Below, piece after piece: positions 1-60,000 of a stretch of DNA of 60,000 bases. The translations under genes were made by a program, and so were the position numbers. The stretch spans positions 30,010,001 to 30,070,000 of the forward strand of contig OZ249436.1 in NCBI GenBank assembly GCA_965235115.1, written 5' to 3'. Each line of letters starts with the position of its first letter. Positions within the stretch are counted from its first letter, which is position 1. The DNA comes from Laetmonice hystrix. Taxonomy: Eukaryota. Under the pieces are notes generated by a model. It did not search any database. It was not told the origin of the DNA and was given only the letters and a program-made list of their open reading frames with translations.

Positions 1-894
1 CTTGACCCATCCTCAGCGATTTTGAAAAATCCAAGATGGCGGCCAAGTTGACCTAATTTCCAATTTCAGCACCATTGGATTGGGTAATAGGTCCACTATC
101 TCTGACACCGAGATGGCTCCCCTAAATTCGATAGTTTCCATCTTATGGCCCCTCAAAGTTGGCCCTTTTAGGTTATTTTCAACCAAACATCAGTGATACC
201 TCGAAAACGGTTAAAGATATCAATGTCTGGTTTTGACCATTGGGTTTGGGATAAAAACCTTGAGCCATTTTCCCTGAATTTGAAAAATCCATGATGGCGG
301 CCAAGTTGACCTAATTTCCGATTTTAACACCATTGGATTGGGTAATAGGTCAGCTGTCTCTGACACCGAGATGGCTCCCCTAAAATCAATAGTTTCCAAG
401 TTATGGCTCTTCAAAGTTGGCCCTTTTAGGTCATTTTCAACCAAAAATCAGTGATATCTCTAAAACGGTTAAAGATATCAACGTCTGGTTTTCACTATTG
501 GGGTTAGGATGGAAAACTTGACCCATTTAAACTGAATTTGAAAAATCCAAGATGGCGGCCAAGTTGACCTAATTTCCGATTTTAAAACCATTGGATTGGG
601 TAATGGGTCAGCTGTCTCTGACACCGAGATGGCTCCCCTAAAATCAATAGTTTCCAAATTATGGCTCTTCAAAGTTGGCCCTTTTAGGTCATTTTCAACC
701 CAAAATCAGTGATATCTCTAAAACGGTTAAAGATATCAACGTCTGGTTTTCACCATTGGGGTTAGGATGGAAAACTTGACCCATTTGAACAGAATTTGAA
801 AAATCCAAGATGGCGGCCAAGTTGACCTAATTACCGATTTTAACACCATTGACTGGTGAATGGGATACCTGTGCCCTGGGCACCTCGCAACTAG
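1..894 (+). mobile_element. 3' part of a non-autonomous Helitron/Helentron-like element carrying a ~258-bp tandem array (~3.3 copies visible, runs off the window start)
   Basis: Unit anchor GAAAAATCCAAGATGGCGGCCAAGTTGACCTAAT recurs at ~24, ~282, ~541, ~798. The array ends with hairpin GTGCCCTGGGCAC (871-883) followed by CTAG (891-894), the rolling-circle 3' signature. Confidence 0.6.
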
Positions 895-1322
895 TTAATC
901 TTTTCTTTCGCACAGAAAATCTGCCATAGCTATATCATTGCTTTTGCAACACACTACTTTCATACTAATTAGTCCTCTCTCAAAAATTATATGATGTCAT
1001 TACTTTAAAAAAGGGGAGACGTCCTGTTCGGACTGAACAATTTCTAGTTTAGTAATGAGGTCATTAGGTCATCCGAGAGCACATTAGCATTTCGTCGTCC
1101 TATCTAAGCTTGTGCTAATGTGCTCCAGCAAGGACTGACGTGCCGGTGCTGCCGCCTTGCGGATTTGACTGGAAATCCCCACTGCGCATGCGTCTAATGT
1201 ACCCCATTAATACGTCGAGGGGTGTCCGAGTCCAGTTCCCGAAAGGAAAGTAAACCGGAAATGGCTCGGTCGTTCCGATTGGGGTTAGGTACATTCGGGA
1301 TTCCCTCGGCCATATCTTCGAA

Positions 1323-1778
1323 TAGCCTGGTCCCCGGTGCCTACCATACGCATCCGCTATGTTAGGCCCGGTGATGGCTAACAGAAAGCTGTAAAACGGA
1401 AGTGGTTATCTCCAAGCACTTCCGCCTCGGAGCTAATCACTTCCGCCTCCGGTCCGTTTGTCAGCGTTAACAGAGTGATTGACTTCTGCTTGGAGCGTTG
1501 CCGGGAGTGGCCAACATGCATGTGCGTATGCAGACCGTAGCAGGTATGGGAACTGATGACGCTATGCTTACATCCAGAAAAGCGAGGACATTTAACACTT
1601 GTATTGTATTGACGATTTCGTTGATTGACGAAAATATCTGTATCTTGTTGGAGAAATACGGAAGGTACGGAACTACCTCGTTTGAGGCCAATGTTTTCGA
1701 TGGACCAATCACAACGCTTGCTTCGATTGGCCATCACCAGGCTCTATATACGTAGTGTTTAGACCGGGCACCAGGCTA
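1323..1778. mobile_element. MITE, TAGCCTGG family (copy 1), 9-bp TSD
   Basis: TIRs TAGCCTGGTCCCCGGT / ACCGGGCACCAGGCTA; exact flanking duplication ATCTTCGAA (1314-1322, 1779-1787); homologous inverted copy at 37895-38273. Confidence 0.85.
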
Positions 1779-2381
1779 ATCTTCGAATAGCCTCGGGTGA
1801 AATAGGCGCCATTTTGAGCATTGCATCGCGGGTACATTTAGCTGGGACTCTCGCCAGCATGGCAGTGCTTGCAGTATTTTGTCTGCATCAGGCATGGAAG
1901 CAACTAATATAGGCCTACAATGCTTTCCCCAAAGTCAGTGGGCAATATTACGATAGTATCATGTTCATGATACAACTTAAATTACAAGTAGTCCTACCAT
2001 GTGCATGTGACGTTCATGGGCGCGGCCATATTGCTTCCCATAATTTGATAAATTACCATATTGACGCCCATTTAGGTAAATTAGGTGATTCATTTTTCTT
2101 CTTCAAACGTTCCCCTTCATACCAGAAATTTATATTTGCACATACAATGCGATATGCCAGTCTGTTAATGATGCGGCTGAAAGGCAGCGATATTAGCAAG
2201 ACTCTACATCCAGATTGTCAGTCTAAGAAGATCACTATACACCATTTAAGACTTTTTAACTGATTTAGTCTTTAGATTTATCGTCTTCTCTTCGTTTATT
2301 TAAACAAGATTGATCTACTTTTATTATTTTATTACATATGTACTGAGGTAACAAAAGTGGTTTTCTATTCAAGGTATCGCC

Positions 2382-2480
2382 ATGTCAACATCTGATCATC
2401 GGGTCTTTTCAGAACATTTTATTGATGGGACACCAAGCAGGGACCACCCTGACCCGAATGTGAACCTGGCATATGTACAA
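2382..2480 (+). pseudogene. THAP zinc-finger C-terminal fragment (probably transposon-derived)
   Basis: Translation DHRVFSEHFIDGTPSRDHPDPNVNLAY resembles the THAP motif RVCSxHF..G.P....P.P.L, with the Cys replaced by Phe; no intact N-terminal half seen. Confidence 0.45.
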
Positions 2481-2649
2481 GCAGCACAGAACAAAGAGGA
2501 AATACCTAACATTAGAGCCAAGCGTAGAAGACTGTGTGAAACCCATGACCTGATTTCAAACGTATCCCAAACAATGAGTCACGATCGGGGTGGGTGTTGG
2601 GGGTTGGATCCCGTCACACCCTCTGGGGTTTTCCTGTAGTTGGGGTGAC

Positions 2650-2875
2650 AGTGACGGTCTCCTCGTTAGGTGCTATAAATAGCGCTGACGTTGGGGGTGG
2701 AGGTCCTTGTTGCTATAAATAGCGTGGGGTCTCCTCGTTAGGTACTATAAATAGCACTGAGGTCACCCGGGGTCGACTTGTTGTGCTGACTGGGGGGGGG
2801 GGGGGGGTCTTTGTTGCTATAAATAGCGTGGGTCTCCTCGTTAGGTGCTATAAATAGCGCTGACGTCATTTGGCG
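2650..2875. repeat. Short degenerate tandem repeat (GGTCTCCTCGTTAGGTGCTATAAATAGCGCTGACGT motif)
   Basis: CTATAAATAGC occurs five times between ~2672 and ~2860 with alternating flanks. Confidence 0.65.
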
Positions 2876-4637
2876 TGTTCCCCGACTTGTTAGCTGACGT
2901 CACCCAGGGGCCGACCCACATGCTTGGGAGGGGGGGGGGGCATTTTTTCCCATTGGAATAACATAGGGCCAGGTGCGCCAGAACCCTCCTTTTGACACTA
3001 CTCACCAACACAACATAGGACACGGACCTACAATCAAAATTTACGTGTGGTCGAAGGAGGCGTAAGTTGGGCGCGAGTGCAATAAGTGCAATAATTGCAT
3101 GTATTATTAATATTTGGTGGCTAAACATATGAGAGTGGGCTATAGAAGTATATCCTAGAGGGGATAAGATACATAGGGGGTAGAGTTCATGTTTAAATCA
3201 CCGTAAGTGCTGAACACAAGCACTGCACTTAAAGGCACAACATTTTTAACACCTGCTAATATCGAACCCCTGCCATATAAATCAGCTTAGTGTCACTTGT
3301 AAAACTCAAATAAATTGAAGTGAGACCAACCAAATGTAATGTGGCAATGCTCAGCTGACCCCGTTGCAATCTAACGTTCTGCCGTCGAACGCTTGGCCTT
3401 TTTTCCCACGCATAGTGCTGTGCGCCTCTCACATCTAAGGTAACGCTCGGAGTGTGGGGTTTCAAGGCCATCCACCGATCTATTTCAATGCCACGAGCAC
3501 TGTCACGTCTTCTGTCCAACTCCTTTCTCAGTTTTTTTAGCTGATTCTCCTGCATACATCGACTTTCGTCGCTTAAAAGCCCTCAGCGGCATATTTACAA
3601 AGCAAGCGTATGATGATGATCAAATATGGTGGAGCGATACCTGAAGTCCTAGGACTATTATGGGATGTTGTTCGACGTGATTTGCAGCGCCCCTTCCGGA
3701 GAGCGGAGGCAAATTATCATGTTTTAGCTTCGGTCCGAATTTTAGTTAACAAAAATAGGTGACTATAGGGGACAGGTAAGTGTTTTATTCTCGAAGATAC
3801 TCGCGATGTCACTTTAAGTGTCGTTGAATAGTAGCGGAAATAAAACCGATTATGACGATGACAAATTAATGATATTCAATGTTATTTATCATCGATAGGG
3901 GCCTAACGAGAACGAAACAATGTTAGAAACTTTGCTGGACATGTTCTATTTCCCTAATTACAGATAGGCTCTTCAGGTCAAGCCATCGCAGTGTGAAAAA
4001 TCATGCGACAATCAAAGCAGAAATTAATGAGAATGTCTCTCCGTATTAGGGGATGGGATGTTCCATTAACAATTGAAAATATGTATGGAAAATATGGATT
4101 ACACATATGGAATTTCACGTCGTTATGGTTGAAATTACAAAACCTACAACACGCGATGGACATAATTACTGACATATTAGGATGGTCAATATAAGGTCTC
4201 ATTAGCCAGGGTAACAAGGGCTAACCAGAATCACCCAGCAAAACCCATTTGGAGTCTTGGGTAAGTCATGTATACGCACATGACTAACGACATGTTCGAA
4301 AGGTTGCAAAAATCTAGAGATTTGTGGGACATTATACAAAAATAATTTGTATGACGCCACTGGTTTAAACTGCGGTATTTGGCGTCTAATTCCACCCCCT
4401 AACTGGCACTCCCCTCGGCCGTTGAGTCTCTTCGTAGATGACTTAAGTGATGTCGCAAGTGACGGACTTTAGTACATGCGTAAGAGTTTTTGGTGCAACG
4501 GTAGTTACGACATGTCTTAGGGCTGTACTTACGATAAGCACTTACGTATGGGGCGCCGTTTTAACATTTATTCCTATTTAGTGATATCTCTAAATTAGCC
4601 ATGCGTATCCCTTCTTCGAAACAATTACTGCTCCCCA

Positions 4638-5720
4638 CGGTGGGAATATAGATCTCTACCGAAATCTACCGAAATCTACCGGAATGTACCGAAATCCAGA
4701 CACCCCATGACTAATTACCGAAATCGACCCCCAAACTTACCGAAATCGACCTCTAATAGTGTTGGGAAGGCCCCATATTTACCGAAATCGACCTCTAATT
4801 GGGGTTGGGAGCCCAAGATTTACCGAAACCGACCTCTAATTGGGTTTGGGAGCCCCCAAACTTACCGAAATCGACCTCTAATAGTGTTGGGAAGCCCCAG
4901 ACGTACCGGAATCGACCTCTAATAGTGTTGGGAAGGCCCCAGATTTACCGAAATCGACCTCTAATTGGGTTTGGGAGCCCCCAAACTTACCGAAATCGAC
5001 CTCTAATAGTGTTGGGAAGCCCCAGACGTACCGGAATCGACCTCTAATAGTGTTGGGAAGGCCCCAGATTTACCGAAATCGACCTCTAATTGGGTTTGGG
5101 AGCCCCCAAACTTACCGAAATCGACCTCTAATAGTGTTAGGAAGCCTCCAGACTTACCGAAATCGACCTCTAATAGTGTTGGGAAGGCCTCAGATTTACC
5201 GAACACTATTAGAGGTCGATTTGGAGGCTCCCAAACACAACTAGAGGTCGATTTCGGTAAGTTTGGGGCCTTCCCAACACTATTAGAGGTCGATTTCGGT
5301 AAGTCTGGGGGCTCCTAAACCCAATTAGAGGTTCATTTCGGTAAGTTTGGGGGCTCCTAAACCCAATTAGAGGTCGATTTCGGTAAGTTTGGGGGCTCCC
5401 AAACACAACTGGAGGTCGATTTCGGTAAGTTTGGGGGCTCCTAAACCCAATTAGAAGTCGATTTCGGTAAATAGGGCCTATGGGTCCTTCCCAACACTAT
5501 TAGAGGTCGATTTCGGTAAGTTTGGAGGCTCCCAAACACAACTAGAGGTCGATTTCGGTAAGTTTGGGGCCTTCCCAACACTATTAGAGGTCGATTTGGC
5601 AAGTCTGGGGGTCGATATCGGTAATTAGTCATGGGCTATGGTGTCTTGATTTCGGTAGATTTCGGTAGATTTCGATAGATTTCGGTATATTCCGGTAGAT
5701 TTCGGTAATTAGTCACACCG
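4638..5720. mobile_element. Foldback element: two opposed ~41-bp minisatellite arrays between inverted arms
   Basis: TTACCGAAATCGACCTCTAAT units run forward ~4716-5203, then reverse-complement ~5204-5630; outer arms (ATCTACCGAA)n / (TTCGGTAGAT)n; right end TAATTAGTCACACCG. Confidence 0.8.
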
Positions 5721-6019
5721 GTCAGGACGTGATCGCAATCCTATTTCAATAGGGAACACGCTGCTCTTTACTCGTCAATTTGGAGACAAAATTCTATTCA
5801 CCCGACTCCACACAGTTTTGAAAATGTTCATAAGATCCTCTACTGTGAAATGTTTGTCTGTATTACAAGGTCAACTGTCCACACTTTGAAAAACTTCAAA
5901 TGGCGGAGACCGCCAAGTAACGCACCATGTTGACGGTAGGACAGGCGATGGGAGGCCGACCGGTGACAGAGCTGGGCTGGGGAGCGGTTCGAAATCCCAA
6001 TGGATTTTTAAACTGGGTC

Positions 6020-6625
6020 ACGAATTAGTGATATCAAAAATACAATTAGAGATATCAGAAATTATATTACAGATATCAAAAATAGGAAGAGAATTAGTGA
6101 TATCGCTAATTGAATTAATGATATCTGCAATTCTATTTCTGATATCTGAAATTCAATTTCCGATATCAAAAAAACAATTTTTGATATCTGCAAATAGAAG
6201 AATTAGAGATAGGCTATCATTAATTGAATTGGAGATATCAGAAATTGAATTAGAGATATCAAAAAATGAATTAATGATATCACTAAATGATTTAACGATA
6301 TCAGAAATTGAATTAATGATATCAAAAAATGAATTAGAGATATCAAAAATTAAGGTGGAATTAATGATATCTCTAATTCAATTTTTGATATCAGAAAATC
6401 AATTAATGATATCTCTAATTGAATTAGTGATATCTCTAATTCTATTTCTGATATCACTAATTCTATTTCTGATATCACTAATTCATTTAGTGATATCACT
6501 AATTCTTTTTTGATATCTCTAATTATTTCTTGATATCATTAAATATTTAATGATATCAAGAAATGATTTAGTGATATCAAGAAATGAATTAGAGATATCA
6601 AAAATTCATTTAATGATATCTCTAA
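6020..6625. repeat. ~21-bp-period GATATC minisatellite in mixed orientations
   Basis: GATATC recurs about every 21 bp (e.g. GAATTAATGATATCAAAAAAT); this explains the spurious Ile/Ser/Leu ORF 6028-6513. Confidence 0.85.
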
Positions 6626-6683
6626 ATAGGAATAAATGTGAAAACGGCGCCCCATACTTACGACACCTTTGGTGCAACCGGGC

Positions 6684-7752
6684 CCAGAACAGGCACAATC
6701 TCTTGTAGAGGTCATAGACCGGCTCTCTCGGGGACAGTGAGCGAGGTACTAAAACCAGGGATCAGGACAGGCACAATCTCTTGTAGAGGTCATAGACCGG
6801 CTCTCTCTCTCGGGGACAGTGAGCGAGGTACTAAAACCAGGGATCAGGACAGGCACAATCTCTTGTAGAGGTCATAGACCGGCTGTCTCGGGGACAGTGA
6901 GCCAGGTATAGTAAAACCAGGGATCAGGACAGGCACAATCTCTTGTAGAGGTCATAGACCGGCTGTCTCGGGGACAGTGAGCCAGGTAGTAAAACCAGGG
7001 ATCAGGACAGGCACAATCTCTTGTAGAGGTCATAGACCGGCTCTCTCTCTCGGGGACAGTGAGCCAGGTAGTAAAACCAGGGATCAGGACAGGCACAATC
7101 TCTTGTAGAGGTCATAGACCGGCTCTCTCGGGGACAGTGAGCGAGGTACTAAAACCAGGGATCAGGACAGGCACAATCTCTTGTAGAGGTCATAGACCGG
7201 CTCTCTCTCAGCGACAGTGAGCGAGGTACTAAAACCAGGGATCAGGACAGGCACAATCTCTTGTAGAGGTCATAAACCGGCTCTCTCTCTCGGGGACAGT
7301 GAGCGAGGTACTAAAACCAGGGATCAGGACAGGCACAATCTCTTGTAGAGGTCATAGACCGGCTCTCTCTCGGGGACACTGAACGAGGTACTAAAACCAG
7401 GGATCAGGACAGGCACAATCTCTTGTAGAGGTCATAGACCGGCTCTCTCTCAGCGACAGTGAGCGAGGTACTAAAACCAGGGATCAGGACAGGCACAATC
7501 TCTTGTAGAGGTCATAGACCGGCTCTCTCTCTCGGGGACAGTGAGCGAGGTACTAAAACCAGGGATCAGGACAGGCACAATCTCTTGTAGCGGTCATAGA
7601 CCGGCTCTCTCGGGGACAGTGAGCGAGGTACTAAAACCAGGGATCAGGACAGGCACAATCTCTTGTAGCGGTCATAGACCGGCTCTCTCGGGGACAGTGA
7701 GCGAGGTACTAAAACCAGGGATCAGGACAGGCACAATCTCTTGTAGAGGTGA
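6684..7752. repeat. Tandem repeat, 78-82-bp unit, ~13 copies, with variable internal (CT)n
   Basis: AGGACAGGCACAATCTCTTGTAGAGGTCATAGACCGG(CT)nCGGGGACAGTGAGCGAGGTACTAAAACCAGGGATC repeated. Confidence 0.95.
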
Positions 7753-8147
7753 CCGCGTACCCCTACCCCCCCCCCTTCCCCCTCTATATAAAAATATAGT
7801 TATCATTTAAGTTATAAGAAACGAAACCGTACGGGAAACGATTTCACTAGGCCTCACGTAGTCAAAGATTGCCATGGGGCAGACTGAAAATTTTAGGGTC
7901 ACTTCTCATTGTAAGGATATTCCATATAACTTAAAAGGACACCTGATTTCAAAGAAGTGAACTTTGTCTAGAACGAGACTCGCCGTCGTTACACGCTTAC
8001 TACTCGATATGTAGGCCTACACGCGACAGCGGATGTGCACCACCTGGAACGGCGCGCGCTCCTAGTTCTTTCACACTAAAAATGAAGTGAAACAAGGGGG
8101 GGGGGGGTTCTGTCCCCCATCCTCTTTTGTGTTTATATCGACGAGCT

Positions 8148-8560
8148 ATAGGGCGCCGAAGTCTCGCGGCACGGTTATGGATTTTCTGGAGGTGTGCAAG
8201 TGGGTCAAGAGAAAACATGAGAAAACCCGAGAACGGCCGGCTTTGGTCCTAAGGTGTCGTAACATAGGAGCGGAAACTCTCAACTTCTAAATATTATTAT
8301 TTCATAGTTAGGGCGCTTTCATTCTCGTAACTTACAAAACAAGAGCACCAACCTGTTTTACGTATGAAAGAATACATTTCATGTCTTAGATGTCAAAACT
8401 GACAAAAATCTGGTCGATGTTTGAAAGTGTGTTTTCTCATCCCATGTTAAACCAATGGAGAAATTGTGACATAACAATCGTTTAGGGACCAACGTGACGC
8501 GTTTCGAGGCTATTTCGGGTCATTTAGGGGTCAAGGACGCCATTTTGAACCTGTTGAGCG
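8148..8560. mobile_element. Partial copy of the ATAGGG-family MITE
   Basis: Starts ATAGGGCGCCGAAGTCTCGCGGCACGGTTATGGATTTTCTGGA, nearly identical to 22283; no right TIR found, so the right boundary is approximate. Confidence 0.55.
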
Positions 8561-10201
8561 ATGAATCCACAAAATATAATGCCCTAAAATGGTGCCTATA
8601 AGGCGGGAAATCGCGTCTCAGAGCTTCTAATTTTTTAAAATTTCCTGAGACCCCCTGCTGAAAATCCTGGACACGCGCCTCTATTTAGGCCTAGCCTAAC
8701 AATAATTTCTGTCCATTCTTAAAAAAAAAGAGTGGTGATCCGCTCCTGGCATAACACTGACAAGTGCTTTCCTATATAATTTAGTATTATACCTAAATGA
8801 TAGCATCAGACATACAACTTATAGTTCAATGTAACTATAGTGCTAATTTTCTCTTTTTCATCCCGCTGAAATGTTTTATTACAGCTATATTCACCCTTGT
8901 TGATATTCTTTTTGGTAGTTGGAGAATAACTCAGTAGAGTCGTCGCTTGAGGTTTGAAGCGTTAATTCCTGAGGCACACGGTTGTCTTCTTCGACCAATA
9001 TGTTACGCGGTCAATGTCTATTCCTCATGGTCAAATCTATCTCTATCCTTTCCCTCCTCCTGCTCCCCTAGCCTCTCTCTTGGTGCTCCTACAATACACT
9101 GCCATACAATAGATGGGATACCACAAGAAAATACACGCTATGCCTAACATACAGGTTATAGGGATAAAATACCAGATGATATCTTATCACCCTCAAAGCA
9201 CACTCCAGATTAATATTATCCCCTGTTCGGGACCCCTTCTCCCTTCCACGGACCCACTCAAGTGATGTAGCTGGCTGCATGTTGTGTGCCGCTCGCGAGC
9301 CAAGCAGCGAATGCATGGCTACCTGTCTGCTGGGCGCTGGCCGCACTGAGCACGCCGTGTGTTCACTTCTATCTCTCGCCATTTAGCCAAAAGGCAGTTA
9401 TACCTCATGAAACTTTACACACAAGGGGATATACATGTCTAATTTATATACCTTGACGTTCAAAGCAAAAGATTTAATATTTCCGAAGTTACACTCCTTG
9501 ACGCTGAGTGTTGACAGCTAGGATTTGCAGCGATCACGCGTCTCTGCCGCATGAAACCTTTCTTCATAAAACGGTGTTTTCGTAATAAATATAGCTTTCC
9601 CACAAGGAATTTAATATTATCTGAAAGAGGACAGATTAAGCTTCCCGTATAAAGAATGGTCAAATTTGGCGCCTGTTTTCACGTCCTTCTCTTATATAAT
9701 TGTTCTCTGTGTAGTTAATTATATATTTTGCTAACTGAACTTAATATTATGTTAAAGTAGACAGTTTGAAGTATCCCACCCTGTAAATATTAAAGGGCAT
9801 GAGGTTATGGTCCCGTAGTTAAGAAGGGATCAACCAGTAAAGAAAAGGTGACGTTGTAGATGACGTCACAAGTCACGTGATACAAAAATTATGGTACCGA
9901 ATGAAAGAGGAAATACACGTTTATAAAGTCCATGGCTATTCATATTCAATTATGGCTCTGTCTTAAATCCTTCAATTGTTCCAGCTAGGGCTCTTCCAAA
10001 CGACTCAATTTGAAAATTTGCAGGTCACGTGGCTCAGCAAAAATAGGTCAAATCGCTTATCCCTGCAATCATCTTGTGGACCTTTCGTTAGAGAGTGTTT
10101 CTGCCGAATATTGTCGAATTTACCAAAAAACAGAGAAGGCGAAGCGATTTAACCGATTTTTGCCTAGGACCCAGTTCTCCCTAAGGTCAAAGGTCAAATC
10201 A

Positions 10202-11631
10202 AACCATGTAACTGCAACCAGAATGTCGGAAACTGAAGATGGTAACATAGTGTACCTACCTTAGACGAACCATGTAACTACAACCAGAAAGTCATAAACT
10301 GAAGAGGGTAACATAGTGTACCTACCTTAGACGAACCACGTAACTACAACCAGAAAGTCTGAAACTGAAGAGGGTAACATGGTGTACCTACCTTAGACTA
10401 ACCATGTAACTACAACCAGAAAGTCTGAAACTGAAGATGGTAACATAGTGTACCTAGCTTAGACGAACCATGTAACTGCAACCAGAAAGTCGTAAACTGA
10501 AGATGGTAACATAGTGTACCTACCGTAGACGAACAATGTAACTACAACCAGAAAGTCTGAAACTGAAGAGGGTAACATAGTGTACCTACCTTAGACGAAC
10601 CATGTAACTGCAACCAGAAAGTCTGAAACTGAAGAGGGTAACATAGTGTACCTACCTTAGACGAACCATGTAACTACAACCAGAAAGTCTGAAACTGAAG
10701 AGGGTAACATAGTGTACCTACCTTAGACGAACCTTGTAACTGCAACCAGAATGTCGGAAACTGAAGATGGTAACATAGTGTACCTACCTTAGACGAACAA
10801 TGTAACTACAACCAGAAAGTCGTAAACTGAAGATGGTAACATAGTGTACCTACCTTAGAGTTAGACGAACAATGTAACTACAACCAGAATGTCGTAAACT
10901 GAAGATGGTAACATAGTGTACCTACCTTAGACGAACCATGTAACTGCAACCAGAATGTCGGAAACTGAAGATGGTAACATAGTGTACCTACCTGAGACGA
11001 ACCATGTAACTGCAACCAGAATGTCGGAAACTGAAGATGGTAACATAGTGTACCTACCTTAGACGAACCATGTAACTGCAACCAGAATGTCGGAAACTGA
11101 AGATGGTAACATAGTGTACCTACCTTAGACGAACCATGTAACTGCAACCAGAATGTCGGAAACTGAAGATGGTAACATAGTGTACCTACCTGAGACGAAC
11201 CATGTAACTGCAACCAGAAAGTCTGAAACTGAAGAGGGTAACATAGTGTACCTACCTTAGACGAACCATGTAACTGCAACCAGAATGTCGTACACTGAAG
11301 ATGGTAACATAGTGTACCTACCTTAGACGAACCATGTAACTACAACCAGAATGTCGTAAACTGAAGATGGTAACATAGTGTACCTACCTTAGACGAACAA
11401 TGTAACTACAACCAGAAAGTCTGAAACTGAAGAGGGTAACATAGTGTACCTACCTTAGACGAACCATGTAACTGCAACCAGAAAGTCTGAAACTGAAGAG
11501 GGTAACATAGTGTACCTACCTTAGACGAACCATGTAACTGCAACCAGAAAGTCTGAAACTGAAGAGGGTAACATAGTGTACCTACCTTAGACGAACCATG
11601 TAACTGCAACCAGAATGTCGGAAACTGAAGA
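10202..11631. repeat. Tandem repeat, 66-bp unit, ~21 copies
   Basis: AACCATGTAACTGCAACCAGAATGTCGGAAACTGAAGATGGTAACATAGTGTACCTACCTTAGACG repeated; gives the 22-aa periodic ORFs. Confidence 0.95.
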
Positions 11632-12389
11632 TAGCCGATACTACACGAGAGCACCAAAGCCAAGCAGTAAATAGGTATAAAACAATTCTCATCGGTGCAA
11701 GTAATATTATGCAGTGACATTATTATGCAGAGGCGTGGAATGTCTGGAGGCACAAAATGTGACAGACTATAGGCCTATGGCATTGCTCCGAGTGCGGGAT
11801 GGGCCTATCTCAGGACGAGTCAGGCCAGTTCAGGCCGAGCCTTTAGGCCAGGCCTGAACTGGCCTGACAAGACTCCTTGATCCGCCCCTCACTGTCGACG
11901 TTGCAAAGTCACTTTTAATAGCCTTTATTAGAAATAATGTTTGATATGCAAAATAAATCGTGAGAAATAATACCATTCGGAGAGACTCCGAATCGGTGTT
12001 TTCACAGCAAGCAACGAGATCGGTACACGTGTACTGCACAGCGGAAAGTTCGAAATTATGTAACCTGAGGTAATGTCCATGTGACTTGGAAACTCTTCCC
12101 AGCCAACCTCAAGACACTGGTTCTGTCATTCTACCTTCAGTCGGCAATCGGACCACAACTACATGTGCGGAGAGGACTGGTGACGAACAATTTTAGGAGC
12201 TGTGTGTTGGAGTGAGTAGTTGGTGTTTAACGCCCAGTCAGCAGTATTTCAGCTGTTTCAGGGCGCAACATGTTGGAGAGAATACGTTTTACTCATACTG
12301 TTAAGTGCTTAGTTCATTGGTACCGTTTATGTGTATGCATTTCTGCTGTCTGTTGTAACAGCTAGGGGAGGAGAGCATGGTCAGTTCTT

Positions 12390-12880
12390 GCCCGTGGTCG
12401 GGGCCTGAACAAAATGCAGTGTGGTATGCTGCTGCCCGTGGTCGGGGCCTGAACAAAATGCAGTGTGGTATGCTGCTGCCCGTGGTCGGGGCCAGAACAA
12501 GATGCAGTGTGGTATGCTGTTGCCCGTGGTCTGGGCATGTACAAAATGCAGTGTGGTATGCTGCGCCCGTGGTCTGGACATGTACAAAATGCAGTGTGGT
12601 ATGCTGCGCCCGTGGTCTGGACATGTACAAAATGCAGTGTGGTATACTGCTGCCCGTGGTCTGGGCATGTACAAAATGCAGTGTGGTATGCTGCTGCCCG
12701 TGGTCTGGGCATGTACAAAATGCAGTGTGGTTTGCTGCGCCCGTGGTCTGGACATGTACAAAATGCAGTGTGGTATGCTGCTGCCCGTGGTCTGGGCATG
12801 TACAAAATGCAGTGTGGTATGCTGCTGCCCGTGGTCTGGGCATGTACAAAATGCAGTGTGGTATGCTGCTGCCTGTGGTC
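12390..12880. repeat. Tandem repeat, ~42-45-bp unit, ~11 copies
   Basis: GCCCGTGGTCTGGGCATGTACAAAATGCAGTGTGGTATGCTGCT repeated; ORFs appear in all six frames. Confidence 0.95.
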
Positions 12881-13172
12881 GCAGGTAAAGTATGGTGTGA
12901 AGAATACGGTGTGGTGTGCGGCTAGCTGTGGTTGCGGCCAGGTCAGTTACGGTGTGGACTGCTCCTGCCAGGGGCCGGGCCAGGTAAAGTACAATGTGAC
13001 ATGTCGCTTCCTGTAGTATGATGTTACCAGGACAGGGGCCAGGTGCAGATACAGAGAGTATGTATGCCAATTCTGTGTCCAGGCCTTCGTAAAGTGATTT
13101 TGTAAATTGGACGTAACGCCAAGGGACAACAACTTCTATACGCTGAATTGATATGTCTTCTGCTCTGTTGTA

Positions 13173-13718
13173 GTGGTTATGTATCCCGGGGACCCGGTCA
13201 GAGTTCTGATCGTGGGGGATTCTTACGTCCGACGTTTGGAGCAGTATACTCTAGACATCAGCCTAAGTAGCAGTTTTGGACTCACGGACGTCAATGTCGT
13301 ATTTGTTACATATCAGGAGAATCAGTCAGCAAATAGAAAATCAGTTGCTGGACTGGTTGCTAGAACATTAACCTCACCTCCTGGTGTTCCAGTTAGGACC
13401 AAATATCGGTGTAGCCATTTGGAGCCATTTGGAGCCTGGACTGTGGGCGACCAATTAATGCAGTTAGGTAACGTTAAACCTTTACGGGGTCCTAGAGGTA
13501 GTTTAGGCACAGCTTTCGACAGGAAAATTGAACCCTCCTTTCCCATCCAAAGTCTTTCAGCTAATAGGTGGATGAAAGGGGTCGCTGAGATGTCAGAAGC
13601 AATAACATATTGGAGACATCCGCGAACCTTTGGTGCAGTTGGGTTTTTGGGGGATGATGGCGTTCACTTGAATGACAGAGGGAATTGCAAATTGTACAAA
13701 AGCATACAGTCCTTGTAA
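13173..13718 (+). pseudogene. SGNH/GDSL hydrolase-like ORF of the YR retrotransposon
   Basis: Block I VLIVGDSYVRRL (catalytic Ser) and block V GDDGVHLNDRGN (DxxH); the middle of the ORF looks degenerate. Confidence 0.8.
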
Positions 13719-13899
13719 ACCAAGACCATCAAATCGTGGAAAACAAGATCTCGGCATTAATGGGAATGAATTCCTCTTCCTTATAACTGTCTTCAGTGAA
13801 ATGGATTGAGCTCCTTTTGCAGCTGAGGAAATATTGAGTATAAAATTGTCGTAATAAGCCTAATGTCTTGGTGTGATGTGTATGCTTCGAGGAAGGTGT

Positions 13900-14795
13900 T
13901 AGGGCAGCAGTGGCAGAAGTGATGCAGAGCGCTAGACTTCCGAAACCATCATCAAGAACAGGCCAGCGTGCGACGCCTTCACCAGCTCTGGGGGCGAGCC
14001 AGCCAGATGCTCCAGTAAATCTCGCAGTAGGTCCAGAGTCTCTGGAGATCGTGAGAAGTGTGTCAGAGAGGAGCTTGCAGGTACCGTTCCCTTTATTCTT
14101 GGGGATCCAGAGGTCAATACGCACCCAGGAAAAGTCCAGGCTGTCTTGAATACTGCCATGACTTTCCTTGTATCAGGAATCCCAGACTACTTGAAGAGAA
14201 AGATTTGGGAAGGAAAGTATGTGGAGTTGTCAACGTTGATCTTCAAACAGGAGTCAGTTTTAACATTCACTGTAAGATCGGGAGATTAAGACCCCCTCCC
14301 TTGCCGTCGGCCAGCGCCCCACAGCGTCCATTAGGTCGTTGCCCCAGTGGGATGGAGCATTTGCTAGGTTCCACGCTATTCTGATCACGCTATTCTGATA
14401 TTCTGTCAGAAGCACTCTTTGCGCAACAACATGTTAAGAAGATTGCCCGGGCAGTCGGGGAATGGATGAACTATGACGAGGAATACAGGAGAGCAATAGC
14501 AGATAGGGCAATAAAATGGGGTCAAATGAACTTAGATCTGTCGTTAGATGCTATGATCCTGTCGAGAGCCCATTACCTAGGGCAAGGTATAGAAGGTCAT
14601 GTTGGCCACTTATTTTGGGAAAGACATCCATAAAGGATTAGGTTTCTATTACACAGATCAGGAACCTGTCGGCTACGCTCTTGTAGATTCCTGCACAGAT
14701 GTCCGAAATGTGATGGAGAACACCCAGTGGCCTCATGCAAGCAGTCCCGGGGGAAACATCCAACCGCTCCCTGGTTGACGGAAACATCCAAGTAA
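13900..14795 (+). pseudogene. Gag-like ORF relic of the YR retrotransposon
   Basis: Fragments LKRKIWEGKYVELSTL (~14190), WMNYDEEYRRAIA..KWG (~14463) and zinc finger CRLRSCRFLHRCPKCDGEHPVASC (~14667-14740). Confidence 0.75.
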
Positions 14796-14879
14796 CTACC
14801 TGCAGCAGCGGGGTTACTCAGGATCTAGTTCAGGGCCTCTCGGAATACCACCAGTGGTCTTCCAACCCCTTATTTGCTT

Positions 14880-15814
14880 CCCTTTTTGAGACTATCGGGT
14901 TATCCGGAGATTGAGACAACGTACCTTAACTCAGGTTTTAAAGAAGGTTTTACATTAGGCTGCAATAAGTAGGAAAGAGTCTCTAACAAAGTCCGCAATC
15001 CACCTATGCCAAAAGTTGGAGGTCGTTATGAACAAGATGGAGGAGGAGATATCGTTGAGTCGTATTTTTGGTCCCTTTGACACTTCTCCATTTGGAAGTT
15101 TTCACTGCTCTTCAGTGCGCCTGCATCCTAAGGAAGTCCTTGGCGAATATCGGTTTATTCACAATATTTCACACCCCTTTTGGCAAGTCTACCTCGGTTA
15201 ACGCCAACATTCCAGCTTCAGGAAAAAGTGTTGTATGCATCGATGGATGACGCAGTAGATATTGTGAAGCAGTTGCCTCCCACTGCCTTTATGGCTAAAA
15301 CAGATATTAAATCGCCATGTGAAATAATCCCCGTTCATCCTAATGGCTATTCACCTGTTGGGGTTCCGATGGGGCAGAAAATGTAATGCAACTACTCTCG
15401 CTATGGGAGCAGCTTACTCTTTGCCATTTTTGAGAAGGTCAGTACAGCCTTACAGTTCTTAGCGAAAAACTATCTTAAGGCCTTTGCTTGTATGTACACG
15501 TATTGGATGATTTCCTGTTCATGGCCCCCTCTAGGAGGAGATGTAAACTTGACATGAATCGCTTCCTCGTGCTGTGTGAGCTGGGGGGTGTATGCATTGC
15601 ACATGAGAAGACGGAATGCCCTTCTCAGGTATTAGAGTTCTTGGGAATTACGATAAATATACCAGGGAGCTATTTATCTTTTCCTCAGGATAAGGTAGAA
15701 AAATGTCGCCAGAATATTCAATGGGCTTTATTGCGTCAGAAGGTGACCTTACAAGATTTCCAGAAGTTATTGGGGCATTTAAAATTTCGCACTCCGGGCA
15801 CTGGTTCCGGGTAG
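14880..15814 (+). pseudogene. Reverse transcriptase relic (DIRS/Ngaro type)
   Basis: GFKEGFTLG, EEISLSRIFGPF, EYRFIHNISHP, YASMDDAV..MAKTDIKS..IIPVHP, LAMG, HVLDDFLF, HEKTECPSQVLEFLGI; several frameshifts. Confidence 0.9.
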
Positions 15815-15865
15815 AGTATTTTTAACTTATCTGTTTGCTTGTAATACAGGGTTCGCATCACGCGT

Positions 15866-16400
15866 ATGGTCAAGGAGGACCTGATGATCTGGGGAAAGTT
15901 CTTGGATGGATTTAATGGACGGTCTTTCTTTCTGAGCGACTGCTTGGCATCTGACCCCGACATCCACTTTTACACAGATGCAGCGTTGACAGTAGGGTTT
16001 GGCGCATGTTGTGCGAACGAATGGACGTGTGGGGTATGGGTTGGCGACTGGATAGGACGGGATATCCTGGTCCTAGAACTGTATGCGGTTGTCTTAGCTG
16101 TAGCTATTTGGGGACCAGAGTTGGCAAATAGATCATTGTTACTACATATTGATAATTTAGCATTGGTCAATGTGATTACGGGGGATTATTCAAGGTCACA
16201 TAAATCCCACTACTTTGGGTTTTGTCAGTCTTGGGGCTTCATATAATTTGGTCTTGAGAGCAGCTCATATTCCTGGTATGTTCAACTCAGCAGTTGATGC
16301 ATTTTCTCATTCCGAAGTACAGGCCTTTCGCAAGTTATCGCCGCATGCGGCCTACCTGCCCCGCGACATTCCACAGTGGATCCATCCGTCGGAGTTCGAC
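15866..16400 (+). pseudogene. RNase H relic (DIRS/Ngaro type)
   Basis: FYTDAALTVGFGA, LELYAVVLAVAIWG, HIDNLALV, AAHIPGMFNSAVDAFS. Confidence 0.9.
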
Positions 16401-16419
16401 CCTTGGAGACAGAGAATAA

Positions 16420-17101
16420 CCTCATACCCTTGGTGAGAGCGGCCCTAATGCAGTCGCTGTCAACGTCCACATGGAAGGAGAGATTTGCACCATCCACGAT
16501 TAGGAGACATAATTCAGCGTTAGCCTATCTACACAAGATAAACGGATTGAAGGATCCAGCGAAATACCCGGTGGTCCAGACGATGTTAAAGGGCGTGGAA
16601 AAATGGGTGGGACACCGGATTCCCACCTCCCAACTACCCTGGAATTACTGGATTGTCTGTACGACAAGGCTGGCCAAGTAATTACGTCAGAGTACACAAC
16701 CTCTTTCATCCGGGCACTGACGTCCTTGGCTTTTTCAGATTAGGTGAATTGGTTAACGAAGGGTCAGGACAGGTAGTGCAACTTAGCGGATTTATCTTTA
16801 AACTGGGATATAGTAGGCTGTTCCAGTTTCTAAGACTTCCCTACATCCCCAACATATCACTAATTCAGCCTCCACGGCCCCTCTTTGTTGGACCGGGGCC
16901 TACCCTTAGACTCATGGACAATCAACAAGCTTGCTGAAATTTCTGTTTGCGCCCTATGGAATGGATTCTTCAAAGTTTCACAGTTTCCGCATCGGGGCAG
17001 CCTCAGAAGCGGCACGGTTGGGGTATTCAGACGCCCAGATTCGCCTGATGGGGCGCTGGTCATCTGACGCTTTCCGTCGCTATATTAGACTCCCTTTTTA
17101 A
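16420..17101 (+). pseudogene. Tyrosine recombinase relic
   Basis: APSTIRRHNSALAYLHKINGLKDP, GFFRLGEL (catalytic Arg) and HSFRIGAASEAARLGYSDAQIRLMGRWSSDAFRRYIR (HxxR, W, Y) at ~16979-17090; internally deleted and frameshifted. Confidence 0.9.
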
Positions 17102-17340
17102 GGTTGGGCCCGGGATGACCGTCCAGTCATCCGGTTGGCACTTCGGGCCCAGGAAATACAATAAAGAAGTATGATCTTAAGATGCAACCTTGCAATAGCA
17201 TAATTTCCTCATGTCCGCAGTGTCGGAGATGATATTGTATGTCATTTCTCTTACACCTTTTAGGTAAAATGGAATCGAAGTTAAATGAATTTTATATGGT
17301 GATAACCCAATAATTTAAGCGAAGTTAAATGAATTTATAT

Positions 17341-17504
17341 AGTGATAATAATATGATTTACGCTTTCCTCTGCCTGAGGCATCAGGGAGGAAACTTATCC
17401 CTTGAGACGTGAAATGTTTCGGTAGTGATAATAAAATGATTTACGTTTTCCTCTGCCTGAGGCATCAGCGAGGAAACTTGTCCCTTGAGACGTGAAATGT
17501 TTCG
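17341..17504. repeat. Tandem duplication of an ~82-bp hairpin-containing unit
   Basis: AGTGATAATA..TTTCCTCTGCCTGAGGCATCAG(G/C)GAGGAAAC..GAGACGTGAAATGTTTCG occurs twice. Confidence 0.85.
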
Positions 17505-18034
17505 TCACAGAAGTGGCAATTGTAGAAAATAAAACTTCTACAAAACGGAATAACGAGTGGCGTCCTGTGAAATACAGATTCTGTGAGAGTATCTGTGTGT
17601 GGCACTACTTGATGACGCACAATGAGGCGTTTGTTTACATGCGATATGCGTCGTCATTATAGGACTACTTCCCTGGGAGTGCGGGATGGGCTCATCCCAG
17701 CACTGGTGTCAACATTGTGTCGTCACATCAGAGTGCGAGAAAGGTTTAAAATGGACATAAATCTTGATTAATAATGCACTACAGTACTGAAACAAGCTTT
17801 ATTTTCTTCAAACATGAACAAAATAGGTTAGGTACGACTTTTAGCCCCCCTCCCTATATGTGGGCTTCTCATATTGTTCTCTGTCGCCTCTTAGCTTTCT
17901 CTCCAACAAATAATGGTGCGTTTCTGTTCCCTCGTCGGTATACAGGGTCTCTCAACAAAAAGTATACACTCGGAAAAATGAACAAGAAACGATCCTTTCA
18001 TATCAGCAAATCTGTCCAGACATATTGGTAGACA

Positions 18035-18215
18035 TGGGGTATGGGTATTTGGGGTTTTACGCCTTGCAACAGCCAGGGTCATATCACGACGGTGAAGATG
18101 ATGATGAAAGTCAGTTTTTCTTGGTGGAGGAAACCGGAGGACCCGCAGTTTCGTACACCTTGTTACAATTACCTTGCACACACAAGGTTTCAAAAAGGAT
18201 CACAGACCATGAGAG
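18035..18215 (-). mobile_element. SINE-like 3' fragment
   Basis: GGGTTTTACGCC..CAGCCAGGGTCATATCACGACGG..TTGGTGGAGGAAACCGGAG resembles the reverse strand of widespread invertebrate SINE cores/tails; a related stub lies at ~12215-12270. Recognised from memory only. Confidence 0.45.
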
Positions 18216-18460
18216 GCAAATTTAACATGTTTGTAAAAGGACAATTCTGGCCCAGAAAATTAAGTGTTTGGTGATGTGTGGTCATTGATGCTGTTAAATT
18301 TCCCAGTAATGCGAGTTGCATTGAAAATTCTATTATGATTGTTAGAAGCATGGATGCAGCGTCGTGATAGCAGCATTCATATTCGTACCAATTCTCCACC
18401 TATAACTAAGGAAATTGGTGCCGAGAAGTTAATGCGAAACTTTCCCACAGGATGCCATTA

Positions 18461-18632
18461 CAGGGCCGTAGGCTGGCCCTAATCCGTATACATATAGGGG
18501 GCAGTATAGGCCTGCCACGTGATAGCGCGTCACTGCGCCGGTCGAGCTGGTACGGGGTGTGGGTTTAAAAAAAATACAAAAACTGGAAATCCCAGGGGGG
18601 AGCTGCCCCCTCCCCCGCAGACTACGGCCCTG
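18461..18632. mobile_element. Small GC-rich MITE
   Basis: TIR CAGGGCCGTAG / CTACGGCCCTG; CATTA on both flanks. Confidence 0.6.
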
Positions 18633-19226
18633 CATTATACCTTCGGTTAATAGTGACACAATGGCATAACCTTTGTCTTTCACTGTTTAAGAACGCTTTA
18701 TGCAGTGGGGGATCCAGGGGGCCTGGGGGCCCGGACCTGGTACGGCATATAATATTGTCGACGTGCATAATATTGTCGCCGACGACAATATATGAAAACG
18801 TTCACATACTACTAGAGCGTTGGTACATGTAGCGGACTGCACCGGCGACAATATACCATGGCATAGCATGGCATTGTCGTACTCAACTTGCCAATCTGCG
18901 CAATGTGCCAGTAGCGTTCATTCAAATAGACCTAACCCTTGACTTACATTAACCCTCACCGAGGGACGTACAGGTAGCACCCGTATCTGCTGGTTTGCCT
19001 TTTTTAAATTTGACGAACCCCAAACGGGAACTATACCCACCCAATGCAGGTGTGCATTATACATCTCTGTTACTCTACCAGCGCTTCTTATTATGGCCGC
19101 AATCTAACACCAGACTGCATGGGTTTGTCACGGGTGTATTTCAATTAATATTGTTAATCAGCCCTAAATGATATAAAAAAATAATTGTACTATACAATCA
19201 GTTATATATGTACATGTACCAGCTAA

Positions 19227-19649
19227 ATCATCACAATCTACCATCAACCTCAGAATTTATCATCACAATCTACCATCAACCTCAGAACTTTATCATCACA
19301 ATCTACCATCAACCTCAGAATTTATCATCACAATCTACCATCAACCTCAGAACTTTGTCATCACAATCTACCATCAACCTCAGAACTTTATCATCACAAT
19401 CTACCATCAACCTCAGAATTTATCATCACAATCTACCATCAACTTCAGAACTTTATCATTACAATCTACCATCAACCTCAGAATTTATCATCACAATCTA
19501 CCATCAACCTCAGAACTTTATCATCACAATCTACCATCAACCTCAGAATTTATCATCACAATCTACCATCAACCTCAGAACTTTATCATCACAATCTACC
19601 ATCAACCTCAGAATTTATCATCACAATCTACCATCAACCTCAGAACTTT
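19227..19649. repeat. Tandem repeat, 31-32-bp unit, ~13 copies
   Basis: ATCATCACAATCTACCATCAACCTCAGAA(C)TTT repeated. Confidence 0.95.
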
Positions 19650-20063
19650 GTTCCGAGGTAGAAAACTACGTTTGCATCAGTTGTGTGTACTTGTGGACGG
19701 TCAACATAGTCTCGAGGCTATTCTATCATCACCATACAGCATCCGTTTATAAATGGGTATATGAAAGAAACATTATCATTAATAAACTTTTGATGGCTAT
19801 TTGAGCGCACACATATGGATGACCAAGGTAAAGACGGGGCCAAGCTTTCACTGCCAACGGCTTTCTTCAAGTGACTGCACACTACAATAGTTAAGATCCC
19901 ATTAGCATCCTACCTATGGCCGGCGTGTGATCAGCGTATGTCTGGCGTGTGAGTATAGCATATCTTCTGCCTATGGCAGGTGTGATGTGGTAAAGTGACC
20001 CCGTGGTAAAGTGACCCGGGGGTCAATTTACCACGTGGTAAATCGACCCCCGGGTCACTATCT

Positions 20064-22258
20064 ATTATAATTCAATAAAATTTCTCGTAATATAACTTCG
20101 TGATATTATCTCTTGTATGTTAAAGTTTCAGCTCAATAGCTTTGATATTAATCCCGTGGCGCTAAAAACAAAAATCAGTGTCTAAAAACACAATGCCGGA
20201 ATTAGGTCAAATATCATGCAGCTGCCAGGTGTCCAATTTGACACTTATTTGATGCACCGCATTGTACCTTGGGTAAAGAATTTTTCAATATTTAGTTTTT
20301 GCATGGTTTACAATATGTATAATGTTGTGAACCACTAGATATAATAAATTATGTGCTATTCCTAGTACTTCTAGAGAAACCCAGATGTTTAATTTGCCAA
20401 ACCCTACAGAGAAACTGCAACATTAGGACGATATGACTGTAACCAGAAGTTTAAGGGAAATCGTATCATTATCTACAGGGGCGCCGCTGCCTATTTCAAA
20501 GTGGGGGGGACAATCTTGGTGTGTTTGACCTTTTCCCCCCCGAGATTTATGTACCATAAGAATTGCAAAATAACAGTGTATTCACCCCCCCCCCCCCCAA
20601 GGGGCGGACCCAGGATTTTCTTTGCGGGGAGGGGGGGGGGGTGTCAGAAGGTGCCACGCGCCGAAAGGGGGGCGGGGCTCCGACTTTGGGAATATAAAAG
20701 GCCATCGGTGCTATTTCCCGGCTTCTCAGCATCAAACTAAAGAGCTTTCGGTTCCGCCCTTTTGCTCAAGATTAATGTATTAATCAGTGAGGGATTAATC
20801 AGGGGGCTTGCCCCCCCCCCCCCTTAGATCTTCCTTTTTTGTATGAAGATGTATTATACTATTAGTGCCTACAGTTACAATGAAATCATGCCGAGCGTAG
20901 CGAGGCAAAACTTTTTTTTTAGGTGGGCCCCACCTGGCCGTTGACATCACAAAAAACAGTATCAAGCAATATTTATCAGAAGCCAAAAAAGTCACACTAG
21001 GCCCAGTAAAAAGTGGTAAACCTCACTCATTATTTAAATACATTCACGCATGAGGTCTTTTTCTTCAAAATCAAATAGGAAGGCCCAACATGGGGGTGAA
21101 AAATGTTGACGGCCGCAGGCCTAACGCTGTCAGACAATAATTAAAGCGTGGCCTAGATTTCCTAGAGCTTAAGATTGACCTGAATATTCAGGTCTATGAG
21201 CTAAGCAAGAGACGGTACAGGGGCAGATCCAGCTTTTTCAAGTAGGGGGGGCAACGTTTTTAGGGACGCAACTGGTGTGACTGTACGAGCGCCGAAGGCA
21301 CAAAGCCTTGCTAGGGGGTCCGGGGGCATGCCCCCCCGGAAATTTTTCAAATTCAAGGTGTAATTTGGTGAAATCTGATGCATTTTGGAGCACAAAGCTA
21401 TTTAAAGACCAATGATGTCAAAAGTCTTATGTAGCCCTACAATGCCGTGAGGCGCCATGAACGGCAGGAGGGCGCCATGAAATATATATACATTTTAGGG
21501 GGGTCCAGACCCTATGTGACCCCCTACCCTGGATCCGCCAGTGTGGTAGGACTAAGGTACACAGGGAAGTTGCAGGGGATCTAGGCCGCGGTTAGGATAT
21601 TAATTATAGAACAGCAAAGCATAGACCTATCTCCTAAACACATGACATAGGCTTAGGCCTGCGAAGGCCAAGATTAAAAATGATGAAAATCTATCTTTAA
21701 TTTGCCTCCCATGGGCAATTCACCTTAAAAAGCTAGGCATAGGGAGTATAAGAAGACCTGTAGATCTATATATTAGGCCTAGCTTCAACTTCAAGGAGCC
21801 TTTGACCTTTTTAGGTCGCCAGCAAAAGTGGGGGGGGGGGACATGTCCCCCCCGTCCCCCCCGGCAGCGGCGCCCCTGTTATCACGTTTAGCAACACGTT
21901 CAGAACGCTGCTTATTTCCCAATAATGGGAAGATATTTCCCTATCAGAGATCAGGAAGTGCATTGGCTCATGGAAAAAGAGACTGAGAGCAGTATAGAGT
22001 GAAAACAGGGGACCGATTGACCACCTACTCTAGTGTGAGGCCAGGGACTCCACTCGCTTTAGCCCGGCATTGCGCTTTTGTACAATGATTTTTGTTTTTA
22101 GCGCTACGGGAATACTATCCAAGCTATTGAGTTGTAACATTAACAACTAAGAGACAACATCATGAAGTGATACTAAGAAAAGTTTCATTGAATTACAATC
22201 AATACTTTTTGAAATATTGGAGTTTAAAGTTCGGGGCGTTTTTTTTATCCACCCGATA
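20064..22258 (+). mobile_element. Tc1/mariner-derived non-autonomous element, copy 1 (5'-truncated, interrupted by 20476-21878)
   Basis: Co-linear with copies at 32497-33354 and 35431-36348; right TIR AAAGTTCGGGGCGTTTTTTTTATCCACCCGATA followed by TA. Confidence 0.85.
20476..21878. mobile_element. hAT-like non-autonomous element (CAGGGG termini), with a nested GC-rich MITE at ~21218-21543
   Basis: Perfect 16-bp TIR CAGGGGCGCCGCTGCC / GGCAGCGGCGCCCCTG. The empty site ATCATTATCACGTTTAG is visible in the 32497 copy. The TSD (TTATC..) is imperfect. Confidence 0.8.
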
Positions 22259-22281
22259 TATTATATATAATATATTAGTCC

Positions 22282-22978
22282 AATAGGGCGCCGAAGTCTC
22301 GCGGCACCGTTATGGATTTTCTGGATAGGAGGTACAAATGGAGCGTCAATGTTGACACCCAAATGTTACGTCACAAATTTCCCATTGGTTTAACATAGGA
22401 GAAGAGACATCGTTCCAAAGATCGGCCTAGTCTTGAAGAGTTTTGTGTTCTTATGTATCAAAATTATCTATTCAAGCACACAACAGGTTGATACAAGCGT
22501 GAGCGATAATAGGGGGTTTAAGTCTCGTGACCTGGATATGCAAATGACGTTAAATAGCCTCAAACCAGCTCACGATAGCGCCGAAAGTGCGCCAAGCGAT
22601 TGTGACGTCAAAAATTTCCCCATAGGATTAACATTGACAGGGCCGACAGGTTCACAAAAACCAGCCTGTATATTCACAATCTAACTTTCTAAACTATAAA
22701 ACAAACTTTATCCTAGAGTAAACATCCCGGTAATCATGTATTGTAACGCTCAACATTAACAGCGACTTGACTGCAGAATGAAACTATTTCAAAGTTGACT
22801 GTCACTGTTCCCTATGGCCATCCCAATGTTAAACCAGCGAGGCTATCTGCTCCTTGTCCCGCTAACGCGAAATCTCTTGAATTCTCGTGACATACTTAAA
22901 CGCCCTATGAAGTGTCACCAAACCCGACTTTTATCGCGTTGTAACGCAACATCTCGTGACCTACTTCGGCGCCCTATT
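22282..22978. mobile_element. ATAGGG-family MITE, complete copy
   Basis: TIR AATAGGGCGCCGAAGT / ACTTCGGCGCCCTATT. Confidence 0.8.
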
Positions 22979-23160
22979 AAACAGAATTAATGAGTCCGGG
23001 CTCGGGTGCCATATCAGTCATTTATCGTCCGCCGGTTTAGGTTTCGCCGATGATGTCAGCCTTCTCTCCCCGTCTATACAAGCTCTTCAGGAACTACTAC
23101 GTATTTGCGAAGGATATGCCAACGAGTACAATGTTACCTTCAATGCAAAAAAGACTAAGA
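22979..23160 (+). pseudogene. Non-LTR (RTEX-like) reverse transcriptase fragment
   Basis: NRINESGLGCHISHLSSAGLGFADDVSLLSPSIQALQELLRICEGYANEYNVTFNAKKTK, containing the (Y/F)ADD catalytic motif. Confidence 0.85.
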
Positions 23161-23653
23161 CGTAATATGCAGGGGGACTGCCCCCATTGCCCTGCCCCCC
23201 CCCCTCCGTGGATGCCCACGCGCTAACTACTCATGGGGTATGATGGGACAGTTACCCATTGTGGCCCATAAGCCACTGTCCCATTATGCCCCACCCTTAA
23301 CGTCACAAAGATGTCCTCTTCCCGCCAGAGTAGATGATGCATCACGAGCTACGTAATGAATGTTTACTCTATAATGCCGACACTAACTGTTGGTGTGAGA
23401 ATAGTCAGTCATTCTTAGTTCTAGAGACTCAGGGGGTGTTAAGTATTTACCTGGCGGAAGTTTGGGTGCCAAGAATTCCAGGTCTGTAGATGATTACAGA
23501 TAAATGTGGGTCTGACGTTCGGATCCGTCAACACCAATATGTCTTCCATGAAGGCTGTGACAACTATAGGGAATCCCAGCCCCATCTGATGGAAAGTGTA
23601 GGAGCTAGAGCCATATATCCCTTCATGCCCCGAGTCCCGCCATGCCCCGCTTT

Positions 23654-24418
23654 CCCCTATATGTGTATATCTATGTATGTCATTACTGTAAACCTTATTA
23701 TCTCTGTATGTTAGTATAGTTCCCGTTTATATTCCCTTAAGGATGGGCGGCTTGGATGTTATGTATATATTTAATCATGTAGTTGCTGGAGTATTGGGTT
23801 CCCTTAAGTCGGATGCGGGTACGGGCTGGATCCGGGGATGCTCGGGCCGTCACCTCCCAAGTTGTATAACGGTTGTATCGATACCGTTGTCATGGTGAGT
23901 TGAGACCGGCACGTACCCAGCATCCTCCGTCCGTGTTGGCCTCCATGGCGGACCCCCAGCTGGGCGGGCGGTGTCACTATAGGAGCCGCGGGATCCGGAC
24001 ACTGACCGACCGGTGAAACGATGTCATCTTGTGGGTCCGTGTCGGTGACCGCAGCCACCGGGTCCACTGCTGGCAGAGCGGAGGGGGTGGAGTTCTGGGC
24101 CGGAACGCTGACACGGACGGCGTTTCGTATATATAGGGGCACCGAATATTCACTATTTCACTTATTGACGACTTCACCTATTGACTTAGTCACTTAGTAA
24201 TCAGCCGGTTTCTCAGTATTGTCAGTTAGCATGAGGTTCAGCCTCTAGGCTAGTAGAGTATCCCGCGATACTCTATATCATGTATCATGTCGTCTGAAAA
24301 TACAATTATCATCACCGCCAGCCATCGTTGACTTATCTTCACTGGGGTACATGGTACGGTAAGTCCCCCGTCTCCCTCCTACCTACGACCGCCGCCTCTC
24401 CAGGGTGGGTCCACAACA
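23654..24418 (+). repeat. 5' LTR (first ~50 bp missing)
   Basis: Matches ~29451-30232 with about a dozen substitutions and three small indels (counted by eye); ends ...CCACAACA. Confidence 0.92.
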
Positions 24419-24422
24419 TATT

Positions 24423-24440
24423 TGGTGACCGCGATGGGAC
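24423..24440 (+). promoter_or_regulatory. Primer binding site, tRNA-Arg-like
   Basis: TGGTGACCGCGATGGGAC 4 bp after the LTR; complementary to a 3' end GTCCCATCGCGGTCACCA resembling tRNA-Arg acceptor/T stems. The tRNA identity is inference. Confidence 0.7.
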
Positions 24441-24891
24441 AGTCTTTTTGACGGCACTGCGTGGCGCTGCAGTGTGGCTATAGGGCCTACACACTCCACG
24501 TGGTGCTGGATCTCATGACTGTCCAGTACACGGACTCCCAACCATGAGAGGCACGTTGGTCGTTTCTGTGACGGACTACAGACGTTTGCAACGGAGGGTA
24601 GGAAGCAGTAGACGCACGGTCATGACGCTGGCTATAACCATTGAGGGGACGGACTACATTGGCTACACCCGCGCAGACAACGCTAGTTCTGGTAGCAAAG
24701 GATCAATCAGGTGTGCAGGTGATCAACCCGGTTATGTTCAGGCCTGAGGAACAATAAGGTAGAGTGCGCTAGTTGTTTATGTAAGACGAGGATCAGTCGA
24801 AATAATTTGGAAGGTGCGACGGAGTTAGGATGGCGAAAGGGTTGGCCCAGGTTCAGGAGAGGCGGTTTGCCGAAACCAAATTGGAAAGGCA

Positions 24892-26338
24892 TGCGAGCAG
24901 GACCCCCGCGACACGATCATCTGCGGCCTGGATGGCCTACCGAGGGAGGAGGTGAGGATGGCACAGCAGGGCATGCCGGCGTATCAGGAGGCGGACGTGG
25001 AGGGTTCGGATTTCGAACGCCACGATGGTCTGCTTTGGTACACGCGAACCTCCGAGGGATCACCTTACCCCAAGTTGGTCCTCCCACGACGATGGAGGTC
25101 AAAGGTCATACAGCGGGCACACCAGGAGGTAGGTCACCAGGGCCGCCACAAAACCATGCATCGGTTGCGGGAGTGCTATTTCTGGAGGGGTCAGCAGATG
25201 GACGTGCGGGATGCCTTACGTCGTTGTCCGGCTTGCCAGGTCAACTCGGGCCAGGTGGAGCGCCCTATGCCAACCGGGATGCCAACTGCTCAATTCCCCG
25301 GGCAAATCGTGGGCCTCGATATGGTAGGCCCCCTGGCGTGCTCCCTGGAAAACAACCGCTACCTGGTCACGATCATTGACCATGCTACAGGATGGGCTGA
25401 GGCATACCCAGTGCCTAACAAGTCGGCCGACTGTGTACTACGGTGCCTGCAGCGTGACTACGTCCCCCGTCACGGGACGCCATTGATCGTGGTCCATGAC
25501 AACGGCCGTGAGTTTGACAACAGGACACTACGGGAGTGGTTTGACGCGCTAAGGATTGAGGTGAGGAAAACAACACCCTACCACCCTCAAACGAACGGAA
25601 AGGTGGAGCGTTTCCACCGGACGCTGAAGGACATGCTCCGGAAGTTGGTGAACAACAACAGCGCCAGGTGGGAAACGGAGCTCGCGCAGGCACTGCTGGC
25701 CCACCGCCAGGCAGTGTCGGAGACAACGGGCTACTCCCCCTATTTCCTGACCTACAGGCGACACGCGCGATAGCCGGCAGTGCAGGGCGTGGGCGACAAC
25801 AATGTTGCGGAGGCGCGCTGTGCTACATGGAAGGACTGGCGGAGGCCCTCCACCAGGCGGCGCTGAGGACGCAGCAGTCGAAGGAGAGGTACCAGCAGCA
25901 CGCAACCCAGCGGGCTAATGCGCCCCAACTTAGCATCGGTGACTACGTCATCCCGCGGGCACACGAACGGGCACCGCTGGATGCTAGGTGGGACACCCCC
26001 CAGGAGGTCACGCGCATTAGGGGAGCTGTGGTGTGGTGCCGGCCAAAGGACGGAGGACCGGTGCGGTCCTACAACCGGCAGCACTTACGACGGGTTGAGC
26101 GGGAGCTACCGTGGGATACCATTCAACCACGGGTCAGTAGGGCATCGAGGGCGCCAGTACGACACGGAGCGCCGAGGTGGCTCACACAGCCGCCTGCCCA
26201 AGTGAGCCGACCGGCTCCTCTGACCGCCCAGTCAAACCGGATGCCCCGCATTCCCCCCGCCCCAGCAACCACTCAGTTGGTTTCGGCTGACGACAGCCAG
26301 ATGGACACGGCTGACCCGGAGGTCGGCCGTGGTATTAA
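24892..26338 (+). pseudogene. Gypsy integrase (HHCC, DDE, GPY/F-like tail); one nonsense codon, one frameshift; C-terminus resumes at 27646
   Basis: AHQEVGHQG..CPACQ; VGLDMVGPL; VHDNGREF; TTPYHPQTNGKVERFHRTLK; TGYSPYFL; TAG at 25771; then LSIGDYV..LDARWDTPQEVTRI in another frame. Confidence 0.93.
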
Positions 26339-27641
26339 CCCTGTAAGACCCAACAATGTTTCGGCGTGGCCAAAAAAATCAACCACTGTTTTAAAGTAAC
26401 TAATTACAATGCCTCAGTGGGATAATTGTGGAATTTTTAGATTTTTTTATTTTTTACCCCTTTTTCAGATATGTTGCAAATGTGCTACATTGGGTTTCAG
26501 TTTAAAAACTCCAATCTAGGTTTGTCACATACAGATCTTTGTAAGATCTATTAGATCTTTACAAACAATAAAAAAACATGGGCTATACCCGGGGGAGCTA
26601 TGTTTTTAAAAAGTTTGTTTGCCGGGGGTCGGGGGGCCTCCCCCAGGAATTTTTTGCAATACAATTTTGCTGTTGATGTTGGAAATTTAGCTGAGGTAGC
26701 TGCCCGGGCTGCCTCACTGCATTTTACGGCCCTGTATACAACGGGTGCCACATGCCTCTACTGGGGGGGGGGGGGGGTCCGGGGACTTGCCCCCGGAAAT
26801 TTAGAAAATAATGGGGCAATTTGAGGCAATTTAAGCAATTTTAACCTTTGGAAATGGGGGTGGGCAAATCATACTTTGGCGCCCCTCCTGTAATATTGGG
26901 GAATGGGGTGGGGTGGGGGGGGGGCATGGCACCCCTTTATAGGGGTACAAAGGAAAATCTATGGAATATATCAACCGAATAGCAGAGCAGTCCAAATCCT
27001 TATGTAATGAATTTTTGTTTGTCCTTGTATGACAGAGGGACAGGGAGCCCCCAGATTTAGTTTGCCCCAGCCCCCTCACACTTCTTAATCCAGCACTGCT
27101 GCTGCTACTACTACTACTATTACTAGTACTACTACTACTATGACTACTGCTACTACTACCACCCCCAATCTGATAAGATGGAATGACTATAGTATAGTAT
27201 ACGCCCTAATACCAGATTAGCATAGGCTGACATTTGGACATCCATGACAATGAAGACCCAAAGTTGCATTTCTGCAACATCACAAAAACTTGTTGCATCC
27301 AACACTAACCGGCCACTTCAAAAAATATAATCAGATCTGCAGAATCTTGACTCTATAAAGAGTATGTATGAATTTTATTGGAGACTTCACTCACATGAGA
27401 TGCTTAGATAGTTCATGAAATTGTCGGACACTAACCTGCGCACGGATACAGCCATCTTGTTTTGGGTGTCATGGCTGGTTCAATGAATGTCTCACAGATG
27501 GCAGCACAATAGTGTGCATTTCTACAACGTTGGGTTTTCGTGGATATAATTCAGGGTTGATTTCACCACAGTGATATAATGCCCTTGGGCTGGACCCCCC
27601 GGAAAATTTGTTGCATATTTGCAACAGGGGGTCTTACAGGG
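26339..27641. mobile_element. piggyBac-like non-autonomous element inserted in the integrase tail
   Basis: TTAA on both sides (26335-38, 27642-45); TIR CCCTGTAAGACCC / GGGTCTTACAGGG; AT-rich interior with (CTA)n at ~27100-27160. Confidence 0.9.
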
Positions 27642-27702
27642 TTAAGAGACCCACGGGAGAGGGACCTGTCACTCGACTGCAGGCTAAGCGCGCACGACAA
27701 TC

Positions 27703-29342
27703 ATGCAGCTACCTCTCTACGATCTGGTGGCCTGCGCCATAGCCAATGGCGCATCGGTCAACCGCACGGCTATTCCTAACGGGGTAACCGTGGAAAAGCT
27801 GGCGGACGTCTGGCCCCTGTCTGCGAAGTGGAATGTGTTCATTACGATCGACGCACCAGAGGCTCCTCCAATGCGCAGGTGGGTGGCTGCGGCAAGGATG
27901 GCCATGGCGAAGCGGGCGTCGATGCTGCGGGCCGTGGACCGGATCGGCTTGGAGGCGCGACTGGCCGCATTGGACCTGGGTGGGGGTGCGCAACCCCGCA
28001 CTGGTCCGGGGCGGGCCAGGCAGCGTCGTGGGCTGGTCAACGTCATCGGTGACCTGGCATCGGCCCTGTTCGGGACAGCCACCCAAGCGGAGGTGGACCA
28101 ACTCCGGCGAATTCTACAGGCTACGGAGGCAGCGCAGCAGGTATTGTACCACAATCAGGAGGTGATGGCGAGTGTCATCAATGCCACAAGGCAGTACCTG
28201 CAGCAAAACCAGCAGGACATGCTTCTCCTGCAGAACCAGACGGACCAGCTAGAAGCGACGTTAGTGGGTTTGACGGGCAGAGTTCGAGCACTTGCAGGCC
28301 GAGTGAACACTCTGTACCTAACACGCGACTTGAATCGGTGGGTCGACCAGCTGGAAGCAATATCGTCCGGCTACACTCGACAGTATGACCACTTCAGGGT
28401 GGCGCGGCTGCACCTACAAGGGGGCCGGCTGTCAGAGTACATCGTACCCCGGGCACACCTGCGTGGGATCGTCCGTGCGTTACAGCGTCACGCGCACGTA
28501 ATGCACCTGGACTGGTACTACGCGTTCACACCAGTGAAGGTGTTGTGGGACCGGGAAGATCGCCTGGTGGCGGCCGCAGAAATCTGGGCCGGCCAGGCAG
28601 AGGAATTTCAACTGTGGCGATTGACGGCGTACCCAGTGGCTATGGTGGGAGCATTGATCACGCTCCAGGTGCGCCCCCTGGTGGCCGTCAATGCGAGGCG
28701 AACGGAGGCGTTCGAGGCGCGCTCCTGTCGAGGAGGCGCTACCTGTCTGTGCGACAGGCGTGTGAGGACCAGCCGGTCCTGCGAACTGGACCTAGTGAGT
28801 GGGGTTACTACTCTTCCGCATCACTGGGAGTTTGGTGGCTTCATAAGGGCAGGTGACTGCTCTCCGCCAGTAACCTCACCAAAGTGACAGTTAATTGTAT
28901 GGGGACGATCCCCGAGAAACTTTGGGTAGACAGCGTTGAGATGTGGCAGCTAGCGGAAGGATGCCAGCTGGAATGGGGAGGATCACGCACCTCCACGGTA
29001 GTATCACGCTACTCCAGGCTGGCCTACCACTACAACATCTTTGTGGCACCGAACGTGACATTAGTGCTCCCCGAGCACATCGTTGAACAATTGCCCGAAC
29101 GCATTAGGCTGAGTGGTGGGGTCAGGATCCCAGCGGCGGACCTGACCCTCAGACCGCTACCGTCCCGTGGCGTCCTGGGGCCCCCTCAGCATTGGCACGT
29201 GGGCCTGGTCGTGGGCGTGGTCCTGTTGGGCGCGCTGGCCGGGCTAGGGTGGCGCTGCCGCCGACACCTACGTGGCCGCGCGGAGAAGAAGGACGTGGAC
29301 GAGCCGATGTTATTACACGCGATGGCTTCTACCATAGAATAG
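27703..29342 (+). pseudogene. env: Envelope / class I fusion glycoprotein, baculovirus-F / errantivirus Env-like; frameshift near 28.8 kb
   Basis: N-terminal hydrophobic leader; furin site RQRR followed by fusion peptide GLVNVIGDLASALFGTATQAEV; heptad-rich helix; Cys-rich region; sequons NRT, NAT, NQT, NVT; C-terminal TM VGLVVGVVLLGALAGLGW followed by basic RCRR; located between integrase and PPT. Confidence 0.88.
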
Positions 29343-29385
29343 ATCGAAAATGGACATACAATAGATTGAGAATGGACTTCAATCT

Positions 29386-29401
29386 TTAAGGGGGGGAGGT
29401 A
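29386..29401 (+). promoter_or_regulatory. Polypurine tract
   Basis: TTAAGGGGGGGAGGTA immediately before the TG of the 3' LTR. Confidence 0.85.
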
Positions 29402-30232
29402 TGTTGCGGCTAGGCTTCGCTGCCGCTGGACATTTAATATAATTGGCCTCCCCCGTATATGTGTATATCTATATGTCATTACTGTAAACCTTATTATCTC
29501 TGTATGTTAGTATAGCTGAATCCTTGTTCCCGTTTATATTCCCTTAAGGATGGGCGGCTTGGATGTTATGTATATATTTAATCATGTAGTTGCTGGAGTA
29601 TTGGGTTCCCTTAAGTCGGATGCGGGTAAGGGCTGGATCCGGGGATGCTCAGGCCGTCACCTCCCAAGTTGTATAACGGTTGTATCGATACCGTTGTCAT
29701 GGTGAGTTGAGACCGGCACGTACCCAGCATCCTCCGTCCGTGTTGGCCTCCATGGCGGACCCCCAGCTGGGCGGCCGGTGTCACTATAGGAGCCGCGGGA
29801 TCCGGACACTGACCGACCGGTGACACGATGTCATCTTGTGGGCCCGTGTCGGTGACCGCAGCCACCGGGTCCACTGCTGGCAGAGCGGAGGGGGTGGAGT
29901 TCCGGGCCGGAACGCTGACACGGACGGCGTTTCGTATATATAGGGGCACCAAATATTCACTATTTCACTTATTGACGACTTCACCTATTGACTTAGTCAC
30001 TTAGTAATCAGCCGGTTTCTCAGTATTGTCAGTTAGCATGAGGTTCAGCCTCTAGGCTAGTAGAGTATCCCGTGATACAGTGTACTCTATATCATGTATC
30101 ATGTCGTCTGAAAATACAATTATCATCACCGCCAACCGTCGTTGACTTATCTTCACTGGGGTACATGGTACGGTATGCCCCCCGTCTCCCTCCTACCTAC
30201 GACCGCCGCCTCTCCAGGGTGGGTCCACAACA
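29402..30232 (+). repeat. 3' LTR (complete, 831 bp)
   Basis: TGTTGCGG...CCACAACA inverted termini; preceded by PPT; matches the 5' LTR. Confidence 0.93.
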
Positions 30233-30320
30233 AAGTGTTTGACCCTTGCCCCACGTAACACTAACGGTAATGTGGCGGCAATGCCTCAGACGACGCAGCT
30301 CAAGCCGTAGCATACAACTG

Positions 30321-31147
30321 TGTTGGCTCACACTTACATGTACAAATGTATTACCAATTAAATCAGAAACAGGGATAGACATATAGGGGTATAATTCCCC
30401 ACAGGGAAGTGAGTTCATATATATCGTAGGATTTAGTTCCTGGAGTACAGACGTACCAAAATGAGTCACATACATAATTCTGGGTACAAACGGACGAAGA
30501 TGACCGACTCTGTCTAGACGTCTGGTGACCGACATCATTAAATATTCGACAGGAGCACGGGACTTCCAGGAATGGGCATAGAGGTAAACCAATGAGAAAG
30601 AGGCAGGTAGGAGGTAAGGTAAGCCAATGAGAAAGAGGCACGTAAGAGAGGGGATTTTACCCTGGAGGAAGAGAGAGGTATAAATAGTTAGGACTTAACG
30701 GAAACGGGAGATAGTGCGGGCTTACCAGAGAGAGAAAATGCGTGAAGGGAGTTAGCAGAGAAATTCCCGCCAGGGAGCTTGTGCGGGAGTAAAATGCTAT
30801 TCCCGGAGTATGGAGACGTTTTGGAGGATTGTACGTGTTCGGAAGTTATTGTGGAAATAGACAGCATTCATGGATTATGTGCCAACTTGGATTATGTTCG
30901 TCGATATAAGGATTTAACTACTCGGTGTGGAGGATGTGGAGTATAATAAAGGATCGAACCGGATTCCTGGAGTGTTGTCCATCTCACCCAACCCAGCGAA
31001 GCTATACCAGAGTTAGCTCACCCCTATTACGACTCTGGAACTTTATTGGGGTAGACCTCTCGCACTACTAACGGAGTACCAAACGGACTTTACACCAAAC
31101 CCGATATACGAAACTTAAATAAAAATAAAACACCCCAACGTACAACA
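30321..31147 (+). mobile_element. Probable LTR remnant of an unrelated family
   Basis: TGTTG...CAACA ends, CCAAT boxes (~30589, ~30624), TATAAATA (~30679), AATAAA (~30945); no TSD or partner LTR found. Confidence 0.45.
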
Positions 31148-31245
31148 TTGCTGAACTGCTGGACGTAAGAGACAATATTAGTAACATTCCGGGCTTCACT
31201 CACTCTGACATCTGCTCAATGATCGAGGAGCTCTGTTGTAAATAA
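31147..31245 (+). pseudogene. Probable C-terminal end of an RTEX-like LINE ORF2
   Basis: IAELLDVRDNISNIPGFTHSDICSMIEELCCK* resembles the terminal motif of the LINE type whose RT core stops at 23160. Confidence 0.55.
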
Positions 31246-31503
31246 CCCAGAGCACACTTGTAAATAGCCTACGTATAGTAAGCCTCAGCCAGTGAGGCTT
31301 ACGACCACTCAATGTTAAAAATTGTTGTGTCACTTGCAGCGCAAATTCATGTACCGATTAACTCACCGGCATCCATTTATCACGGGCAACGTCTTCTTTT
31401 AGTGGTTCGACAAGTATTTTAAGGATAAAACATCAAATTCCGAAGTGTCGTACAGCTGCGGCTTCCGTTGCCTGTTTATGTCCCAGCATGCATCTCTCTG
31501 ACC

Positions 31504-31572
31504 TAGCAAGGTCCCCTGCTCTACGTATGTCGTAACATAGCGGACTCGTCTGTTAGGCAGGGTACCAGGCTA
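31504..31572. mobile_element. 69-bp miniature member of the TAGCCTGG family
   Basis: Ends TAGCAAGGTCCCCTGC / GCAGGGTACCAGGCTA; shares TAACATAGCGGA..TAGGCAGGG.ACCAGGCTA with 38235-38273; flanks CTCTCTGACC / CTCCCTGACC. Confidence 0.7.
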
Positions 31573-32159
31573 CTCCCTGACCCGGGAGGTCAAAATGGCC
31601 GCGATAGGCAGAGAGCGAAATTCGTCGATTCTAGACTTTGTGCTGCCCTTATTATGTCTCGTCGTGCTTTCCAAACTTGGAAATAAATGAGATAAGTTAC
31701 TTTAACGTGTTTATTAATATTCAGTCCAGATATGGGCAGGGGAGGGGTTTTCATGGTGGTTGGATGATTTGACCGAACACACCAGGAACTTGCACTACGT
31801 GGCGTCCGTCTCTGTATACGGTAGTACAAAGACGGATACTCTGTCTAACTTGTAAATAACCCGAGCATATTTGTGCTCACCTATTGTACAGTAACATGTA
31901 CGAATAAATGATATATGTATATATATAAGGCGCGTCGGAGAGCGTGATCCACTTGCGTCCTGTTGCGCGGTATACCGATTTTGATTTATTTTCATGATCG
32001 GAAGGCGCGCAAGAGCGCGTAAAGCTGTGAACACATGTAGCGTTTTTGCGGCAACGGCAACGATAATGCAGCAATGCGGCAGCGGCCAAAAAAATCGCCA
32101 AAATGAAATCCAGTGAATGTGTACACATGCGTACGGTAACGGCAATACGACTATCCGAC

Positions 32160-33984
32160 TATCTGCCAGGTAGATAGTCGGATAGAATGTCGGATTAAAA
32201 ATAACGGGCGGTATAAAAGCCAGGAGGAGCGCGCACTCTGGGCTCTGGGTCTTTGACGGAACATCTATAATCTGTGATTCTGCTCTCTACCTGAATACGG
32301 GATTTTACATGGATTTGCCCTGGAGAAGCTATAGATCTATAGTTAACTATACGCGGCTTCCCTCTAGACGAAGTGGTAGTGGATTATCTTGTGAACGGAG
32401 GATATAGGCTACAGCTCCATGGATTTACCCGGGAGTATAATTTAACTATTTCGTGTGCCTTTCGACGGAGTGACCGTGGATTATATTGAACTTATATATC
32501 GGGTGGATAAAAAGAAACGCCCCGAACTTAAACTTTAATATTTCAATAACTTTGCATTATAATTCAATAAAATTTCTCTTAATATAACTTCATGATATTA
32601 TCTCTTATATGTTAAAGTTTCAGCTCAATAGCTTTGACATTAATCCCGTGGCGCTAAAAACAAAAATCAGTGTCTAAAAACACAATGCCGGAATTAGGTC
32701 AAATATCATGCAGCTGCCAGGTGTCCAATTTGACACCTGTTTGATGCACTGCATTGTACCTTGGGTAAAAAAGTTTTCAATATTTAGTTTTTGCATGTTT
32801 TACCATATGTATAATGTTGTAAACCACTAGATATAATAAATTATGTGCTATTCCTAGTACTTCTAGAGAAACCCAGATGTTTAATTCGCCAAACCCTACA
32901 GAGAAACTGCAACATTAGGACGATATGGCTGTAACGAGAAGTTTAAGGGAAATCGTATCATTATCACGTTTAGCAACACGTTCAGAATGCTGCTTATTTC
33001 CCAATAATGGGAAGATAATTCCCTATCAGAGATCAAGAAGTGCATTGGCGCATGTAAAAAGAGACTGAGAGCAGGATGAAGTGAATACGGGGGACCGATT
33101 GACCACCTACTCTAGTGTGAGGCCAGGGACTCTGGTGCGACTACCACTCGCTTTAGCCCGGCATTGCGCTTTTGTACAATGATTTTTGTTTTTAGCGCTA
33201 CGGAAATATCATCCAAGCTATTGAGTTGTAACATTAACAACTAGGAGACAACATCATGAAGTGATAGTAAGAAAAATTTCATTGAATTACAATCAATACT
33301 TTTTGAAATATTGAAGTTTAAAGTTCGGGGCGTTTTTTTTTTATCCACCCGATATATATATAGGCTCTAGGCCTAGGGATTTACCTGAGAGTGTCGATTT
33401 CTAAATTAGTCCTTTATAGTGTGAACCTTTTTCCCAAGAAGAGGGACTATAGCTTCGAACTCTAGTGATTAATGAAGTTAACTGGATGTGATGAAATATC
33501 GGTGGACTTTACGATTACCCTATCTAGCTGGAACGTTGACGAAGCATCTCGATTGATTCAAATCAATCGCTCCGCGCGGAGTTCATGCGACTGATTTCCT
33601 CCGCACAGAGATACTTGCTCCGCGCGGAAAAAGCATATACACTGAAAAAATCTCACACGACCGATGAAATTTTCCATCCGATCGTCGGATGAGGCCGAAA
33701 TCGGCCGTACCAAGGCTCAGTGTAGGCTATATGGCCCTTAAGTTAAGCCGAGTGCTGGCGATCCTGGTGTATGGTGAATAAAGAAATGGATTGATTTAGT
33801 TGAAAGACGTGTACGTGTGGTTTGGGATGGTACCTCTTAAGCCAAGCGAGACCCTACGTAGAACGACTGCGGGGTTATCAGAACTCCCCAAACTCTTAAA
33901 TATCGACCCCGGTTATCGTTGAACCAGATAGTGTAACGTGTACATCACATTTATGTATTTTGGGTGGTGGGACCTGAACAGGGA
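32160..33984 (+). mobile_element. Probable LTR (interrupted by Tc1 copy 2) with degenerate tRNA-Lys-like PBS
   Basis: TATAAAA at ~32212, AATAAA at ~33777, ...CATCACA at ~33949, then TGGGACCTGAACAGGGA (33968-33984) versus the Lys PBS TGGCGCCCGAACAGGGAC; left boundary uncertain. Confidence 0.45.
32497..33354 (+). mobile_element. Tc1/mariner-derived non-autonomous element, copy 2 (complete)
   Basis: TIR TATCGGGTGGATAAAAAGAAACGCCCCGAACT and inverse, imperfect long arms, TA flanks. Confidence 0.9.
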
Positions 33985-34009
33985 AATAAAAGAGCATGGC
34001 TCGGTAGCA

Positions 34010-34535
34010 CAGAGAAAGATGTATCATTCGAGTGGATGTCGGCTCACGAGACAGCCTTCAGAAACATAAAAGAGTTGATCTGCAGAGAAATCACCCTATA
34101 TCATACTTTGATCCTGCGAAGGAAAGCACTATTCAGGTTGACGCCTGTGCTTACGGAGTCGGTGCAGCGTTGGTCCAAGAAGGCAAACCGATCGCGTTTG
34201 CAAGCAAGACACTGAGTGAAGTGGAACGCAGATATGCCAGCATCGAACGTGAGCTTCTCGCTGTAGTGTTTGGTGCACAACGCTTCCATACATACATATA
34301 TGGGCTACCATTCACAGTTGAGAGCGATCACAAGCCGTTGGAGATTATTTCGCTGAAGAATCTGACTGCTGCTCCGCCCAGGCTATTGACCATGCTATTA
34401 AAGCTTCAAGGATATGACCTGACCATCCGATATAAACCTGGACGTGAAATGATCTTAGCTGACAGTCTGTCACGAGCTCCCAACAGGGACAAATCATCGA
34501 CGATCACTCTTGACACCAAAATCACCTTCTACTAA
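34010..34535 (+). pseudogene. Gypsy (Mag-like) RT connection / RNase H fragment
   Basis: FEWMSAHETAFRNIKELI, YFDP..TIQVDACAYGVGAALVQ..PIAFASKTL..RYASIERELLAVVFG..ESDHKPL..YKPGREMILADSLSR. Confidence 0.9.
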
Positions 34536-35430
34536 CATTACGGACCCCCAAACACGACAGATAGCAGTCAGATTCTAACGTCCCTACCCCAAACGCACGC
34601 TTTAACACAATGCTGACAGTCGCAGGAGGGTGTGCCCGATCTCCTCACAGGCGACATGGGCGTGAACCTTACTGGGGAAATATCTCGCCGATACCCTATC
34701 GCCAGTGTAGACCACCATGCAAATTCTTCGAAGCGCACCTGAACTGTAGCCTATTCAGTGCACTCCGTGCTCGGTCGAATTTCAGGCCTTGAAGCTTTGT
34801 CCTTAGCCGGGGAGGGACCGTGAGTCCGACAGCCCAATGGTCCGACAGACCAATCCTGTCATATGTTACGTTTTAAATGTCACTAGCGATGGCGAAATTG
34901 CTAATAGAAAAAGAACATTTACCTGTATCTATGACCGATATCTATACGCGTCGCGAGTCGTATTCAGGCCGTCACCGAGTGCCTAGCCTCCAGTCCCTCT
35001 TCATATAGGCGTAGCAGATTCAATGACGCACACATTGTAAATATTATCTTAACATCCGTGCAATCCTACCATCACGTTCAATGTTCATATAATATAATCT
35101 CAGAAAAATTTCCATTATGTACACGTGGCACTCGTATACTTGGTATGGAGCTTGAACCGAATCGCAAGCTGCATCGCAAACCCGGCAAATAGATTTGCCC
35201 GCAACTCTCCTGCTGTTAATCCTTTTCGATATGTCCTCTTTGATGGAGAGGGATTAATGTATACTACAGAAATATACCTACCTTTCCCACTGGAACAACT
35301 CTGGCGGGAAAAACTTAAAAAAAGTGTTCGAATTGCAGCGACTTGATAATAAATGCGTGGACAACTATAAGAGCTCCGAGGCATGGTCCCATTGCATTAT
35401 TTGTACAGCACTGGTGTCGGACTGCAACTA

Positions 35431-36348
35431 TATCGGGTGGATAAAAAAAAACGCCCCGAACTTTAAACTTTAATATTTCAAACTATGCATTATAAGTCAA
35501 TAAAATTTCTCTTAATATCACTTCATGATATTATCTCTGGTGTGTTAAGGTTTCAGCTCAATAGCTTTGATATTAGTCTCGTGGCGCTAAAAACAAAAGT
35601 CAGTGTCTAAAAACGCAATGCCGGAATTAGATCAAATATCATGCAGCTGCCAGGTGTCCAATTTGGGTATATCGCCCATGATAACTTAAACCCCACGAAA
35701 TTTGGTAGAAAGTAAAGAAGTTATCATGGGGGAAGAACCCCAATTTGACACCTGTTTAATGCACCGCATTGTACCTTGGGTAAAAAATTCTATATTTATT
35801 TTTTTCATGTTTTACAATATGTATCATGTTGTGGACCACTAGATATAATAAAATATGTGCTATTCCTGGTACTTTTAGAGAAAATGAGATGTTTAATGTG
35901 CCAAACCCTACAGAGAAACTGCAACATTAGGACGATATGGCTGTAACGAGAAGTTCAAGGGAAATTGTATCATTATAACGTTTAGCAACACATTCAAAAC
36001 GTTGCATATTTCTCAATGTTGGGAAGATATTTCCCTATCAGAGACAAGGAAGTGCATTGGCTCATGGAAGAAGAGACTGAGAGCAGTATGGAGTGAAAAC
36101 GGGGGGCCGATTGACCGATTGACTCTGGGTGCGACTACAACTCGCTTTAGCCCGGCATTGCGCTTTTGTACAATGATTATTGTTTTTAGCCCCACAGAAA
36201 TATTATCCAAGCTATTGAGTTGTAACATTAACAACTACGAGACAACATCATGAAGTGATATTAAGAAAAAAATTCATTGAATTACAATCATTACTTTTTG
36301 AAATATTGAAGTTTAAAGTTCGGGGCGTTTTTTTTTATCCACCCGATA
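35431..36348 (+). mobile_element. Tc1/mariner-derived non-autonomous element, copy 3, with transposase C-terminal remnant
   Basis: TIR TATCGGGTGGATAAAAAAAAACGCCCCGAACTTTAAACTT and inverse; TA flanks; internal CWEDISLSETRKCIGSWKKRLRAVWSENGGPID resembles the end of IS630/Tc1/mariner transposases. Confidence 0.9.
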
Positions 36349-36401
36349 TATGAACATGCATTGTTTGACCAGCTCGCCATACAGGACTGACAAACTTTAT
36401 T

Positions 36402-36649
36402 TGGCTTGCCGCCCCGCCCCGGGTAGACATTCCCTTATAACATGGCTTGCCGCCCCACCCCGGGCAGACATTCCCTTATAACATGGCTTGCCGCCCCACC
36501 CCGGGCAGACATTTCCTTATAACATGGCTTGCCGCCCCACCCCGGGCAGACATTCCCTTATAACATGGCTTGCCGCCCCGCCCCGGGTAGACATTCCCTT
36601 ATAACATGGCTTGCCGCCCCACCCCGGGCAGACATTTCCTTATAACATG
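36402..36649. repeat. Tandem repeat, 41-bp unit, 6 copies
   Basis: TGGCTTGCCGCCCCACCCCGGGCAGACATTCCCTTATAACA repeated. Confidence 0.95.
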
Positions 36650-37894
36650 CAGGGGAAATTATTGCAATTTTAAAATACCTGCCAATCAATGGGCTTAAAG
36701 TGTTGCTGCGTTTGCTTTGATAAATATGTTAGAATATCCCGTCTAGGGTGTGGCATAGTGAATGTGTTTGCTAACTGTGAGGTGTGTCAACATAGCTCAC
36801 CGATATTGACGTTGTTCAGGTATGTACATGCATCTCCGGTTGTCGGCGCGGTAAGTTATGCAGGAGGGAGTGTTCCGGTGTCGCGGTCTGTTTTCTCCGC
36901 CGGTCTGTAATCTCCGGGCGCATGGTTTCCTATTGTTTAGAGGCCGAACGCGCGAGTTTGGGCCGACACCTTCGGTCATCTGCTATAGCTCCTGGGCGGT
37001 TGACCAAAAACTGACGGATGAGATTAGAGGCATTACGTGAGACATGATATTTCGGGATATAGTTTAACGAGAACTATAGGCCTACACAAAATGTGCACGA
37101 CTCTACAGCCAAACTCCCGGAGATCTCCGACCGGTGGAGATCTGTTGACGTATGTGACCAAGGAAATCAAAATTTTTCCTGTATAACGGCACAAATGGGG
37201 CTCTCTCAAAAGAGCTGTGGAGACCCCGACACGGAAGATGGGGCTATCTCGGTGCGTAATACGTGTTACTGTTGCCTATCTAGGTCCCGGGGAGTCTACA
37301 GGTAATTGCCTTAGGCCATATATAGTAGACCATATAACTTTAAGCTGCTAATGTGTAGACTGGGGTGCCGACATAGTGTAGGCTACACGTGGGGGAGTGG
37401 TGACTGTGTGAAATATTAGAAGATCACATCCGTAAGAAAGATATACTATTTTACATGTCGTGTGAGGATATATCCGTAACATATGCTACACACAGAATAA
37501 TAGAAGGTTCATTAAGCCAATGGTATCGGTAGGAATTTTTTTCTAGGAGTATGTGCATAATGTATGATAGGAAAAATGCTATTCTGAGCGAGATGAATAG
37601 CACCTTTAAAATATGTCACTATACTGACGCGAACGTGCATATAGTAAAGTCTTTCATGGAGTACAGAGGAACGACTTCTTCCGAAACCCGGCCCTTTATG
37701 CGTGGCACACCACCCCTTCTCATGACATACCTATGGAGGATTCTGGCTAGTTGGGCCTACAGTTGCTTCCGTTTGGTTCTGTGACGACAGCATGGTTCCT
37801 GTGGTGTCGTCAAATAGGCCTATATCAAACAGTAACTGATATGTTATCGGCATCGTCGCCATGTTTGAGACCTTAGAACGCGTTTGAGCCCAAC

Positions 37895-38273
37895 TAGCCT
37901 GGTCACCAGCTCTATATGGACTACGTATATAGAGCCTGGTGAAGGCTAATCGAAGTGAGCATTGTGATTGGCCTATCGAAAACATAAACGCAAACGAAGA
38001 TACAGATATTTTCGTCAATCCCTTTAAAATACAAGTGGTAAATGTCCTCGCTTTTCTGAATGTAAGGTCATCGGACCCACACCTGCTATGGTCTGCATAC
38101 GCATGGGCATGTTGGCCACTCCCGGCCACGCTCCAAGCAGACGTCGGTCACTTTGTTAACCCGGCTGACCAACGGAACGGAAGCGGAAGTGCTTCGAGTT
38201 TAATCACTTCCGTTTCGCGGCTTTCTGACAGCCTAACATAGCGGATGCGTCTGGTAGGCAGGGGACCAGGCTA
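37895..38273. mobile_element. MITE, TAGCCTGG family (copy 2, inverted relative to 1323-1778)
   Basis: TAGCCTGGTC / GACCAGGCTA ends; 9-bp flanks GAGCCCAAC / GAGCGCAAC; interior homologous to copy 1. Confidence 0.85.
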
Positions 38274-38310
38274 GAGCGCAACTCGGATTGAACATGCGCA
38301 GTCAAACCAT

Positions 38311-41300
38311 GTGGCGTCACATTGATGGACCCAGGTAAAGTAGAGTTGACCAATCGAACTAAGCCTTGGTGTTGGCAGGAGGTTATGCACTCTCCGGACA
38401 GAGATCGTTCACTTCATTCAATCTCTGCCACAGGCTGGGTACTGCCGTTTGAGTGACCCCTTGCCTGACCTAGAAATCCCCGATCGGGCCAGCCGAACTG
38501 GAATTGTGGCTGCTTGATTTTGCTGAGGCACTCTTGTTGTTTACTTTTACGGCGCAGACTGTCAGAATATGATGCCACACAAACCTCCCAACATGCAAAG
38601 CGTCTTCTAGTCAACAGACTGACCGGCAAGATTAACTTAACCAAACAGTGTATTTAGCAGTAAGGTAATTATTCAGACTTTCAGCACTGAACTTAAAAAC
38701 GCAGACATCCACAACTTACTTGAAAATGACACTTTACTCCTCCTTGAAACAACGAACCCCAAAGACTATTATGACAGTAATTCTAATCATGCTGATGAAG
38801 ACCCTGAGCAAAAGAGTAATAACTGTGTCAAGGGCGACTCAGAGTCAAATAGTAATAGGTGTGATAAGTGTGACCCAAGGACTAATAGTGAACGTACTGA
38901 TATAAACTGTATAGATGGTGATCATGAGCAAGGTAGTCGCCTTAATGGTGACTCTGGGCATAACAATAACAACCAAGAGGACTGTGAACCAATCGAACTA
39001 AATTTAATATTAATAATTATGTCGATGGTGATCCTGAGTCAAAAAGTCATCCCAGTCACTCTGGGGTCAAAAATAGTGAAAATGCGTTTAAAATCAATGC
39101 TGACTCGCCGAACATCACAGTCAATGACTTCTCCAAATTAAAAGGGTTTAAACTTGTCCACCTGAACGCCAGAAGCCTGCTGGCAAAGCTAGACAGCATC
39201 AAGCTAAATTTTGCTCCACACTCCAATGTTCTCTGCTTCACCGAAACCTGGTTTAAACCCGAACTAATTTTGGAACTCACCCAGATACGAAACTACAACC
39301 TGATTAGGAATGACCGTAAAAACAAAAGAGGGGGTGGTACCTGCATATTCTTGAGGAATGAAATCAAATATGAAATAATAAGCGAAGTATCTGACAGTGA
39401 TATCGAAAAGCAAGCCATTTTGTTATTAGGTCAGAATGCAAAGAAAAAAATTCTACTAAATTGTTACAGACCACCTAACGGAAACGCTGCAAATGCAATA
39501 AGCACCATAAAAGATTGTCTAAACCGAACAACAAATTGGAGTAGGTGTGAAATCGTAATTTTAGGTGACCTGAATATGAATTACCTTAACACTCATGCAG
39601 ACACACACAAACTATTGATGTCAATAGAGGATGAGTTCAGTTTGAAACAAATAATTCAGAATAATACCAGGATAAGTCGACAAGGCGACTCTTTGATTGA
39701 CCTCATTTTTACAAATATAAATAATATTTATGCCTCAGGATGCATTGAATATAATGTCAGTGACCACCTGCCCATGTAATAAAAAGAAAAGTGTAAATAG
39801 AGAAAAAACCTACATTCAAAGTCGATGTTATAAAAACTACGATAAAAACCAGTTAAAAATCAATTTAAAACATCTGGACTGGTCTGTATTTCATATTCTG
39901 GACAATATAGATGATATGTGGAACATGATCTACAAACCAATAGAGTATGAAGTGAATCGCATGTGTCCATACAAAAAGTTCAGAATAACAACAAACAAAC
40001 CTGAATGGATGACCAGGGAACTACTAGAATTTTAAATTAATAGGGATACTCTATTTAAAATTTACAAGAGGTCCAAATCACAAGCTAGTTATGACAGGGC
40101 AGCGCATGCCCGTAAACTCTACAACAAGATGGTGAAGGAAGCAAAGCAAAATTATACATTGTCAAAACTAAAAGAACACGAAAAGGACCAAAACAAATTT
40201 TGGAAGAAGATAAAAACATTGATACCCGAAATGAAAAGAAAAACTATAGATGCCATCTACAACCCATTGACAGAAAGACCTGCCACAGGCAAAGATGCTA
40301 ATGACTTAATAAATGATTACTTCATTAATATAGGTAAGGATCTCGCTGACAAACTACCCTTGAGCAGTACTGATCATGATTTGGATGTCTCGTGTAGAAC
40401 CGACCTCTCTACATTTGATGAGCTAACTGAAGACGATCTATTAAAAACTATTAAGTGCCTTCCCTTGACGAAATCATCCGGAATACAAGAGATTAGTACT
40501 CGAATATTACTTGATGCATTCTGAGATCATAACCAAATTCTGCAACTTTTCACTAAAAAACGCACAAATACCTGCCAGCTTCAAGGTATCCAAGGTCACC
40601 CCGATCCCAAAAAAGGGAGACAAAAAGGAAAAAGGGAACAATCTGCGCCCCATATCGAACATACCACTCCCAGCTAAAATACTAGAAAAATATGTAAATA
40701 ATGGAATTTACAACTACATGGAAAGCAACAAACTATTTTTCAAACGCCAACATGGTTTCAGAAAAGGGAAATCAACTATAAGGGCAGTGAACAATATCAC
40801 AAACAAACTATTCGAATACAAAAACGATGGCGATTATAGTATAGCAGTATTCCTAGACCTCTCAAAGGCTTTTAATTGTGTTAACCACAACATCTTATGT
40901 AAGGAACTTGAAAAAGTTGGAATCACAGGTCATTGTAAAAGATGGATAGTAGAATAATTAAGGGATAGACAACAGTATGTTAAAAATTGTGACATAAACT
41001 CAGACTGTAAAACTATTAACTATGGGATCCCACAAGGTAGTGTTCTAGGACCTCTTATCTACTTACTGTATGTAAACGATATTATGGACTGCAAAATCAT
41101 ATCTGACCTGAACACATTTGCCGATGACACCGCCTTAGTGTCCCATGGTAAAGTACTGAGCGATGTTGTATCACAAATCAAAAATGACATGACTAAATTA
41201 ACGGAATGGTTCAATGCCAATAAGTTAACAGTTAACCTAGACAAAACGAAATACATGATTTTCAACAAAAACACACGTTGTGACGAAGACCACTGGTACA

Positions 41301-42224
41301 GGTAAATGGAGTAAATCTTGAACCAGTATCAACCTTCAAGTACCTCGGCATAGTTATGGATAGCAAGATTCAATTTAATGCACACATCAAAAATAGTATA
41401 AAAAAGCAGGGCACAAAGTTTATATGTTGTCAAAAATAAGACAGTTCATCAATGATCCTTCCGTACATCGAACACGGGAGTTTCTTTAATGGAACTTGTA
41501 GTGAAGGTGATCAACGAAGGCTACAAGTGATTCAGAACAGAGGGTTAAAGATCGCCCTAGATAAAAGCATTCTATACAACACCGTTGATCTCCACATAGA
41601 AGCAAAAATCCTCCCTTGCAAATATCGAAGACTAATGATGCTTCAGAAAATCACCTTTAACGAGATAATAGAAAGGCAGGTAGGTCTACAAACGGACAAC
41701 AGAGACATCCGAACTAGAACCCACGATGCTATCTCCCTCCATGTCCCATTACCCAAATCTGAATTATTCAAAAAGTCCAGCTGTTATACCAAACCAATGT
41801 TATGGAATAGCCTCCCGTCACACATAAGAAACATTAATCAATATGACTGCTTCAAAAACCAAATCAAAACTTATTACATAAAAATGTTTCTATCAGACAA
41901 TAACATAGAGAGGAACTCCTGGTGAAACGAGTTAACAGAAGTAACTACCGTGAACTTACCTGTGTGAAGTACATGATATATGGTGTGATGTAGTATTAGT
42001 TTTTCTGTGATATATAATGTGATGTAGTGTTAGTTTTCTGTGATCTCAATACGCTTATTTTAATCCATGAATTGTATTCACTTTTGTCTTTCTACCTCGC
42101 CGTTTAATATAAAACATGTTGTACATATGTCGGATGATGTGATCACAGGACCCCGCTTTCATGACGGCTCTCAGCCGAGTAGGTAATCCTGTATAAAGAT
42201 GCTCAATAAAAAAAAAAAGAAAGA
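38311..42224 (+). mobile_element. CR1-group LINE, probably full length, pseudogenised
   Basis: APE and RT motifs; 3' stem ACAGGA...TCCTGT, AATAAA and A-rich tail (42205-42224); candidate 7-bp TSD AAACCAT (38304-38310, 42225-42231). Confidence 0.85.
39130..41925 (+). pseudogene. LINE ORF2 (AP endonuclease + reverse transcriptase), multiple stops and frameshifts
   Basis: VHLNARSL, CFTETW, RNDRKNKRGGG, CYRPP, ILGDLN, SDHLP; LRPIS..AKILEK, QHGFRKGKST, FLDLSKAFNCVNH, GIPQGSVLGP, FADDTAL, FKYLGI. Confidence 0.93.
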
Positions 42225-42818
42225 AAACCATCTAAGTCTTCGGAGAAATCAGATGCAGCCGCTATGTTGAACGGAAGTACCTAGTCGGAAACACCCGAAA
42301 TCATCCCGAAATTGGCCAACCGACTTGCGACTATAGCTGATTTCCCCCCGCAAAAGTAGTTCCTAATTTGTTATGTCACTTGTTATAATCTCGGCTTTGG
42401 GATTTAGAGCTAGGCCTAGTTAGACTACGTTAAATTTTATAGATACAATAAAGGGCGGCCGACTTTGCAAAAACGGGGTTAAACGCGTATGTAGAGGAGC
42501 GATTGTCGCCGTAAAAAGTGAGGTGTGGCAGAGAAGTAGATCTATAGGCCTAAGTGGAGCAAGCCCCTCTGCATTATGGAAGATTTGGAGGTTATGTATT
42601 TAAACATTCTCACACTCGAGTCCTTTCGGCATCTTTGGCAATCTTCGGCAATCTTCGTTCGTGCGGGAAAAGCACTCTCACAGATTACATATCACTCACG
42701 GCTCGATTAGGAGCATCCGCGCCACCTCACTCGTCACACTCGTTAGATTACTACACCGTGGATACAAAGTAGTGCGTGCCCTTCGGCAAGATGGCTGATG
42801 TTGTTGAACAGGTCTTAA

Positions 42819-43346
42819 AGGGGCATGCTATGAAACACGTTTTTGAGGATTTCCGGCAATTATCCAACATGACCGTGTACTAGGGATCCAAGTAAATAAT
42901 CCTACCACAGCATTTTGTCCTCCGACGTGTTTTCGCTGCGTATGCAGCACAAGTAGGTTCTATACGACCAAACCTATAGATGTCTCCCGAGAGCACATCT
43001 CCCGCCATAATTTGGCGGACAACCCCCCATCAACCCGTGTAATTGCATACTGTGTCACATCCTGTGTGTGCACGCTCTGCATGTGCTTAGTCACGTGCTT
43101 TGTTTAGTTGTAAACAATTCAGCAGTGACACTCGATCGCCCGGCATCAGAATGCCACCCAAAAAATATTTTACGAAATCGGCAGAGAAGCAGGCAAGGGA
43201 GCTTATTAAACTTCGATTTCTCACGCCAAATGAAACTGATAAGTCTGTCTTTGTTGACTAAGCAATTTTAATGAAGGATCTCTTTATGAAAACAGCAAAA
43301 GTTCTATGAAATACCGATTTTGAACGTTTCCTCATAATATGCCCCT
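42819..43346. mobile_element. Kolobok-like MITE (TTAA TSD)
   Basis: TTAA-AGGGGCATGCTATGA ... TCATAATATGCCCCT-TTAA. Confidence 0.8.
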
Positions 43347-43852
43347 TTAATGGTCTGTATCGAAATGTTATCGACTGTCAGGTGTCTCGATGTTGCTAAT
43401 ATCGCTCAAGTCAAAGTTCCGACCGTTCAACTTCACACCACGATTAAAACTTATTTCTGCCTGTTACCTAGATTCCAACTTACTGTATCGTGTTACCCCA
43501 TTGTTCTATTAACTCTGGCCACCCTGAACCACCCTGAACTACACGGAGAAACTCAAAATCCCAGATTTGCCCAACACCTCTTTCTTCATTGTTCGCTATT
43601 GCCCAAGCGCTAGCAACGCGGTGCGCTTGCACCGACTTTGGCGTCGCTAGGGAGCTTGTAGGTGGCGCTAGTAGTAGTTCGGAAAATGGTCTATTAAACT
43701 TATACGCTGGTTGACTGTCTTGTGCTTAACCGCCGCCGGTTTGACTGGTGTCACGCGGGAAGCCATGTTTTCCATTAGTTCAGTTTCTAAACGGTGACTT
43801 GTTGGAGTAGTCTTCTATGTGCTACGGTGAAAGTAGTTCGCCCCAGTAGATC

Positions 43853-44016
43853 TAGCGTACCCGCGGGGGCGGGGGGGGGGGGGGTGCTTGGGGTGTTCAA
43901 GCACCCCCCTCAATTTGCCCATTTTTTGTGGTTGCCCATGGCCCCCTCCCAATTTGCATCGCCTACGACGTTGGTTATTTCCAGCACCCCTCTGGGTCCA
44001 GTTTCTGGGTACGCTA
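43853..44016. mobile_element. Small GC-rich MITE
   Basis: TAGCGTACCC / GGGTACGCTA inverted ends. Confidence 0.5.
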
Positions 44017-44734
44017 CTGGCCCCGGTGTCCTCGTTACCCCCTGCGGCTTGCCCAGAGTCCCGTGCAGGATCTGTGAGCGTTCATTTTGAGCAAATGGGC
44101 GCGAATGTGAGCGTGATGTATAAAGTCAAGTATTACCTAATTGTTTCACGACTTTGGTGTCCCACATTCCCTCATAACAAGCCGGTGACGCGTGTGGCCT
44201 TCTGCTACAGGTATGGGGGTTGTTCACAGCTGCCCAACTGTAGGCTACAATACTCTTGCATGTTCATAAAATACCTGTCACAAATGACAATGGTTGGCTA
44301 GTCCTGCGATAATTAACAAATAGGCCTATGTCTCGTCAGTCAGACAGTCGCCTCTATCAGCTGGCCCCTATATGAAGATCACTGGATATTCGCCTAGCGC
44401 ATTCAACGCAGGAAGCAAGAATAATTATTAAAACCATAGACTCTACGTCTATGATAAAACTAATAGTCTACAACCATCTTTATTACTGCATCGGAAAATT
44501 TACGATTCAGTCAAAGGGCACAACAGAAGGCCTTTTTTGTCCATCAAAGCTCATTGACAAAATGGGTGATAAATATGGCTGAGTGAGCTTCAGCGGAGGG
44601 GGCCTCGCCCCCTGCTTGGATCAGAGGGAGCGACCCCCCCCCCCCGCCCCCTGGTTCCGACGCCTATGTTGCCGACATGTTGGATCCCAGGGAGCGATCC
44701 CTCCTGCCCCCTCGTTCCGACCACTGCTTATGTA

Positions 44735-45771
44735 AGGGTATATATGGGTCCTAATTTTTATGCCCGTGTCCCAGTGTCACACGATAAGAAATTTGTCCAT
44801 GTCGCATGTCACTTTTTAAAACGATTCAATCATGTCTCGTGTCACTTTTTAAGCTCCAGTCTAAGACTAAGACTGAGACTGGCTCCAGTGTAAGACTAAG
44901 TGTTGTAGGCCTAGGCCTAGATGGATATGGCAGATCTAGGCCTGTCGCTTTTACGGTAGGCCTACGTCGCACGTCGCTATTTAATAATTGTCGATGTCGT
45001 GTGTCACCTGTTAAAGGGAAATGTGAGTGTTCAAATCCACCACTAGAATTTTCAAAATATTTTTATGGGGGATAGCCTTTGTCCTTAGGAGTACAAAGAA
45101 ACCAAAAAAATCATATGTCACCGAATTAGATTTTTTTATACAGGCCTCCGTAAAAAATGGGTCTTTACTATAGGTTTCAATGGGAAAAACAGGATTTTTC
45201 AGACATTTTGACTAATAGTTAAAAAATGACCACCAATTTTCTCCTGAAACTCGGTGACAAGATAAAGTGGATCAAGACTAATAGTTTAAAACAAAAAAAA
45301 TTGGGGGTCACCGAATCAACAAAAAAGTTACAGCCTGCCAAACAGTCAGTGCCTTGGTAAAACACGGGTCTTAACTATAGCATTCAATGGAGTAGACAGG
45401 TTCTGGCACACGGTTTGGTTAATTGTTTAAAAAATACTACTGATTTCCAGATCAAACTAGTTGACTGCATAAATAAGCCAAACAGTTTTCTTTTAAAGCT
45501 CACTACGTGGCGCTTTGAATACTCACATTTTCCCCGTGGTACCAACGCGGCTCACTAGGTGGCGCTTTGAACACTCACATTTCCCTTTAAGTAAATCAAT
45601 GTGTCTCATGTCTATTTTTATTGCAATTCTGGATGTCTCACGTCGAATTTTATCAGCCATTTGGGAGCTGCATGTGTCCGTCCCACGTTAAGAAGAGGAT
45701 GTCGCAATGTCGCCCTTCATTTTACGGCCGTGTCGGCGTGTCGATCGTGTCGAATTTTACCCATGTATACT
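44735..45771. mobile_element. TIR element with (GTGTC)-rich interior inserted in the 61-bp satellite
   Basis: AGGGTATATATGGGT / ACCCATGTATACT imperfect ends; TTATGTA on both flanks; satellite-related sequence on both sides. Confidence 0.6.
45015..45586. mobile_element. Kolobok-like MITE (TTAA TSD), nested
   Basis: Perfect 21-bp TIR AGGGAAATGTGAGTGTTCAAA flanked by TTAA on both sides. Confidence 0.9.
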
Positions 45772-46560
45772 TTATGTAGCAGACATGTTTGAGAGTAACT
45801 GAGTGAGTTTTGCTGGCGTGTGGTTCCGACGCCTATGTTGCCGACATGTTTGGGAGTAACTGAGTGAGTTTTGCTGGCGTGCGGTTCCGACGCCTATGTT
45901 GCCGACATGTTTGGGAGTAACTGAGTGAGTTTTGCTGGCGTGTGGTTCCGACGCCTATGTTGCCGACATGTTTGGGAGTAACTGAGTGAGTTTTGCTGGC
46001 GTGTGGTTCCGACGCCTATGTTGCCGACATGTTTGGGAGTAACTGAGTGAGTTTTGCTGGCGTGTGGTTCCGACCACTGCTTATGTTGCCGACATGTTTG
46101 GGAGTAACTGAGTGAGTTTTGCTGGCGTGTGGTTCCGACGCCTATGTTGCCGACATGTTTGGGAGTAAAGGCCTGTACCCACTAGCGCGTTTTACCGCCG
46201 CGGTCCACGCTGCTTGAAATCGCGACGCACAACGCCGAGATTGGTACAACTGAATTTCATAGAATGGTTTCCATTTGAGCGATGCGGCAAAAATACCTGA
46301 TTGACCCTGCCGCGGCCGACGCACAGGGGAAAAAGCCATTGCAAAAATAGCATTCGAAGCGATTAACCGCGGCGGGGCGTGACACCCGAAGGGGAGTGAA
46401 TGATGACCGCATATGATGCGTTTTTCTGCCTCAGTGGGAACAGGTTACCTAATCAGGGCCGCCGCGATTTCCCGCGACGGGAAATCGCGGCGTTTTTGGC
46501 TGAGCGACAAAACGCGCTAGTGGGTTCAGGCCTTTACTGAGTGAGTTTTGCTGGCGCGTC
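45772..46560. repeat. Tandem repeat, ~61-bp unit, ~7 copies (related stubs at 44650-44734)
   Basis: GTTCCGACGCCTATGTTGCCGACATGTTTGGGAGTAACTGAGTGAGTTTTGCTGGCGTGTG repeated; last unit split by 46169-46533. Confidence 0.9.
46169..46533. mobile_element. PIF/Harbinger-like MITE (TWA TSD)
   Basis: TAA-AGGCCTGTACCCACTAGCGCGTTTT ... AAAACGCGCTAGTGGGTTCAGGCCT-TTA; empty site GAGTAACTGAG seen in neighbouring satellite units. Confidence 0.85.
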
Positions 46561-46639
46561 CCACCGTCGCCAGATCATAGATGTGGTCAAAAGCCTACTT
46601 GCATGTCCAGAAACTTTCACTTGTCGGCCTTCTTGAAAT

Positions 46640-49344
46640 GGGTCATATAGCCACAGAATGCACAAATAGGTGAAATCGTTATACCCTCACTCATTATACA
46701 GCTCATAGACCTGTCTGTTATTTTTACTGAGGTCTTTTGCTCAAATGCATAACATGGAAGAGAACAGAAAATGTATACTTTGCTATATCTCATTTGCATT
46801 TTGGCCAAGCTGTGGCTTTTTGAAATTAAGAAATTATTTAAATTTAAATTCATGTCATGAAATATATGTCAATAATCACTTTGGAATGCAGCATAAAGAA
46901 TGCCTGATATAAATCATTCTTGATGTCATGGTATGTAATAAGTTAATCAATGTAAATGTACCCCCTGTAGCTCCCCGAAAAGCCACGTCCCCCGCTGTGG
47001 TGGCTGGCTGGTCTTCGGTCCTGTCGGTTATGGCCGTAGTTTCTTTCTCTGGAGAACTTTGTGAATGGAACTCTGACGTTTTACCTATAGGGAGCGTAAG
47101 TCTCGCGACCGAAAACGAGGTTCGGTCTAACTAGGTCAGACCGCTGGCGACATGTAACTTCCGTTACGTCACAATTCCCCACTGGTTTAACAAAGGGCGA
47201 GCGTACACCTCTCCAAACATCGGCCTTTCTTTTGACAATTAAATATTTCTTACGTATGAAGTGTATTTTTTCTGACATAAGAGATGTTGGTTCTGATGTA
47301 TAGTCAGTTTGATAACAAAGAGAACAGTAATTGTGGAGTTATCAGTTAGAACGTTTTTTCAATGGGCCTCCCAATGCTAAATGAACGGAACCGGAATTTG
47401 GCTGGCGCCAGTTTGCGCCTCCAAACAGCATTTCTCGTCGATTCACGCATTGTGACGTGACATACTTAGGCTCCCTATTACTTTCAAGGGATCCAGCTGG
47501 CATTTTTGTCCTGTTGGGCCAGGATGGCCTTTGACCAAACGTTAACAGATGGTACAACGTTTCGATGGCATATTGTACACGTTTTGGTCACAAGCGAAGC
47601 CAGGTAGCACACTGGCCAGGTGAGCTGTCCAGGGGTGCTAGACAGGTGAGCTGGTCACACGCGATGACGATGACCCTTCACCCTTTACCCGTTGACCAGT
47701 TGGCGCGAAGAGGCGCCCATTATGGTGGGCTAAGCATCACTACTCCCGATTAACACATATTATAATATAATAATTACTAAAAAAAATACTGACGCATCTA
47801 TTCTGATTCGTTCATTATAGAAATGCATTAAACATTTTTCATTAAATTATTGTGACGTGCATAATTAAATAATGGTTTGATTATACTAGACAAATATAAC
47901 ACAGCAAAAAGGCTATTGATAAGGGGAATATGCAGTGCATATTTAGGTGGCTCACTTCCCACAAAACTTTTCCGAAAATTCCTAAAACCCGTTTAGTTAT
48001 AATTCCGCAAAGTTTCGCTCAGTGTGTTTATAGTACTGGAAGCAGCTTATGCACGTCATGAACAGTGGTTTCTTCATATTTCTTCATGCTGTCCATATTT
48101 CATAGCATTTGAGAATTTTGGAACAAGGTATGCCTGATCTTATTCATATGCTATGATCCTGTGCTGAAAGATCCGAAAATATCACTGATCAGTCGTGTTG
48201 GGGGTCAAATCGTGGAAAATCATGATATGCATAAGGGGCATGACGTGCATAAGGTTAAAAATAGTGTTTTGCCCTTTTCAAAGCGAGGACGTAGCCACAC
48301 AGTGCTGCCATCTGCAGGAACTTTTGTGAGCATCTTGACGGCAAGATCAGTGACGTTCTTGCCCTTTTTTTCACCAGTTGTACTCACATCGGGCTTAAAC
48401 TGTAAATCCTACCCAAGCCAAACTGTAAAGTAGTGTACTTCAAACCCCTGTGATGTAATTGTAGCATTCAGCTAATCGTATTTAGTGTGTTTTGATTAAA
48501 ATTATGAAATTCTACACTATTTCGGCATGAAACATGGGCGATAAATGGTTGGGTTCCAGTGCAAAATCTTCTGTGTATTTTTGACCTTGGGTATGGACTG
48601 TAATGATGTGATGTGCATAAGGACAATTTCTTGTACCAGGAAGACAGACCTGTATAGTTATTTTATTGATGCAGACAGGTTTTTTTCTTTGTTTCCATTC
48701 TCTAGAGGTGTTGTGGTTTAATGGAAACAACGATTGCTGTATGTCTGCGCATATATTTTAAAGGGTTTGTGATTATGGACTTTGTGATTATGCACGTCAT
48801 GCACCATGGTGAATGGTGGCAAAACAGCTCCACCATGTAATTTCAGTGCCCTTAACATGTATGTTTCATTTTAATGGCTGCCCCTTACCTTCTAATGTTG
48901 TATTAGGCCCTATAACTAAACATAATGAGCGTGAATCATAGACTGTGGGCAAAAACAATATCAAACCATGACGCTCGTAAGAATCTTATGCACATCACAC
49001 ATTTTATTTACAAGCTCCACTGAGCCTAACATTTTGATTGTACTGTTAGAACATAGATATATTTTGGGTAGCCTTCTGTCTGACCTGTAAAACAAACCAT
49101 GTAATCATCCCCAACTGTATGTTTCAAGTGTGTGATATTCGATTTCGAACCTTATGCACGTCATGCAGCTGCAGACAAAAAAAACACACTGCTAGGATTT
49201 TGTTAGTATAGTTGGTATATCCTGATAGCGTAGATCACAGGCTTTCAAACGATACCAGACAATACGGAATTGGGCCAATTTGAAAATTTGGTCTTTTTGA
49301 GGGGTCCTGGGAGGCCATTTGTGCATTCTGTGGCGATATGACCC
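46640..49344. mobile_element. 2.7-kb non-autonomous TIR element, Sola2-like (GRG termini, 4-bp TSD)
   Basis: GGGTCATATAGCCACAGAATGCACAAAT versus ATTTGTGCATTCTGTGGCGATATGACCC (27/28); AAAT on both flanks; dispersed internal TTATGCACGTCATG motifs. Confidence 0.8.
47087..47478. mobile_element. ATAGGG-family MITE, nested in the Sola2-like element
   Basis: ATAGGGAGCGTAAGT / ACTTAGGCTCCCTAT; shares AAGTCTCGCG and GTTACGTCACAA..CCCA.TGGTTTAACA with 22282-22978. Confidence 0.75.
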
Positions 49345-49618
49345 AAATTTATGATTAATCATAGAACTCGAGAAGCACGTCTTCTAGAGTTCTATGGATT
49401 AATCAAGCTCGTTTAGTGTAAGGAATATCCTAACAAGTAACAAACCTGTAATTATAGTAAATTTCACGGGAGTATTTCAAAGTTTTGTCCCGAGTTTGTT
49501 TAGGCTACGTCTGCCATTTTGACGTCAGTATTTATCACCCTCACCGAGGCTCTGTCCCAGCGAGGACAATTTAGACAAGCGACAATGGCAAAATAGATTT
49601 GTGACAGTGGCGACGGTA

Positions 49619-49841
49619 TACTAAGTGCTGAACCCACCAAGGCGATTCCCCTTGCGACGCCCATGGGATTTTGACACCACCCTTTTATTTTACTGTAATT
49701 TTGAGATTAAAGGATGGAAGCCATTTCCTGAAAGGGAGAAGGCCAGCCAGGAAAAATTTTTAGAGTGAAATTCCACCATTAAATCAAAAATCGCACGGCC
49801 GTCGCAAGGGGAATCGCCTTGGTGGGTTCAGCACTTTAGTA
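49619..49841. mobile_element. MITE with ~40-bp TIRs
   Basis: AAGTGCTGAACCCACCAAGGCGATTCCCCTTGCGACG and its exact inverse at 49800-49836. Confidence 0.85.
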
Positions 49842-50134
49842 AAACGGTCTGAAGAAATCGTCACCACGGTCGCAAGATTTGGCGAAAATTATATTCCCCA
49901 AAGTCGGCGATCGGCAATCTTAAAGGGCAGTAAATTTTGTGCATGTTCAAAAGTGGTCGCCGCTCATGGCGCTCTTGGTGACCATAATGACCACCCAGGG
50001 AGACACTATTTCGCTCCTACGACGCTCAGAAGGACCTCATGGCACTCTATCCGCGCTCTACGGCGATCTGGCCCATTTTCTAAAGCGCAGCTAGATCGCC
50101 TTCTAGTGTGATGGGGGTATAAAAACCGCAGTAA

Positions 50135-53100
50135 TACCCCCATCACACTGGATAAAGACCTAACTAATAGTTAACTTGCCAAAGTAACTGTGGCAGCAAG
50201 GGGTAGGGGGTTAGGCTGCATTGTTATTGCCAAGGTACTGTGGCAGCAAGGGGTAGGGCGTTAGGCTGCAATGTTTGGATTACCAAATTACTGTTGCCAC
50301 TGGTGTCCACTTTTTCCAAGTGTTCCATATTACTATACAGATTCAGGCCAAATTACCACAGGCTGTTTTACTGTAACTCGCGAAGGAAGTTCTGAAAGGC
50401 AGCAAGGGGCAAGGCGTTAGGCTGCATTGTTATTGCCAAAGTACTTTGGCAGCAAGCGGCAAAGGGTTACGCTGCATTGCTATTGCCAAAGTACTGTGGC
50501 AGCAAGGGGCAAGGCGTTAGGCTGCATGGTTATTGCCAAAGTACTGTGGCAGCAAGGGGCAGGGGGTTAGGCTGTATTGTTATTGCCAAGGTACTGTGGC
50601 AGCAAGGGGTAGGGCGTTAGGCTGCATTGTTATTGCCAAGGTACTGTGACAGCAAGGGGCAGGGCGTTAGGCTGCATTGTTATTGCCAAAGTACTGTGGC
50701 AGCAAGGGGCAAGGCGTTAGGCTGCAATGTTATTGCCAAAGTAATGTGGTAGCAAGAGGTAGGGGGCTGCATTGCTATTGCCAAAGTACTGTGGCAGCAA
50801 GGGGCAGGGCGTTAGGCTGCATTGTTATTGCCAAGGTACTGTGGCAGCAAGGGGCAGGGCGTTACACTGCATTGTTATTGCCAAAGTAATGTGGTAGCAA
50901 GAGGTAGGGTGTTAGGCTGCATTGTTATTGCCAAAGTACTGTGGCAGCAAGGGGTAGGGGGTTATGCTGCATTGTCATTGCCAAAGTACTGTGGCAGCAA
51001 GGGGAAGGGCTTAAGGCTGCATTGTTATTGCCAAAGTACGGTGGCAGCAAGGGGCAAGGCGTTAGGCTGTATTGTTATTGCCAAGGTACTGTGGCAGCAA
51101 GGGGTAGGGGGTTAGGCTGTATTGTTATTGCCAAAGTAACTGTGGCAGCAAGGGGTAGGGGGTTATGCTGCATTGTTATTGCCAAAGTAATTTGGTAGCG
51201 AGAGGTAGGGGGTTAGGCTGCATTGTTATTGCCAAAGTACTGTGGCAGCAACGGGCAAGGGGTTAGGCTGCATTGTTATTGCCAAAGTACTGTGGCAGCA
51301 AGGGGCAGGGCGTTAGGCTGCATGGTTATTGCCAAAGTACTGTGGCATCAAGGGGCAGGGGTTTAGGCTGTATTGTCATTGCCAAAGTAACTGTGGCAGC
51401 AAGTGGTAGGGGGTTAGGCTGCATTGTTATTGCCAAAGTACTGTGGCAGCAAGGGTAGGCTGCATTGTTATTGCCAAAGTACTGTGGCAGCAAGGGGCAA
51501 GGCGTTAGGCTGCATGGTTATTGCCAAAGTACTGTGGCAGCAAGCGGCAGGGGGTTAGGCTGTATTGTTATTGCCAAAGTAACTATGGCAACAAGGGGTA
51601 GGGGGTTAGGCTGCATTGTTATTGCCAAGGTACTGTGGCAGCAAGGGGTAGGGCGTTAGGCTGCATTGTTATTGCCAAAGTAATGTGGTAGCAAGAGGTA
51701 GGGGGTTAGGCTGCATTGTTATTGCCAAAGTACTGTGGCAGCAACGGGCATGGGGTTAGGCTGCATTGTTATTGCCAAAGTACTGTGGTAGCAAGGGGCA
51801 GGGCGTTAGGCTGCATTGTTATTGCCAAAGTACTGTGGCAGCAAGGGGTTAGGCTGCATTGTTATTGCCAAAGTACTGTGGCAGCAAGGGGTAGGGCTTA
51901 AGGCTGCATTGCTATTGCCAAAGTACTGTGGCAGCAAGGGGCAAGGCGTTAGGCTGCATTGTTATTGCCAAAGTACTGTGGCAGCAAGGGGTAGGGGGTA
52001 TCATAATCACATGGCAAAATGATTTTAACTTCGCTCTGAGTTACCGTTAATCATGTCAAATAATGTAGAAATGAACTAAGCTTATCCCCTCTGGGATCCG
52101 TATGTCTTGTCTTCCTGGGTGTTTTTGTAGATACGTCTTCACAGTTTCTGAGGCGTATATGTGATAAACAACATTCTGACCCGGCTTGTACTGGTCAAAT
52201 GCCTCAGAAAAGCTATGGTCCGTCGGAAACGTGTCACCCAGCTTCATTACAGCTGGACTAGTCAAGATTAGTCTAGTCACCTCCTGGTCCTAGTCTTGGC
52301 TCCAAAAAGAATAGGTCATATGTAACAAAGCTTCTGATTGGTACTTTGACAATAGCGTTTTGGTCGTTTTCCACCCAAAGTACTTTGGCAGTAGACACTC
52401 CGTAAATTTAATTGGGCGAGTAGTTGCCGATCGGTAGTACGGCAGGTTCCCGACTATCGTACGAAAATTGTCCGTTCAATGAAAATTATTGAAGACTTAT
52501 GGGCAACCACTCGTTGGAATGTTGTCAAATAATCCGCAAGTGGTCGGCGATTTATCGGCGATAATGAACGACTAGTTGCAGAATAGCTGCCGATGTTCGT
52601 ACGGTGCTCGGCAGTCTCTCAAAGAGTACTATAGGGGGTATAAATATGGGGCTGCCTGGAGGAATCGCTCAGTATTCCACAAGCTGTTGAAGACGAAACA
52701 TCCCAACATGGTTCTGCCATTTCAACCAAGACAACTCCGGATGCTGGGATTGATGCTGCAACACGAAGAGGAAAATGACGCTGCTGCATTTGGCTCTTCT
52801 CTGACTTTGTGGTTTGATGGGGACCACCTTTAGTCTCCATCACTAGGGGCTCTTCCCTCTCTTCCTTGTCCTCACTTGCCACTTGTTTGGGCATGGGCAT
52901 GGGCATCAGGCTGCCATCACTGTTATTGTCTGTCTCGGCTCGTCTAGCTCTCTTACCCTTGCCCCTCGCCTTCTTGGAGACTCCCTAGGGCATGGTTTTA
53001 GTATTTTGGATGTGAATGAGCAGACAGGTTGTCTTTCTTGCAAGGTGAAGAGGGAATTGTCCACTGCTGTGCGCACCAATTTATACTGTCCTGTCAAGTG

Positions 53101-53541
53101 GTCCACGAACGGTAGACGACAGATCAGCGGGTAGTTGTTGTTGATTGGCCAATGGTCGGCGATTGCTTGTGTATATTTCGCCAACTGATTGCCGGTCAGT
53201 TGCTGGGGTTTGCCGACCAAAAACTGCTCGGCAAGAGCCGGCAGACAGTCTGAGACCAGTCTGAGAAATGTCGCCCAGCCTTGGACAAACGATTGAAGAC
53301 AAGAAAAACCTTTTCCCGACCAGTTTGGTCGGCAGAAGGTTTTTTATGCAGCAGCATAAACCTCCAGCCGACCAAAATGCTCCAACAACCACTTACCGAA
53401 CACTGGTAACCTTTTACAGACTGCCAGAAACCTGTATACAACCTCTGCCAACCAACTACCGACCAGTGGTTGTCAGAAGTCGGCAATAGGTCGTACCTCC
53501 TGTGTGACTGGGGTAGGTCTTCATCCAGTGTGATAGGGGTA
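50135..53541. mobile_element. Candidate Harbinger-like TIR element enclosing the 50-bp satellite
   Basis: TACCCCCATCACACTGGATAAAGACCTA versus the inverse of TAGGTCTTCATCCAGTGTGATAGGGGTA (26/28); TSD not clean. Confidence 0.55.
50176..52000. repeat. Tandem repeat, ~50-bp unit, ~34 copies (short interruption ~50273-50397)
   Basis: TTGCCAAAGTACTGTGGCAGCAAGGGGCAGGGCGTTAGGCTGCATTGTTA repeated. Confidence 0.95.
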
Positions 53542-53610
53542 AATGTAACCTGTGGGTGTGGGCGTGTGTGTGCGGGGGGGGGGGGGTGGGGGGGGGGGGG
53601 GGGCTGGAAG

Positions 53611-53938
53611 ATGTGGGTGTCTGGAATTGAATGGAATGGAGTGGAGGTGAGGTGTGTGTCTGGCCTGGAATGGAGTGGAGGTGGGGTGTGGGTGTCTGGC
53701 TTGGAATGGAGTGGAGGTGGGGTGTGGGTGTCTGGCTTGGAATGGAGTGGAGGTGGGGTGTGGGTGTCTGGCCTGGAATGGAGTGGAGGTGGGGTGTGGG
53801 TGTCTGGCCTGGAATGGAGTGGAGGTGGGGTGTGGGTGTCTGGCCTGGAATGGAGTGGAGGTGGGGTGTGGGTGTCTGGGAATGGAGTGGAGGTGGGGTG
53901 TGGGTGTCTGGCCTGGAATGGAGTGGAGGTGGGGTGTG
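53611..53938. repeat. G-rich tandem repeat, 36-bp unit, ~9 copies, next to poly-G runs
   Basis: GTGTGGGTGTCTGGCCTGGAATGGAGTGGAGGTGGG repeated. Confidence 0.95.
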
Positions 53939-55767
53939 CAGTCATGGAGTGAGGGGGCGCTGGAAGATTCGGGGTGTCCGGCCCTGGATCTAAACCGCTT
54001 GGCTTGTTTTCAACAAATATTCGAAATAGGACACCTTCTTGTCGCCTAGATTTATCTGTATAGGTCTACTCGCCACTCCTTCATATATTTAATATATATG
54101 TAAACGGAAGTATAAGCAGGAAAATGAACAGAAAGTATTGAAGCGAAGATAAGATATAAAAAAAATCATCGTTCTCTTGCAAATAATGACCAGAAAATCG
54201 AAAGAAACCAGGTTTTTTTTCAATTCAATGGAAAGTATTCGATTTTGCCCGCAAGGAAATACACTTAAAATGAAGAAATAGTGCCAGTATATTCTATAGT
54301 TAACGACTACAAGTATCATATAAATGGGTTTCAAGGATGTCGAATTTAGATTTATATTGTTTCATTTTAAAGTGAATGCAACCCTTTTAAAAATTCGCAT
54401 TAGCGTGTTTTACCTATAATTCCTTTTAATTCAAATATCGATCCTTTTTCGGTATTTACCTTAACTACACCTCTGCCCCTGACAAAAACATTGAGTAATT
54501 ATTTTCAGGGGGCTGAGGGTACTTTTCCACAAAATCCACAGGGAAACACCAATTTTCAGAATGAAATGCCAGTGCATGGTGAAGAGAAATATAATTTATT
54601 TTCGTCTGATCGGGCAACGCTTCATGCCTCGTATAGTGCATTATTGATATTATTAGAATACGTCCCGAATACAGTAGTCCATGCATTACTGTATTGTATG
54701 CAGATGATCCAGGTGTATGGCCAGGTGATCTACGTGCATTTCTATATTACATGTTTTGCAAAACTTGGCAGGTGAACGTCCGTCTGAAAGAAAAGGTATA
54801 GAACATATTAAGAACATGGGGGTGTTTCATAAACTGGTGTCGTTAGTCGTCATTGTCGGACGTTGACGACACTGGCTGGACGATCTTCGCCCGACCTGTC
54901 GTTCATTTCGTTTCATAAAAATTATCGTCCACAACAAATGTAGTTAGTAAGTAAATCGACGATTTTGTCGTCCGACACTTGTAAACGTCGTAGGTGCTGT
55001 CGTCAAAAATATAGTTGTAGTGTCGCACGATTCCACGACATGTAACGTAACGATGGTATTGAGGAAGTCACGTGACCTCGAACATGGGTCTGAATATAGG
55101 GCTATAACTCAACAAAGGTGCAAGATAGAGTCAAACTTACTATAGAATATGTATAGGAAGTCATATATGCTCTTTCATTATACACCATTATTTTTTAGGT
55201 CACATGACCTATGACGTCATCAGGAGATGATCTATATATTCAGAGGTCTATAACTTGTAAATGGTTGAACTTAGGGTCATAGTTACTACTGAACACTAAT
55301 AGGAAGTCATATATGCTCTTCTGTTTGGCACCATTATTTTTTAGGTCACGTGACCTATGACATCATCAGGAGAGTATCTATATATTCACAGGGCTATAAC
55401 TCATGGTTGAACGTAGAGCCACAGTTACTATTAAATGCTAATAGGAAGTCGCATATGCTCTTTCCTTTGACACCATTTTTTAGGTCACATGACCTATGAC
55501 CTTATAAGGATATGATCTTTCTTTTCTTATGGGTGTAACTTGTAAATGGTTGAAGATAAAACCATAGTTCCTAGTAAACACTGGTAGAAAGTCATAAGGA
55601 GGTAATCTATATTTTCTCAAGGCTATAACTTGTAAATGGTCTAACTTGGACCCATAGTTACTATTCAACACCAATAGACATATTTTTAGGTCACGTGACC
55701 TATGACGTATGCCTGCTATAACACAATGATATGACATAATACATAGGCCTAAGTTATCACCGTGTAT

Positions 55768-55835
55768 GGTTGGCTCCGTGTTAGAGTGTAGGACCTTCAT
55801 GGCAGACGTCTGGGGGTCGAATCCCAGCCGATACA
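55768..55835 (+). pseudogene. tRNA-derived relic inside the TIR element (mirror copy ~59262-59330 on the - strand)
   Basis: A-box-like TGGCTCCGTGTTAG and B-box-like GG(G/T)TCGAATCC at tRNA spacing; no convincing cloverleaf. Confidence 0.45.
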
Positions 55836-56430
55836 AATCTTTTTATTTTTTATTTAGTTCATCATTGTTGATTAGTACTATAGTCATTATTTTACAGCAA
55901 GACAAGAATTATATGTGTGCAGGGGTGGCGTAGTGACACAATTTAGGAGGCCAGAGTTTATTTAATTTTTTTCCTAATATGCGACATTGAAATAATTATG
56001 TTAAAATTTTCAATAAATCTTACATGCCAAACAGCTGGAAACACTACAGGTATTTATCAGATATATTAAAGTTATAAATTCATTACATACCTTTCCTTTT
56101 ACATTAAACAATATATATGTATTCGTTGAATGGCAGTTAACCCTCCACATCTGGGGTCCTGTGCAGTGAGTGGTGCATTACCCTCCTCTTTCATATGCAC
56201 CACAAAGCTCCACTGCAGATTGCCGATCAATTCTATATACCGTCTTAGAAACTGATGGACCGGGAAGTGGCCGATTGGGTCCAGACGCGGGTGGTATATT
56301 TTCGGCGCCTTATCTCTTCTCACTTCTAACACGTGCCCTCCTTCCGCCATGTTGAAGTTTGAAGTTTGAACCCACATATTGGGTTTCAAAAAGAGGCCCT
56401 GCGCCTCTTTTTAAAATCCTACGACACCCC

Positions 56431-58049
56431 TGTTACAACCGCTAATGTAATAACGCCCACTATTGTAATAACTGGGGTGCTAGGGGGGTACCAGGGAAGT
56501 ACCACCAGAGTACCGGACAGGACCGGGGGAGCATTTTTGGGGTACCCTCTGAGTACCCTCTGGGTACCCAGAGGGTACCAACCGGGGGGGTACCAGGGAA
56601 ATACTACTGGAGTACCGGACAGGACCAGGTGAGCATTTTGGGGGTACCCCCTGAGTACCATCTGGGTACCCCCTGGGTACCCTGGGTACCCTCAGGTACC
56701 GATCTGGTCAGTAGCTCTTGAACAAAGTTTTATTACAATAGCGGTTACGAATTCTGGCGAACGCAACCGCTATTGTAATAACTGGGGTGCTAGGGGGGTA
56801 CCAGGGAAGTACCACCAGAGTACCGGACAGGACCAGGTGAGCATTTTGGGGGTACCCCCTGAGTACCATCTGGGTACCCCCTGGGTACCCTCAGGTACCG
56901 ATCTGGTCGGTAGCCCTTGAACAAAGTTTTATTACAATAGCGGTTGCGAATTCTGGCGAACGCAACCGCTATTGTAATAACTGGGGTGCTAGGGGGGTAC
57001 CAGGGAAGTACCACCAGAGTACCGGACAGGACCAGGTGAGCATTTTGGGGGTACCCCCTGAGTACCATCTGGGTACCCCCTGGGTACCCTCAGGTACCGA
57101 TCTGGTCGGTAGCCCTTGAACAAATTTTATTACAATAGCGGTTGCGAATTCTGGCGAACGCAACCGCTATTGTAATAACTGGGGTGCTAGGGGGGTACCA
57201 GGGAAGTGCCACCAGAGTACCGGACAGGACCAGGTGAGCATTTTGGGGGTACCCCCTGAGTACCATCTGGGTACCCCCTGGGTACCCTCAGGTACCGATC
57301 TGGTCGGTAGCCCTTGAACAAAGTTTTATTACAATAGCGGTTGCGAATTCTGGCGAACGCAACCGCTATTGTAATAACTGGGGTGCTAGGGGGGTACCAG
57401 GGAAGTACCACCAGAGTACCGGACAGGACCAGGTGAGCATTTTGGGGGTACCCCCTGAGTACCATCTGGGTACCCCCTGGGTACCCTCAGGTACCGATCT
57501 GGTCGGTAGCCCTTGAACAAAGTTTTATTACAATAGCGGTTGCGAATTCTGGCGAACGCAACCGCTATTGTAATAACTGGGGTGCTAGGGGGGTACCAGG
57601 GAAGTACCACCAGAGTACCGGACAGGACCAGGTGAGCATTTTGGGGGTACCCCCTGAGTACCATCTGGGTACCCCCTGGGTACCCTCAGGTACCGATCTG
57701 GTCGGTAGCCCTTGAACAAATTTTATTACAATAGCGGTTGCGAATTCTGGCGAACGCAACCGCTATTGTAATAACTGGGGTGCTAGGGGGGTACCAGGGA
57801 AGTACCACATGGTACTCAGGGGGTACCCCCAAAATGCTCACCTGGTCCTGTCCGGTACTCCAGTAGTATTTCCCTGGTACCCCCCGGTTGGTACCCTCTG
57901 GGTACCCAGGGGGTACCCAGAGGGTACTCAGAGGGTACCCCAAAAATGCTGCCCTGGTCCTGTCCGGTACTCTGGTGGTACTTCCCTGGTACCCCCCTAT
58001 CACCCCAGTTATTACAATAGTGGGCGTTATTACATTAGCGGTTGTAACA
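56431..58049. mobile_element. TGT...ACA foldback element (Ginger-like termini) with ~230-bp TIRs, 6-bp TSD and internal ~199-bp tandem array
   Basis: TGTTACAACCGCTAATGTAATAACGCCCACTATTGTAATAACTGGGGTG and exact inverse; CACCCC at 56425-30 and 58050-55; absent from the mirror copy at ~58650; about 6 GGTACC-rich units. Confidence 0.9.
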
Positions 58050-58442
58050 CACCCCCCCTGGGGTGTCGCCGGTTACCACAGTAATACTGTCGCACGATTC
58101 CTGTAGTTAGTCGTACGATTTCTTTATGAAACAGAAAGTAACTACAGTAAACCCATCGGTAGTTGTTTCTATCGTGCGACACTACAGTAATATTATGAAA
58201 CACGACAGCATCGTGCGACACTGTAGTTAGTCGTGCTACTAACGACACCGGTTTATGAAACACCCCCCATATCTTTACTGAACCAAAGATATACGTATAA
58301 CTTACACCACGATATTTTGAAGTAGTATGCCACATTAACTGGACTGTCACACTAAAACCAGTTTAAAGATAATATAATACATAGACCTGAATATTATTCA
58401 GGTCTATGTAGGCCTGTAATAGTGACAGGAGAAAAGGTCCAT

Positions 58443-60000
58443 GGGGGTGTTTCATAAACCGGTGTCGTTAGTCGCACGACTAACTACAGTGTCGCACGAT
58501 GCTGTCGTGTTTCATAATATTACTGTAGTGTCGCACGATAGAAAAAACTACCGATGGGTTTACTGTAGTTACTTTCTGTTTCATAAAGAAATCGTACGAC
58601 TAACTACGGGAATCGTGCGAAAGTATTACTGTGGTAACCGGCAACACCCCGGGGGGGGGGGGGGTGTCGTAGGATTTTAAAAAGAGGCGCAGGGCCTCTT
58701 TTTGAAACCCAATATGTGGGTTCAAACTTCAAACTTCAACATGGCGGAAGGAGGTCACGTGGTAGAAGTGAGAAGAGATAAGGCGCCGAAAATATACCAC
58801 CCGCGTCTGGACCCAATCGGCCACTTCCCGGTCCATCAGTTTCTAAGACGGTATATAGAATTGATCGGCAATCTGCAGTGGAGCTTTGTGGTGCATATGA
58901 AAGAGGAGGGTAATGCACCACTCACTGCACAGGACCCCAGATGTGGAGGGTTAACTGCCATTCAACGAATACGTATACATGTATATTATTTAATGTGAAA
59001 GGAAAGGTATGTAATGAATTTATAACTTTAATATATCTGATAAATACCTGTAGTGTTTCCAGCTGTTTGGCATGTAAGATTTATTGAAAATTTTAACATA
59101 ATTATTTCAATGTCGGATATCAGGAAAAAAATTAAATAAACTCTGGCCTCCTAAACTGTGTCACTACGCCACCCCTGCACACATATAATTCTTGTCTTGC
59201 TGTAAAATAATGACTATAGTACTAATCAACAATGATGAACTAAATAAAAAATAAAAAGATTTGTATCGGCTGGGATTCGAACCCGAGACATCTGCCATGA
59301 AGGTCCTACACTCTAACAGGGAGCCAACCATACACGGTGATAACTTAGGCCTATGTATTATGTCATATCATTGTGTTATAGCAGGCATACGTCATAGGTC
59401 ACGTGACCTAAAAATATGTCTATTGGTGTTGAATAGGAACTATGGGTCCAAGTTCGACCATTTACAAGTTATAGCCTTGAGAAAATATAGATTACCTCCT
59501 TATGACTTTCTACCAGTGTTTACTAGGAACTATGGTTTTATCTTCAACCATTTACAAGTTACACCCATAAGAAAAGAAAGATCATATCCTTATAAGGTCA
59601 TAGGTCATGTGACCTAAAAAATGGTGTCAAAGGAAAGAGCATATGCGACTTCCTATTAGCATTTAATAGTAACTGTGGCTCTACGTTCAACCAGTCACAA
59701 GTTATAGCCCTGTGAATATATAGATAATCTCCTGATGATGTCATAGGTCACGTGACCTAAAAAATAATGGTGCCAAACAGAAGAGCATATGACTTCCTAT
59801 TAGTGTTCAGTAGTAACTATGACCCTAAGTTCAACCATTTACAAGTTATAGACCTCTGAATATATAGATCATCTCCTGATGACGTCATAGGTCATGTGAC
59901 CTAAAAAATAATGGTGTATAATGAAAGAGCATATATGACTTCCTATACATAATCTATAGTAAGTTTGACTCTATCTTGCACCTTTGTTGAGTTATAGCCC
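58443..60000. mobile_element. Composite TIR element, copy B, inverted relative to copy A; runs off the window
   Basis: 58441-~58665 mirrors 58270-58050 and ~58665-60000 mirrors 56430-~55098 at very high identity (see the near-identical paired ORF translations 55480/59261 and 56099/58702). Confidence 0.9.

Follow-up and report, generated by a model that had tools for sequence, protein, structure and literature searches.

An F-type envelope gene in a dead member of a recently expanded annelid Ty3/gypsy family

The env gene found at positions 27703-29342 of the window (the whole 60,000-nt stretch of DNA analyzed here) very probably belongs to a dead copy of a recently expanded annelid Ty3/gypsy family, of the "ancient errantivirus" kind with an F-type ENV. 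This copy is an internally deleted member of a gag-pol-env family and cannot replicate; the suggestion in a preliminary description that the element was once potentially infectious is therefore moot for the window copy, and is plausible for the family by analogy with known systems. As for the copy in the window, it is a fossil of little weight, and the family adds one young annelid case to a class that was mapped in 2026, which makes it material rather than a surprise. F-type env lineages in this genome number at least eight, and in some of them the LTR pairs are 99.5-100% alike; such a genome is well suited to asking whether env-carrying gypsy elements of non-insect hosts enter the germline by infection.

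Structure of the window copy

The preliminary description recognized an F-type env architecture (leader, RQRR, helix, Cys cluster, sequons, and transmembrane segment, in front of the polypurine tract), and the reading frames bear this out (Table 1). The start codon opens a 394-codon frame that contains the leader, the RQRR site, the fusion peptide, a long helix rich in Gln and Ala, and Cys 342, 350, and 360. The C-terminal part, with further Cys, the NLT and NVT sequons, the transmembrane helix, a basic cytoplasmic tail, and a TAG stop codon at 29340-29342, lies in a different frame; env has six Cys and five sequons in total. The leader was assessed by hydropathy, and residues 3-12 form a helix in the structure model of a sibling Env. 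At the cleavage junction, RQRR is followed directly by GLVNVIGDLASALFG. A pattern combining the furin site and the fusion peptide had a single match across all six window frames and none in 100 shuffles of the window, a lenient control given that the pattern was composed after the motif had been seen.

In all seven siblings compared, env is 98.1-98.4% identical to the window gene, and the single gap consists of 25 nt missing from the window copy near 28812. The TGA at 28854 falls in the downstream frame, and a sense codon occupies that site in all eight siblings. The sibling alignment agrees with the earlier estimate that env is about one frameshift and one TGA away from repair. The window copy yields no working Env or Pol and is dead for several reasons.

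Table 1. Features of the Ty3/gypsy copy in the window (window positions, forward strand).
Feature	Position	Strand	Basis or remark
5' LTR, first ~56 nt missing	23658..24418	+	begins at position 57 of full-length sibling; ends ...AACA
Primer binding site (PBS)	24423..24439	+	complementary over 17 nt to the 3' end plus CCA of host tRNA-Arg(TCG)
gag start, truncated by internal deletion	24830..24896	+	ATG at 24830
3' part of pol: bridge and integrase (HHCC, rve)	24888..26338	+	Pfam Integrase_H2C2 E 4e-15, rve E 3e-13
piggyBac-like non-autonomous insert, 1,303 bp	26339..27641	.	TTAA on both sides, 13-bp terminal inverted repeats
env start codon and putative signal peptide	27703..27753	+	best 9-residue hydropathy 1.96, versus 2.81 in sibling
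Furin-type site RQRR and fusion peptide GLVNVIGDLASALFGTAT	28018..28083	+	RQRR at 28018-28029; GLVNVIGDLASALFGTAT at 28030-28083
HR1-like long helices 3' of fusion peptide	28084..28419	+	helices 128-144, 161-188, and 195-239 in sibling model
Beta-rich, Cys-containing ectodomain	28420..29189	+	broken: 25-nt deletion near 28812, TGA at 28854
Transmembrane helix	29199..29252	+	sole 19-residue windows with hydropathy >1.6 begin at aa 505-509; helix 506-532 in model
Polypurine tract	29388..29399	+	read directly; same tract 5' of 3' LTR in siblings
3' LTR, TGTT...AACA, 831 bp	29402..30232	+	sibling comparison

Upstream of env, a 2.7-kb deletion joins sibling position ~1302 to ~4003 and has removed the rest of gag, the protease, the reverse transcriptase (RT), and RNase H. 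The remaining integrase is interrupted at 25771 by a TAG and near 25819 by a 1-nt gap. The 1,303-bp insert between pol and env is absent from the siblings and has five further full-length copies in the genome, 97-99% alike; from its hallmarks, we take it to be piggyBac-like. These observations also bear on the idea that the window locus holds a domesticated host env gene, like Iris of Drosophila. Nothing but the env homology speaks for such a gene, whereas the gene seen here is broken twice, sits between LTRs that are 1.6% apart (12 mismatches in 763 aligned columns), and shares 98% identity with mobile siblings dispersed in the genome. The lesions refute domestication at this locus, and we regard its chance as practically negligible.

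Two other repeats were seen in the window. A non-LTR reverse transcriptase fragment lies directly upstream of the element (22911-23162; RVT_1, E 2.5e-5), and a long inverted duplication at 55099-60000 has arms of 723, 320, and 214 nt that are 98-100% identical, arranged around a 199-bp tandem array.

The family and its host

The family to which the window copy belongs is young and multi-copy. A search of the same genome with the 394-aa env piece returned at least 109 matches (105 of 541 candidates scored), and the first 368-370 residues were matched at 96-98% in 13 other places. Seven of these 13 have a stop-free 559-codon frame and one more has a 557-codon frame. At the DNA level, a search with a sibling found at least 19 long copies (20 scored of 242 candidates). 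Eight siblings were examined at full length, and gag, a 1,133-codon pol, and env are all open in two of them; seven of the eight were picked as best env matches, such that open env frames are over-counted in this set. The expectation that open-frame relatives exist was therefore correct. Most siblings are 8.06-8.11 kb long, and the two LTRs of a copy, compared at full length, are 98.2-99.9% identical (in one partly aligned pair, 100% over 632 nt), and a clear 4-bp target duplication was found in five of the eight.

According to Pfam, the sibling Gag contains a CCHC knuckle in addition to a retrotransposon gag domain, and the sibling Pol (P0002) contains protease (weak, E 0.1), RT, RNase H, and integrase domains. 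These domains stand in gypsy order and support the earlier identification of a Ty3/gypsy element, an assignment made here by Pfam domain order and in the published survey of such elements by GyDB HMM classification (PMC13524379). In all four copies inspected, pol overlaps gag in the -1 frame and the overlap contains a GGGAAAC heptamer, which suggests that Gag-Pol may be expressed by ribosomal -1 frameshifting. The PBS pattern for tRNA-Arg had 15 exact genomic matches and its reversed control had none; ARAGORN identified the three genes in the two loci scanned as tRNA-Arg(tcg). A tRNA-Trp primer, considered from the TGGTGACC start, was dropped given the exact match to tRNA-Arg. A search with the RT gave at least 120 proteins, nearly all of them without a name. 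Precomputed annotation assigns an extra PF01661 (Macro) domain to P0236 and P0247, related gypsy Pol proteins of ~1,440 aa that come from other sources.

The host is a lophotrochozoan and very likely a polychaete annelid. Its COX1 reads cleanly in the invertebrate mitochondrial code, and conserved residues are disrupted under the echinoderm, tunicate, vertebrate, and cnidarian codes; an echinoderm was rejected because table 9 breaks conserved lysines and methionines of COX1. All protein genes of the mitochondrial genome share one strand, and they are arranged as nad1-nad3-nad2-cox1-cox2-cox3-nad6-cob-atp6-nad5-nad4L-nad4 (all but cox1 named by eye), which we take to be the dominant annelid order. 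The Hox cluster contains Lox5-, Lox4-, Lox2-, Post1-, and Post2-type homeoboxes, as judged by type signatures. A single gene order is reported to dominate annelid mitogenomes (110 of 149 species; PMC10405356). The mitochondrial code and gene order, together with the Lox and Post genes, confirm that the host is not an insect. Separately, two tandem arrays of near-identical homeoboxes were noted at G000:C4:22.89-22.93 Mb and C4:18.78-18.82 Mb, with ~12 and ~13 copies at ~3.3 kb spacing.

Homology, fold, and selection of Env

The identification of Env as an F-type fusogen was examined with profiles and with structure, and both agree with it. Against Pfam Baculo_F (PF12259), the window env matched over aa 104-189 (E 0.001, 18.2 bits) and a natural 554-aa sibling env (P0001) scored 18.4 bits, both below the 24.1-bit gathering cut-off. 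Two relatives at 58-59% identity passed that cut-off (25.4 and 31.6 bits), and 31 of the 36 env relatives scanned matched Baculo_F at E <= 0.01. The sibling env matched 504 protein clusters at E <= 0.001. A 128-sequence profile matched two PDB entries named "fusion protein", 9w4d (E 7e-15) and 9w4c (E 1e-13), over two separate halves, namely, the N-terminal half and the Cys-rich half. From their motif, we take 9w4d and 9w4c to be baculoviral. In a separate search for homologous proteins, the sibling env and the profile each gave a single protein without a name, and ten top relatives that were looked up had no names either. Matches of the profile to spike proteins (E >= 4e-4) were ascribed to transmembrane and heptad bias, and a phmmer search of PDB with the single window env protein gave coiled-coil noise alone (best E 0.74). 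An Atlas search gave scores of 0.95-0.96 to Baculo_F and Gypsy clusters, with recognition below its threshold.

An AlphaFold2 monomer model of the 554-aa sibling env (mean pLDDT 83.9, pTM 0.73) is weak at the tail and at the fusion peptide, where pLDDT is <50. In Foldseek searches with this model, baculovirus F proteins rank first among viral models (E 1e-20, probability 1.0, TM ~0.48), and RSV F ranks first in PDB (E 2e-12, probability 1.0, TM ~0.35). The modest whole-chain TM-scores would be in keeping with the extensive change in shape from the pre-fusion to the post-fusion state. The structural matches share 10-15% identity with the sibling env, and fold and profile matches alike point to F proteins only.

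Conservation was examined in an alignment of the sibling env with 127 of the 150 relatives listed, with short ones omitted (128 rows). Among rows with a residue at the site, R106 is conserved in 126 of 127, R109 in 125 of 127, G116 in 123 of 126, F123 in 122 of 128, and G124 in 123 of 128. Six Cys are invariant or nearly so; overall, the furin arginines, the fusion-peptide residues G and FG, and the Cys are retained in 122-128 rows, and the joint furin and fusion-peptide motif in 110 of 128. In the F2-equivalent part, upstream of the furin site, no Cys is conserved: any Cys occurs there in 18 of 117 rows, with a maximum of 3 of 128 per column. Because of this, the disulfide between F1 and F2 is probably missing in the Env of the annelid family. 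In baculovirus and paramyxovirus F proteins, a disulfide as a rule joins F1 and F2.

Across families, env evolves under purifying selection of roughly the strength seen for pol. The dN/dS values of env are 0.19, 0.12, 0.15, and 0.11 in four family pairs, with dS near saturation in three of them and unsaturated only in the 0.11 pair, which comes from another family; the value for pol is 0.10. Synonymous differences exceed non-synonymous ones in 22 of 28 sibling env pairs, which are not independent. The env and pol trees of seven paired sequences are congruent at each of the three branches that both resolve, for trees built from ingroup sequences only and with one env-pol pairing assumed.

The first rank of baculovirus F proteins among the structural matches would be expected if one annelid gypsy lineage had recently and independently captured an exogenous viral F gene, either baculovirus-like or from Mononegavirales. 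However, the identity to baculovirus F is too low to favor this, the homologs span hundreds of protein clusters, at least seven other env lineages in the same genome lie beside gypsy gag or pol, and the env and pol histories agree. A recent capture is thus very improbable. Baculovirus as the donor of env has also been argued against for such elements in general (PMC13524379).

The more serious alternative is that env is real but unused for cell entry, with the family copying itself within germ cells and env being a passenger or serving another membrane role. Transmission has been established for Drosophila elements alone, according to the published survey (PMC13524379), and short env-carrying, pol-less LTR elements have also multiplied in this genome, which indicates that env can ride along. 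Against a passenger env stand the parity of selection on env and pol, the excess of synonymous differences among siblings, and the retention of the furin site, fusion peptide, and Cys in more than 120 of 128 relatives that are 20-30% identical. On balance, we consider a passenger env improbable, and a working fusogen in the family likely.

If the family works as a fusogen-bearing element, Gag and Gag-Pol would package RNA, and reverse transcription would be primed by tRNA-Arg. Env would enter the secretory route, become glycosylated, form a trimer, and be cut at RQRR. This cleavage would free the fusion peptide, and the long helices would refold to bring about membrane merger in the manner of class I F proteins. 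Enveloped particles may then pass from cell to cell, most likely from soma to germline as in Drosophila gypsy. Cleavage, trimer formation, and fusion, as well as the passage of particles, are proposed here by analogy with class I F proteins and Drosophila gypsy. We hold infection as the present route of spread to be less likely than a working fusogen. The strongest form of this reading, that the family is a currently infectious enveloped annelid element with an F-type fusogen that has no F1-F2 disulfide and with particles that fuse into germ cells and perhaps reach other worms via seawater, is possible but doubtful. If true, it would provide a natural non-insect system for asking whether "ancient errantiviruses" spread by infection, and the pol-less, env-carrying elements would be satellites that ride on the family.

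Several other env carriers were observed in this genome. At least seven further F-type env lineages (G000, L070-L088) are 26-59% identical to the env of the window family; they mostly adjoin gypsy gag and pol, with several LTR pairs 98-100% alike and differing PBS sequences. A pol-less LTR element of ~3.45 kb (L078, L081, L083, and L087) has 545-bp LTRs, a short gag remnant, and a 530-532-codon env frame, which includes the furin site and fusion peptide, has no start codon of its own, and seems out of frame at its 5' end. At least 21 full-length matches to this element (22 scored) are spread over several contigs and have target duplications. The majority lie in a tandem array of ~13-kb units at G000:C12:27.59-27.90 Mb, which ends in a 2,904-bp env-LTR tandem; at L078:640-2746 and L079:3600-5706, the unit also contains an integrase-like stretch on the opposite strand and a 399-codon open frame that has no match to genes of the window family. 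A second pol-less derivative of ~4 kb (L073:5333-9314 and L075) has an integrase tail, a 580-codon env frame, and near-identical 428-bp LTRs; in this derivative, env is retained in elements unable to copy themselves.

Comparison with known env-carrying elements

Env-carrying gypsy elements of annelids have already been described, and the present family is perhaps among those listed (PMC13524379). That survey of invertebrates (Chary and Hayashi, eLife 2026; PMC13524379) assembled 1,512 intact env-carrying Ty3/gypsy elements; its supplement 1 gives ENV_F 1,291 times and ENV_HSV 221 times, with the F type found across metazoans. The word "Annelida" occurs 148 times in the supplement, two per inspected row, which corresponds to ~74 annelid elements. 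Among 15 annelid rows, 14 are F-type and two have an Arg(UCG/UCU) PBS. The surveyed elements have conserved furin sites and fusion peptides and an env that co-diverges with pol, and none were found in echinoderms (PMC13524379). For gypsy elements of non-insect invertebrates, an F-type env, which had seemed unexpected, is the rule according to the survey, also in annelids (PMC13524379). Our literature searches turned up no functional test of an annelid env.

The survey distinguishes "insect" elements, with a pseudo-RNase H in the Pol bridge, from "ancient" ones, which have a mini domain of helices and three small strands instead (PMC13524379). Our bridge model (pLDDT 87) has RNase H at residues 14-131, three helices at 155-183, and three short strands at 191-194, 197-200, and 211-213, followed by the HHCC domain; only 93 aa separate the end motif of RNase H from the first zinc-finger His of the integrase. 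Neither the model nor the sequence of the bridge contains a second, pseudo-RNase H, and there is no five-strand fold there. The bridge of the annelid family is therefore modeled as the "ancient errantivirus" type, RNase H plus a mini domain. The earlier label "errantivirus-type" holds for the F-type env, which is errantivirus-like, but the bridge places the affinity of the family with the "ancient" group rather than with insect errantiviruses.

Like the F-type "ancient errantiviruses" as described (PMC13524379), the family is multi-copy in an annelid host and combines gag, pol, and env between LTRs with a Ty3/gypsy Pol and an Env that has the furin site and fusion peptide. The features that we matched to this group are the domain order of Pol, the presence of gag, pol, env, and PBS between the LTRs (in siblings), the F fold of Env, and the mini-domain bridge. 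The window copy differs in not being intact and would fail the inclusion rule of the survey, and an F2 without cysteine is not remarked on for "ancient errantiviruses" in the sections of the survey used here (PMC13524379).

Insect errantiviruses such as gypsy, ZAM, and Idefix of Drosophila share with the annelid family the gene order and the class of env. Unlike them, the annelid family has no duplicated pseudo-RNase H, its host is not an insect, and its PBS corresponds to Arg rather than Ser, Lys, or Leu. A CCHC knuckle is present in its Gag, a feature not known from the Gag of Drosophila gypsy. Infection has been shown for Drosophila elements only. Finally, Env resembles the class I fusogens, both baculovirus F (Ld130-type) and pneumo/paramyxovirus F, in predicted fold and profile match, and differs from these viral proteins in its low sequence identity to them and in an F2-equivalent part without conserved Cys.
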